A stretch of 64,000 nucleotides of DNA from Cyanophora paradoxa CCMP329 (Eukaryota; Plantae; Glaucophyta). The stretch is taken from the NCBI GenBank assembly GCA_004431415.1, contig QPMI01000596.1:1-64000 (forward strand), given 5' to 3'. Both the position numbers and the translations under genes were made by a program. The notes under the pieces are model-generated. The model saw only the letters and a list, made by a program, of their open reading frames with translations. It ran no database searches and had not been told where the DNA came from. Shown here piece after piece: positions 1-64,000 of the stretch (positions within the stretch are counted from its first letter, which is position 1; every line of letters begins with the position of its first letter).

Positions 1-51
1 CACAATCAAGTAAGCCTTAAGTATTCTTGTCAAATTTTGGTCTTTTCGATA

Positions 52-147
52 GGTGTCACAGGTGTTCACAGGTTTTTATCGTCCCTGGTCATTTTTCTTT
101 TATAGCCCCCTAGATGGGATGGACCTGTGACACCTGTGAACAACACC
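52..147. repeat. Iteron-like inverted repeat (GGTGTCACAGGTGTTCACAGG ... CCTGTGACACCTGTGAAC), candidate replication origin
   Basis: Two tandem TGT(T)CACAGG units, a ~50-nt spacer, then two inverted units. Lies ~100 bp downstream of the helicase stop. A second copy is at 9586-9674. Confidence 0.7.
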
Positions 148-241
148 ATTTCCAGTAAGGCTATAAAAATACATATACATTTCAATCATAAATCGTTTTG
201 TTTAATATTCAAATCCTCTCCATTGTCTTCTTGAACCCTTG

Positions 242-2520
242 TTATCTTTCGAAGTCCAATGTAGCCCTTGCTCTGGTTCCCTGAATTCGTTTAACCTCTG
301 ATTTCACATTGAAGATTTCCCTTACTCTCTTCATCACAGAAACACATTCAACTTTATCATCGACACTTCTGTATGATTTGTAAATGATATCACTCGAAAC
401 AAAGTCGTTTGCATTATGGGTAACTTCGAAATTATCCCTAAGCCATTCACCAATCTTATCATTTTCAGCTATAAAGTTTATTCCCTGTTCAATAATCGAT
501 TGAGGGGGATTTCTTAAGATCTCTTCAACCTCTTTGTTCTTCCACATATCCAGTAATATCTTCATGTGAGCCATCTTATACTCATCATCATTGTGTAGAA
601 GTGTGAACAGAGTTGGGTCAGCTTTCTTTGACCAGCTTCAGGCTTCTCTCTGAATATATTATTGAATCTCTGGTATGAAAGTCTTCTTTGAATTGCAAAG
701 TCTGGTTTATTTATAGTCAAATTGTCATTAGTTGTAATGTAACCTGAAATTGGAGTAAGGATACTGGGTCTTTGAACAAGGCTCTCACAGTCATTTCATT
801 TCCACCTGTGACCTCCTTAATTTTGGAGATCTGCAGTTTATCACCATCTTCAGCCTCATTACTGAATACAAGTCGCTTTCCAAGGAGTTTGGCAAGTTCA
901 GGAGTAGCATCTGATGAGTTCTTTTTAGGTTTGTCCAATAGGATATTTCGAGAGGGCTATAATAAGCCCCTGAATCTGTTTGCAGTATTCCTGAACAAGT
1001 GATTTACCATTTGCACCAGCACCAGTCCACATGTAGAACTTCTGATTTTGTTGATCCACTGAGCAATTGCAATAGATGCCAGAAGATAGTTTCGCTCTGC
1101 TGGATCATCTACAATCTCTCTATAAATCTGATTGAGATGGTCTACTTTCTTGGGGTCTACATTCTCAGTATAATCATAACCCACACTCTTGCTCACCATA
1201 TCTTCCAGTTTCCCTTTCTGAAAGTCATAGTTGTCAGATCAAATACACCATTATCGAATCCAATTACATATGGAACTGTATCAATCTTTCATAGAATTCA
1301 TCATCATTCAGCAGAGGGAGCAGATCAGTCAGAAGGGATTTGCGATATCCTGATTGTTTAAGATTTTTGGCAATAGAAATTAATGTTTTCGATTTCTCTT
1401 CGAAAGCTGTTCTATTCTCTTCATCCTTCAAAGCTCTTTGGCTATAATGCACAGCCCTGCCAAGGTATTGAGGGACAACAAGGCAACTTATGTCTAGGTA
1501 AATCTTTTGGTTTGTGTCATCATGCTCCCAAATCCCAGTATCAGTATTGAGTTTGAACCATGACTTTTTGGAGTATCTCCAAGTATGTTGTAGTACCTCT
1601 TTGCACACAAGACTGACATCATAATGAGCGCCTCCAGAACCAGCGGATTATCAATGAGATTGAAGATATCAGATTGCATTCCAATGAAGATAAATCGTTT
1701 TTTGCAATTGCCACTGTAGCTGGACACAATATACTTTTTATCTTCTCCTTTGGCTTTCATAACATACCAGTTATTCGATTCATGGGACCATTGCAGCATG
1801 GGCAATTGAAGTCCCTTATTAGCAGCATCAAAGTTAAAGCCAGTTCAGTTTGAGAGATTATATTGGGATGCATAAAGCCCATATCCACCAGCTCTTTAAG
1901 AATACTCTTTTCCAATTCATCATGTGAGGTAGCATTAGCAGTATACTCACTCTTATAGATATAGTTCTCTGCAATCCACTTTTTAAACTCATCAGTAGGC
2001 TCATTGAAATCACAGGTATCATCCCATGGAGCAATTACCCAGGTCTTGTTGACACTGGGACAAACATTAATTAATCCAGAAGTTCCAGTTCCAGTGATTG
2101 TTTTCAGGTCAACCTTTTCAAAGCCTTTAAAGCCTGGAGCCTTATCGGTGATTTTGAGTTTAGTGAACTCCTCAGGTCGTTTAAAGTAGACATGATAGCC
2201 TTTTTTAGTTTTTGCCATGGGCTGATTGGCATCAAAGTCATCAGGAAACATATCCGGAATTTCTCAAAGTTCTCCTCATCATCAAAGTCAATAACCATCA
2301 TGTTGTCTGAGAGCAGAATGCCCCAAGATACATACTGATTAGTTGCCAGCGCTTCCTCATACTTTTCCCAGGACCAAGCACCTCCCTTATGCTTGAAAAC
2401 TGGGTCTTTGCTGTCAGGTTTCACTGGGATAATCATGTTTTTGGCGAGTTCCTCATCAGATCGAAGCCAGTTAGCGAGCGATTTGATTAACTTGTCTGTT
2501 TGGCGTTCATTTTCAGCGAT
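242..2520 (-). pseudogene. PrimPol-type primase + Zn-binding + D5-like SF3 helicase (frameshifted)
   Basis: Consecutive fragments: GILLSDNMMVIDFDD and KTKKGYHVYF (PrimPol motifs), FNCPCCNG, WFKLNTDTGIWEHDD and MVSKSVGYDY (D5_N), WTGAGANGKS Walker A (~995-1030, off-frame in the ORF track), ATPELAKLLGKRLVFSNE...IKEVTGGNEMTVRALF (SF3). The probable start at 2520 reads ATC (M/I-AENE), directly after the promoter motif. Confidence 0.9.
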
Positions 2521-2530
2521 TGGGGTCCCT

Positions 2531-2566
2531 TTTATATATATAGAAGATTTTTCTTTAAGTAGTTTT
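2531..2566 (-). promoter_or_regulatory. Viral promoter motif copy 1 (AAAACTACTTAAAGAAAAATCTTCTATATATATAAA)
   Basis: 35/36 identical to the copy at 3857-3892; ~10 bp upstream of the primase start. Confidence 0.75.
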
Positions 2567-2721
2567 GGGTCCCCCAATCATTTTTTGTTGGAAATCGAGA
2601 AAGTATCCCTACGAAATTTATCCACATGATATATCGAGTGGTTCAGATACAAAAAGGATGAATGGTATTTCAGCGAATAAACAGCATATCCCCAGCCTAG
2701 TAATATGCTGGGAAAAATAAT

Positions 2722-2976
2722 TTAGACATGTTTCGATTTTCTCCCTCTGTTTGAGTAAGGGACATCATACAAATATTTGACAAAGCAGACTGCATTGGCT
2801 GCATACTTTCGCTGACATGAACTTGCTATTTTCATGGCTCTATAGGTATCATCGGTTTGATATAGATCTCTTAGCTGTGTGGCTATTTTTTCGTTAAACT
2901 TTTTGATTTGAGCCTTACCTTTTTCAGTTTGCTGGTACCTCTTCATAGCTCTCTTCTGGGCTTCACTGAGTGGCAT
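2722..2976 (-). CDS. Small basic hypothetical viral protein (MPLSEAQKRAMKRYQQ...)
   Basis: Intact 84-aa ORF preceded by a copy of the promoter motif. Confidence 0.7.
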   Translation of the reverse strand: MPLSEAQKRAMKRYQQTEKGKAQIKKFNEKIATQLRDLYQTDDTYRAMKIASSCQRKYAANAVCFVKYLYDVPYSNRGRKSKHV

Positions 2977-2992
2977 TTTTCCTCTGTCTCTC

Positions 2993-3027
2993 TTAATATA
3001 TATAGAGAATTCTTTAAATCATTTTTT
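2993..3027 (-). promoter_or_regulatory. Viral promoter motif copy 2 (TGATTTAAAGAATTCTCTATATATATTAA)
   Basis: Same TTAAAGA...TCTATATATAT core, ~17 bp upstream of ATG 2976. Confidence 0.65.
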
Positions 3028-3032
3028 GTTCT

Positions 3033-3850
3033 TTAACCTCTCTGTCCAAATCTCTCAATATACATAAGTTTGAAATGCTTACCTAGCAATGCTACAAATG
3101 GTTCGATTTCCAAGGTCTCCCATGTTTTCTTGTCCTTATTCCATCTGCAATCTAATCCTTTTGCGATATCTTTTTTAAGAAAAGGCACCTGAAACCCAGC
3201 AACCAATGTGTTTGTTGTACTGAGTTCTGCATACATTTCAATCAATGCAGATCTACCCTCTCTGAACCTCTCTATATCATCTCTGCGAAGATTATCCATT
3301 TTTGGAATGAACTGGTTGCACCAAATCAGGAAAAGATTAACTGCATGTCTATTCCTTGCTCTTTCTTGTTCTAATTCTCTCTGCCTTCGCTCTCTTTCTT
3401 CTAATTCAAGTTGTTTCTTTCGCTCCTCTGCTTCTTTCTGGATTTGCTTTTTTCTTTCCAATTCCTCCTCCTTTATGATAATCCTGCACTTATTGCAGAA
3501 ATTATCCTTACGGTTTTTATGTCGATCTCCGCATTTCTTGCATATATCTTCCCTCCTTGCACCATTTGGCATAAATCGTTTAATGCAGCAGTTGCCAACA
3601 AGAACCACAATCTTTTTATCCACATGCAAGATGTAGCATTGTTCTTCAATATGATGCTTGCAAGCACAGCTGTTTGAGTGTGGAGGAAGGCTTTCGTGAG
3701 TCAAATCATACTTTGCAAGTTTCAAATACAAAGAGTTCATATATTTGCTTCTCCCCAAAGCGACAAAGTCTTTAAGTTATTAGATCCACAAAGAAACATT
3801 AATGTAGCCTTCAAGCGTTCCAGAGAAGATGTTGCTTTGTTCTCTGCCAT
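3033..3850 (-). CDS. Cys/His-rich Zn-finger protein with coiled coil and C-terminal DUF5710-like motif (one frameshift near the 5' end)
   Basis: CACKHHI...VGNCCIKRF...CKKCGDRHKNRKDNFCNKCR; C-terminal VPFLKKDIAKGLDCRWNKDKKTW resembles DUF5710. ATG at 3850 (MAENK) follows the promoter motif. Confidence 0.65.
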
Positions 3851-3856
3851 TGTCCT

Positions 3857-3892
3857 TTTATATATATAGAAGATATTTCTTTAAGTAGTTTT
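3857..3892 (-). promoter_or_regulatory. Viral promoter motif copy 3 (AAAACTACTTAAAGAAATATCTTCTATATATATAAA)
   Basis: Near-identical to 2531-2566; 6 bp upstream of ATG 3850. Confidence 0.75.
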
Positions 3893-3961
3893 CATCAAAT
3901 TTTTGCGTTCGGAATATCCCCATTTAAAACCTCCCCTTTTAGTAGGAACAAGTTAGGAACT

Positions 3962-4213
3962 ATGCCCCGAATTAGCAACAGACTCATTAGAGAGAAGAAA
4001 TGGGAACTCATGGGATTACTGGGAACACTGTATGCAGCCCATGAAATTACAGAGGCTGAATATGACCGGGAAATCGGATTTATTTCAAGGGGCAGACCCA
4101 CTTTAGCAAAATTAACCAGAAAAGCCAATAACCTCTATGATAAAGTTGAAACTCTTGATGAACTCGATCGCCTGAGGCAAATAGAACCAGAGGCAGAAGA
4201 TGGTACAGCATGA
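3962..4213 (+). CDS. Hypothetical viral ORF, or frameshifted N-terminus (terminal-protein region) of pPolB
   Basis: 83-aa ORF directly upstream of the polymerase fragments; no recognisable motif. Confidence 0.45.
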   Translation: MPRISNRLIREKKWELMGLLGTLYAAHEITEAEYDREIGFISRGRPTLAKLTRKANNLYDKVETLDELDRLRQIEPEAEDGTA

Positions 4214-7187
4214 ATGAATTATATCGCTGGCTCACTACAGAGCCAGAAGGGAAGTTGTTGTTGATGTGATTGAATATTTAGATAGAATTGCAACCTCTCT
4301 ACCAAAACGTTTAAGAGACAGTCTAGATCAATTCAGGGCAATCAAAGTTCGCTTATCGTTTATCTGCAAGTTCGTAAAAGTCAGCAATCCACAGGTTTGG
4401 ATATCGAAATACATTTACAGCGATTATTTTGTATTAACCAAATCGAGAAATATTCGAACTGAGCTGAATAAAGCAGCCCAAATGTGTCAGGAGCAGATGA
4501 ATGTTGTTGATAGCTATCGATTGGAGAGAATCGAAATGCTAGAGTTGCTATTATGAGTTATGCCCCAACTGGTGGTGCTATGTTAAAACACCAGATCAAT
4601 TGCAGCCAAGAGAGCCACAGTGAATATTCGAAATATTGATGATTCTTGCTTCGAAAATGCCATTTTGGCATGGATCCATAGGAAAGATGTAATTCCCACA
4701 AGAGAAGTGAGCTTACACAATATCGCAAATGGAAATACTCACCAACCACATACAATCCTTTGGCTCTCAATTTCGATAACATCCCATTCCCTGTTCCTGT
4801 GATGCTGAAATCATTGATAAATTCGAATCTCAAAATGCAGGCATCAGCATAAACATATTTGGAATGGATGAGATGTTATATATCCCCTACATCAATCCAG
4901 CAACCCAGGCAGAAAGCAAAAGATTAATCTCATGCTCATTCATGATGATGAAGGGAATGGTCACTATATTACAATCATGTCCCTTTCAAGACTTCTCAGA
5001 GTTGCCCTTGATAAAACCAAGGATCAAAAGTTACACTACTGTGACACATGCTTATCTCGATTCAGGTCTGAGGCTAAACTCACTGCTCATGTGGACTCAA
5101 ACAGATGCATTGATTGGAGACTCTCAAAGGGAATCACCCTAAGCCTGAGACCACCATAGAGTTTGGACTGAAAAACCTCAGGAAAACTGTGTGGCTTCCT
5201 GTTGTGGTTACTGCAAGATTGAACATAGAAGCATCCCCATTGATGCATCGAAATCCAAGAGAGAAGTCTCAGCAGTCAACTAGAATAGTCACTGGGGCAG
5301 ATGTTCAAGATTTTCGATTTGAGGGCAGGATCCAATGGGAGGTCTGTTTGAATGCTTGGAGTCCAAAGCAAGAGAACTAATCGATTTCCTGTTTACCAAT
5401 ATTCCCATGAATGAACTCACAGATGAGCAAAAGGCTATTTACAGAGCTACCAAACACTGTTACCTTTGCAGTGAGAGGTTCACAAGGAAAACTTCAAATG
5501 CAGGGATCATGATCACCACACAGGTCATTACATTGCCCTGCATGCAGAAACTGCAATCTCCATAGGAGAATCTCAAAGCAAACCAAAGTTGCAGTTGTTG
5601 TTGACCAAATGGATGACTGTGGGACATTCATTTTCAGAAAAATAGCAGGCATGGGTGATAAAAAGCGAATCGAAATCCTTTCGAAAAATTTGATCAATAT
5701 CTTTCATTGCAATGGGGTCTTTACAAGTTCATTGATGCAAGTAATTTATGGACTTTGGGGCTGCTGATGTAGATGAGTTAATGAGCAAATTCCAGGCTTT
5801 CAGAAGGCTTTCACACTCAGTATATGGATTGGACCCAGTTCATTATGTATCTGCACCTGGGTTATCTTGGGATGCTATGCTTAGGACCACCAAGGCAAAA
5901 ATAGAGCTTATAAGTGATGTAGAGCAATACGAATTTGTTGAGAGGGAATCAGGGGTGGCTTTGCAACAATGCCTTGTAGGTATGCTGAGGCTGATGGTGA
6001 GAACTCCCATATTATGCTGTTTGATGCTAACAACTGTATGGCTACTGCTTGAGTCAGCCTATTCCAGTTGGTGATTTTAGATGGGAGACCGAATTCAACC
6101 CAACAAGATAACAGATCCAGTTTCCTGGAAGTTGATCTGGATTACCCAATTAGCTGTTTCTAGATCACAGTGATTTCCCCCCTAATTATAAACAAGAAAA
6201 TAGTAGAATATGCAGAATTATCACAATATCAAAAGAGCCTATTGGATCTCTCAGGAGAAGAGCTTGATAAGACCCCTAAGCTAACTGCAACCTTTGGTTC
6301 TGTGACAAACTATGTGATTTCTGAGCCTCTTCTACAGTATATTCTGACCAAAGGTGTGAAACTAAAGAAGGTTCACAGGGTCCTATCATTTACTGTGGCT
6401 CCTGTAATGAAACCCTACATTGAGCTGAACACTGATATGAGAAGGAAAGCAGTGAATAAATTCGAGGCTGATTTCTATAACTCATGAATAACTCAATCTA
6501 TGGAAATGCATTGAATCATGTAGAGGTAGATCTGTGGTTAAGATTGCCAACAGTGAGAAACTGTTTATGAAATATGCAGCCTCTCCTTTAGTGAAATCAA
6601 CAAGTCCCATAAGTGAAAGGGCAGTTGCCTTTGAGTTTTACACAAAACATGTGAAGCTAGATAAGCCTGTTGCTATTGGGGCTTATGTTTTGGATACTGC
6701 CAAACTGCATAACTACAAGTTCTTCTATGATACTGTAAGGTCCCAGTGGGCAAAAGCAAAGTTACTATTCCATGATACTGACTCCTTTTGTCTATATATC
6801 GAATCTAAGACCCTACAAAAAGATATAGGGAATATCTCTTATGCATTGGACCTAGGGGGGTCTAACAGAATGACCCCAGGTAAATACAAAAATGAGATGC
6901 CAGGTTCTGCTATATTGGAGTATGTAGGTCTGAGAGCCAAAGTTTACAGTTTCAGAACAGCTGAGATTGAGAGAAGTAAGCTATCTGGGACTTCCACTGA
7001 GGAACTCCAATTCAATGATTTTAAGGAGTGTTTATTTGCAGGTATCAGCAAGACTGTGACTGCAAAGCAGAAGAGAAGGGCAGATCACACAATAATAGAT
7101 ACTGTGAGTAGAAGGGTTGCCCTAAACTGCTTTGATGCAAAGAGATACATCTTACCAGATGGTATTAATTCTGTTCCTTTTAATTAA
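4210..7187 (+). pseudogene. polB: Protein-primed family B DNA polymerase (Polinton/adintovirus type), frameshifted
   Basis: NIRNIDDSCFENAILA; GHYITIMSLSRLL..HYCDTCL; HCYLC..RDHDHHTG (endonuclease-VII-like); YGLDPVHYVSAPGLSWDAML; FDANN (motif A); FY(K)LMNNSIYG (motif B); DKPVAIGAYVLD; FHDTDSF (motif C); EYVGLRAKVYS; DAKRYILPDGINSVPF. Confidence 0.95.
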
Positions 7188-7190
7188 GAG

Positions 7191-8442
7191 ATGCCAGCAA
7201 CTGGAAGAATAGTTAGGAGAACCACTGAGCAACTGCAAGGTAACCTACTGCCTATCACAGTTCCAAAGGAGGAAAAGGGGGAATCTCGAATTGTTAAAAA
7301 GTCTGAAATGAAAGAGCTTGTCCCAGTAGAGATCCCAGTTGCTATTGCAGTGAAAGAAACTAGCAAGATTGCCAAGAGATTCTATGATGTGAGAACTGGT
7401 TACAAAGGGCTTCAAGCTATGAGGCTGAGTTACCAGATGAATCCTACAAGCAGTTGCAAGAGTTCTATAAAAAGCAAGAGGTAGTTCAGATCAATGCACC
7501 TGCTATATCTAGAAAGAGAGATCCCATGGTTCCAATAAGGCAACCCTTGATACCTATGTGATTGATTTGCTCTTTTTCCCCAGCTTATAAGAAACAAAAC
7601 AATGGCTATGATACATTTATGACTGCAATGGAATCAACACTGAGAACTGGATATATCATACCTATAAGGGATAAATCAGCTCTCACTACATTAGCTGCAT
7701 TTAAACAGCTTGAGATGAGAGTAGCAAGACCATAGTAAAGGTTCAATCAGATGCTGGGAGTGAATTCCAAATCGAATATTCCAGAGTATTTATCTAGTAA
7801 TACATAGAACACAAGTGAGTGGAACTGCTGACCACAGAAGCCAAGGTCGAATTGAAGCCTTTAACAAGCAGATTAAGAGACTGATCACAAACTACTGCAT
7901 AGCTAATAACACAGCTAGATTTTTTGATGTGTTAGGTGATATTGAGTATAATTACAATAATACAGTTCACTCAGCTACTAAGATGAAGCCAGGCGAAACT
8001 ACAGAGGAGCATTATAGGTATATAGTGGGATTAGAAGATGAGAGATTCAAGAATCAATAGCTTATCTTGATACCATGCAACCTGGCATGTTTGTTAGAGT
8101 GAAAGTTGAGAAGAACCCCTTTGCTAAAACAGGGTAACAATTGGTCTAGGATGGTTTACACTGTTGATAGTAGGGAGGCTTTAAATTAAGCTAAGGAGTC
8201 CCACTGGTGAGATCATAGATAACAGGTTTGCTTTCCATGAGTTGTTGCCTGTGAATGCAGTTGAGTATCTGGAAACCCCTACAGTAGATGCCTTAGAGCA
8301 AGCCAAAGAAGAAGCCAGGGTTGATGCTGCTATAAGGAGAGAAGGCATAGAAGCTGCTAATGAAGTCCCAGATAAGCCTTTGATAGAGCTAGGAAGGAGA
8401 AGGCTGGGAAAGTTAATAGGGAACTCAAAAAGCTCACCATAG
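7191..8442 (+). pseudogene. rve (retroviral-like DDE) integrase of Polinton type, frameshifted
   Basis: FYDVRTGYKG; YVIDLLF (D); QSDAGSEF (D); GRIEAFNKQIK (E); NYNNTVHSATKMKP; GMFVRVKVEKNPFAK. Confidence 0.92.
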
Positions 8443-9063
8443 CAGGCACACAGAAACTTTCAGAAGTGAATAGCCAGAGATGGTATAGTGACTTTCAGAC
8501 TACTAAGGAGTCATATACAGCCCCTAAACCTCAAAGAACACTAAGAGAGAGGACCAAAACTAGCTAGTTTGCTAGCCGAAAACCGTCTTTTTTCCAAATA
8601 TATGTATGACTGATATACATATATACATATATGCATATGATATACACATTGTCTTGTAGATCTTTTCAAGCGCTTCACAGCGATATGCAGAACGTTGCGA
8701 TTTGATAATCTGGTGATGAGATACAAGCGTTTGAAGATGCCGATTATCGATTTTTCGAGATTTCGGAATGATGCATCATAATGATGTAATAATGATGTAT
8801 CATAAACACATAACATATATAATTCGCCGTGATCGTCATGATCTCCCGAGTTCGATGGTGTGTCATATATATCATATACATATGCATCGTCATTATGACA
8901 TCATTTCGTAACATAACACGTCCGTCATCGTCTTTTTTCGCAGCGAACAGATAAGTGAACAGTTAACGAGACAACTATTGTAATAGTGTACTGCAACAAC
9001 AATTGAAACAAGATATGCGGGAAAGCTATTGAAAGACAATGAAGCAAATTGCGAACAATTAAG

Positions 9064-9142
9064 TGAACAGTTAAGTGGACACCTGTTGGGAGTAGGCAGT
9101 GTCTACTCGTTTATCGTGAAACGGTGTCCACTTAACTGTTCA
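9064..9142. repeat. Perfect 20-bp inverted repeat TGAACAGTTAAGTGGACACC, 39-nt loop
   Basis: Arms at 9064-9083 and 9123-9142; related direct repeats at ~8943-8965 and ~9051-9074. Confidence 0.9.
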
Positions 9143-9585
9143 TTTAACTGTTGACGAAAACCCATGCATTATGACATCATATCATTAAACCACATACAAA
9201 ACACTAAAATGCATGTATCTCTTCACCAACTCATCATGTGACAAAACCAAAAACAGATTCGGAATCTCTTAACGAGGCCTGCCTGACGATGTAAGTATCA
9301 TAGGCTCAATAATTCATATGTTTATAAGCATCTCCCCTTGATTCCCCCTATTATATAATATTTATATTAAAGTGGACTCAAGGTTGACTCATATTAATCG
9401 TAAAAGTAGTAAAAGTATATGGATTTTGTTACGAATTCAATGCAAGGGTTGACTAAGTGGGTTGAGTTGACTCAAATTTCACAGGAAATAACAATGAATC
9501 AGAGTATAAATGCATTTTTTGAATCAACTACACCAACTAACACTGAGATTTTAACAATATATGAGGTCCTTACTGAATATGGTAT

Positions 9586-9674
9586 GTGTCACAGGTGTCA
9601 CAGGTCTATCCAGCTCAAGCCCTATAAAGAGTGATTTTCCCTTTCGATGGGATGGACTGTGACACCTGTGACAC
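9586..9674. repeat. Perfect 18-bp inverted repeat GTGTCACAGGTGTCACAG, 53-nt loop
   Basis: Arms at 9586-9603 and 9657-9674; shares GATGGGATGGAC with the copy at 52-147. Confidence 0.9.
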
Positions 9675-9931
9675 CCAATTATTCATTAAATTCTTAAGGG
9701 TCCCCCTTAGACTCATTAAAACATGAGAAAAACATATCAATTTCATGTATAATTACGATTGGATTCAATAAAAGATCTATTTGTTTTATTAAACAAATGA
9801 ATCTTATATGGATCTTAATCGAGTTAAGCGATATATTTCCGATTAAATGAATTAAATTTAATTAAATTTAATCGAGAAAGTACATGAATATAATATCGAT
9901 TAAATCAATTAACAAAAAGACCAATCACACA

Positions 9932-10204
9932 TAGTAAAATGCGGAGTTTTAACCAGAGGCAAGATCTAATTGAGATTCAGTTATATTATTCGGAATTTTA
10001 TACAGATTATCGATTAACTCAGTAAGACTAATCGGAAAATAAGAGAAATTTACGATAAAATATCGAAAAGAATACAAAATAATCGAAATAAATGAATATT
10101 CGATAAGATATACACAGATTATCGATTGATTGAAATAGAATATACGAGATATATCAACAAAATCAATTAAGATAAGCCGAGGGTTAAAACTCCGCATTTT
10201 ACTA
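9932..10204. repeat. Perfect 23-bp inverted repeat TAGTAAAATGCGGAGTTTTAACC at the element end
   Basis: Arms at 9932-9954 and 10182-10204 around a very AT-rich spacer. Confidence 0.9.
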
Positions 10205-10253
10205 ATGTGTCCCGCCCCTAAGTGCGCCCCTGACCATCCCCCCTCTCGCGCAG

Positions 10254-13200
10254 TTCACGAAGACGACTTCACGCTAATCTCGACGGGCGGCGCCGACCTG
10301 TGCGTGATGCAGTGGAAGCACACATGGACGGGTATGCCACGGGACGAGGAGGAGGAGGACACAGAGATGCGCGTCAACTACAACACGGAGATGCAGAGCG
10401 GTGCCGACGACTTTGCAATTGGCATCGATGAGGGCAAGGACGAGCAGTTCGGCGCCGTCAAGCCGTGGGTCGGCACCATCAACGCCCTTGTACCGGATAG
10501 CTTCATGCCCGACCCGAAGCTGAAGCAGCCGCCGACCGACGAGCTGACGCTCGAATTTGTGCACGGGTACGCGCACACGACGCCCGCCACAACCTCTTCT
10601 ATCTCGGCCCGAAGGACGACGGGAACGCGAGCGAGATCGTGTACCACGCCGCGGCACTCGGCATCGTGTATGACAAGGGAACGCACACGCAGAAGTTCTT
10701 CCAGGGGCACGACACAACATTCTCTCGCTGGCCCTGCACCCCGACGGCCACACAATCGCGACGGGCCAGGTCGGCAGGAAGGCGCCAATCAACATCTGGG
10801 ACGCGCGGATCCCCGAGAAGCCGATCGCGACGCTCCAGGGCCACCAGCGGGGCGTGCCGTGCCTCTCCTTCAGTCGCGACGGGGCTCATCTCGTGTCGGT
10901 CGGCCTGGACGACAACCACATGGTCATCGTGTGGGACTGGAAGGCCAAGAAGAAGCTGGGCGAGAACAAGGGCGGGCCCGACCGCGTCTTCAACGTCGAC
11001 TGCAGCCCGCACGCCGACGGCGAGTTCATCACGACTGGCGCCAAGCACATCAAGTTCTGGAGCGGAGGGCCCGCCAGGCCTGCCGGCAAGCTCGGCTCGG
11101 TCAAGGGCAAGGGCATGACCGACCAGAAGGCCTACCACGCCGTCGCCTGGCTTGACGCCTGTGCGCCGATCCCTCTCGCCTGCCGTGCGCGCGCCCTGAC
11201 TGACCGATCGTGACCGCCACGGCCGTCCATGCGCCGCAGCGACGGTGGTGGCGGGCACGACGGACGGCGCGCTGTACAAGTTCGTGGGCGGCACGGCCAC
11301 AGAGGCGATCCCGCGCACGAGGGCCCCGTCTTCGCCTGCACGTCACGCCCGATGGCTCCAAGGTCTGATTTCGTGAATTTCGGCCGCCGCGTTTAGCTTC
11401 AATCGCTGAAAAAAGGGCGCGCAGCTGCTCTCGGGTGGCAAGGACGGCGCGATCTGCGTCTTCGCAACGCAGGACCTGGGCTCGGGCTCGACCCCTGCGA
11501 AGCGCATCGACCTGAACAAGCAGCTCTCGTCCGACCCGACGGCCTCCGTCACGGCGCTGGCCCCCGCACTGCGGGCACTCAGCGTGAAGGGCAACAAGTG
11601 CTTGGCGGGCCTCATGAGCTCGACAATCGTCGAGGTGGACATCCGCTCGGGCTCCGTCTCGACGCTTCTCGCGGCGCACGGCGCCTCAGGTACCCGCATG
11701 GGTAAGGCCGCCGACTACCAGGGCGAGATCTGGGGCCTTGGCATCGTGCGCCCGCCTTTCCCTCCCGGCCCACTCCTGTCCCGTCCGCATCAGACAGGCC
11801 TCCGGATCCGCCGGCGCCGCGCAGCACCCGAGCAAGAACGAATACGTCACGTGCTCGGACGATTGCCTGCTCCGGTTCTGGGACGTGGCGAGCCGCAAGT
11901 GCACCAAGGCGATAAGGCTAGAGGCGCCAGGCCGCTCGGCGTGCTTCTCGCCGGACGGCGCCCACGTTGCCGTCGGGCTTTACACGGGCGATCTGGAGGT
12001 CTTCGACGCGCGGCGGGGCGAGCGGATTTGCAAGCGGCCGACGGGCGCCGGCAAGATCGCCAAGGAGGAGCTGGGCGAGCTAAAATACAGCCCGGACGGC
12101 AAGTACCTTGCCGTCGGCTCGAGTGACAACGGCATCTACGTCTTCTCCGTCGTCAAGGACTACAAGCTCGCCGGGCGCTGCAAGGGCCACTCGTCGTACG
12201 TGCGGCACCTCGACTGGAATGAGGGCAGCACGGCCATCCAGAGCGACTGCGGCGCCTACGAGCTGCTCTTCTGGTCCATCCCCTCCTGCAAGCAGAACTC
12301 GAAAGCCAGTTCCTTCAAGAACGAGAAGTGGGCCACGCAATCCTGCGTCATCGGCTGGCCCGTCCAGGGTGCGCCACGCCGCATCTCCCGTCCCCTCCTC
12401 CCTCCCCCCCCCCCCCCCCCCCTTCGAATCCCCCCTAGGCCTCCTCCCCCCTTCCCCCGAGAAGTCCGAGCTCACCCGAAGCCGTATGCAGGCGTCTTCG
12501 AGCCCGGGATGGACGGGCTCGACGTCAAGTCCGTTGACCGCTCGAACAACGGGAAGCTGCTCGCCATCGCACCAACTTCCGCTATGTGGCTCTGGCGCAG
12601 TACCCCTGCCTCACCGACGACGTGCGCCCGTTCAGACGCGCTCGCCTCGGAGTCAACGGCGCTGATGGCGCCTCACAGAGCCAGCGGAAAAAGTACAAGG
12701 GCCACTCGGAACACGTGACGAACGTGCGCTGGACGCCGCGGGACGATTACCTCATCTCGACCGGCGGCGCCGACCTCTGCGTCATGCAGTGGAGTCGGCT
12801 AAAGGGTGACCGCACCTCTTCGCAATTGGATGCCGAGTCTCAGCGGGCTACTTCGCAAATCGGTTTTTCCGGATCCGGACCCGGTACCGGTGCTGCAAAT
12901 CGGGTCTTAAGCTTTGAAAGTGAGCTCCAGCCCATTCAGTCTTTCTCAAAGGCCGCATTTGAATTCGACGGCCCGCAGCCATAGACGACAGCTGGATCTC
13001 CACTGAGGGCAGGCTGAGCCTGGCGAACGAGGGGCGGACGGAGTGGCCAACGGCGAAGATCGCGGCGGCGGGCCCCGAGAACATTAGAGTGCTCGACCTC
13101 AGCAGAAACCAGCTCACGAGCATCCCGGGGGCGGAGCTCGCCAAGCTGACGAACCTGGAGGTGCTGCGGTTGGACAACAACAAGTTGACGGCGCTGCCGC

Positions 13201-14990
13201 CCGAGATCGGCCGCCTCGCGACGTTGAAGGAGCTGTACGTGCGCGACAACCAGCTGACGGTGCTGCCGCCGGAGATCGGCCGCCTCGCCGCCCTGGAGGC
13301 GCTGAGCGTGATCGACAACAAGCTGGCGGCGCTGCCGCCGGAGATCGGCCGCCTCGCCGCCCTGAAGGAGCTGGGCGTGAGCGGCAACCAGCTGACAGCG
13401 CTGCCGCCGGAGATTGGCTGCCTCGCGGCATTGAAGAAGCTGGACGTGGGCGGCAATCAGCTTACAGCGCTGCCACCGGAGATAGGGCAACTGACGAATC
13501 TGCAGGAGATGGATGTGAGCAGTAACCAGCTGACGACGCTGCCGCCGGAGGCTGGGCGCCTCGCCGCCCTGCAGTGGCTGAACGTGGGCAGCAACCAGCT
13601 AGAACAGTTGCCGTCGGGAATATGGGAGCTCGCACAACTGCAAAAGCTGTACGCGAACGGCAACCAACTGAAGGCGCTGCCACCGGAGATTGGGCGCCTG
13701 AAGCGTTTGCAACAGCTGTGCGTGGATTTCAACCAGCTGAACGCGTTGCCGCCGGAGATCGGGCACCTCGCGGCCCTGCGGGAGTTGAGCGTGAGCAACA
13801 ATGAGCTAATAACGCTGCCTCCGGAGATGGGGCGCCTCGAGAACCTGGAGCAGCTGTATCTGAAGGCCAACCCCCTCACGGCCATGCCCCAGCACACTCG
13901 GGAATCTGGGCCCTCCGCCCTCGCGCACCTTCGCGCCCTCGCCCTCGCTGTTGACGTCGCGCCGAGCTCGAGCTCTTCTGCACCTCAGCACCCTATCCCG
14001 CAACAGACATCTGCAAACGAAAAGGAGTGGGACTGCTTTGTGAGGTGCGCGGCTGCCAGTTCTTTCGAATTCCCAAAAGTTACTCGCAATCGTGCCCTGA
14101 CACGTACCTGTACATATATATGAATGTACATGTACATTACAGTTACGCTCACGTTGATTCGGAGCGCGTGATGCGCTTTGTTGATCGTATTTCCAAAGAA
14201 GGCTTTTCCGTCTGGTGCGTAGCCCATGGCCAATATTAATTGCAATATCTGTATATAGACGTTAACAGTTTCCTGACTATCGCATAGGACCGATCTGATG
14301 CTTCTACCGGGACGCAACTGGGCCAAAGTACGATCTGCCCTCGCGATCGCTCCTACGAATTTTATCCATCCCTCACGATCACACGTTTGCCGCCAGGACA
14401 TTGCCATTGCAATTGCTCGGAGCCGCACCTTCCTCCTATTCATCTCTCCCGCGTACCTCGCATCCGTGAATTGTATGGACGAGCTCGAGGTAAATCATTG
14501 CTCTTCGAATTCCAAATCTATATATATATATAGTTTGGATCATTCCAATCATTGCAAAGTTTGGATATATATATGCATATGCATGCACCTCTCTTCGAAT
14601 TCTGACGCGCATGCACGTGCAGTACGCGCACCAAGTTGTTCGTCCTCGCCCTGCAAAATACCCCATCTGGCTCTGCCCGGAAAAATCCGTGAAGGTTGAA
14701 GAAGACATGAGCATGTACGTATTTGTATATATATAAAATATAATATACACATGATCTCTACCTTAATATAAATGTTGCCACCCATCTGATCGATATCGCG
14801 ATCGACATTCGCAGGATGCTGGTTCGAGCCAACTGGGCGCGTCCCTTCTTCTTCACCCCAGCTATAAAAATCTCCTCCTGTCTTCTCGCTGACTGCGCCT
14901 CTTCTATAATCGCAGGTGACACAGCAGGTTGAGGCAGAGGCGATTGACTTCCTCATCCGCGGTCTCCGGAAGAACCTCCGTGGCTTGTAA
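10254..14990 (+). CDS. EML (EMAP-like, HELP/WD40) protein 3' part fused to an LRR array and a TIR domain; multi-exon, 5' part outside the window
   Basis: LISTGGADLCVMQW twice, LTLEFVHGY (HELP motif), GHSSYVRHLDW, YKGHSEHVTNVRW. In-frame intron 12920-12978 joins to ~12 LRRs (LxxLxVxxNQLTALPPEIG). TIR exons: DCFVSYAHVD...GFSVWTD...PGRNWAKDIAIAIARSRTFLLFISPAYLASVNCMDELEYA. Stop at 14988-14990. A few single-base frameshifts in the EML exons. Confidence 0.85.
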
Positions 14991-16499
14991 CATGAAGGCT
15001 TACGACTCGCGATCACAAGGCTTTCACTCTCGTAGTTCTCCCGGGTCCCGTTTTCGCTCTCGTGGTTCTCCCGTTTTGTTTGAGTTTCTGAGCTAGTGGG
15101 GAATCAATGAATTCGAAGATTGGCGAACCCCACGGGCCCTTGAAAAGGTGACTAGAACCTCTTCGGATCAAGGCTCCTGAACTATCCCAGAGACCCCACA
15201 ATGAAATAACAAAGCACCAACCTCGGGCTTCCCAAGAGCAGCGAACTGCCCGTCCCAGTTATGGCCGTGCTTCCCAACCAAGCCAGGGAAGTCGGCCGCA
15301 AAGGGCGGAGTCTTGTTATTGACAGAAGATCCCTTGGAGTCTGACATTTTGAGCCTAAAAACGCGGGTTTTGATCAGCACCAAGATTCACAAGAATCAGG
15401 GGAAGGGATCGTAGGAATCAGACTCAGGGCACCAGATGAACGTGAAGTGCCTCAGGTGGTGAACGCGTCGACACCGAGCTCGCTGCAGCTTTGCAGCGAT
15501 CCGGTGCGCTCCTTAAAGTGAGCCCGAGCTGCGAAATCTGCCGGTTTAAGATTTGGCCCAATCATCCGACCGGGGTACACCCTTCAATTACCCGTCGCCC
15601 GAAAAAGACGTCCGGCGACCAATCACCACGCTGGGTTTCAGCCAATGGTCACGCACTGATTCCGATCCTAGTGAGGCTGCAGCCTGCAGCTGCAGCCTGC
15701 GACCGGCAGCTGCTGCAGAGGCTGCCACGTGCAAGACCTGGCACTGCGGTCAGCCGCCGCAGTGCCGCCGTAGACCGGCGCTGCCCGGTAGTACTCGACG
15801 ACTACCTGCTGGCCATGTAGCTCGATGCTGATAGATACGCCGTTACCCTCGATGCCGTTATCAATCTCGAGACTCGAGGATCGGAGTCTGCACCAGCTTC
15901 AAGCCGACTCGAGCTTATCAGGCTCGTAAAGATAATTGCGTCTATTTGTTTTTTTGGTGAATTACCGGCCACAGTCTCTAGACACCAGCACTGCGGGGGC
16001 TGCCCAGTCTAGCTTCTTGAGCTAGTTAGCTATATTAGTGCACGCATAGTATTCCGATTCTCTGTGCCACGTTGTGGCCTACCCATACCCGTTGCTGCCT
16101 GGCTTAAACCCTAGGCTAGCCTACGCGGTAGTACTGCGTGCAACGCCAAACCTTCGAAAGCTTCACACCTCGATTATTCCGTACGTGAGGCTTGATAACT
16201 GAAATATAATATTCAGTCGAAAAAGCAATCCGGGTACGGCCATACGGCCTTAACACCCTTCAATTTCATTTATCTACGCCCTTCGCGCGCCATTTGTGGC
16301 CTAGACGTCGACGTTGACCATACCATTTCTTTGCATGATCGCTGAATCGCTCTACGGTCTTTAAATTTCATATTAATAGCCACGTTCTCTCTAGATCTGA
16401 ACTCAAACTCTACGAGAGCGGTCTGATCATGACCTGCCTTGGCCTCGGGGGCCGAAACCGGACCCAGAGTGCAGAAGCGTACGCAACACGAGCTTCTGC

Positions 16500-19110
16500 C
16501 CTCGCATAACGTCACCTCTGCGACCGCTACTCCCCGGGGCCCGGGGGGAAGACGAGGAGCAGGGGGAGGAGGAGGAGGAGGGGGGCCCCGCGGCCCGCCC
16601 CTTCCAACGCTTCTCCCTACCCCCCCGCCCCTCCCCCCACCCGTTACTCCCGAGCCCTCTTCCCCGTTCTTTTCAGGTACCCGATCGCGAGGAGGTCGTC
16701 TCGTCGGCTGGGTCCCGCTCCGGATCCGCCGCCGCCCCGGCCCGGGGTGGTGGCGGCTCTGGAGTCGGCCCTGTCCCCGCAGACCCCCGGGGCCCCCTCC
16801 GAGGTCCGTTTCCCCCGCTTCGTCCGCGTTTCCCGCTTTTTTAGAGCTGTCTAACCAATCCGAACAGCCGGCGAAGTCGCCCAAGACCCCCGGCGCTGCT
16901 TCCGAGGTCCGAACCCGCGCTCCTACCCCCCTCCCGCCGTCCTTTCGTCCGCTTGACGTCACGCTCGCTTCAGGCCTCCGCGGGCGCCGCGTCCCCTGCG
17001 CACGCCCCCGCCCCGCCCCAGGTCCGCCGCCCTTCCCCCTATCCCCTCCGTCCCCGAGTGATTTTCGGCGCAGGAGCTGTTCCCCGACGCCGGCCCGGCG
17101 GCGGCGCCGGCGCCGCGGCCCGCGCCGGCCGCCCGTGCGTTCGACGAGAGCCAGGACGAGTCCATACAGGTCATCTATTTTAAGACCAGATCGAATCTTA
17201 TCGGGAGAGCCTGAGGGGGCTTCTTTTTCGCCGCAGGAGTCGATGGAGTCTCTGCCGGCCGAGCCGCCCGTCCGCACCTCCGCAGGCCCCTCCCGCCAGG
17301 AGCTCGCCGAGCGCGTCGCCGCGGTACCCCCTTCCCTCTCTGATTTTGGAGCACGGTTCTGAGGGGTACGCGCGCTTTCGTTCGGCAGGCGCTGGAGGCG
17401 CAGCTCCTCCGCGAGACCGCCACGGGTACCCGGGCCGAATGGGGGGGAGGAAAGGGGGTAGACTCTGACTTTCGGCGCAGTCATGTACGTGAAGGTCTGC
17501 GAGGTGCACCACCCGGAGGCCGTACCCAATTTTTTGCAAGTCCCGCCGCCACGCCGGTTCGAATCCCTCCGGTACGACAAAAAGGCGTGGGGATCTCATT
17601 TCTCGTACCCCCGCAGGGTCTTCGGGGCCCTCGTCCCCTGGCGATGCCCCCTCTTCCCCCGCCTCTTCCGTCGCCTCCTCCCTCGCTTCCCCCCCCGCCC
17701 GCGGCGCCCCGCCCTCGGCGCCCACCCCGGAGCCCCCCTCCCCGCCCTCGGCGTCCCCCGAGCCCGCGCACCCGTCCCCGGGCCGGGCGGAGGCGAAAGA
17801 AGGGGCGACGCCGTCCGCCCCCGCGCTGCCCTCGCTCCCCGGGCAGAAGCCCAAGCCCCAGTCCGCGCCGGTATCCCCCGGCATGCCCCAGTCCTCCCTC
17901 CTCCGCTCCGCCGTCCGAACCGACTCCGAACACGCGTCCGCCTTCCTCCGAAACGTGCGCTCGTCGTACCCCTCGCCGGCCCCATTTCTTCTTCCCCCGG
18001 CCCCGCTCAACCCGCGCGCCGCAGCTGCTGGCCTCTCCCGCGCCGGCGGCGGCCGGCGGGGTACGGTGGCGTCGCGCCTGCGGCAGGCGCTGGAGAGGGG
18101 TCTACCCCCGCGGCCGAGAGCCTGGCGGCGTTCCTGTCGGACGGCGCGTTCGACGCGGCGCAGCGGCAGACGGCGCGGGAGGAGGAGGGCGGGCCGGGGC
18201 GGACGCCGCCGCGCAGCGCGCCGCCGACCGCCTTCTCTACGACGCCGCCCGCGCTGCCGTCCTCGAGATGCTGGGCGGCAAGGCCGCCGGGCCCTCCCCT
18301 GGGGCCCCGCATCCCTCCCCCCGCCGCCGGGCGCGGCCGGGCCGCACGGCCTCGCTCCCGCCCCTCCCCGCCAAGCCAGACCGCCCTCGCCGCCCTCGCC
18401 GGCCCCCGCAGCGCCGCCCCCGCCGCCACCCTCCGCGCCTCCGCGTACCGGTACCCCCCGTCCCCATCTCCCTCCACCTCCCATCGCCGAGTACCCCCGC
18501 AGGCCGCCGCCGGGCGCGAAGGACGCGGACGTGTCGGCCGAGCTCCAGCGGCGCGTGGCTGCGCTGCTCGACGGGGCGCCGGCGCCGGCGCCGGCGCCGG
18601 CCGCCGCAGCTTCGGCCGCCCGGGCGCCCCCCATACCCCTCGCGAGCGAGGGCCCCGCCTTCGGCGCAGCCGTCGACGTCGACGCCGCCATCCGCGAGGT
18701 CAGATCAGATCCGACCCGATCTGATCTAATCTGATCTGATCTGACCTGATCTGAGCACAGGACGCGGCGGACGAGGAGGAGTGGGAAGACACGGCGCTGG
18801 ACGCGGCCGCCGTGCAGGTCCGGGCCCCACCCCAGGCCACGCGCTCTAGATCTAGATTGAGCGCAGCCGCGAGCGCCGAGAAGCTAGAGCCTTTCATGCT
18901 CTTCGATGCGAACCGCTCCTAGATCATGCACTATAGCTAGTACTAGCAAGCCTTTCTAACTCTAGCGGCCTTTCCTGCCCGGCCGGGGTGCCGCTCGAGC
19001 GTTCTAGCTATAGTTTACATTTAGCCGAGCGCTGACGCGGCGCGGGCCGGGGCAGGCGGACTCGGGAGGTGGCGGAAGCGGTGCTGGAGGCGGCGGTGGC
19101 GGACCTATCA
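16500..19110 (+). CDS. Possible DUF4378-domain (CEP350/TRM-like C-terminus) protein, multi-exon; boundaries uncertain
   Basis: Exon peptides DRLLYDAARAAVLEML, VDVDAAIRE|DAADEEEWEDTALDAAAVQ and EVAEAVLEAAVAD resemble the DUF4378 pattern; host-type splice sites are present. Confidence 0.35.
18700..18755. repeat. (GATCT)n microsatellite in an intron
   Basis: Visible pentamer run; same unit at 58751-58805. Confidence 0.85.
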
Positions 19111-20890
19111 CCGAAAACCATGGCTCCCCCACTCAGGCGAACCTCCCATATTGAGCGACCCATGGCCGGCACCTAGCTAGCACCTTCGGCTAGATAGATG
19201 ACCGGTCGGAAGGGCGCGTCACGTAGAACATTGATACATGTGCCGTGGTGTATCAATGCGACGTCCACTTTTGCAAAAAAAAAGGCGGCGGTGGCGGACA
19301 CGGCGCGGGCGCTCGCCGCGCTCGCCGCCCGCCGCCGCGCCCGCCGCGCCATCGGCCGCGCCCGGCCGGCAGCTGCAGGTAGCTAGATCGGCGGCCAAGC
19401 GGGCGCGCTCGGCGCGGGGTTGGCGCCACTCGCCGCCCGCCGCCGCGCCCGCCGATCTATCGGCCGCGGCCGCCCCGGCAAGTAAGGTAGCTGCAGCTGG
19501 ATGCAATTGCTGTGCGCGCGGGTACAATGAAATTCACACGGATGGGGGTACCAGTGTGCTGAAGCCTCCAAGCTTGCGGAGCGGACCGAGCGCCGAGCGG
19601 TACCGGACCACCGGGACCAGTACTACCGCCAGTCTCAGGCTACCGGTAACGTACGCGTTATACCGAACTTATACGTTAACTTCGCGGTAAGTCGGCGGTA
19701 ACCGGTTGAACTGGGGACGAAGCGGCCAGAATGGAACGAAGCTTGGATGGATCGATATCTTTGATTGTCTCGGAATTTGGGAGTCGGAAATAATTTAACA
19801 CACTGACAGAAGAATTGTCACGGACTCACCGCGAGTGACCCCCCAGTGGCCCCACTGAGTCGGCAGTGACTCGGCAGAGAGTCGGCACTGACCCGATCGC
19901 GAGTACTACCGGTACCGTAGTCACGCCGCACGCGGGCGGCGCGCGCGGCCGCCGGCGGGCCCGGCCGGCGGGCGGACGTCACTGGATGAGTTTTCATCAC
20001 ATTCAGGATGATTCAGCACATTCATGAGTTGACTGGCACAGTCACTGATCAATGATCATGAGTCTGGCAGTGAGCTGCGGAGCCTGCGGAGTCAGTGCGG
20101 ACCTGCTCGGTTGCTGGTACCGGGTAGGCTATAGCTAGTAGTAGCTTCCATTGGAGCTTGGAAAATAACTGCCAGTTAAAGCTATATATATACATTAATA
20201 TTTAGATTATATATTGAATTCGAATTCGAACAAAGGCAATTAATTAAATTCCGTCGACGTCGACGTCGACGTCGGTCCGCCGCCGAACTTCGGAACCGCC
20301 GACCGTCCGACGGTCGGACTCGCGGGACGCGGGCCGGGGCGCCGCGGCCGCCGCCGGCGCCGGCCGGCGCCGCGCCGGCCCGGCGGCCCCGCCGGCCCGG
20401 CGGGCCGGCGCCAGCGCCAGAGTCGGCCGGACGCAACTTGGCAATTGTAATTGCAATTTGCAACGGGCGGGGTAGTATATTTAACTATGTTACCATAGTA
20501 CATGCACAGGAAGCAGCTAGCCATCGCCCATAGGGCGCGGCGCTGGTGCGCGCGCGCGCTTCTCGCAGCGGCGTTCGCCCCCTTACGTCTCTGAGAGAGT
20601 CTACTAGCTCCATATATAGCCGGGCAGCGGTTTCTTTTCACGTGTACGGAGCCACGAATCTTCGGCCGCAGCGCTGCGTGTACGTAGGCCGGCGAGGCGC
20701 GTAATCATTGCGCTCCCCGCGGCCCACGGCGGGCGCTGGCATCGAGGCTCAGCGGCTGGAGGCGGCAGCAGCTCGCTGTAGGCCGGCCCATGGCTGAAGC
20801 GCGACGAGTCTATCAGCACACCGAAGCGTCCTTGCGCCGCACCGTTGCATTTTAGCGGAGCAGCGCGCTGCGGGGCGGCCTCCTGGAAGC

Positions 20891-23800
20891 ATGATTGCGT
20901 CTTTAGGTCCGGCGCCCGAGGTGCCTAAGGGCCGCGGGAGGCTGCAGCCGCTGGCGGTCTCCTTTGTTCCCCAGACGCTGCTGGAGTACACGGCCGGCCG
21001 GCCGCGGACGGAACCCGTGCCCGGCTGCTCCTGCAGCTTCCGCAACGCCGCTCCCACCGAGAATGAGGCCGCCGAGCCGGTCGTGGAGCACAGAGCGTAC
21101 GACGCCGGTGCGCACGGGCGGGGCCCACCGCGCAGCGCCGCGCGCCGCGCGCCGCGGCTGAGCCGCAGCGGGCGCGCAGTGCTGCTGGTCGCCGATCTTT
21201 CCGGCTTCTCGGCGCTCTCCTCGCGCCTCGCGCTGGAGGGCGAGCTCCCAGGTCATAGCACCCCGCCGGGGTCGGCGAGCCCCGTGCCGGGAGAGGACGG
21301 CCGCCGCCGTGAGCGGCAGCGTTGGGCGGTGCGCCTCACGCCGCCCCGCGCCGCTGCGCCGCTGACGAGTTCGCCCAAATCGAATCGAAGGCGGACGAGC
21401 TTTCGAAGCGGGTGAACGCCACAATGGAGGCCATGCTCAACACTGCCGCCGGCTTCGGAATGGCGCGCGGCCGCGCGCGGCACGCTGCGCCACGGCCGTT
21501 CCTAACGCCTCGCGCGCCGCAGGACGCCGTCAAGTTCGCAGGAGACGCGGTGACTTTCATGCGGCGGTACGGCGGGCCGGAGAGGAGCGGCGTCGCGGGC
21601 GGAGGGGCCGACGAGGCCGTGCGGGAGGCAGTGGAATGCGCGCTGCGACTGCTCCAAGAGGTGCAGGAGAACCCGGATTTCAGGTGCCCTCGCCGCTGCC
21701 CCGCGCTGTGCGCCCCGCGCCCCGCCGCCGGCCCCCCGACCGCGGCCCGTCCCGCAGCCTCCACTGCGCCCTCGGCATGGGCCGCGTCGTCGAGGCGCAT
21801 CTCGGTACCCCCCAGCGGAAGGAGCTCGTGCTCTTGGGCGCCCCGGTGCATGAGGTCTCGGTCGGCGTATCCCTCTCCAAGGCGGGACAGATCGCCGTAC
21901 CCGCCTCCATGATTGCCCTGCTCTCGGGGGGGCACCAGCCCGTGCCGTCCCGGCCCCTCGGCGACGGGGCGTACCACATTGTCGAGCTGAGCGAGGCGCG
22001 CCCCTACCCCCGCCCCGCCCCGCCCCGCCCCGCTCCGCCCCGGCCGGCGCTGACGTGACCCGCGCGCGCGCGCCTTCCGCAGGCAATGAAGGCCGAGCCG
22101 TTGGGCGGGGACGGGCTCGCCATGCTGGGGGCGCCCCGAAAGGGCTCCGGCGACAGCGTGAACCGCCGGGCCTCGGACCCCTGGCTGGGACGGTGCGGCG
22201 GCCCCGGCCCCCGCCCACACCGAACTTCCAGGGAGAAGCGGCGGCCAAACGCGACGAGGCTGGTCTAGACGCCCACATCGAACTTCCTTCCGAAGCGGAG
22301 CGGCCGCTTGAGAGAGCCGAGAGGAAGCGTCGGCACGCTAGAAACCATCGCACAGCCTTGCACAGCAGGGCCCCGCTAGACGCCACGTTTTAGCCGCGTC
22401 GCGCCGCGCCTCTCCGCCTCGCCTCGCCTCGCCGGCAACACCAGCTTCGACTTGACCCCGCGCTGACCCCGCGCGGCGGCAGATGCGGGGCGTGCATGGA
22501 GGCGGCGCTCAGGCCGTACCTGCCCGTCGAGGCTCTACCCCTCCTGAGAAGGTGCCCGGGAATAGACTGCCCGCCCTAAATCAAAACGCCATAGCCAGCG
22601 CCGCCTGCGTCGCGGCATCTCGCTCGCGCCTTGGCCTAGCAGTCACAGACAAGCAAGCGAGCAAGCAAGCAGAGCAGAGCAGAGCGGGTGGCCTCAGTCT
22701 GACGATCGCGCGCTCGCTCTCAGCGGCCCGTCGCTGCGGATGTGGGCGGAGATCCGCCCCGTCAGCGCCGCCTTCTTCCAACTGCCGCTCGCCTTCGACG
22801 CCGCCCGCGACTCCGAGGTGCTTATAAGCTATAGGAAGTCCTATAATGAGAGTCCAACTACTTGAAAGGCTCAAGTTCTAGGGGCTCTATAACAACAATA
22901 ATGATAAGAAGTTCCCGAGTGTCTCGAATCTATCTGCAAGTCTATCTAAGAGTCTTGCTGAGATCCGAGAAATCGCTCTGCGCCCGAGTCGCCCTTTGCG
23001 TGCCGCTCACCCCGCCCCGCCCCGCCGCCCCGCCCATAATAGCAATGATGATAACGAGTTCTTGAGCGCCTTGAATCTAGCTCTACAAGACTATCTAAGA
23101 GTCCAGCACTGCGCCTGCGCCTGAGTCGCCCTGTGCGTGCCGCTCACCCCGCCCCGCCCCGCCGCCCCGCCCCGCGCGCAGGTCGACGCGGCAGCCCTCA
23201 CGAGACTCGACGAGTGCCTCAAGGCGAGCCGCTTTGTCCCTTTTGTATTAACGATAGAATAAGTTCTTGAGTGCCTTAAATCTATCTCTATAAGTCTAGA
23301 TCTATCATAGAGATTCGACGAGTGCCTCAGGGCGCGCCCGCCCCTCTGTCCCTTTGACTTCGCCCAAGCTCCTCTCTCTCATTTAACGTCGGCCTCCGCC
23401 TCGCACTCCTCCTCTCTCGCAGGCGGTTATCACGGCGGTGGAGGACACGGACGGTGCCTTCCGCTCCTTCCTCGTCGACGACAAGGGCGCCTCCGTGCGC
23501 CCCTTTCCACACCATAGAATATTAACGCAATTACATAGCATACTAAAGATCCTAGCAAGATCATTACATTGGATCCTAGATCCTAGATCCTAGCAAGAAA
23601 GCCTGCGCCCGCTCTAGCGTTTCTTTCCCGCAATTCGTGTTTGGCACAATTCCTCGCGCAATCCGCTGACGCTAGGATCATCGCTAGAACCTAAATCCTA
23701 GATCCTATAGCTAGCTAGATTCCATGTCGTAGATTCCATCGCCAGAGCCCAGATCCTAGCAAGAAAGCCCGCGCTCCTCATCAGGATGCCACCACCGTAA

Positions 23801-25068
23801 ACCGCATGGATCGCGCGACCCGCTGATTGCTGATTGCTGACCGGGCAATTCGTTCCCGTTCTAGCGATCCGCTCTAGCGTCTCGTTCGATCCGCTGACCG
23901 ATCCGCTCTAGCGTCTCGTTCGTTCCCGCAATTCGCGTTTGGCACAATTTCTCGCGCGATCCGCTGATTGCTGATTGCTGACCGGGCCGGGTTGGGCGGG
24001 GCAAGAACGAAACGCTAGAGCGGGCGCAGGCTTTCTTGCTAGGAATCTAGGATCTAGGTTCCAATGTGATGATCTTGCTAGGATCTTGCTTGGCACAATT
24101 TCTCGCGCGACCCGCCGATTGCTGACCGGGCGGGGTTGGGCGGGGCAGGCGTTCGCGACGTGGGGCGTGGAGACGGCCCACGAGGACGACAGCGAGCGAG
24201 CCGTGCGCCCATTAGCACTAACATTCTCCGTAATAGAACTCTTTGAAACTCTATAATAGAAATCTCAACGAGTTCCATAGAACTTCCATAGTTCCATAGA
24301 CGGCCCACGAGGACGCCTATTGACACTTCTCTCTCTCTAGAGAACTTTCCAAGGAGTTCTATAGAACTCCATAGAAACATGACTAGAAAGAGGGGGCTCT
24401 CGCCGGCAATCGTTAGACGCTACGGCCCCACGCTACGCTACGTTACGCTACGCTACCTGTCTCCGGCGACCAGGCGGCCTCTCTAGCTCTCCCCGCCCCG
24501 CCCCGGCCCGCCCCGCCGCGCCAGTTCCCACGCGCCAGAAGCTAGACGCAGTTGTTCCATGTCGCGGTGCCTTTGCTTACTTCAACTGTCCCGCCTCGCT
24601 TAGGTGATGTCGGCGCTGCGGGCCCGGGACGCGCTGGTGGCGATGGGCGAGGCAGCCCCCGCGACGGGCGTCACGACCGGCCGCGCGTACTGCGGCCTCC
24701 TCGGCTGGTACGAGTCCTGTTCATAAGCCTCAAGGACAAGAGGATCCATGACTAGGATGATAAGTTTTAGAGAGTCTTCAATCTACCTAAGAGAAGCCTA
24801 TCGAAGAGTCTATCTCCTCGGCTGGTCGCGCCGCGGCGCCGCGCGTCGCCGCGCTTTGCGTTCCGTTGTTCGTGTGTTCGTGGGGCTGGAAGCTAGCTAG
24901 CTACCTACGATAAGACTCTAGGATGCATTACATCGATGATGCGCGCCAAGCCCGGACAGATCGGCGGGCCGTGTCCGTTTATTCGTTTCGCGCCCTGAGA
25001 CCCTCCCGCCCGCCCGCCCCTCGCAGCGCGCACCGATACGACTACTCCGTCCTCGGCGACACGGTCCG

Positions 25069-25104
<36 letters not shown>

Positions 25105-26474
25105 TCCTCTCCCCTCCCTCCAAAGATCGGACTCTTGGCTGTCCCGAGGCACGTTAAGCTAGCTAGATCAAATCGATCAAGATCTTCACTCGACTAGACG
25201 CCTAGACGCCACTGAGCAGTCTGACCGGTCTGAGCCCTCCCTCTGACCCGCCTGAGCTCAGATCAACGTGGCCTGTCGCCTGATGGGAATGGGCGCCGGC
25301 CTCGTCGTCGACCAGACGACTGCCTCGCTGCTGCCCCAGCCGCCCTTCGTGCTCAGCCCCGTCGGTGCGTCGACCCGACTTCTAGCTAGCTAGCTAGCAG
25401 CACCAGCCACGCCAACCTGACGCTGCCCGTCTTTCTTCGTACGTTTGTAGGGCGCGTCATGCTCAAGGGGAAGAGCGAACCTCAGCCTGTATTCAGGGTC
25501 GAAGGCGCGAGGTCCGTCCGTCCTCCATGCTCCTGCTCCTGCTTCTGCTGCTCCCCTGCCCCTGTTCTGAGCGGCTCCCGCTTCTCCTGCTGCAGGGCGG
25601 GCCGGTCGACGTCCACGCGGGGCAACGGAAACGTGACTCCGCGGGGGAGCTACCAGCAGACGCGGGCGGACCGCGACCAATCCCCTAGTCACCGGTGCGT
25701 TGACTGGCTGATGGCTAAATTTAGAAAGGAAGGAAGGGGGGGGGGGAAGCACGCCTCTAACAAAAACTTCGTTCGCAGCGCCAGGCGAAGGCCTGCGTCG
25801 CTGATCCTGGGGCCCTCGGGCGCCGGCGCCGCCCCACGCTACGCTACGTTACGCTACGCTACCTGTCTCCGGCGACCAGGCGGCCTCTCTAGCTCTCCCC
25901 GCCCCGCCCCGGCCCGCCCCGCCGCGCCAGTTCCCACGCGCCAGAAGCTAGACGCAGTTGTTCCATGTCGCGGTGCCTTTGCTTACTTCAACTGTCCCGC
26001 CTCGCTTAGGTGATGTCGGCGCTGCGGGCCCGGGACGCGCTGGTGGCGATGGGCGAGGCAGCCCCCGCGACGGGCGTCACGACCGGCCGCGCGTACTGCG
26101 GCCTCCTCGGCTGGTACGAGTCCTGTTCATAAGCCTCAAGGACAAGAGGATCCATGACTAGGATGATAAGTTTTAGAGAGTCTTCAATCTACCTAAGAGA
26201 AGCCTATCGAAGAGTCTATCTCCTCGGCTGGTCGCGCCGCGGCGCCGCGCGTCGCCGCGCTTTGCGTTCCGTTGTTCGTGTGTTCGTGGGGCTGGAAGCT
26301 AGCTAGCTACCTACGATAAGACTCTAGGATGCATTACATCGATGATGCGCGCCAAGCCCGGACAGATCGGCGGGCCGTGTCCGTTTATTCGTTTCGCGCC
26401 CTGAGACCCTCCCGCCCGCCCGCCCCTCGCAGCGCGCACCGATACGACTACTCCGTCCTCGGCGACACGGTCCG

Positions 26475-26509
<35 letters not shown>

Positions 26510-29500
26510 TCCTCTCCCCTCCCTCCCAAAGATCGGACTCTTGGCTGTCCCGAGGCACGTTAAGCTAGCTAGATCAAATCGATCAAGATCTTCACTCGAC
26601 TAGACGCCTAGACGCCACTGAGCAGTCTGACCGGTCTGAGCCCTCCCTCTGACCCGCCTGAGCTCAGATCAACGTGGCCTGTCGCCTGATGGGAATGGGC
26701 GCCGGCCTCGTCGTCGACCAGACGACTGCCTCGCTGCTGCCCCAGCCGCCCTTCGTGCTCAGCCCCGTCGGTGCGTCGACCCGACTTCTAGCTAGCTAGC
26801 TAGCAGCACCAGCCACGCCAACCTGACGCTGCCCGTCTTTCTTCGTACGTTTGTAGGGCGCGTCATGCTCAAGGGGAAGAGCGAACCTCAGCCTGTATTC
26901 AGGGTCGAAGGCGCGAGGTCCGTCCGTCCTCCATGCTCCTGCTCCTGCTTCTGCTGCTCCCCTGCCCCTGTTCTGAGCGGCTCCCGCTTCTCCTGCTGCA
27001 GGGCGGGCCGGTCGACGTCCACGCGGGGCAACGGAAACGTGACTCCGCGGGGGAGCTACCAGCAGACGCGGGCGGACCGCGACCAATCCCCTAGTCACCG
27101 GTGCGTTGACTGGCTGATGGCTAAATTTAGAAAGGAAGGAAGGGGGGGGGGGAAGCACGCCTCTAACAAAAACTTCGTTCGCAGCGCCAGGCGAAGGCCT
27201 GCGTCGCTGATCCTGGGGCCCTCGGGCGCCGGCGCCGAGGGGGCCCCCGGGGGGGGCGGCCTGGGCTGGCGCCGCCCCTCCGTCAGCGGCGCCGGGCTCG
27301 GGAGCTCCTCGTACCCCACACCCCTCTCCCCCGTCCTCCGTGCTCTCCACTCCAGGTCCGTGTACCCCCCATCAGGCTCCGAGTTTTCTAACACTCGCTC
27401 GCACGCAGCGGGAGCCCCCTCTCCCGATCCATCAAGCGTACCCCTCCCGTGCCCAGGATAGAAATGTGCGCGACCGGTCCCCAGGCCCCCGGGCCCGCCC
27501 CTTCGCGCTGCGCCCGAGCCGAGCCGAGCGTTTCTTTGCCCTTCGCCGCCGCAGGCTCGACGCCTCTTCGAGCGAACCGGAGCCCGTACCCCCTGCCGGT
27601 CCCTCCTCGCCCGCGGGACACAGAGCGACCGCCGGCGCCGGCGCCGGCCCCAGCGGCCGCCCCTCGTCCTCCAACGGCCTTCTCCCCGCCTCCACTTCCT
27701 GGGCCGCCAAGAGCGCACGAAGGCTGCCCCAGCTCTCCTGGAACCCCCTCGAGCCGGCGCGTACCCCCCTCCCCTATCTATCTCATATTTGATCTGAGAG
27801 CCTGACGTCGTACCCCCCGCAGTCAAAGAGCTTCGTCGGGCGACGGGCGGCCCTCCAATCTTTAGAAGACTTCGTTCTCTCCTGCGACGGCCTCCGGCCC
27901 CTGCTACCCGCCCAGGCCCCGCCCCCCCCCATGCGACAACAGCTCTCGGACACCCCCGTACCCCGCGTTCTTCTCATCGAGGGCGAGGTGCCGTACCCCC
28001 TCCCCCAGCGCCGCCCCGCTGCAAGGATCTCCTGGGTTCGAATCCGCCGCAGGCCGGTGTCGGGAAGTCAGCCCTGGGTAGGCTCGCTTGCTCCTGGCTG
28101 CCGACCATCGCTTCTGTACGTGTACTCGTTTGCTCCGCTCCCCCAGCCGAAGGCTCCCAAAGGTTCGCCTCGTGTACCCCCTCGTCAGTCGCGCCCGCCC
28201 TCCAACGCGGTGCCCGGCAGCCCCAGGGGCGCACTCGGTCCCGACAGTGTACCCCCCTTCTTCCCCTTCCGCGCCTCCTTCGCCGAGACCCTCGGCCTCC
28301 AGGTTTGAATCAGCCCGGGACCCGTTTCTGCCCTTCTCACCGTACCCCCAGTCCCTCCTCGCAAGCCGGCTCCACGACGAGCCCACCTCCACCGAAGATA
28401 CCCCCCACGAATTCCCCAAGGAGGACGAGGTACCCCCTCGCTTCTTCCCCCCCCTTTCCGTTCCTGATAGCCGTCTACCCCCCCACGCAGGTCCTCGACG
28501 CGTCTGCCCCCCACTCCAACAGCAGTAGCCCCCGCTCCTCCCACCACCTGCCCTCGTGCGCACTCGCACCGTCGTCGTCGTCGTCGTACCCCTGATCCCC
28601 CCCCCCTCTCCACCTTCAGCTTTGTGCTCGGCCCGTCTCTCTGGGAACGAAACAACGCCCATCTCGACGACCCGGGCTCGGACCCCGAAATGGCCGCTGA
28701 TGCCCTCCGCGCGGTCGTCAAGGCGCGTACCCCCCTCCGGTCCTCCATCACGTACTAGTACCCACCCCTCTGACGTCCCCCCCCCCCCCCCCCCCCCCCC
28801 CCCAAAACTAGGCCGTCGTCCAGCTGGACCCGTCGCTCGCCATCCACGCGGAATTCATAACGGCCGCCCTCGGCCTCGCGCCGTTCCCGGGTACACTGTT
28901 TTGCTTTTTTTCACCGCACCCGTTTTCGCGTACCCGTCGAACCGCCCTCCTCACTCACTCGCGCCGCGACCGCCCCGCAGCCGATTCCGCTGGCGGTCTG
29001 GCGAAGATGCGATCCGTGCGTACCGCCCCCCCCCCCGCGGCGTGATCTGCGTTCGATCCCGTACCCCGCAGGTCCTCGCCTCCCTGCTATCTTTATCCAT
29101 CGCGCGGGAGCCGACCGTTCTGTTCCTGGAAGACATTCACCGGTACCGCCGGGCCCCGCACCCCCGCGCCGCCGGGCCGAAACGGGCCCCGCGCAGATTC
29201 GACCCGCCGTCTCTGGAGCTGCTGTCGGAGCTGCGGAGGCTGCCGAACGGGCCGGCGGCGGTCATCGCGACGGCGCGGCCCGAGGACGGCTCGCTTCCCT
29301 TAGCACATTTGAGGACAGAAGCGCACACGTGCTCGATCCACCTTGGCCCTATGTCCGAGTCCGAGACCTGCGACCTTATGTGCTCGGCTCTGAACGTGAC
29401 TGCCCCCTCGGAGCCCACCAACGCGAACGGTGCGCCCGAGATTCGAGATTCGGTTCCTGGATCGAATTCGAATTTGATCCGCGGGCCGCAGCCCTCGCAA

Positions 29501-32500
29501 GTCTGCCGGAGCGGTGGCTCGCGCACGTCGTCCACGTGCAGGTACCCCCCTTCTTTTTCTTTCTTTTTCTTCCATTTTTCTACTCTCCTTCAACGTACCC
29601 CCCTCTCTTCCAGTCCGGGGGCATCCCGCGGCGTACCCTGGAGACGCTCGCCCTCCTCCTTGCCAACCGGACCATCATCGTCTCCCGAGTGCGCACGTAC
29701 CCCCTGCCCCCCCTCCCGTGCCCGCGCTCAAGATGTCCCGTACCCCCCCAGGGCCGCTTGAAGATCTTTTCGGTTGAGGGCGTTGCGGAGGTTGTCGATC
29801 TCGCTACCCCCCGGTGCGCTGTTGGTTTTATCCTTTCGGAAGGCTTTAGTACCAGAGGGGCTCCGGATAGGCTCACATGAGAGGTTTCGGGCTCGGGTGC
29901 TCCTCCAGGCTTACTCGCTCCGCCCGACAGGGACCCGGAGTTCGGGGCCTCGCCGGAGTCGACCCCGCGCCCGCCGGCCCCGTCGCTGACGAGCTCCTCG
30001 AGCCTGCCCGACTCCTTCGACAAGCTCATCATGAGCCGCCTTGACGCGTGCGCCCCGGCCGGCCGGATCAAATCCTGGCCCAGCCTGAGCGCTTTCGAAT
30101 CTTTCTTGGCTGAGCGCGGGCGATCAAATTTTGCCTGGACGGGTACAGGATGAACAAGGAGGCTTCGCTCGTGATCACCCTTCTCGCGGTCTTCAACGGC
30201 CTTTTTACGGTGAGATGACGTAGGTTAGATCTACTAGATGGTTTAGAGTCTGGGTCTAGCTCTAGATTCGTGATCGTGTTTCGTGAGTCGGCGAATTGGC
30301 CAATCTAAGAAGATGAAGAGAACCCTAAGACCGAGTCACGGCTCTGAGCCGGGCCCGCCCCGCCCCCACGAGTCGGCGCATTAGCCAATCTAAGAAGATG
30401 AAGACGCGAGACCGAGTCGCGGCGCTGAGCCTTCGTTCGCAGGCGAGCATGGCGGAGGACGTGTGCGGGCCGGAGCTGGGCGAGCCCGGGCGCGTCAAGG
30501 GCCGCCTTGCCTCCCTCGTCTCCGGCGGCTGGCTCGCCCAGGTCTACCCTCTCCTTTCCTTCTTCGTTCTTTTCGTTTCTTTTCTTTCTTTCAAGGCTGA
30601 GCGCGGGGTGCGCGCAGAGGAGGATACGATCCCCGAGCGAGGCGGCGGCGGCGGCGGCCGCGTCGGCGGGGGGGGGTTCTGGTCCCTCGGACGGCACAGC
30701 AGCGGACGGCCTTGGCGACACCGTGAGGCCTGTCACGCGGGTGCGTGCACTCTCGCGCTGCTATGGCCGTCAGAGTTCTAGCCGCTTGACGTTCTAGCCG
30801 TCTGACCTGCTTTGGAGCCGGTCGACGGCTAGAGCCGCTCTCGCATGCGCTGATCGCAGTACCCCTCACAGGGCGCTCGAATCGCCTTCTGCTTCCTCCA
30901 CGAGGGGACCCGCGAGGTTCGCCCCACTGGGCGGGAGTCTTCTCCTCCTCCTCCTCCCCCTGCCGAACGCCGTTCCCCCTCAGGTGGTGTACCTGCGGCT
31001 GATGGGCGAGAAGCGGGCGGAGCTGCACGCGCGGGCGGCCGCCGCCCTGGAGGCTCTCCCCTGGTCTGAGCGGGAGGTCTGCCCTTTGCGCACGCTGCGT
31101 TGGGGGCCCTTCGAGAGCCCCCGTACCCTGGTCGAGCCCGCTCGCTCGCAGGCGCTCGGCGTGAAGCCCCTGGACCTCGCATCGCACTACAGGGCCTCCG
31201 GGAACGCCCGCGCCGCGGTACCCCCCTTCACCATTCATTCTTTTTTCTATTTTTTCCTTTTCTGAAGTTTCCTTCCTTTTTCTCTCAGATCCGGCAGCTG
31301 ACGATCGCGGGGACGGCGGCGGCCCGCTCGGGCTCCTTGGAGGAAGCCATTGCCGCCCTGGAGGGCGCCCTGGACCTCGAGGCCTCGAGGGGGTACGCCG
31401 CCCTCCGTCCGCACCGTGACGTCACGGAGCCGCCGCTGAGCCGCCGGGCCGCAGGCCGTCCGCTGTCCGCGTACCCTCCCTGGCCCCCGACGAGGTGAGC
31501 GGGGGAGAAGGAGGGGGGGTGGGAAAGAGGCGATCTAGGAAGCCGAGTGTGAGGCGTGTACCCCGTCCTCGCTTCACGGCCCTTTTTCCCCGCGTTTAGC
31601 GGTGGGACGTCATCGAGTTGCGAACGTCACCGGACGAGTCGCCCGAACAGGCGCCGAGCCGCCGCGCGCAACGCGCCGCTCCGCGGGCGGTCCGCCTGAT
31701 GCGGTACCCCCCTCAGATGAGGGAACGGGTCGGGAGGCGGGTCCTGCTCGCACGGGTACTGCGAATCGCGGGGCGCCTCAACGACTGCCGCAACGTCTGC
31801 GAGCGGTGCGCTACCCCTCCGGTCGGGGGGTACCGTGCGTCGCGCTGACCCGGCGGGGTACAGGGTCCTCGTCGCGTGGCCCGAGACCGCGGCGCACATA
31901 AAAGGGGCGCGGGGCGCGGGGCCGGCGCGGGCGGGCCGGGTGGCGGCCGGGGCGCGGCGGCTCTCCCTCGGGACGAGGCGGGCGCTGCTCTGGACGCGGG
32001 CCGTCGCCTCGGCTGCCACGTGCGCTCCCCCCCCCCTCCCCCCCCCTCTCCCTTTAGGCTTGCCGGAGGCTGCGCGCGCCGGCCCGACCATCTAACGCGG
32101 TACCCCCAGGTACTCCCCCTCCCCCTCGGGGATGCAGGGTCTTGGGAGCGACGCCCAATCCGCCGCCTCGTGGCCGTGCGCCCCGTACCCCCCCCGCTCT
32201 TCCGCATGCGTACCCCCATTCCGACGGCCTTCGTTCGCAGGGGCGCGCGTTGGGCGGCCAGCTCTGCCGAGCGTGACGCCGGCTCCGAGGTGCGGTACCC
32301 CCCCCCCGCACCTGTCCCTAGACCATTGCGGGCGCGCATCTGACGGGCCGTACCCCCAGGTCGGGCTGGGGGGTACCGATGAGGACTCTCGGGACGAGGC
32401 GCTCGCGGTCTACGAGCTCGCATTGCGGTACCCCCTCCCCCTCGTCCCCCTCCTCTTCCCTCCGCCTCCCCTTCCTCACGCCCTGTACCCCCGGCAGGCA

Positions 32501-34812
32501 CGCGGGGGACCACTCGGGGGCTGCGCACGCGGCGCTGCTGCGCTGGTCCCTCCTCGGTCGCCGCCCGCAGGTGCGACTTGATCCATCCGATCGCCGTCCC
32601 TTCTTCTTCGCGACCCCGTATCTGTCTAGAGAGAACGCCTACCCCCCTCCCCGCGCCCTGCCCAGTCCTGGGCTCATCTGCGCTTCGCCCCGCCCCCGCG
32701 CCCGCCCCCGTCCCGTCCCGCCCCCGCCCTCTGCTCACCGCCCCGCCCCGCTTTTCCGATCGCAGGCGGCGCGGGTGGCGGAGGCGGCGTCAAGAGCCGC
32801 CGCCGCCGTCGACTGGTTCGCCTTCGGTGCGCCCGTACCCCCCTTCCCCCTCCCCCTCCCCCCCATCCCCCCTCTCTGACCTCGCCCCCCCCCCTTCCGC
32901 TCCAGGGGGCCGCGTCGGGGCCGCCGCCGCCAGCAAGCTGCGCGCGCTTGCCTGCGCCACCGCCGACCGGCGCGTCTTCCCCGCCCGCCCGCCCTTTCTG
33001 CCCGCCCTTTCTGCCGGCGTCTGATCCTGTACCCCCTCTTTTCCCCATCCCGCAGGCTACCCCCCGTGGGGCGCCTCCTCGCCCACAAGGCCGCCGTCCT
33101 CGAGGCCGAGGCCCAGGTACCGCGTACCCCCCCTCCTCTTCTTTCCCGCCTCGCCTCGCCTGCCTGCGCCTCGCCTCGCCCAACCGCCCTTGCGCCCGCG
33201 GCAGGCGCACATTCTGGGCTGCCGGGCGGAGGCCGCCGCGGCGACCGCCAAGCAGGGCGTCCTCCTCGCCCGCCAGGTCCTCCCCATCCCCCCCCTTCCC
33301 CTCTTCCCCCCCCCCCCCTTCGGTCTTATCTGATCGCGGTACCCCGCTGCGCAGTTCGGGCGGCCCTCCCTCACCCTCTCCCTCCACCTCCTCGAGGTCC
33401 TCGCCCTCTACTGTGCGCACCCGTACCCCCCTCTCCGCCCCCTCCGCGCCATGCTGTACCCGTACCCCTCGCCGAATCGCGTACCCTCTATTCCCCAGAC
33501 GGCGGGAAGCTGCGGGACTGCAGGGAGGCCACCGAGCGCCTCCTTTGGCACACGTCGTCGCTTCGCTCGCAACCCCACGCCTGCTGGGCCTCCATGTGCG
33601 AACGGCGTACCCCCCCGGACCTCCATCCCGCCCGTGACGCGGCGGGCCCCGTAGCGTTCTGGCGCTGGTTCAGATGGCGGCGGGGGAGCACCCGGACGCG
33701 ATCGAGACCCTCGAGGTCCGCTTACTCTCAGTTTGAATTCGAAAACTTGAATTTGAATATTTGAATCGTGAATTTGATCCGCGCGCTGCAGCGCGCCACG
33801 ATCCTGGCAAAGAGCCTCGGCACTGCCGGGAGGGCGCCAGAGGGCGGCGGCGCGGCCGGCGGGCGGGCGGGGGCCCCGTTCATCCTGGATACCGGAATGA
33901 TCTCCGAGCGCCGGGCGGCATGCGCCTTGCTCGGCTACGCAGTCGGAGAGGTTTGTACCCCCGGCCCCCCCCGCCCCCCCCCCCCCCCCCGCCCCCCCCC
34001 CCCCCCCCGCCCGCCCCCGCCCCTGAGTTCGCTTTCGCCGCAGGCGTGCAATGAGGGCACGCTGGCCGAGTCGGCGCTGGCGGCGTCCCTCGATTCCCAG
34101 TACACGTGCGCGGTGCCGGTTCGAATCCGGCCAGGCCCGCTTTCTGAACGGACCGCAGCTACGCGAGCGAAGCCGCGCGGCCGGGCGGAATCGACCCCGT
34201 GCTCGAGGCTCCGGCTGTCTGCGCCCTCCTGGTGCGTGATTCGATCCGGGATTCGATCCGCGATTTGATCCGAGATTTGATCGGCAGGACGCGCTGGCCA
34301 AGTCGCACGCGCGGCTGGGCGAGGAGCTAGCCGAGGGTCCCGAGGGGCTCAAACGGGCCCTGGCACGCCGCCGCGCACTCCGCCGCCGTCAGTTCGCGGC
34401 GGCCTACGCGCTGCTCTCTGACCGCGCGGGGCCCGGCGCCGACCTGCTCACCGTACCCCTCATGCTCTTCGGTACCCCCCACCCCAATCCCGCCCTCCAG
34501 CTCGTCCAGCGCGCGGCGGGGCTGACGGGCGGCCGGCCGCGCAGCGGCGGTGCGGGAGCGAGAGTTCAAGGGGCGCCGGCGGGCGGCCGCCCGTCTGGCC
34601 GAGCGGGCGCGGGCGGCCGCGCGGGCCCGCGGCCTCACGATATGGGAGGTGCGGTGGGCCCGGGGGGAGGGGGGGTACGCCTTCGCCTTCCCCGCCTTGC
34701 TGCTGACGAGGGGGGTACGCAGGTTCGGGCGCTGCAAGAGCTGCACGCGCTGGATCCGGGGGCGGGGCACGCGGGGCGGGCCGGCCTGCTGGTCGCCGCC
34801 GCCCTCTCATGA
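20891..34812 (+). CDS. Soluble adenylyl cyclase (ADCY10-like): tandem class III cyclase domains + STAND NTPase + helical/TPR-like tail; many introns
   Basis: LLVADLSGFSALS, DAVKFAGDA, LHCALGMG (C1); FLVDDKG, AHEDDSERA, VGVTTGRAYCGLLG, YSVLGDT|INVACRLM, LKGKSEP (C2); FVGRRAAL, LLIEGE|AGVGKS (Walker A), LFLEDIH (Walker B), SLPDSFDKLIMSRLD, FLHEGTRE|VVY. Confidence 0.88.
24425..27236 (+). repeat. 1406-bp near-perfect tandem duplication (24425-25830 / 25831-27236)
   Basis: Identical ORFs offset by 1406 (24552/25958; 25459/26865); differences seen only around the poly-C run. Confidence 0.95.
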
Positions 34813-35663
34813 GCCCCTATTACCCCTATTATTCTTCGTGATCCGCCCCGTACCCCTCCGAGGCTCCCCTCTCCCGAGGGCCCCCCCGCCCCCTCTCAAT
34901 TTTGGTGCTTTCTGCACCCTATTTCGCTTATTCTCTTCTATTTGTGGGAATTCGGCGAGCCCTCAATAGCAGTGTACATCTTGTTATTGTGACTGTTAGA
35001 CATTGTGGATAGATGTTCAGGCTCTTTTTTGCACTCCCTCATAATACGTACACATAGATAAGTGCTTTTCTTCTTCATTCTTGCGATATGCGTGTGCAAA
35101 TCACATCATCGAATCCTTGTTGCCGTGCGCCTCCTCAGCTCTTCCGAAGTTCTCCCATCACTTCACTGACTCACCGAGTCAAGTAGCGTGTGTCTTTTCT
35201 GCCTCGATCGGAATTTCAAGATTCCTCGCGCGGATTTACTGAGTGATCCCACGAGTTTCAAGAATCATGAATTTTTGAGCCTTCAAGCCTTGAAGGCTTC
35301 CCATATGCGCCCCCTTCCGGCGGGCAGTTGTTAGGTCAATATCGTTGCAGTATAGTTAGTGTGGTATTCGATATGCGATTATTTGATGAGTCGTGCAGTG
35401 CGCCATGCGTATGCGCATGCTGATTATCGAATCTAGACCGCTTGAAGTCGCTGAGCTACAGCTAGACTAGCGCTGCCCGCTACAAAGTTTTCCGCAGACT
35501 ATAGCTTTACGACAGCTCTAGCCTATAGCTAACAACAGTGCTGGTAATTATAGCCATACTATTTTTGAGGTCTTTTCGTTTGCGTATACATACAATTGCC
35601 ACAGTGTGCCTAATTGATATTCATCATTTTGATGCATTACTTCCATTTGCGATCGGTGCCGCA

Positions 35664-35866
35664 GTCAGGATAGGGGATGAATGTACATGTTGACATGCGT
35701 CCAACGCCGAAGGGAGGGAAAACACGCACGCGCAGCGCCCAGGCCGCCGGGCTGAATCCGCCGGCTCCGGAGGGTCGGCGAAGCCCGGGGCCCCGCCTCC
35801 GCCGAACTGGGTCGGGGACGGGGCCGCCGCCGGGAAACCGCCGGCCCCGAACTGCATGTCGGGGGT
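35664..35866 (-). pseudogene. Diverged ~200-bp copy of the nucleoporin 3' exon/intron (39712-39910)
   Basis: MQFGAGGFPAAAPSPTQFGGGGAPGFADP versus MQFGAGGFQAAAPSPTQFGGGGAPGFADP; the copy includes intron sequence. Confidence 0.85.
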
Positions 35867-36489
35867 ATATATACATCTCTAGATCTGTTATAATTAAGGT
35901 GAATAGAAATCTAATATTGATAGCAGTGTAACTCTGTAGCTAACATGTATGTAGTAAGGGGGGTCTCTCCTAGTGCGTGCCCACCGGTGCACCCCATGGT
36001 CATCTCCCTCCCTGCTATTCACTCTTCGCTGGGCCTTGCAAATGTTGAAACAACAGCTACATATTTATTGCTCCCGAGACCACAGATCACACCCTCGGAG
36101 TCTTGACTTCATCATTCGCAATCAAGATCGGGCGGGCCGGGGTTTAATAAGAACTGCCTGCCAAAACCCCACGTGCACACGCACTAGAACTGCGGCACAG
36201 GCCAAGCTACTGGACAATCATGATCAGCTCGCCGTCGGCCGCCTCAACCCCGCCGTATACCTCCGCCTGCACACGCATGTGTTGGTAACCGGTGGCCGTC
36301 AGTCGCGAGCAGCGGATCCGTAGGCACGCGAACCGCGATTTCGAGCTCCGCGTCAGCCTCCGCCTCGGCGACGGCAGCGTCCATATCGAGATCCTCCTCC
36401 ACCGCCTGTGATAACATTCGACGGCCAGGCACATCAATTAGACGCCGACTAGTACTCGGGGCAAATTGAACTGAAAGTTGAACGTTGAC

Positions 36490-37399
36490 TCAGTGACGGC
36501 TAGCTAAAGGACGCACCTGCACGTCGCCGTCCAGCCGAAGATTTCCGTAGCAGTAACCCGGATTGCCGGGAGCCTGGGGCGTATACCACGACTTGCCTCC
36601 GATGGCCTTGCAGGCGGCACTGGTGCTGAGAGGCCCGGACGATCCGTAAATCTCCAACCCGAGGCAACCGGTATCTGTCGATCGTGATAATAACAATTAA
36701 ACTTTAGTAAATGCAAGGACAGCGTCAAACGAAGCTTGAAGCCTAGATCTAGATCCGATGATCTAGATCATCAGATATAAACACATGACGGCTAGCGCTG
36801 CGCCAAACAGTGTGTGTGTGTATTATATACCATTATAGCAGGCCCAGTTAGTCTTGTAAAGGTCAGGCGTGACGGTCGTGCAGCCTCCCTTGGTCTTGTG
36901 ATCGTAGGACCTGCCTCCAAACGCTCTGCACTGTTGATTCTGATAGGAGGCATCGCTCACGTAGAGCTCTTTCAAGACCGACCCCGTGCAATTATCGCCT
37001 GCTCGGGTCAACGTCTCGTGATTAGCAAGGACTCTCTAGCCTAGTAGGGCGCGGCGCCGAGTGATGCTCAACCTTGCACGAAAAGCCGACGAGCATTGCG
37101 CACCTGACCAACAGTCAATTTGTGCGATTTCTGAGCATGTGCCATCCGAGTCCTTTTTGAAGGAATTCCCGCCGGCGGTCTGGCACGCGGAAAGAGAATC
37201 TTTGGTCTCGCTGGTTCCAGTGCAGGTGGCGCCTGCGTCCAGTACATGTACAAGTATTCGAGTGAGCGAGCTCGAGGTTGCGATATCGATATCGATGGAT
37301 CGATATCGCGATTCGCGCCGGCGGCGCGCGCGCGGGAACCGGCTACGAACCATAGTAGCATGTGCCCTTCGTCGACGTCTTGCTCCCGGAGCTGCCCAT
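36490..37399 (-). CDS. Small Cys-repeat protein with N-terminal MGSSGSK; 4 exons
   Basis: Exons 37399-37351, 37232-37104, 36998-36831 and 36674-36490 are joined by GT-AG phase-1 introns into one frame. Repeat: C-[YW]-x-(G/D)-x-x-C-x-G...C-x-x-x-GG-x-S-[FYW]...C. The 3' end could splice further. Confidence 0.7.
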
Positions 37400-37640
37400 C
37401 GATTTCCCGGTCCGTTTGAAGTTCGAATTCCTCGGGCCTCGGCGACAGTCCCGGAGTCCGATCCGTACGTGCGCGCTTTTTAACGGACACGGTTTCAAAA
37501 GCTCAACTTGGCAAGTTTGTGCGCGGTCACCGGGTGCTCCGCGGCGTCCGCGCTGATCCCGCTCCCCGCCGCGGCGCCGCCCGCCGGGGCGCCGGCTGGC
37601 CCGACAGCCTGGCAGGCTGCAGCCTGCCAAGGCTGCAGGC

Positions 37641-38396
37641 TACCGTAGAACACATAAATACCGCGCCCACTTAATTACCGCGGTACCAAATTACCGCGCC
37701 AAAAGTTTGTTAAAACGCGGTAATTTAATTTGGTACCGCGGTAATTCGCTGCTGAGAAGTCGCCCCATACAGTACCCCCCTACACTTCTGGTCATACAAG
37801 CCTCGAATTTAAAAAACGCGGTAATTTGGTACCGCGGTATTTTGCTCTATGGCGGGCCGGTTTCTAAAACGCGGTAATTTATGCCGCGGTAATTTAGTGC
37901 CCGACGGTAGTGCTGGGTTCAGTCAGGCTCCACCCCTGACCCAGTCGCTCAGCCCCCCTGACTGTGACTGAATCAGTCAACCCGAGGTTCAGTCAGGCTA
38001 CCGTGCAAAAACTGATCCAGATGATCCAGATGCGATCCATCTAAGTTGCCAAGCACAGTGCGCGGGCAGTAGGGAGTGATTAGGCGAGCAAAGCGTCAGA
38101 ACACTGGTGAAAGGAATTCGGCCCCCGTTTGCCTCGTTAACGTTATATATAATTAGCGCGGGCGGTTTCGTTCAGATTACGTATACGTTGGTTTTCTTGA
38201 GGGAAGACGACAGAAGATCCTTTTTAGATCGATCCACCGTGGCACGTCGAGCTTCAGATGGAAAAAGCCCACAGGGGGGCACGCTCCCAGCAGGGTTTTG
38301 TATGGGACTGAGAGAACCTCAGTCGGCCAATTTGGTGACTCAGTCGGGTCAGTCAGACCCTCTGACTTTGACTGACAGTGACTGAACCCAGCCCTA
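37641..38396. mobile_element. hAT-like MITE (18-bp TIR TAG(T/G)GCTGGGTTCAGTCA, 8-bp TSD CTGCAGGC)
   Basis: TIRs at 37908-37925 and 38379-38396 (17/18 match); TSD at 37633-37640 and 38397-38404. Confidence 0.8.
37643..37907. mobile_element. Tc1/mariner (pogo/Tc2-like) MITE nested in the terminal TA of the hAT-like MITE
   Basis: TA|CCGT...ACGG|TA ends, imperfect ~25-bp TIRs, internal TTACCGCG/CGCGGTAA repeats. Confidence 0.75.
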
Positions 38397-39637
38397 CTGC
38401 AGGCTGGCAGAGGCTGCAGCTGCAGCCTGCAGGCCCCGCACCGTCGCGCAGATCTAAGGATTCTAAGCTTAATTATTTATAAGCTACTGGTAGTAGCCTA
38501 CTAAGTACGTACTATATTGCCGAAAGGCCGGCCGAATTCGGCAATTTTAAGCCACGGCAATTCTCAGCTGGGGGGTAGGGCTAAACGGCCGCTTTTGTAT
38601 GGCCGCTAATATGGCGCCAAAGAATTCGAATTTTTTAAGAAATCCAGAGTTTCGGCAATTTATCATAGTATCGCCTCGGCAATTCTGGTTTTGGGCGGTT
38701 TTAATTTAAGCCACCCTAAGTATAAGTACAGAGCTCGCGATCGGCGATTTCCGAATCTCCGATCGGCGATCGCCTCGATCGGCGATCGAACTCTGATCGC
38801 GACGTCGACTCTCCGAGGCTCCGATGACTCGGCCGCGGCGATGAGAGAGTCCGATGACTCCGTTCGGGGACCCCGTACCCCGTTCGGTCCTCCCCCCGCG
38901 ACGCTTCAGGGGTACACAGTCCACGAGAGGGGTACACTAATTCCCGAGCGCACACCGGGGAGAGAGATCTCTAGACACTACCCCGGGGCCACGCCTCGAT
39001 CCTTGGCAATACATGGCCCTCCCTCAGGGCCTCTTTCCGGCCCCGCGGCCGGGACCCTTCCCGGGTCCCTTAATCCCCTCCCGGCCCGGCCCGTGCCTCC
39101 GTTGCACGTCCCCGCGTCCGACGCCCAGCCTGGCAGGCGAGGCACAGCCACACGGGGCGCCGCGGCGGCCCTGATCATGAGGCCCTAGGCCTGAGGCACG
39201 GCGAGGCGATAGCAGGGGTACCGCGAGGCTGGCAGCGCTGAGCACGCGTACGGCGTAACGTAGCCGCGTGAGGGAAGTCGCCGTTCGCGCCGAGTCGGTT
39301 AAGTTTAAGTTTAAGTGGGGGAGGCTTAACTAGTAACTTAGTAAACTTCAGCTTAAACGGCAACCCCCGGTGCCGCGGCCCGCGGCGTCGCGTTGCCGCC
39401 GCAACTTGCGGGCTCTCGCGAAGAGTCCATCAAGAATACATACGCAGAACGAAGCAGGGCGCGGCACGCACGAAAAGGCGCCTAGTTCATTTGCAGCTGC
39501 CTCGGAGTGGCAAGCGAGCGTGCACTCTGCTGCCTTGGGAACCTATCCTGCGGAAATGGAGCCTACAGGCTAACTAACTAACGCTGCCGAGGACGACCGT
39601 CGGACGAGAATGGGGCGGCGCGCGGCTCTCCCCCCCC

Positions 39638-42600
39638 TCACTTCTTCTGAGGCCGCTTCGCGCGCACCATCGTGCGCCCCTTCGTGTCCTTTGCTGCGGG
39701 TGCGCGCGCAAGTCAGGATGGATAGGGGATGAATGTTAACATGCGTCCAACGCCGAAGGGGGGGGGGGGGAAACACGCACGCGCAGCTCCCAGGCTGAAT
39801 CCGCCGGCTCCGGAGGGGTCCGCGAAGCCCGGGGCCCCGCCTCCGCCGAACTGGGTCGGGGACGGGGCGGCCGCCTGGAAGCCGCCGGCGCCGAACTGCA
39901 TGTCGGGGGTGGGGCTGCCCGCCCCGAACGGGAAGGGGGACGAGGACTGCTGGGCCGGCGCGGACGCGCCGAACGTGAACGAAGGGGCGCTAGCTGGCTG
40001 AGCGCCGAAGGGCGCGGAGCCGGCGCCAAAGGACCCGGCGCCGGGCGCGGGGGCGGCGCCGAAGGGCGCGGCTGGGGCCCCGCCGAAGGTCGGCGCGCCG
40101 AACGAGGGCGCCGCGGGGGCGGCGGCGGGGGTCCCGAACTGGAAGGGAGGGGGGGAGGAGCGCGAAGCGTCGGCGCCGAAGGCGGGCGCGGCAGCGGTGG
40201 TCCCGAAAGAGAAGGCCGGGGCCGGCTGGGAGGCGGGCGCGGCAAAGTTGAACCCGCCTGCGGACGGGGCGCTGGGGGCGCCGAACTGGAAGGGGGCGGC
40301 AGAGGCGGCGGGGGCGGCGGGGGCGGGCGTGGCGGGGGCGGCGGCGCCGCCGAAGCTGAACGCGGGGGCGGGGGAGGCGGGGGGTACGTGCGCGGGGGTC
40401 GCCGTGGTGCTCGAGGAATCCATGGGGCTGCGGGGTACCTGAATTCAGCGGAGATATCTGGAGATAGAGAGCGCGAAAGGGGGTACGGGGCACCTGTCGC
40501 CGGTGATCGCGCTCGTGTGCTGCGCGGCGGGCGTCGCGGGCGCGGCGGGGGCGCCGCCGAACACAAAGGCCGGGGCGGCCTTGGGCGCCTCGGGGGCGGC
40601 CGGGACGGCGAAGAGGGACGGGGCAGCCGCCGGAGCCGCCGGCTCCGCAGGCTTCGCGGGCTCGGCGGCCGCAGGCGCGGCTGCGGCGGTCGCGCCAAAA
40701 GTAAAGGCGGGCGCGGCGGGCTTCGCAGCGTCTCCGGAGGCCGCCGCCGGCGCGGCCGCCGCCGTCGAGCCGAACGAGAAGCTGGGGCCGGCGGGGAGCG
40801 ACCCCGTGGCGCCGAAGCTGAACCCGGCGGCCGCGGCCGGCGCGGCCGGCGCGGCGGGCTTAGCCGCGTCCGCCGCCGGCTCGGCGGGCTTGGCGGCGGC
40901 GGCCCCTCCGAAGACGAATCCGGCCGAGGCGGGGGCCGGGGCCGCCGCGGGGCCGCCGAAAGCGAACCCGGCCGAGGCGGCCGGGGCGGGCGCCGCCGCG
41001 GCGGCGTCGTCCTTCTTCTCCTCCGCCCCCGGGAACTTGAAGCCACCGGCCGGCGGCGCGCCCTCAAACTTGAAACCAATCGCCGGCGCCGCGGCCGTCG
41101 AGGCCTTCTCGGCCTCTTCCTTCTTCCTCTTCTCTTCCTCCTGCGAGCCCGAGCTCAGGTGAGCCGGGCCACGACCGACCGACGCCGGCAGGGGAACCGC
41201 GGCTCCGCGCGTGCGCACCTCCTCCGCCTTGCGCTTCTCCTCCTCTGCCTTCTTCTTGCGCGCCTCCTCCTCCTGCCGCTCCTTCTCCTTGCGAGCCTCC
41301 TCCTCCTTGCGCTTCGCCTCTTCCTCCTGCTGCCGCCGATGACGATTATAAGAAGACTATGTTGTTTGAAAAGGGAAAGACAGAGCGCTTTTGGAATCGT
41401 TATCGAAAAGAGCGCAAGCACCTTCTTCTTGCGAGCCTCCTCCTCTTGCCTCTCCTTCTCATCCTTCTTCTTGCGCTCCTCCTCCGCGGCGGCTGCGGAG
41501 GCCGCCGCCTTCTCGGCCTCTTCCTTCTTCTTCTTCTCCGCCTCGTCCTCCTCGCTGGGCGCCGGAGCGGCGCGCTTCTTGGCAGGCGCGCCCTCTTCCT
41601 TCTCCTTGTCGTCCGCGGCGGCAGGCTTGGAGCCGAAGCTGAAGCCAGCGGACGCCGCCGGCGCGGCGGAGGCGGCGGCGCCAAAGCTGAATCCGGCGGC
41701 CGCCGGGGCCGCGGCCGTGTCTCCGAACTTGAATCCAACCGATGCGGCGGGCGTAGAGGTCGAGGGCGCCGCCGAGACGCCGAAGACAGGGGGCGGGACG
41801 GAGCCCAGCGCCGGGGCGGGGATCGATCCGAAGGCGAAGCCGGCCGTGCCAGCCGGCTTCTCGCCCTCCTCCTTCTTCTTCTTCTCCGCGTCCTTCTCCT
41901 CCTCCTCGGATTCCTTCTCCTTGGGCTTGGCCGGCTCCCCGCCGAATGCGAACGAAGGCTTGGCAGCGGCCGCGTCGCCGGCCTTTGCGCCGAACGAGAA
42001 GCCGGCGGCCGGGGCCGCCGACGGGGTCGCAAAGACGACGTCGTCGTCCTCGTCGGCCGAGGCAGAAGCAGCCGACTGCGGACCGCCGCGCTTGACGGGC
42101 GGCGTCGCCTCGCCGTCGACGTCCGTCGGGCTCGCGCGCGTGCGCTTCTCGCGCTGCGCCTTTCGCGAGGCCGCCTGCTGGTCCTCACGCCGGACGGGCT
42201 GCAATAGCTCCGCGGGGAGGGGCGCCACGGCCGTAGTCGTCGCGGAGGGCGCGCTGGTCGCCTTCGCGAAGCTAAAGCCGACCGCGGAGGGCTGAGGCTG
42301 AGGCTGATCCGCCGGCTTGGCAGCCGCATGCTTGGCCGGCTCGGCGGGGGCGGGCGCGGCCGCCGGCGTCGCCGGAGCCGGCTTGCTGGGGCCCGGCGTG
42401 GGGAAGAGCGAAGTCACGCCGGCGGAGCGGGGCAGGAGGGTCGGCATCGGCGGCGCGGGGCTGGGAGGCACGGCCGGCGCCGCCGGCGCGGCGGCCGAGC
42501 CGCGCGGCTTGAGCGTGAGCGTCTCCGGGACGGCCGTGGCCACCGGCACTTCCCTCTGCGCCGGCGCGAGCGTGAGCGGTTTCATACGCGGATCCAGAGT

Positions 42601-42980
42601 TAGCTAACCTGGGGCGCGGCCCGGCGGGAGGGCGTGATCGGGAGCAGGGGCACCGGCGGCGACGAGGCGCGGCGGGCGTCCTGCGGGGCGCCGTGAGAGC
42701 CGTGCGTCGCCGCGAGCGGGCCCAGCGAACCGCGAGGGGCGACGAGATTCGATCCAGGGTGTCCAGGATTCGGCGGGCCGTCTCTGAAGTGACGGCGGCG
42801 GACGGGGCGGCCGGCGCGGCGAAGGACGGGACCGGCGGGCGCGAGAACGTGTAGCGCGGGGCCGACACGTAGGCGCGGGAGGAGAGCGGGAGGACGGCCT
42901 GGCGCTTGGCCGCCGGCTGATCCAGCAGCCCGCCCGAGGGGCGGAGCGAGAGGCCAAGGCCAGAGGAGGAGCTCGCCTCT

Positions 42981-43022
<42 letters not shown>

Positions 43023-44572
43023 GGCGGCGACGTCGGCCGCGCGCGTTTGGTGCCGGCGCTCGCGCGGGGCTCCTCCTGCGCGCGGCGCGGCGCGGCGTGA
43101 GCGGCGGCGCGCGTCGAGCGGGGAAAACAGAGCGAAGGTCTAAGCACCCCAAAGGTCGGCGGCGCGACGAAGGGATTCGACTGGCGCGCGGGCGAGTCCT
43201 CGAGAGAGCGCATCGAGGAGACCGACTCGCGGTCGGCGGGGAACTGGCGCCGCTCCGCCGCGCTGGGGTACGGCGTTCCCTGGCGCTGGCCGGATGACGC
43301 GAAGCCGAATCCGAGGCGCGCGCCCGCGGCCGAGGGCGCGAAGGGGCTCGCGGGAAAGTGGACGGACGGCCCGCCGCGGGGGTACGGGGTCCCGTTGCGG
43401 TTGATCTGGAACGCGGAGCCGAAGATAGAGGGCTGCTGGAAGGACGAGGAGGCGGGGGCGCCCCACGGGGAGCTGGCGGGCGGCTGCTCCGACGTGGACG
43501 ACCGGTCGAAAGGGGGCGGCCGGGGCGACGAGGTGCCGGACGCGCCGCCAGAGTCGCGGCGGTTGCGCATAAACGTCCGAACGATGTCGGTGGGCGTGAT
43601 CGGGTGCGCCGGCAGCGGCACGGGCTTCACAACGGGCGTCGACGAGCAGACGACCGCGCTCGAGGGGCTGCCGCCGGCCGCGGCCGCGTCGCCGTCCTCC
43701 ACGATGCGCGCCTTCAACAGCTTCTTGTAGATCTTGAACTCCGCGCGCGTGATTCCCGTTGAGAGCTTCGCGGTGAGCTCCTGCAGCAGCCGTGTCGCCT
43801 CCTCGCCCCTCGGCAGCTGCGACTCGCCAGGCGACATCGCCTCGCCGGTGCCGTGCTGCGGGCCGTTGGCGGCGGCCGCGCTGCTAGAGCCCGCTGCGTC
43901 CGATGCGGTGCTCTCTCGGTTGGTCGGCGTTGCGGCCTGCTCGACCTCCTGTTCGGCGCGGGAGTGAGCGACCATTCCGTCGGTTCTTCACGGTAGCTTT
44001 AAGGAAGAAATGAGAAGAGCGAACCTCCTTGAACTGCACCCGCTTCTTTATCGCTGTGGTTGGTTTGGGCGTCGCCGGTGGAATCGGCTCCGCAACGATG
44101 GCGGTGGCGGTGGCGAACGAGAAGACTCGAGATCCCGTGTCACCATCTGCACCGCTGCTGTCTGACGCGCCAGTGTCTAGGGCGCTAGCCGCGGAGCCGC
44201 CGTTCGCGACCGCATCCGCACCACTCGCACGAGCTCCCGCACGCTCGTCGCCTGTTCGCACGAAAGAGACCCCTCACAATCAGCAGCGATCGCTAACGCG
44301 CCGCTCAGCGCGGGCAAACCGGAGCCAGCGTCCTCATCGGTGGCGCCCTCGGCATCCGACGCAGCCTCCTCGGCGACCTCCTCCTCCTCATCGTCGTCTT
44401 CGGTGCGTCCGCCGAAGAAGTAGTCCTTGATGCGCCCGAGCACGCCGAACAAACCCCTCCTCGGGGCAGGCGCGTCCTCCTCGCGGCTGGGCTTCGCATG
44501 CCGTGGGCGATTGCGTGTGTATGGGTGTGACCTCGCGTTGGAGCGCTGGCGGCGCTGAACACCGCTGCTCAT
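39638..44572 (-). CDS. Nuclear-basket FG nucleoporin (Nup1/Nup136/Nup153-like), multi-exon
   Basis: Many FxFG/FG repeats, TSETARRILDTLDRISSPL motif, ITRAEFKIYKKLLKAR, charged spacer, basic C-terminus KGRTMVRAKRPQKK*. Confidence 0.85.
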
Positions 44573-45020
44573 CGCTGCGAAGCCGCGATGGCAATCCGTG
44601 CTAGAGCGTTGTACCCGGGAAAGTTGGCGGTCGTGCGCGAACCTAAGCGATAGAACATAGCCCGCGTGGTTCGTTGGCTGACGCACCGCGCACGCAGTCT
44701 GCGGGCTCCAGCAGTCCAGCTCGGCCTGCGGAATCTGCTGACGCATCAGCGTCGTGCGGCATGGCGAGCCCAGGCCGAACGAACTCCGGCCCGCCGGAAA
44801 CGACCTACCGGCCGCACCAGCACGATGATGTCGACACCGACCGCCAGCTCAAGCGCGGGCCGATTCGAAGGTGCGCCCTGCGATCAAATGTCCGGGCTCC
44901 GACTCCCGGCCCCCAGCGCGTGCCGGGGCGCATGCTAGCATGCCTTCAGATCGGCGCGTGCGGGGGCGCACGCTAGCGTGCCGTCAGATCGCTCTCTCGT
45001 CCGACGGTCTCACTAGCCGT

Positions 45021-48000
45021 ATGCACAGCGTGAGCATCTTCGGGGCGTCGCCGGAGGACGAGCCGGAGCAGCAGCGCGTTGCCGATGAGGGAAAGCTGCT
45101 CGCCGACTTCAACGCGTTCAGCCGACGCATCCGGAAATACACGGGCGGCGAGCCCGACGGCCCCATCGACGTGGTCATCCTCGCGGGCGCCCTCACTGAC
45201 GTGTCGCTCGCGCCGCTGGCGGGCGGCTGCAAGAGCCGGTGGGTCCTGCCGCCGCGGGCGCGCGTGCAGTCGACCTCCGCCCTGCTCGCCTCGTCCGGCG
45301 CCGCCGCATCCTCCAGCACCCCGGCCGCCGTCATCTTCCGGGATCTCCCCGCGCTCGTGGTCGAGGCGCGCACGGCGAGCGAGGCGTTCGAGCGGGCCCT
45401 CGTCGCGATCTGCCTCTGCCCGCGCGTGCTGGTGCGCGAGCTCCCCGCCGGCCGCCGCGCCCGCGCGCCGACGACGACCCGCCCGCAGCGTCCCGAGAGC
45501 GATGTGGAGAGCTGTGCGGACCGCCAGTGGGCGGTGGATGGTATCCGCTGGTCCTGCAAGATGCGCCGCCGCCGCCTCGACACGGCCCGGCACGAGGCGC
45601 GCTTGTATCAATCGCGCCCCGAGCCGCGGCCGCGCTCACGCGGGCCGCCGCCGCCGCGCCGCAGATGCACACGCACCTCGACACGCGCCTCGTTCTGCTG
45701 GCGGCCGAGGACAAGGCCCGCACCGCACCCAGTGCGCCCGCCCGCCCGCCCGGCCGGCCGCCGCTCCTGCTCGGCCCGCGCCGACGACTTCGCCTCCGCC
45801 CGCGCCCCCGCAGAGCACAGCATGAAGCACTCGGCTTCAGCTGCCATCCGCGAGCACGCGAAGACGACGGACGAAGGGGCGAGAAAGGAGCAGGCCGAGC
45901 GCGACGAGGCGGCGCTTGCCACGGAGTGGATCGTGGAGGCGATGCGCGGCGGGCACCTCGCCGCCATGTACCGCCCCGCCCTCACGTCCCTCTTCGATTA
46001 CCTGCTCGAGAAGTGCGTACGGCGTACCCCCCTCGCCCGGGTTCGCCGTATCCCCGTACCCCCTCCCCCTGACCTCGCCCCGCGGCGGGGTGGCAGGCAT
46101 GGCCGCTTCCTGCGGGGCGGCCTATGCGGGCGCCCGGACTTCGTTTTCGCTGCGCCCGAACCGCTGACGTCCGACCCGTCGGCCAGCACCCCGTGCGCCC
46201 CTCCGTCTCGTACCCTTCGCCCGCTCCTCGGCGATTTTGACGTACCCCGCAGGTTCCTGCGCGGCAGTCGCCGTGTCAAGACGGTCGCCGACATCGCCGC
46301 CGGGTGGCGTCGCTGGCTCCGCGAGCGCTTCGCGGTACCCTCCTTCTCCTCCCCACCGGAGAAGCTCGTACCCCCAGCGGCTAAGGACGTACCCCGCAGC
46401 GCGCGGAGGAGTCGGCCGGGCTGCTGTGGCTACTGTGGCGCGTGGCGCGTGGCGCTGCCGTGTACCCCGGAATGCTCTCTCTCCTCTTCCTCGGACTGCT
46501 GTGCCAGGCGCCCGAGAACGCCGCCGTACCCCGTCTGCTGGCCGCACGCTAACCCTTCCTCCTCGCAGTCCGTCCTGGAAATCGCCGTACCCCTCTCCCT
46601 CAAGCTCGTCGTGGACCAGGCGAGCGGGGACAGGCTTTACAGTACCCCCGGCGTCTGATCCCGTACCCCAGATCACGGCGAAGGACACGCACGCGCTGAT
46701 GTGGACGGCTGTGGCCCTCGCCTGTGCCGTCTGTCTCAGGTTCGCGTACCCCCCCCCTCCCCCCGCCCTCCCAATCCAGCGGATCCCCTTCCGATGTTCC
46801 TTCGCAGCTTTGCGGGGGGGTGCCTCTACTTCCACGCGGCCGCCGAGGTACGCGTACCCTCTCTTTCTCTGTTCCTCTTCGCATGAATGACGGACCCCGG
46901 AAAGCTCGCGAGTCGCATCGTGCGGGATACGCAGAACAAGATGGTCAAGCACCTGCTCTCCCTCCCGGGTACGGCTCTCGAACCCGCACCCCCGTACCCC
47001 CGTACTCCAGCCTTTTGTTCGAACACCGTACCCGTAGACCTGTTCTACGAGGGTACAACCGACACGGCGCTCCTCTCGCACTTCGTGCGCCTCTTCTCCA
47101 CTCCTGTCTCCCCTTCCCCGCTAATGCCGTACCCCCCTCCCCAGACGAACGACGGGATCAGCTTTGAGACTGCGGTCGTCCGCTCGTTCGACACTCTGAA
47201 GGTCCGCTCGCTTTGATAGCCTTCGAAGTTAGAAGCGGCTCTAGAGACCCGAGGTTCTAAGGTCCGGCTTTGATAACCTGAGAAGTTTTGATGATCTAAG
47301 TTAGAACAGCTTCGTTTGCTCCTTCTTAAAACCCGATACAAAATCCCACGCTAAAACATAATACAATAAGGTAGAACAGCTTTCCGCTTTTTCTTCCTTG
47401 AACGCAAACCTGCACGCTCCTTTCTCCTGACACGCCGGGCCAGTCCTCGATGAACCTCCTCTTCTTCTCGGCGCTGCTGTTCAAGCTCGACCCCCGCATC
47501 GCCCCCGCCGTCCTCCTCCTCCAGGTGCGAGACAGAGGGGAGAGAGAAGAGGGGGGGGGGGGGGGGGGGGGATACCTGACGCGGCCGCCCCGGCCCGGCC
47601 CGGCCCGCAGCTGGTCATCATCAACGCCCCGAGCTTTAAAATCGGATTTAAAGCGGCTTTAAAGATCCGAGGCTCAAAAAGAGTCCGGCTTTGATAATCT
47701 TAGAGAACCTTAGGGTCCAAAAGTAGATGGAACTGGCTTTCCGCTTTCCGAAGTTAGAAGCGGCTCTATAGATACCCGAGGTTCTAAGGTCCGGCTTTGA
47801 TAACCTTTTCGAACGGTTCCAGCTCGTCATTATCAACGCCCCGAGCTTCTTCCGCGCCCGCGGGCAGGTGCCCCTCCCGTACCCCCCCTCGACCTTGTCC
47901 TCCCCTTCTGAAATGAACCGTACCCCCCCCCTCCGCCAGGCGGCCTCGAGGGACAAGCTGCGCGCGGCCTCGACCTCCATCGGCGTGGCCCAGGCGCGCG

Positions 48001-51000
48001 CGCCCTGTACCCCTCCCCACCTCCGCCCCCTCCCACCTACATGCGCCCCCTCTCCCTCTCCTCCGCCCCCTCATCCTCGGGGGTACAGGACATCATCCGG
48101 GGCCAGGACGTGATCCGGCAGTACGAGGTGCAGGCCGAGTTCATGGTGCGCCCTCTATCTCATGAACCAGACCCTCTATCCAGAGATAGATAGATAGATA
48201 GATAGATAGAGAGTCGGGATCCGGAGATAGGACCCAGCCCTTTGATGGGCAAGATCGTTCGGCTGCCTCATTAATCTCTGTCTCGGCTGGCTCTCCCCCG
48301 CCCCCCAGGACCGGTTTATGGAGAGCGTGGAGGCGACGCGCGTGCACGCCCGCTCCTTCTTCTTCAACTCCCGCATGGTACCCCCCCCGCCCGCTGCACC
48401 CCGCTGAAGACCTATTCCTCACCTGAAGCGCACGCCCCCCGGGGGGGGTACAGTACCTGGAGATGTACGTGGTGCTCAACACGGGCCTCAACCTCGCCGT
48501 CCTCCTCGCCGGCGGTACCCCCCGTCCCCCCTTCCCCCCCTTTCCCCTCCCGCCCCCCTCCACCCCTCTCCACCCACCCTCCCCCCTGCAGGGGCGCTGG
48601 TGCTGCAGGGGTGGACGGGCCTCGCCGAGCTCCTCGCCATCCACAACTGCGCCTCCAAGATCGGCACCGCCGCCAAGGTCCCTCCACTTTCCCGATATAA
48701 GAGCATCGAACATAGGAACATTAGAGCGAACTTAGATGGATGCCCCTGGGGCTCGGAACCGCCGCCAAGGTCCCCCCGATGTTTTCATTATATACTAACA
48801 TCGAACATAGAAACATAGAAACATGAAATAGGCCAGAAGATCGGCCAGACAAAGAACTAGACGTAGAACCTAGAGTGACGGGCCCTGGGGCTGGGGGCGG
48901 CGCCGGCAGCTGATGTGGGGGCCCGGTCCCCGGGGCGGCAGCTTGTGTTCGGGTCGGTGCCGGACCTCCTCCGCGGCCTCGGAGGCCTCCAGGTACCCCC
49001 CCACCCCTCCCCCCCCACGCTTGTGTAGAGGGCCCAGCAAGACGCGCGCGGCGCCGCGCCGCGCATCGAGGGCGTCCCTAACTCGGCCCGCGCCCAATCT
49101 GACGCGGGCGGGGCGGGGCGCCGCGCAGCGCATCGAGGGCCTGCTGTGGCACGAGGCGTCGGGCCGCGTCAAGCTCTACGACATCTTCGCCCGCTCCCGC
49201 AGGGTCCGCTGCGCCTGCGCCCTTAAGATGCTTAAGATAGATGCCCGGAGCATCCAGGCCTGGCCTCCTGGCCTCCTGAAGATGCCGCTCTAGACGCCCA
49301 CGCCCTATATAGCAGGATAGACGCCCCGAGACCCCCCCCCTGCGCCCGCGCAGCTTCAGCTATTTATAGAGCTAGAATGGGTCCGCACGCCCGCTTGCCC
49401 AGCGCTCTGACGACTCTCCCGCCGCGGCAGCTCATCGCGAGCGAGGCCCGCCGCACCATGTCGCCCCCGCCCCGCTCCCCCAACTCCGCCTCCGCGACGC
49501 TCAGGTGAGCTCTCTTCTCCCCCCCTCTCTTGCCTGCTTTTTCGCTTCTTCTGAGTACCCCCGCCCCCGCCAGCCCCCCCGGGACGCCCTTCAGCCCCGC
49601 CCCCATGAGCCCCGTAGCCCTCTCCATCCAGATCGCCCCGCCGGAACCGGGTACCCCCTCTTCCTCGCCGGTACCCCCTCTCCCGCTCTAAAAATAGACA
49701 CAGGGGACGTTGAGTCGGGCGGGGGGCTCGAGAAGGCGCCCAGTACCCTCCGGCGCCTTTTTTCCGTGAACCCCGCGCACTCCCTCCGGGGAGATCAATT
49801 CGTGGAGGAGCGCGTCAAGGGACCCCCCTCCCGCCAGGCCTCCGAGAAAAGGTACCCCCCCCCCGTTGTCTCCCCCAGTACCCCTGTTGGACGCTCACGG
49901 TACCACGGCAGCGATGCGGGGACGCACACGGGCGACTCTCCGGTCACCAGCTTCACAGTGCGCCTTCGTGGTCTTTGCGAACGTGTACCCGGGATCGTCT
50001 TCGACGCCGTACCCCCCGCAGCGCACCCGCAGCCGCTGGCGCAGAGGCAGCGCGCCCGATCAGGACTCGGAGCCACTCGGCGGGGTACAGGCCGCCATCG
50101 CGGTCCGCAAAGGGTGTGCCGCGACGCGAATCTTCGCCTGACGCACCCACGCAGGCATTCTCTGTACCCGGCGAACTCGAGATCAGCGAGGTGCGTTCAA
50201 TTTCGGTGGGATTCGTTTTTGGAGCCTTCTGATCATGCTGTACCCCAGCTCCTCTTCTCCCCCCGTCTGCCGGACGGCCGCCCCGCACAGTACCTTTCAT
50301 CCCTGGAGGTCGGTACCTTACAGGACTTTTTCTGTCCTTCGCCAACTCTGGGGGTACAGGCCGAGCGGCTCGTGGAGCTCCGTATGGGCCCCGACCTTCG
50401 GAAAATCACTCTACCCTCCGGCTCCTTCACGTCCTTCGTCGTGCGTACCCCCTGTCTCCCCCTGTACCCCTCTTTTCCCCGTTCTGAGCCCCTGTACCCC
50501 CTAGGGAAGCGCCGCGGCCCTTCAGACCCTCGCGGACCTCTTGCTCGCGAGCCTTCACCCGGTACGGCCCGTTCCGCGTACCCCTCCTAGCCCGTGGCAA
50601 TCAAACGCGTACCCCTCCCCTCAGACCGCCGGGCGGATTCGGTATAACGGCTGCCCCGCGCACCCCGTCATCGCCGTCGAGTGGCGGAAGCACGTGCGCG
50701 ACTCTCCCGTACCCCCTCCTCCCCGCGCGCCGTGAACCCCCCTCCCGACCGACCCGTCCCGCAGGTTGCCGTCATCTCCGAGGAGGTACCCCCTCCGATA
50801 CTCATCCCCCCGCTTCCCTACTCAACCGTACCCCCTCCCGTTTCCTTTCGCCGCAGCCGTTCATCTTCGCAGACTCCGTGCGAGGCAACGTGTGCCTGTG
50901 GGACGACCACGCCGACGACGATCGGGTAACCCCGTCGGCTCGCAAATCCGTACCCTTCCCCGCCCTCAAATCCGGGGTACAGGTCGTGGAGGCGCTCTCG

Positions 51001-54000
51001 AAGGCGGGCCTCTCGGAGTTCGGTGCGGCTACCCCCTCCTCTCCTCTCCTCCCCCCCTGGTCTCACCCCTTCTTTCTCCGCCCCGCGCAGCGGACCGGAA
51101 CGCGCTGAACACGGCGGTCTCGCCGCGCACGCTCGGCTCCAACGCCCGCCGGGCCCTCGCCTTCGGTCCGCAGCGCCTCCGCGTATTTATAATCTAAGCT
51201 TTCTCTAAGCTTCTAAGCTTTCAACTATATCTATAGATCTACGCTTCTTCGTCCGGTCTCTTCTATCTATCTTACTCTGACCGTCCCGCCCCCACCCGGC
51301 CCCGTGCAGCGCGGGCGCTGTACCGGCGGCCCCGCATCGTCCTCCTCCGGGACACCAGCCTCGGGTGCCCGCCGCCGCACCCCGCCGCCCCTCGCCGCCC
51401 TCGAGGGCCCGGGGGCGGAGGAGGATGCTGAGCCCCGCGCAGGGCGCCGCAGGTGGCGGTGCTGCGCGAGGAGGGCGCAGTCGTCGTGCGCCACGCCCGG
51501 CCCCCGCTATTATTATAAGGAAACGGCGAGATCTAGATCGGGTTTAGCCCGCCTCAAAGACACGATCTGAAGAGGCGGCTCGCCTGAGCTGAGATCAGGC
51601 CGAGCCGAGCCCCGCTGCGGTATTGAGATAAGCTTTATAGATTCAACATAGACTTCATAGACTCTAAGCTAAGATCAGCTCGAGCTCAAGGGCGGGGCGG
51701 GGGCGCAGGTGCGCTATAAGCGCTATAAGCTAGATCCGGGCCCCGCTCATAGAAAGAAGCTTTTATCGACCATTTACTAAGATAAAAAAGGCTGAGCCGA
51801 GCCCCGCGAGCTCGAGCTCAACGGCGTGGGCGGGGCAAGGCGGCAGGCTAATAGATTATAAACTAAGATCGGGCTGAGCTGAGCCCCGCGAGCTCGAGCT
51901 CAGATGTGGGGGCGGGGCGCAGGTAATAAGCTATATATAGATTTAATATAGACTTCATAGCTCGAGCTCGAGCTCGCGCTTTATAGATTTAATATAGACT
52001 TCATAGACTCTAAGCTAAGATAGATTATAAACTAAGATCGGGCCGAGCCGAGCTGTCTGAATAAGGCGGGGGCGCAGGTGCAGCTGTCGGGGCGGGTGGA
52101 CCGGGCGGCCGAGGCCGACGCGGTCGTCGTCCTCGCCGACGGCGAGCTCGCCGAGCAGGGTACGCCTCTTTTCTGTTTCTATTTTAGGCCCTGGTCACAC
52201 GTGCTGGCCCTTGGCCACGCCACGCCATGGCTAGATAGGATCGATGGATCGGGCTCGCCGTGCTGGATCCGCCCTGTTGTTCAGCTCTTGGTTTTAGGCC
52301 CTGGCTGGCCCCCGGCCCCGCCATGTTTAGATTGATAGTTCTAGGATGTTCAGGGGCCGCCCTCCTGCTCTGCTCCTGTTTCTGAGCCCTGGACCCCGCT
52401 CGGCGGACCCTGTGGGGGGCTCGCCGAGCAGGATACGTCCTCTTGTCTTGCCTCTAGTTTTAGGCCCTGGCTGGTTCCCGGCCCCGCGATGCTAGACGTT
52501 ACCACTGCCTCCTAATCCTCCTAGAGTGAGACCGGAATAGCGCGAGAAAGCAGCTAGAAATGTATCGCGCGCCCCTCGCAATCGTCCCCCGGCCCCTGAC
52601 GCGCCGCGCCCCGCGGCGCCTTTGCAGGGACGTTCGAGGCGCTGCGGGCGGGGGGCAAGCACTTCCCCGCCATGCTCCGCTCCCAGCAGTCCTTCACCGT
52701 CTCCCCGGACTCCACCGCCTCGTGCGCCTCGGGGCTCTAGATCTTGGCTCCTGCGTTCAGAGACGCCAGGCGGGGGCTGACGGGGCTTGCGGGGGCGGGC
52801 GGCAGGTGCCCTCTGGAGCGGCTGCGGGCGCTGGAGCCCTTCGCTGTGCCCGACCCGGGCCCCGCCGAGGAGGTGACCCGCCCGGCCCCGCCCGGGGCGC
52901 CAAGGCTCGGGATCCCGGGGTGCCACGCCTCGGGTCGGGGCATAGGGAGAGGCTGGGGGTGTAGAAGCTGCCGGCCGAAGCACGCGCTGGGGCGGGGCCC
53001 GTCGGGGGTTAGGAAGCCGGAGCTGACGGGGCGGTGTTGACGGGGCGGGCGGGGCGGGGGCGCACGGGGGCCGCCCCCTGCGGGGGACTAGGCGGGCCCG
53101 CCCTGGGCGGGGGAGGGGACGCCCTGGGGTAGAGAGACAAAGCTGACGTTGCGGGCGGGGGTGCAGGCGGCGCTGGCGGACGTCGGCTCCGCCCTCACCT
53201 CCGAGTCCTTCGCCCGCGGCCAGGTCCGACCCCGGCCCCGCCCCCGCCACAGACTCTCCGAGCTTGCACCCTCGCTTCTTCCCGGTTTCGCTGCCGGTCC
53301 CGCATCTAAGACGGCTCTAGATCTCCTGCTTGTCCTAGCCAAGCATCTTAAACACAGCTATCTTAGCATCTCAAACAGATCCGACCGCGGCCAGCGGCCA
53401 GATCCGACCCCGCCCCTAAGCTTGTACCCCCCCCTCCCCGGCTTCCTAAGCTTGCACCTTCGTTTCTTCCGAGCCTTCCTCCCTCCCTGAGGCCCCTGTT
53501 TCCTACGCAACTTAGAGCTATGCTGCTTGCCGTATCTAGACCTACGCATCTTAGACGGCTATCCTCCGTCGCCGCCCTGACGAGCGCCCCGCCCGGCCCG
53601 CTCGCAGCTGCTCTGCCGCGAGGGCGACCCGGCCCGCCGGTGAGCCCCTGCGCCGCTGTACCCCCCTTCCTCGATCGCCGACGCCCCTTCCCCCCCCCCT
53701 CTCCCTGCAGGTTCTTCCTCGTGGCCGCCGGCTCTGTCGTCGTCACGCAGGTCCGCTGTTGCTGTACCCCCCCGCTCTCTAGTTCTGCAGAGGCTTCCTG
53801 GCAGCACCTGCTCGGCCGCTGGAAGCTCTCCGAACGCTCTCTGTTCTCTGCTTCCACCCTCCGTTCGAGAGGCCGCTCTCTAGTTCTGTCGAGGCTTCTT
53901 GGCGGCGGCTGCTCGGCCGCCCTCTAGATCTATGCCCACGCTCCTCCTGTGAATCCGTTCTTCGTTTAATTTCCTCCCTCCGTTCGCCGCTCGCCCGCTG

Positions 54001-55600
54001 GAAGCCCTTCCCCGACCTAACGGCCCCGCGCGCTCTCGCGCAGGTCAACCTCGACGGGTCGGTCCGCCGCTGCGGCGTCCTCCAGCCCTCCGACTACTTC
54101 GTGCGTCTTAAAGCTTTCTGCGTTAAAGCAAGCTTAAGATTAGAAGCTAAGAGTATGTTATTGCCTTCAAGGAAACGCTTGAAGAGCACATTCCGGCGCG
54201 TCTGATTGGGCCGGGCGCGCAGTGGGTCCCGCCCCCGGAGTCCGGCCGGGGTACCCCCAGCGCCCCGTCCTCCCCCCTGGCCGGCATCATCGACTCGGCC
54301 GGCTCCGCCCACACGGTACCCCCCGCTACCCCCCCCCCCTCTTCTCTCTCCATTCCGGCGCCGGCACCGCTAAATGAACTTGCAATCCTTGCAATGAACT
54401 TGAACTTAAATGAAACGCCGCTTAAGTATACAATAAGCTAATCTCTTCTTCTACTCCCCCCTCTTCTTCCCCCCTTCTTCCTCCCCTCTCCCCCGCTCTG
54501 ATCCCCCCCTCGCTTCCATTCGAGCAGGATGCGGAGGGCGCCCCGGCGGCGTACCGGCACACGCTCGAGGCCGCCACCAACACCATCGTCCTCACGTGCG
54601 CTTCCTAATCTTACAGCCCATCTATCTATTTATCTGTGTCCAATCTCTATCTATCTATCCACCACCCGTCCCCCACTCGTCCTCCAATCTCTATCTATCT
54701 AACCAACTCGACTACGCCTCAGGATGGACGCGGGGCAGCTGCTGGCGCTGCTGACGCCGCGGATGCGGCGGCACGCGGCCGACCTCGCCGCCGCCCGCCG
54801 CGCCCGCGCCCGCTGGAAGGTCGCCCGCGAGAAGATCGGTGCGCGATATTTATCTGAGTAGATTTAGAGCTTTATTTAACATCGGGAGATCTAGCGATCA
54901 TGATCGTTATGTGAGTGATCGGGTAGTGAGTTCTCTGTGAGATATCGGGGGATCGTTTGTTCGGCTGAAGGTAGAGCGGGAGACGTCCTTTATACTGCTG
55001 CTTCGCATTAATATTTTACTGAGCTTTCCTTTACATCGGGTTAAGGAGAGATCATTCATTCATTTAGATTAAGTGAGGGCGGGGGCAGCCTGATAGCTCC
55101 TCCTAGCATAGCTTTTCTAGCTCGAGCTGCGTGATCGGTTCGGGATTCTCTGTGCGGCTTCCCTTTTTGCACAGCTCGTCTAGGTCTAGCTGCGTGTAAG
55201 CTCTTTTCGACTCTGACCGCCTCCCCCGTCAGGCGGTGTGGCGACGTTCCTCTCCGTCCGGCGCTCCTCCCAGGTCCGTACACTTACCCCCCTTCCTTCC
55301 AATTCGACGTACCCCCAAAGCTTGAACTTCCCCTTCCCCCCCCTTCTCTGACGTTGACTCTGAGCCTCCCCTTCCCCCGCAGCTCGCGCACGCGGCGTCG
55401 ACGCCGGCGGTGGGGCCCGTGGGGGGCCCCGGGGCGGCCCTCCCCGCCGCCGTCGAGCTGCGCCCGGCCTTCAGCGCTGCCGTAAGCTTCTCCCCCGCGC
55501 GGAGGGGGCGCCGGCGCCGGCGGCGGAGCCGGCGGCCGCGGCTCTCTCGCGGCCCAACAGCGCGCGCCGGCCGGCGGCCGCGCCCACTCCGTAGCTGTAG
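45021..55600 (+). CDS. ABCB-type half-transporter-like protein (TMD + degenerate NBD) with C-terminal cyclic-nucleotide-binding domain; 3' end approximate
   Basis: TMD exons (LEIAVPLSLKLVVDQ, RIVRDTQNKMVKHLLSLP, IRGQDVIRQY, GGLQ|RIEGLL); NBD fold (TAGRIRYNG, PFIFADSVRGNV, ARALYRRPRIVLL, ADAVVVLADGELAEQG|TFEAL); cNMP exons (SESFARGQ|LLCREGDPAR|RFFLVAAGSVVV, VLQPSDYF). Confidence 0.75.
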
Positions 55601-56077
55601 GCCGCCGGCCGCCCCCGGGCCCATGGTTGCCACTGGGCCCTGTGCCTCGGCGGCGCAATCGCAAGCGGCTGACCGGCGCTCCGACCCCGCCCGCGACCTG
55701 GATCCGGAGCGGCGCGGCCCGTGTGCGGCGGCGGTGTGTCTGATGCAGTGCGTCTCAATTAGGCAAAGAGTTCGGGTTAACGTTCGGAAAGAATTTGGTG
55801 GGCAGCGCGGCCAGGGCCGCGGCGGGCAGCCCCGCAACCCCAACAGCCCCAGCTTCGATCGCGAATCGCGATATTGGATGATATCGATCATGATCGATCG
55901 TCGCACTAGGCCTCGAGCTCATATGAGGCGTGGCCGGTCCGGTAAAATTCATCGATCGCGAGCTGAAATTTGCACAAGGCGCATCGAGCACGTACCCCGA
56001 GACCGAGAGCAACTTACACCGCAATAGCTGCGCCGCCTGCGCGACCGCGCTCAGCGGCTCGCGCTCGGCGGGAGAAC

Positions 56078-59000
56078 ATGTGCCCGGTGCGCACGCAACA
56101 CGAGAACGCCGGCCTGGAGAGGGATCTCGCGCCGGGGCTTAGCTATGTACACGTCAAAGTGCTCGGCGATTGCCGCGCGCCCCCGATCGGGATCACGAGC
56201 GTGCAAGGTGCGGATCGCCCATAAGACATACGTAGACGTGCCCGATCATTACCTAGCGCAGAGCTGACCCCGATCGGCCCACAAGTACTCACCGCCCCCG
56301 CGGCCGATGCCCCGCGCGCGCAGGTCCCGCCTTTGTCAAAGTGCGATCGTCCGAGAACTGCACTTGCTGGCAGGAGGAGCTGCTGCAGGCCGCGACGCGC
56401 GCTCTGCGCGTGGAGAACCTCGCGGCAGCGGACGCCGAGATCTACTTCTACAGCGCGCGGGACGCGTGCTTCGGGGTCTTGGACGCCGCGGGAGACATGC
56501 CTGATGTCAGCGGAGATGCCGGCTTCTACTACGTCGCGAGGAAAGGCGCCGGCTGGCCAGAAACCGCGCACTCGCCTTTCCTCCAGCAGCGCGCGCGCGA
56601 GTCCGGCGCGGCGGCGGCTGCGGCGGCGTCGGGACCGGCTGCGGTTGGCGCAGCATCGGCGCTGGACATTGCAGCGATAGCTGCGGCTGCCGCCCAGGCC
56701 GTGCTCGCCATCTCCAGCTCGAAGCAGCACCTGCTGCAGCCGGGATCTCTCGACTCTAGATCTTTAGCGGGCGCGGGCCGCGGCGCGGCCGGCGCGGCCG
56801 ACAGGCTTCAAAAGGCGGAAATCGTATCCGAAGGCCCCAGCCATGGTGCGCCCTGGCCCCTTCTCGCGCTTAGCTAAAACCTGATCGGGAGAGCAGCGGC
56901 TTCGGCTGCAGATGCGGATTCGAATTCGAACGTCAACGGGGCGATCCCGGCTGGGGAAAACAGCGCTGGCGCCGGGCCCCAGATCTGGATGCTTCCGGCA
57001 GCCAAGTCCCCCGAGCTGCAGCTGCAGAATTCGCCCTCAGCTGCCGCCGCGCCCGCCGCCGGCGCCGGCGCTGGCGCACCGTCAGCTGCCGCCGGGGCCG
57101 GGACGGCCGCACCTGCAAAGCCGGGAGGCGAGCCGGAGCGGCGCCGGAGCTTCAGCAGGATGCACAGCAGGCGGGACAGCCTACACCCATCCGCCGGGAC
57201 CGGCGGCGACACCCCTGGCCTGGAGACCGACCGCCAGCCGGAGCGGCGGACGTCCATCGACGCCATTCGGAGGAGCGTCGACTTCGGGAGGCGCGTGAGT
57301 GTGGACCTGGGCAGGAAGGTGAGCTGCAAGTTTTCATTCTTAAGCTTCGCAGGTCCTAACCCTATGAACTGACGTTGCGGCGCAGAGTTTCGAGTTTGCG
57401 ACCGAGCGGGTCACCAAATTCTGGGCGTCTCCCGTGCAGATGCACCAGGACCCCCGCAGCAAGAAGCACAAGCACATTCTGAACTACGACCCGGGAAAGG
57501 GTGCGCTCGCCCCTGCACTCGCGATATCGATCGCCCACGGAACACGGATCAAATCTGCGTGGCCCCTGCACCGAATCTAATCACTAATAAATGGACGTCT
57601 ATTCTAATCCATCTAATCCATCCATCCGAATTATAATAAATGGCTCCCCAGCGCTCGGCTGGAGTTCGGTCTTCCATCTGCAGTGGTCCGACTTCAAAAG
57701 CGGAATTCTCATTCGTACAATTATCCGTGAGCGTCGTCCCTGCCCCTACACGCTCGCCGCGCGCGGCGCCGCGTGCCAAGCAAGCTAATCGAATGCCGCG
57801 CGGCTGCTCCTGATCTCGATCTAGATCTCCTGAGCTAAGCTTATCGATCTAGCGGCTGCTCCGATCCGGATCCCGGTGAGCTAAACTAATTTTAATCGAT
57901 CTGCAAGTGACCGGCATCGCGGCGGCGCTGGGCGCGGTCTCCTGCCGGACGGACGTCTCGGGCGCGGGCGGCAAGTGGTCGTTCTGCCTGCAGCAGTACA
58001 CGTCGGGCGACCTGCTCGCCTTCTCCACCCTCGTCTCTTTCCTCCTCACCCAGTTCGTCGCCCAAACCTTCTCCCGCTGGTGGAGCATGCGGATACACAT
58101 CCTTGCGTGCGCGACTGCGCGCATGCGGATACAAATCCATGCGGATGCGCATCTTAGCATCTAGATCTGTTAGCGCATCATAGTCCCTTCGAATTCTCTT
58201 CGCTTCGCTCGCATCTTAGCGTGCGCTGCTGCAGCTGCGCCCGCTTATATTAGCATCTAGATCTCAGCGCATCTTCTCTTCTCCTTAACATCGTAGCATC
58301 TAAGCATCTATCTGGCCATCTTGTCGTCCTGCACTCTCATCATCCTTATCATCTGTCCACGCGCGCGCCCCGCAGGGTGCAGGGCCGCACGGCCGACTTC
58401 GTTCGCCAAGTCGTTTCCTACGTCGACGACAGCCCGCGCGGGCTGGAGGTGCGTCGCCGCCGCTGCCGCCCTAGATCCTCGCTGCGCGCCCTAGCTCTCC
58501 GGGACGGCTAGATCTAGAGGGGACACGGACCAGTTCTTCCGCCTCACTGCATGGCAGCGAGTGCTCTCCACTAGTACTGCCTTTCTCGCCTAAACTCTTG
58601 GCGCCGGCTGCGCACTCTCCGCCACGCACACCGCCGCTCACGCGCGTGCGCGCGGCAGGCGCGGCGCGAGCTGACGCGGCTCATGACCCTCTCCCATGCG
58701 ATGGTCTACAAGCAGGCCCGCAAGACCGAGGGCGCGCGCGCGCGCCGGCTCTCTGATCTGATCTGATCTGATCTGACCTGATCTGATCTGATCTGATCTG
58801 ATCTGCAGACATGGGCGACCTGCTGGAGCTGGGTGTGATGCGGGAGGAGGAGTGGGAGGCGCTGAAGCCCAGCCCCTCCAACCGCTTCGTCATCGTGCGC
58901 CGGCCTCCTTCTCGTCCTATCTTTTTATAGGACCCTAGATAGATGCTACACCCTAGAGTGGGAGGCCCTCATGCCCAGCTCCTCCAACCGCTTCGTCATC

Positions 59001-62000
59001 GTGCGCAGTACAATACCCCGCGACGCTCCCCCGCGCCCGTGCCCGCGCCCGCGCCCGCGCTCGACCTAGGCCTCGGCTAGAGGGTCGTTTCAGGCCTAGG
59101 CCTATGACAAAAGGCTACCGATCGGCCTCACCTCCTAGTTACGGTCACCTGTTAGCTAGCTATATTCATCACTCGCCTCGCCGAGGTCAACTCCGCCGGG
59201 GGCCGCGCGCGGCAGGTCCTAGCTAGCTAGCTATAGCCCTCCCCGAGCTAGCTAGCCTCCAGATCTCACTGAGCCAGCCAACTCGCCCCTCCCCGCCTTA
59301 AGCTTGCTTAGCGTTCGCCTCGCCTCGCCTCGCCTCGCCCCTCCCCGCCTTAAGCTTGCTAAGCTTCGCGCGGCAGGTCCTCGCGTGGGTCTCGACGCTG
59401 ATGCGCAAGGCCGACCGCGCGGGCTTAATGCACCCCCCGTGCGCCCCGCCCCGCCCCCGCCCCTCCCGCCCCGGCCCCAAAATCAAGCGAAGACATACCC
59501 CCGACGACCCCCCCCCGCCCCGCCCCCGCCGCCGCCCCCGCCCCCGCCCCCTCCCGGCGGCGCCCCGCCCGTACTGATACTCGCCGCGCCGGCCCCGGGG
59601 TCGCTGGCAGGGGGTACGGGATCGGGGTGCTGGACAGCACGATGGCGGTCTTCCGCGCCGAGGCCGCCAACTGCCTCGGTGCGCCTGCACCTGCTAGGCT
59701 ACGCCGCGCCGGGCTGAGAGCCTGGGATAAGGGACCCCTAAGCCCAGATCCACCCCTACTAGGCTACGTATAGGCTGTAGGCTACGCCTGCTGTAGGCTA
59801 CCCCGCCCGGCCCCGGGCTAGGCCGGGCCTAGATCGGCCGCAAGGCCGCAAGGCCGCAAGGCCGCAAACGCCCCCTGATCTTCCGCGCCGAGGCCGCCAA
59901 CTGCCTCGGTGCGCCCCTGCGCCGCGCCCGGCCGGGCTAGGCCGGGCCTAGATCCCGTAGGCCTGCCGGGGCGCGCCGACTAGATCCTAGGGCTCCTAGA
60001 TGCCACCTGCCTCGGTGCGCTTGCTAGGCTACGCCGCGCCCGGCCGGGCTGGGACAAGGGATTCCTGGGCCTAGATCCGCGGCCGCCCCTACTAGGTTAC
60101 GCCGCGCCTTTTAAAAAACTTCGAATAGATCTGACCTCCTTTATCAGTGTACCCCACCACTCAGATCCCGTACATCTACACGCGTCTCATCGGGCTCGTG
60201 ACCCGGGTACGTCGCTCTTGCGCTGGCCTCCCGTACCCCTCTGATTTGTCGCCCCCCCCCCCCCCCCCGCGTCCAAGGTGCACCTGATGATGACATGCGT
60301 CCTCGCCGGTACCCCTCGACCCGGCTCTCTTTCATGTACCCCCGTCCCCCCTGACAACCTGTATCCCCCTAGCCACCTGGTTCTCGAATGGCATCGTCCA
60401 GAAGGTACCCCTTAATTTCTCGCCCATGTACCCCCGCCTCGCGGCGCCGATCCTTGTACCCCCGCACGCGCAGTCCGCTGACAAGCTGGTGTACGCGATT
60501 CTTCTCATGTTCGTGAACTCGATCATATACGAGGGGATCATTCGCTTCCATAGGGGTACGCGAAAGTTCTAGATCTCGTCTAATTATAACTATGTCTAAT
60601 CTTCTCATTTCCCTTGAATTCAGAGCTGTGGAACCCGTACGACAAATACGCGGTGCGCGCGCGCGCGCGGGACGCGCGCGGGGTCCCGCGCTCGAATCCG
60701 CGCGCGGTCGTTCCTAGCTGGTCTGGATCCGCTGATTTTAATCGGCCGCTCGATCGCGCGCTCAGACCAACTTCCCGACGCGCGTGTACTGGGACGCCAT
60801 ACGGACCCTCAGCGGGAGGCTGTTAGAGGTACCTTCCGCCCCTCGGGCCCGGCCCGGCGCCGGTGCCGGCGCCGGCCCGGCCCCCCGGCAGGTGCCCGAA
60901 GCAGAAGCGCTTGCGATGTTCGCGTACCCCTCCAGCGCGCATCAAACCGATCGGTCATGGCGCAGGAGCAGCCGCTGCGGAGCGGTGGCGCCGGCACACT
61001 CTCGGCCGCCTCGCACCTCCCTGTACCCCCAAAGGCGCCCCCTGTACCCCACGCGAGCCACGTACCCGCGCGCTGACTCTACCCCATCCCCCCCACCCCG
61101 GCAGCCCGACATGCTCGTGGACGGGCCTACCCCCCCGACTTCTCCCCCCCTCAAGCCAGCCGCGTGGATCAAGGACGCGAACGGGTACCCGCCGCCCGCA
61201 TCGCCGCTCGCGATTGCCGCCCGACCGCCCCGCAGCGCGCCCAACGGATCGGCCCCCGCCCCGCCTCCGGACCCCAGCCCGGGCCCGGAGCCCCCGGCGG
61301 CCCTGAACTCCAGCGGACCCATCTCGGACGGGTACCCTTTTCCTCCCAGCGCCCGCTCCGCCGCATCTCGGCTGACGCTGTACCCGGCAGACGCGCCGTT
61401 CTCCACAGGGTCCTTTCCGATGCCGGTTTCCGGCCCGTGTACGCCCCCTCGGAATCGTCCCCTCCCTCGTCCCTGCAGCCCTCCTCCGCGCCCCTCTTTG
61501 CGGCTCCCGTACCCGTACCCGTACCCCCCCTCGACCCTCCAACCGACGGGGACGCGCCGGCACCCGCCTCGGCTCCCGCCTTCCCCCCTCCGCCTGCTCC
61601 GCCCTCCCTCGCGCTGCCGCCGGCGGCGCCGTTTTCGGAGCAGCCTGTGCGGGGGCCAAGCCCTGCCTTGAACTTACCAGCCGCGGCGAAGGGGAACGAC
61701 GCGCCCAGAGTCAGCTCTCTACCGTCCGTTTCCCCGCCCCCCCCCCCCCCCCCCCCCTCGCCCATCCTTCCAATCCGTTCGCTCTATCGGACCCGGCGCC
61801 CCCTCTCAGATCTCGGTACCCCCCCGACTCGAGTCCTGGGCCCTCGCCGGCCCGGCCCCAGACCGGTACCCGGCGGCGCCCCAGCCTGCTCCCGGGGCCC
61901 CCCTACATGCACGCGCTGGATCCCCACGCGCCCGTACCCCTGCCCCCCGCCGCCCCCTCCCCCTCTCCCTCCCCCAAGCCAGGCTCGGCGGTACCCCTCC

Positions 62001-62269
62001 GGGCCCAGACGCCCACGCAGGCCGGCGCCGGCCGCGGTACCCCCGGTCCACGGACCGGACCGCAAGTGACCTTCGCCCCCGTACCCGTGCAGCACAAACG
62101 GGACGCCCATTTCGGCTCGGCGGCCGCCTACGCGCCCCCGCCGCCCCCGGTCGAGCTCGCCCTCGGGAGCGTCGTCCTCGGGTTCGAATCCGGGCAGGAG
62201 CTCGAGGGTTCCCCGGATCCGGACGTATTCGCGCCGCACATTGAACGGGGCGTTACGGGCCGGGGGTGA
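56078..62269 (+). CDS. Bestrophin-family anion channel with long N- and C-terminal extensions, multi-exon
   Basis: STLVSFLLTQFVAQTFSRWW, VQGRTADF, DLLELGVMREEEWEAL, VLAWVSTL, IPYIYTRLI, ELWNPYD...NFP. Confidence 0.82.
58751..58805. repeat. (TCTGA)n microsatellite in a bestrophin intron
   Basis: Visible pentamer run. Confidence 0.9.
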
Positions 62270-63109
62270 TTCGCCTGACTGCGGCTTGCGCGGTCAGGCT
62301 TGGACCTCATCGAGTCATTTCAATTTTGATCCAGTCTGTATCCGGATACGGAATCATGTATCATAGTAAATTTAAGTATATTGCTAGGTCTACGTGATGA
62401 TGATCGTTTCTTCGAGTTCCATGATGTGCACGTAACGCGTACGTACTACTGTAATAACATTTCGAATTCGGAACTTTGGAACTGTTTTAGCCTCCAGTGA
62501 CTCTCATGATCTGGATCCTGTTGACGTTCGAACTCTTTTACGTAGGCCTGCCGCCGCCAGATGCAGGCTGTCGGGATGCCCCGCCATCCGATGATCGAAA
62601 CTTGAAAATGAAAAGTCTTGTCCGACGGTCGTCATGATCAGGTACAGCCCGGCGGATGCATCAATGAAATATTTGTATTGCAATTGACCGTGACGATTCG
62701 AATTCTACAAAGCTACAGTCCTGAGTATCATACGTATACCTGCAATTGAAAACGTATGCTTAGTATCAACTAGCACCCGGGCAGCGAAGTAAATCACCGA
62801 CTCGAGCCTTGAAGTACACTTCACACAAATCACGACCAGCGACCCTGGGGGCCCACGTAAGGAAGTCTAGAGCTAGCCTAGCAGCTATGGTAAAATCCGA
62901 AAGCGTCTGAAAAGCTATCAGATTATTCAACGTACAAGTACACTGTTGGGCTGGGACAACTAGTACATCGGGGCGCATGCCGCGCTCGAAATGATAAGCG
63001 CCCTCTTTCATGCGAAGCGGGGATCATCGTAACTGGGGGGTCCTAGACGGAACACTGAAACGCTGCTTCAAACTACTGAACAGTATAGCAGCCGCTGGGC
63101 GATAGAAAA

Positions 63110-64000
63110 TCACGCGGGCGCGTCGTCCCGCCCCGGAGAGCCGATTCGGCCGTTCGCCTGCTGCAGACTCGCCGCGCCCGGCTTCGAATCCTCCTGCCCG
63201 GATTCGAGCTCGAGGAGCACGATGCTGCCGAGGGCTACCGGGGGCTTGTAGGCCGCCGCCGAGCCCGGGGAGGGGTACGTCCGATCGGGGCTCGGGCCCT
63301 CCGGGGTAGGGGCGAACGTCACCTGCTGCCCCTGGGGCCGCGGGGGGGTAGACGACGCGCCTAACTTGGAGGGTCGCCGCAGGGCCGACGGGGGGGTATC
63401 GGGGGCGGAGAAGGAGGGTACGGCGGAGGCGGAGGGGGAGCGGGAGCGGGAGGGGGCCGGGGAGGGCGTGGCGGGGGGGACGTGGGGGGGTACGGGGTAT
63501 TCTTCGGGGGGAGGGGGGCCGGAGGGGGGCCTGGGGCCGGAGGGTACGCGGGGGAGGTAGCTGGGGCGCTTAGGGGTCTGGGCCCTGGGCGCCAGCGGCG
63601 CCGGCGCCGGCGACTGGTCGGGACGAGGCGGCGAAGGCGGCTCCGCCGAGTGTGCGTGGCCGCGCCCGGGGGAGGGCGGCGGGGCCCAGTCGGGCGGAAT
63701 CCACTCGATCGCTCCAGCGCCGGCGCCTCCGCCCCCGCCCCGCGCGATTGTTGCGAGGTCCGGCATCGTCCGGAACCGCTTGGACCGGGCCAGGGAGCCC
63801 TCCAGGAGGCCTTCGCCGCTGCCTCCTCCTCCTCCCCCTCCGGCTCCATCGCTGCCCCTCCGGCCCGCCGACCCCGTCCGCTCGGCGCCAGCGCTGTGCG
63901 TGCGGCCCAGCGAGCCAGAGAAGAACGGGTTGGGCGAGCTGTGGCGGCGGCTCCCGCCGCCTCCGCCGGGGCTTGACGGCAGGTCCAGCGCCTCGATACC
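63110..64000 (-). CDS. 3' end of a convergent gene, probable bestrophin paralogue
   Basis: C-terminus QVTFAP...GSAAAYKPPVALGSIVLLELESGQE matches the bestrophin tail QVTFAP...GSAAAYAPPPPPVELALGSVVLGFESGQE. Confidence 0.55.
   Translation of the reverse strand, partial: GIEALDLPSSPGGGGGSRRHSSPNPFFSGSLGRTHSAGAERTGSAGRRGSDGAGGGGGGGSGEGLLEGSLARSKRFRTMPDLATIARGGGGGAGAGAIEWIPPDWAPPPSPGRGHAHSAEPPSPPRPDQSPAPAPLAPRAQTPKRPSYLPRVPSGPRPPSGPPPPEEYPVPPHVPPATPSPAPSRSRSPSASAVPSFSAPDTPPSALRRPSKLGASSTPPRPQGQQVTFAPTPEGPSPDRTYPSPGSAAAYKPPVALGSIVLLELESGQEDSKPGAASLQQANGRIGSPGRDDAPA

Follow-up and report, generated by a model that had tools for sequence, protein, structure and literature searches.

A candidate calpain-EML-LRR-TIR fusion, interrupted by a Polinton-like element, in Cyanophora paradoxa

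In the plant NLRs with integrated domains, such as RRS1-WRKY and RGA5/Pik-HMA, duplicates of host genes are joined in frame to the scaffold of an immune receptor, and LRRs placed before a TIR domain are found in the Toll-like receptors, whose TIRs are generally not NADases. The TIR NADases (SARM1, RUN1/RPP1, BtTir, Cat1 and Thoeris ThsB) share TIR_2 fold motifs and the Glu of a C-x-x-E-L motif in helix alpha-C, a residue required for their activity (PMC9153377). In human EMLs, the TAPE domain binds soluble tubulin, and binding to the microtubule lattice needs a trimerisation domain and a basic region (PMC4761370).

The locus considered here lies on the forward strand of contig QPMI01000596.1 of Cyanophora paradoxa CCMP329, in a window of 64,000 nt (the whole stretch of DNA that was analysed), the feature itself occupying positions 10254-14990. 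An earlier note had read it as an EML-LRR-TIR fusion matched by no described protein, and Pfam searches on separate exons did recover all of its pieces (EML/HELP/WD40, LRR and TIR_2). No counterpart was found elsewhere in a limited search, and the full architecture is larger than claimed, with a calpain and a second TAPE (calpain CysPc-C2L, TAPE, TAPE, LRR, TIR). The architecture is real and apparently lineage-specific.

Like the plant integrated-domain NLRs, the locus joins a host-gene duplicate in frame to a receptor scaffold, but its integrated part is N-terminal and exceeds 2,000 aa, and it has no NB-ARC and no known helper partner. As the earlier note had held, no STAND NTPase (NB-ARC or NACHT) was found by Pfam on any exon or model, and the likeness to NLRs is one of working only. 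The order of LRR and TIR is that of Toll-like receptors; in contrast to these, there is neither a signal peptide nor a TM helix between the two, the linker being, by inspection, a polar Ser/Pro/Gln stretch, and the protein would be cytosolic. Compared to the TIR NADases, the locus has neither a SAM nor an NB-ARC through which it could oligomerise, and an NADase activity is suggested by its motif only. The EML part is of the EML5/6 type, with a HELP motif and tandem atypical propellers detected by Pfam on the window exons, P0016 and P0170, and its N-terminus is a calpain instead of the trimerisation coil and basic region of EML1-4-type lattice binders. The earlier label "microtubule-anchored" is thus unsupported and "tubulin-linked" would be safer, since TAPE binds soluble tubulin and lattice binding in human EMLs needs trimerisation and basic regions.

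Layout of the locus and origin of its parts

The features of the locus are as follows.
1-10210 (no strand assigned): right part of a Polinton-like element (GC 0.36-0.41 versus 0.62-0.75; inverted repeats; Atlas matches; high copy depth)
10211-10216 (+): 6-bp target-site duplication CCCGCC, deduced from the protein tail of g19953/P0170 and not from left-flank DNA
10217-10253 (+): what is left of the interrupted intron on its 3' side, with a branch motif CTGAC and the acceptor CAG (TNVK/FTKDD at this place in parent P0013)
10254-12792 (+): EML exons, i.e., last blade of TAPE 1, linker, HELP and complete TAPE 2 (Pfam Beta-prop_EML, EML_2, HELP; exon-wise alignment)
12793-12919 (+): read-through past the position of the parent's stop, a non-coding-like linker with GC3 0.48 (comparison with parent)
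12920-12978 (+): predicted junction intron (GT..AG, in frame; alternative donor 12806 in published model g19956)
12979-14044 (+): LRR exon with family N-cap, 12 LRR strands, C-cap, linker and first TIR strand (Pfam, family alignment)
12981-12983 (+): ATA where the LRR-TIR family has its initiator Met (alignment with 8 members; short-read DNA contigs)
14143-14214 (+): TIR exon 1 (best match P0002 TIR)
14288-14327 (+): TIR exon 2, BB-loop region with PG motif (exon-wise match to P0002 TIR)
14397-14489 (+): TIR exon 3 with the C-x-x-E-L motif (Pfam TIR_2; 50% identical to P0002)
14623-14714 (+): TIR exon 4 (exon-wise match to P0002 TIR)
14815-14836 (+): TIR exon 5, absent from the earlier exon list (exon-wise match to P0002 TIR)
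14916-14990 (+): last exon, alpha-E helix, TAA stop at 14988-14990 (same exon in published model g19956)

That this layout reflects an assembly chimera or a gene-prediction artefact is very improbable. The locus is present on two contigs (tig00021289 and tig00021290) and the window contains many indel errors, but 12763-13139 and 13350-15170 are matched letter for letter by short-read DNA contigs (two runs, different studies) that bridge both the EML-LRR and the LRR-TIR junctions, so that the adjacency is genomic and a chimera was rejected; moreover, about 90% of the window's words are present in 20 public runs of one organism. The two contig copies are probably redundant, their depth in DNA being close to the value for the single parent. 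Apparent frameshifts in the EML exons, considered as pseudogene lesions, were likewise discarded as consensus errors of the window because the short-read contigs add letters there (two gaps in 10294-10925, and behind 11309, 11334 and 12568). The automatic models of the locus, P0016 (tig00021289_g19954) and P0274 (tig00021290_g19956), both connect the EML to the LRR through a donor near 12806 and lack most of the TIR; as automatic predictions, they were given no weight as evidence of splicing.

The closest relatives of the locus proteins are EukProt models of Cyanophora paradoxa. Exon by exon, 596 of 678 residues of the EML part (88%) are identical to P0013 (~1509-2235), the product of g15425, and this alignment identifies the EML part as the 3' half of a second copy of that calpain-EML gene. 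The parent protein has 2,239 aa, with an N-terminal calpain CysPc (triad C126, H292, N320), a C2L, a region at 560-830 matching no Pfam family, and two TAPEs. Tandem HELP-WD units (TAPE) without a trimerisation coil are common to g15425, animal EML5/EML6 and the copy, but g15425 stops after the last blade (QWRREK), whereas the copy has lost this stop, reads QWSRLKG onward through a linker, as had been claimed, and continues into the LRR-TIR. A search with the calpain region (E 1e-60) listed no other calpain-EML protein of 1,230-3,900 aa. Among 267 EML/WD40 proteins compared, a limited sample that is no proof of uniqueness, LRRs occur only in the two models of this locus and a TIR in one unrelated TIR-WD40 protein (P0135).

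Position 10254 is not the start of the gene, whose 5' half lies outside the window beyond the mobile element. This half is P0170 (g19953), numbered directly before g19954 on one contig, which covers most of the calpain and, at 88% identity, the first TAPE of the parent; it ends at TNVK, the very point from which the first exon of the window carries on (FTKDD). A 5'-truncated EML fragment was therefore rejected. The P0170 model is devoid of parent residues 1-183, including the catalytic Cys, and of roughly 600-826; it begins after the Cys position and retains the calpain His and Asn.

The LRR exon comprises 354 codons (12981-14042), with 23-aa LRRs that vary at exposed positions, and carries the N-cap W-x4-G-x-L-x-L...WP...AGPENIR of a family of stand-alone LRR-TIR proteins known from automatic gene models only. 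With the N-cap as query, 12 proteins were retrieved, all bearing names in the style of C. paradoxa genome models, in which the C-terminal modules vary (TIR, SAM-TIR, RING and others). Members such as tig00000841_g4736 (P0002) and tig00000042_g15426/27/31 share the N-cap, the 23-aa LRRs and the lack of TM and NTPase; the locus differs by its lost start codon, its position behind a calpain-EML and its additional repeats. By model numbering, the LRR or LRR-TIR genes g15426, g15427 and g15431 are next to the parent g15425 on tig00000042. Nevertheless, the window TIR is of the g4736 subtype (43-50% identical per exon) and not that of g15426, nor is its C-cap that of g15426, so that modules of the family must have been shuffled and the locus is no simple copy of the parent neighbourhood. 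Our literature searches on Cyanophora TIR/LRR, LRR-TIR in algae and calpain-WD40 retrieved nothing relevant, and the LRR-TIR, LRR-SAM-TIR and LRR-RING family appears undescribed in searchable papers.

The five introns on which the earlier reconstruction relied (12920-12978, 14045-14142, 14215-14287, 14328-14396 and 14490-14622) all have GT..AG borders and consistent phases. Those named within the TIR hold, but a complete domain needs two more, 14715-14814 and 14837-14915, of which the second requires GC as its donor (14837). TIR exons were searched one by one, with the natural paralogue P0002 (TIR_2, E 1.7e-19) as proxy for the whole domain; exon 14397-14489 matches TIR_2 at E 2e-4, below the curated cut-off because it encodes only 31 aa, and weakly matches the Cat1 TIR (E 0.13). 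The Glu of NCMDEL is present as claimed (codon 14481-14483) and also lines up with the TIRs of Toll-like receptors; it is a residue needed but not sufficient, so that NADase activity of this TIR is putative, judged from the motif alone.

The Polinton-like insertion and the transcripts

The element extends about 480 nt to the left of the window start, for an estimated total length of 10,693 nt. It encodes a pPolB-like ORF (6534-7187), an integrase-like ORF (7191-8060, by eye) and helicase-like pieces, and displays inverted repeats (117-160/9568-9611 and 9932-9973/10163-10204), a terminal inverted repeat and a hairpin at its right end. Its matches in the Atlas include DNA_pol_B_2 and Preplasmiviricota; element fragments gave no Pfam match, and no viral contig related to its polymerase was found. 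It thus shows the pPolB, terminal inverted repeats and 6-bp target-site duplication of Polintons and Polinton-like viruses, the duplication being deduced from the protein tail. By this sequence reconstruction, the element interrupts an intron of ~77 nt in the calpain-EML copy, since P0170 ends at TNVK and the only arrangement that yields its R-H-T-stop tail is a 6-bp duplication with the mirrored end of the element behind it. With the element, the intron reaches ~10.8 kb; the mean intron in this genome being only 86 bp (PMC6704402), it is a likely block to the transcript, and the sequenced strain probably does not express the gene.

The RNA evidence consists of the contigs of two assemblies, which show presence and not absence. 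Both contain the parent EML and LRR paralogues, and at the listed EML differences the RNA contigs carry parent letters only, translating to P0013 residues, so that the copy seen in RNA is the parent. In neither assembly did any contig fall on the TIR region (14031-15015, depth zero), nor was a junction splice joint listed; the DNA frame is compatible with a host-gene duplicate and a receptor in one transcript. Four RNA runs hold 0.01-0.02 of the window's words. A loose RNA end at 12792, considered as the parent's C-terminus, was rejected as a mixed consensus of three records, P0013 ending in QWRREK.

One gene or two

The earlier note had joined the two halves by the intron 12920-12978, which does have GT..AG borders and brings FE-T-IDDSW in frame, but has no RNA support, and the published model uses donor 12806. 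Six in-frame GT donors precede its acceptor, which matches the conserved sequence of the LRR-TIR family just before the start codon, corresponds to P-A-G before the Met in three members and has no CTRAC-like branch motif. Among shuffled spacers, 64% offer an in-frame GT (8.5% a strong donor), so that the in-frame junction alone is weak evidence for one gene.

The lesion pattern is stronger evidence. Both the EML stop and the LRR initiator ATG are lost, and 1,159 codons (482 of the LRR-TIR and about 680 of the EML) are otherwise open, with no nonsense changes. The initiator, four residues before the cap Trp, is Met in 8/8 family members compared and Ile at the locus (12981), and the LRR-TIR part has no good alternative start, ATG 12830 being usable only with the weak donor 12837. 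In simple models, neutral decay would hit start and stop and spare all other codons with P <= 3e-4, or P <= 0.024 for the start and the LRR-TIR part only, compared to 0.09-0.3 for the same pattern under a selected fusion in which the ATG is dispensable. Lost stop and start within otherwise open frames therefore favour a once-selected read-through fusion. In the EML part, 108 letters differ from the parent over three exons, at least 49 of them changing residues, with a dN/dS of about 0.23 (upper bound for the copy's own branch 0.46-0.77), indicating that the EML copy probably went through a period of translation and selection, which does not prove the fused form. The GC3 of the TIR (0.60 versus about 0.9 elsewhere), the GC donor and an AT drift (A/T in the window where paralogues have G/C; A>G 48 versus G>A 25) fit relaxed selection.

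We thus consider a single EML-LRR-TIR reading frame plausible and probably selected, and our preferred reading, to which we give a probability of about 0.5, is a once-functional read-through fusion now interrupted by the element. Counting against it are the lack of any read with the junction splice, the ease with which in-frame donors arise in shuffled spacers, the acceptor without a branch motif, a TIR and C-cap unlike those of g15426, the GC donor and low GC3 of the TIR, and a parent-side adjacency taken from model numbering; nor need the selection on the EML copy have acted on a fusion. A less probable account, which we still take seriously, is that the neighbours never formed one functional protein: the insertion would have killed a calpain-EML duplicate, an LRR-TIR gene would be dying separately, and the in-frame link between them would be due to chance. 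The 190-nt spacer fits the dense intergenic gaps of this genome (mean 770 bp, PMC6704402), in-frame donors easily arise by chance, a 63-codon open read-through appears in 9% of shuffles, the LRR genes beside the parent are separate models, and the lack of RNA, the GC donor and the AT drift agree with decay; yet this account leaves a start (and stop) hit among 482 + ~680 nonsense-free codons (P <= 0.024; both, <= 3e-4) and an LRR-TIR gene without a good alternative start.

That the fusion is live seems to us unlikely. In conditions other than those sampled, such as infection, splicing might remove the element together with its intron, or transcription might begin anew within or behind the element, the latter giving a TAPE-LRR-TIR close to the model of the earlier note. 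No frame is closed and the splice sites are largely preserved, infection induces TIR genes in plants (PMC9153377), the family paralogues are themselves low in RNA (depth ~9-11), and RNA contigs extend to the right end of the element; against this stand an intron of 10.8 kb where the mean is 86 bp, the very low share of the window's words in the four RNA runs and the missing TIR contig.

Possible function and significance

In the preferred reading, a duplicated calpain-EML gene (CysPc-C2L-TAPE-TAPE) would have fused by read-through with a downstream stand-alone member of the LRR-TIR family, the loss of the EML stop turning a short intergenic stretch into a linker and an intron that used the family's ready acceptor before the ATG; this ATG, redundant after fusion, would then have decayed to ATA. 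The product, which could reach about 2,700 aa with a whole 5' half, would most likely be an integrated-domain immune receptor, in which the calpain/EML copy may serve as bait for, or reader of, a pathogen factor or a change in free tubulin, the LRR would hold the TIRs apart until triggered, and clustered TIRs would hydrolyse NAD+ to give a signal or cell death. The ~10.7-kb Polinton-like element is then a later insertion in the upstream intron. Even granting a real fusion, the junction splice, a past function and all steps of sensing and NADase activity are put forward tentatively, with somewhat less than even confidence.

A broader proposal, which we regard as speculative and improbable, is that this NTPase-free LRR-TIR family captures entire neighbouring host genes as integrated baits through the acceptor before its start codon. 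The calpain-EML-LRR-TIR would then be a tubulin-linked NADase sensor, expressed or intact in element-free strains, the integrated-decoy strategy would have evolved independently in a single-celled alga, and an endogenous virus would have disabled one receptor.

Should the copy be dead, it would be a curiosity of a single genome. The LRR-TIR/LRR-SAM-TIR/LRR-RING family makes a better experimental target than the fusion copy. If the fusion was or is functional, the gain of an integrated host domain by a receptor would be caught in the act, with parent, donor family and lost stop and start all visible, in an early-branching archaeplastid and without an NLR NTPase, and calpain-EML or tubulin would be indicated as a pathogen target in protists.

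The Polinton-like element

An intron of the calpain-EML copy is interrupted by a Polinton-like element of ~10.7 kb (window 1-10210), which appears to carry a 6-bp TSD and presents the following features:

1-9000: fragmented ORFs (helicase-like, pPolB, integrase-like)
2528 and 3854: copies of a 39-nt direct repeat
9926-10210: right-end fold-back, with arms 9927-9973 and 10163-10210 and terminal letters ATGTGT

The broken ORFs are probably explained in part by consensus errors. RNA-labelled contigs of 1.3-3.3 kb reach the right end. No capsid gene was noticed across the element.

The TIR region and the duplicate models of the locus

TIR introns (14045-14814) contain AT-rich (TA)n stretches whereas EML introns are GC-rich, and GC3 is 0.60 in TIR exons compared to about 0.9 elsewhere. 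Since DNA depth climbs 4-7-fold just past the stop codon (15016-15400), a repeated element starts there, near the 3' end of the gene. The fusion locus was modelled twice, on tig00021289 and tig00021290, with identical residues and differing error positions; these contigs probably represent a redundant assembly overlap.

Parent protein and LRR family

The expressed parent of the EML copy, P0013 (tig00000042_g15425), is unusual in its own right, as it joins a calpain with intact C126, H292 and N320 to two EML TAPE domains, an architecture encountered nowhere else in the calpain literature searched or in the protein search. The EML matches also included P0135 (1,376 aa), an unrelated TIR_2-WD40 protein.

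P0001-P0012 (on tig00000042, tig00000841 and others) form one C. paradoxa LRR family with a conserved N-cap, of which no published description was found in the literature searched. Its members lack NTPase and TM, their genes are clustered on contigs, and their tails are interchangeable: TIR (two or three subtypes), SAM-TIR, RING or a doubled LRR block.
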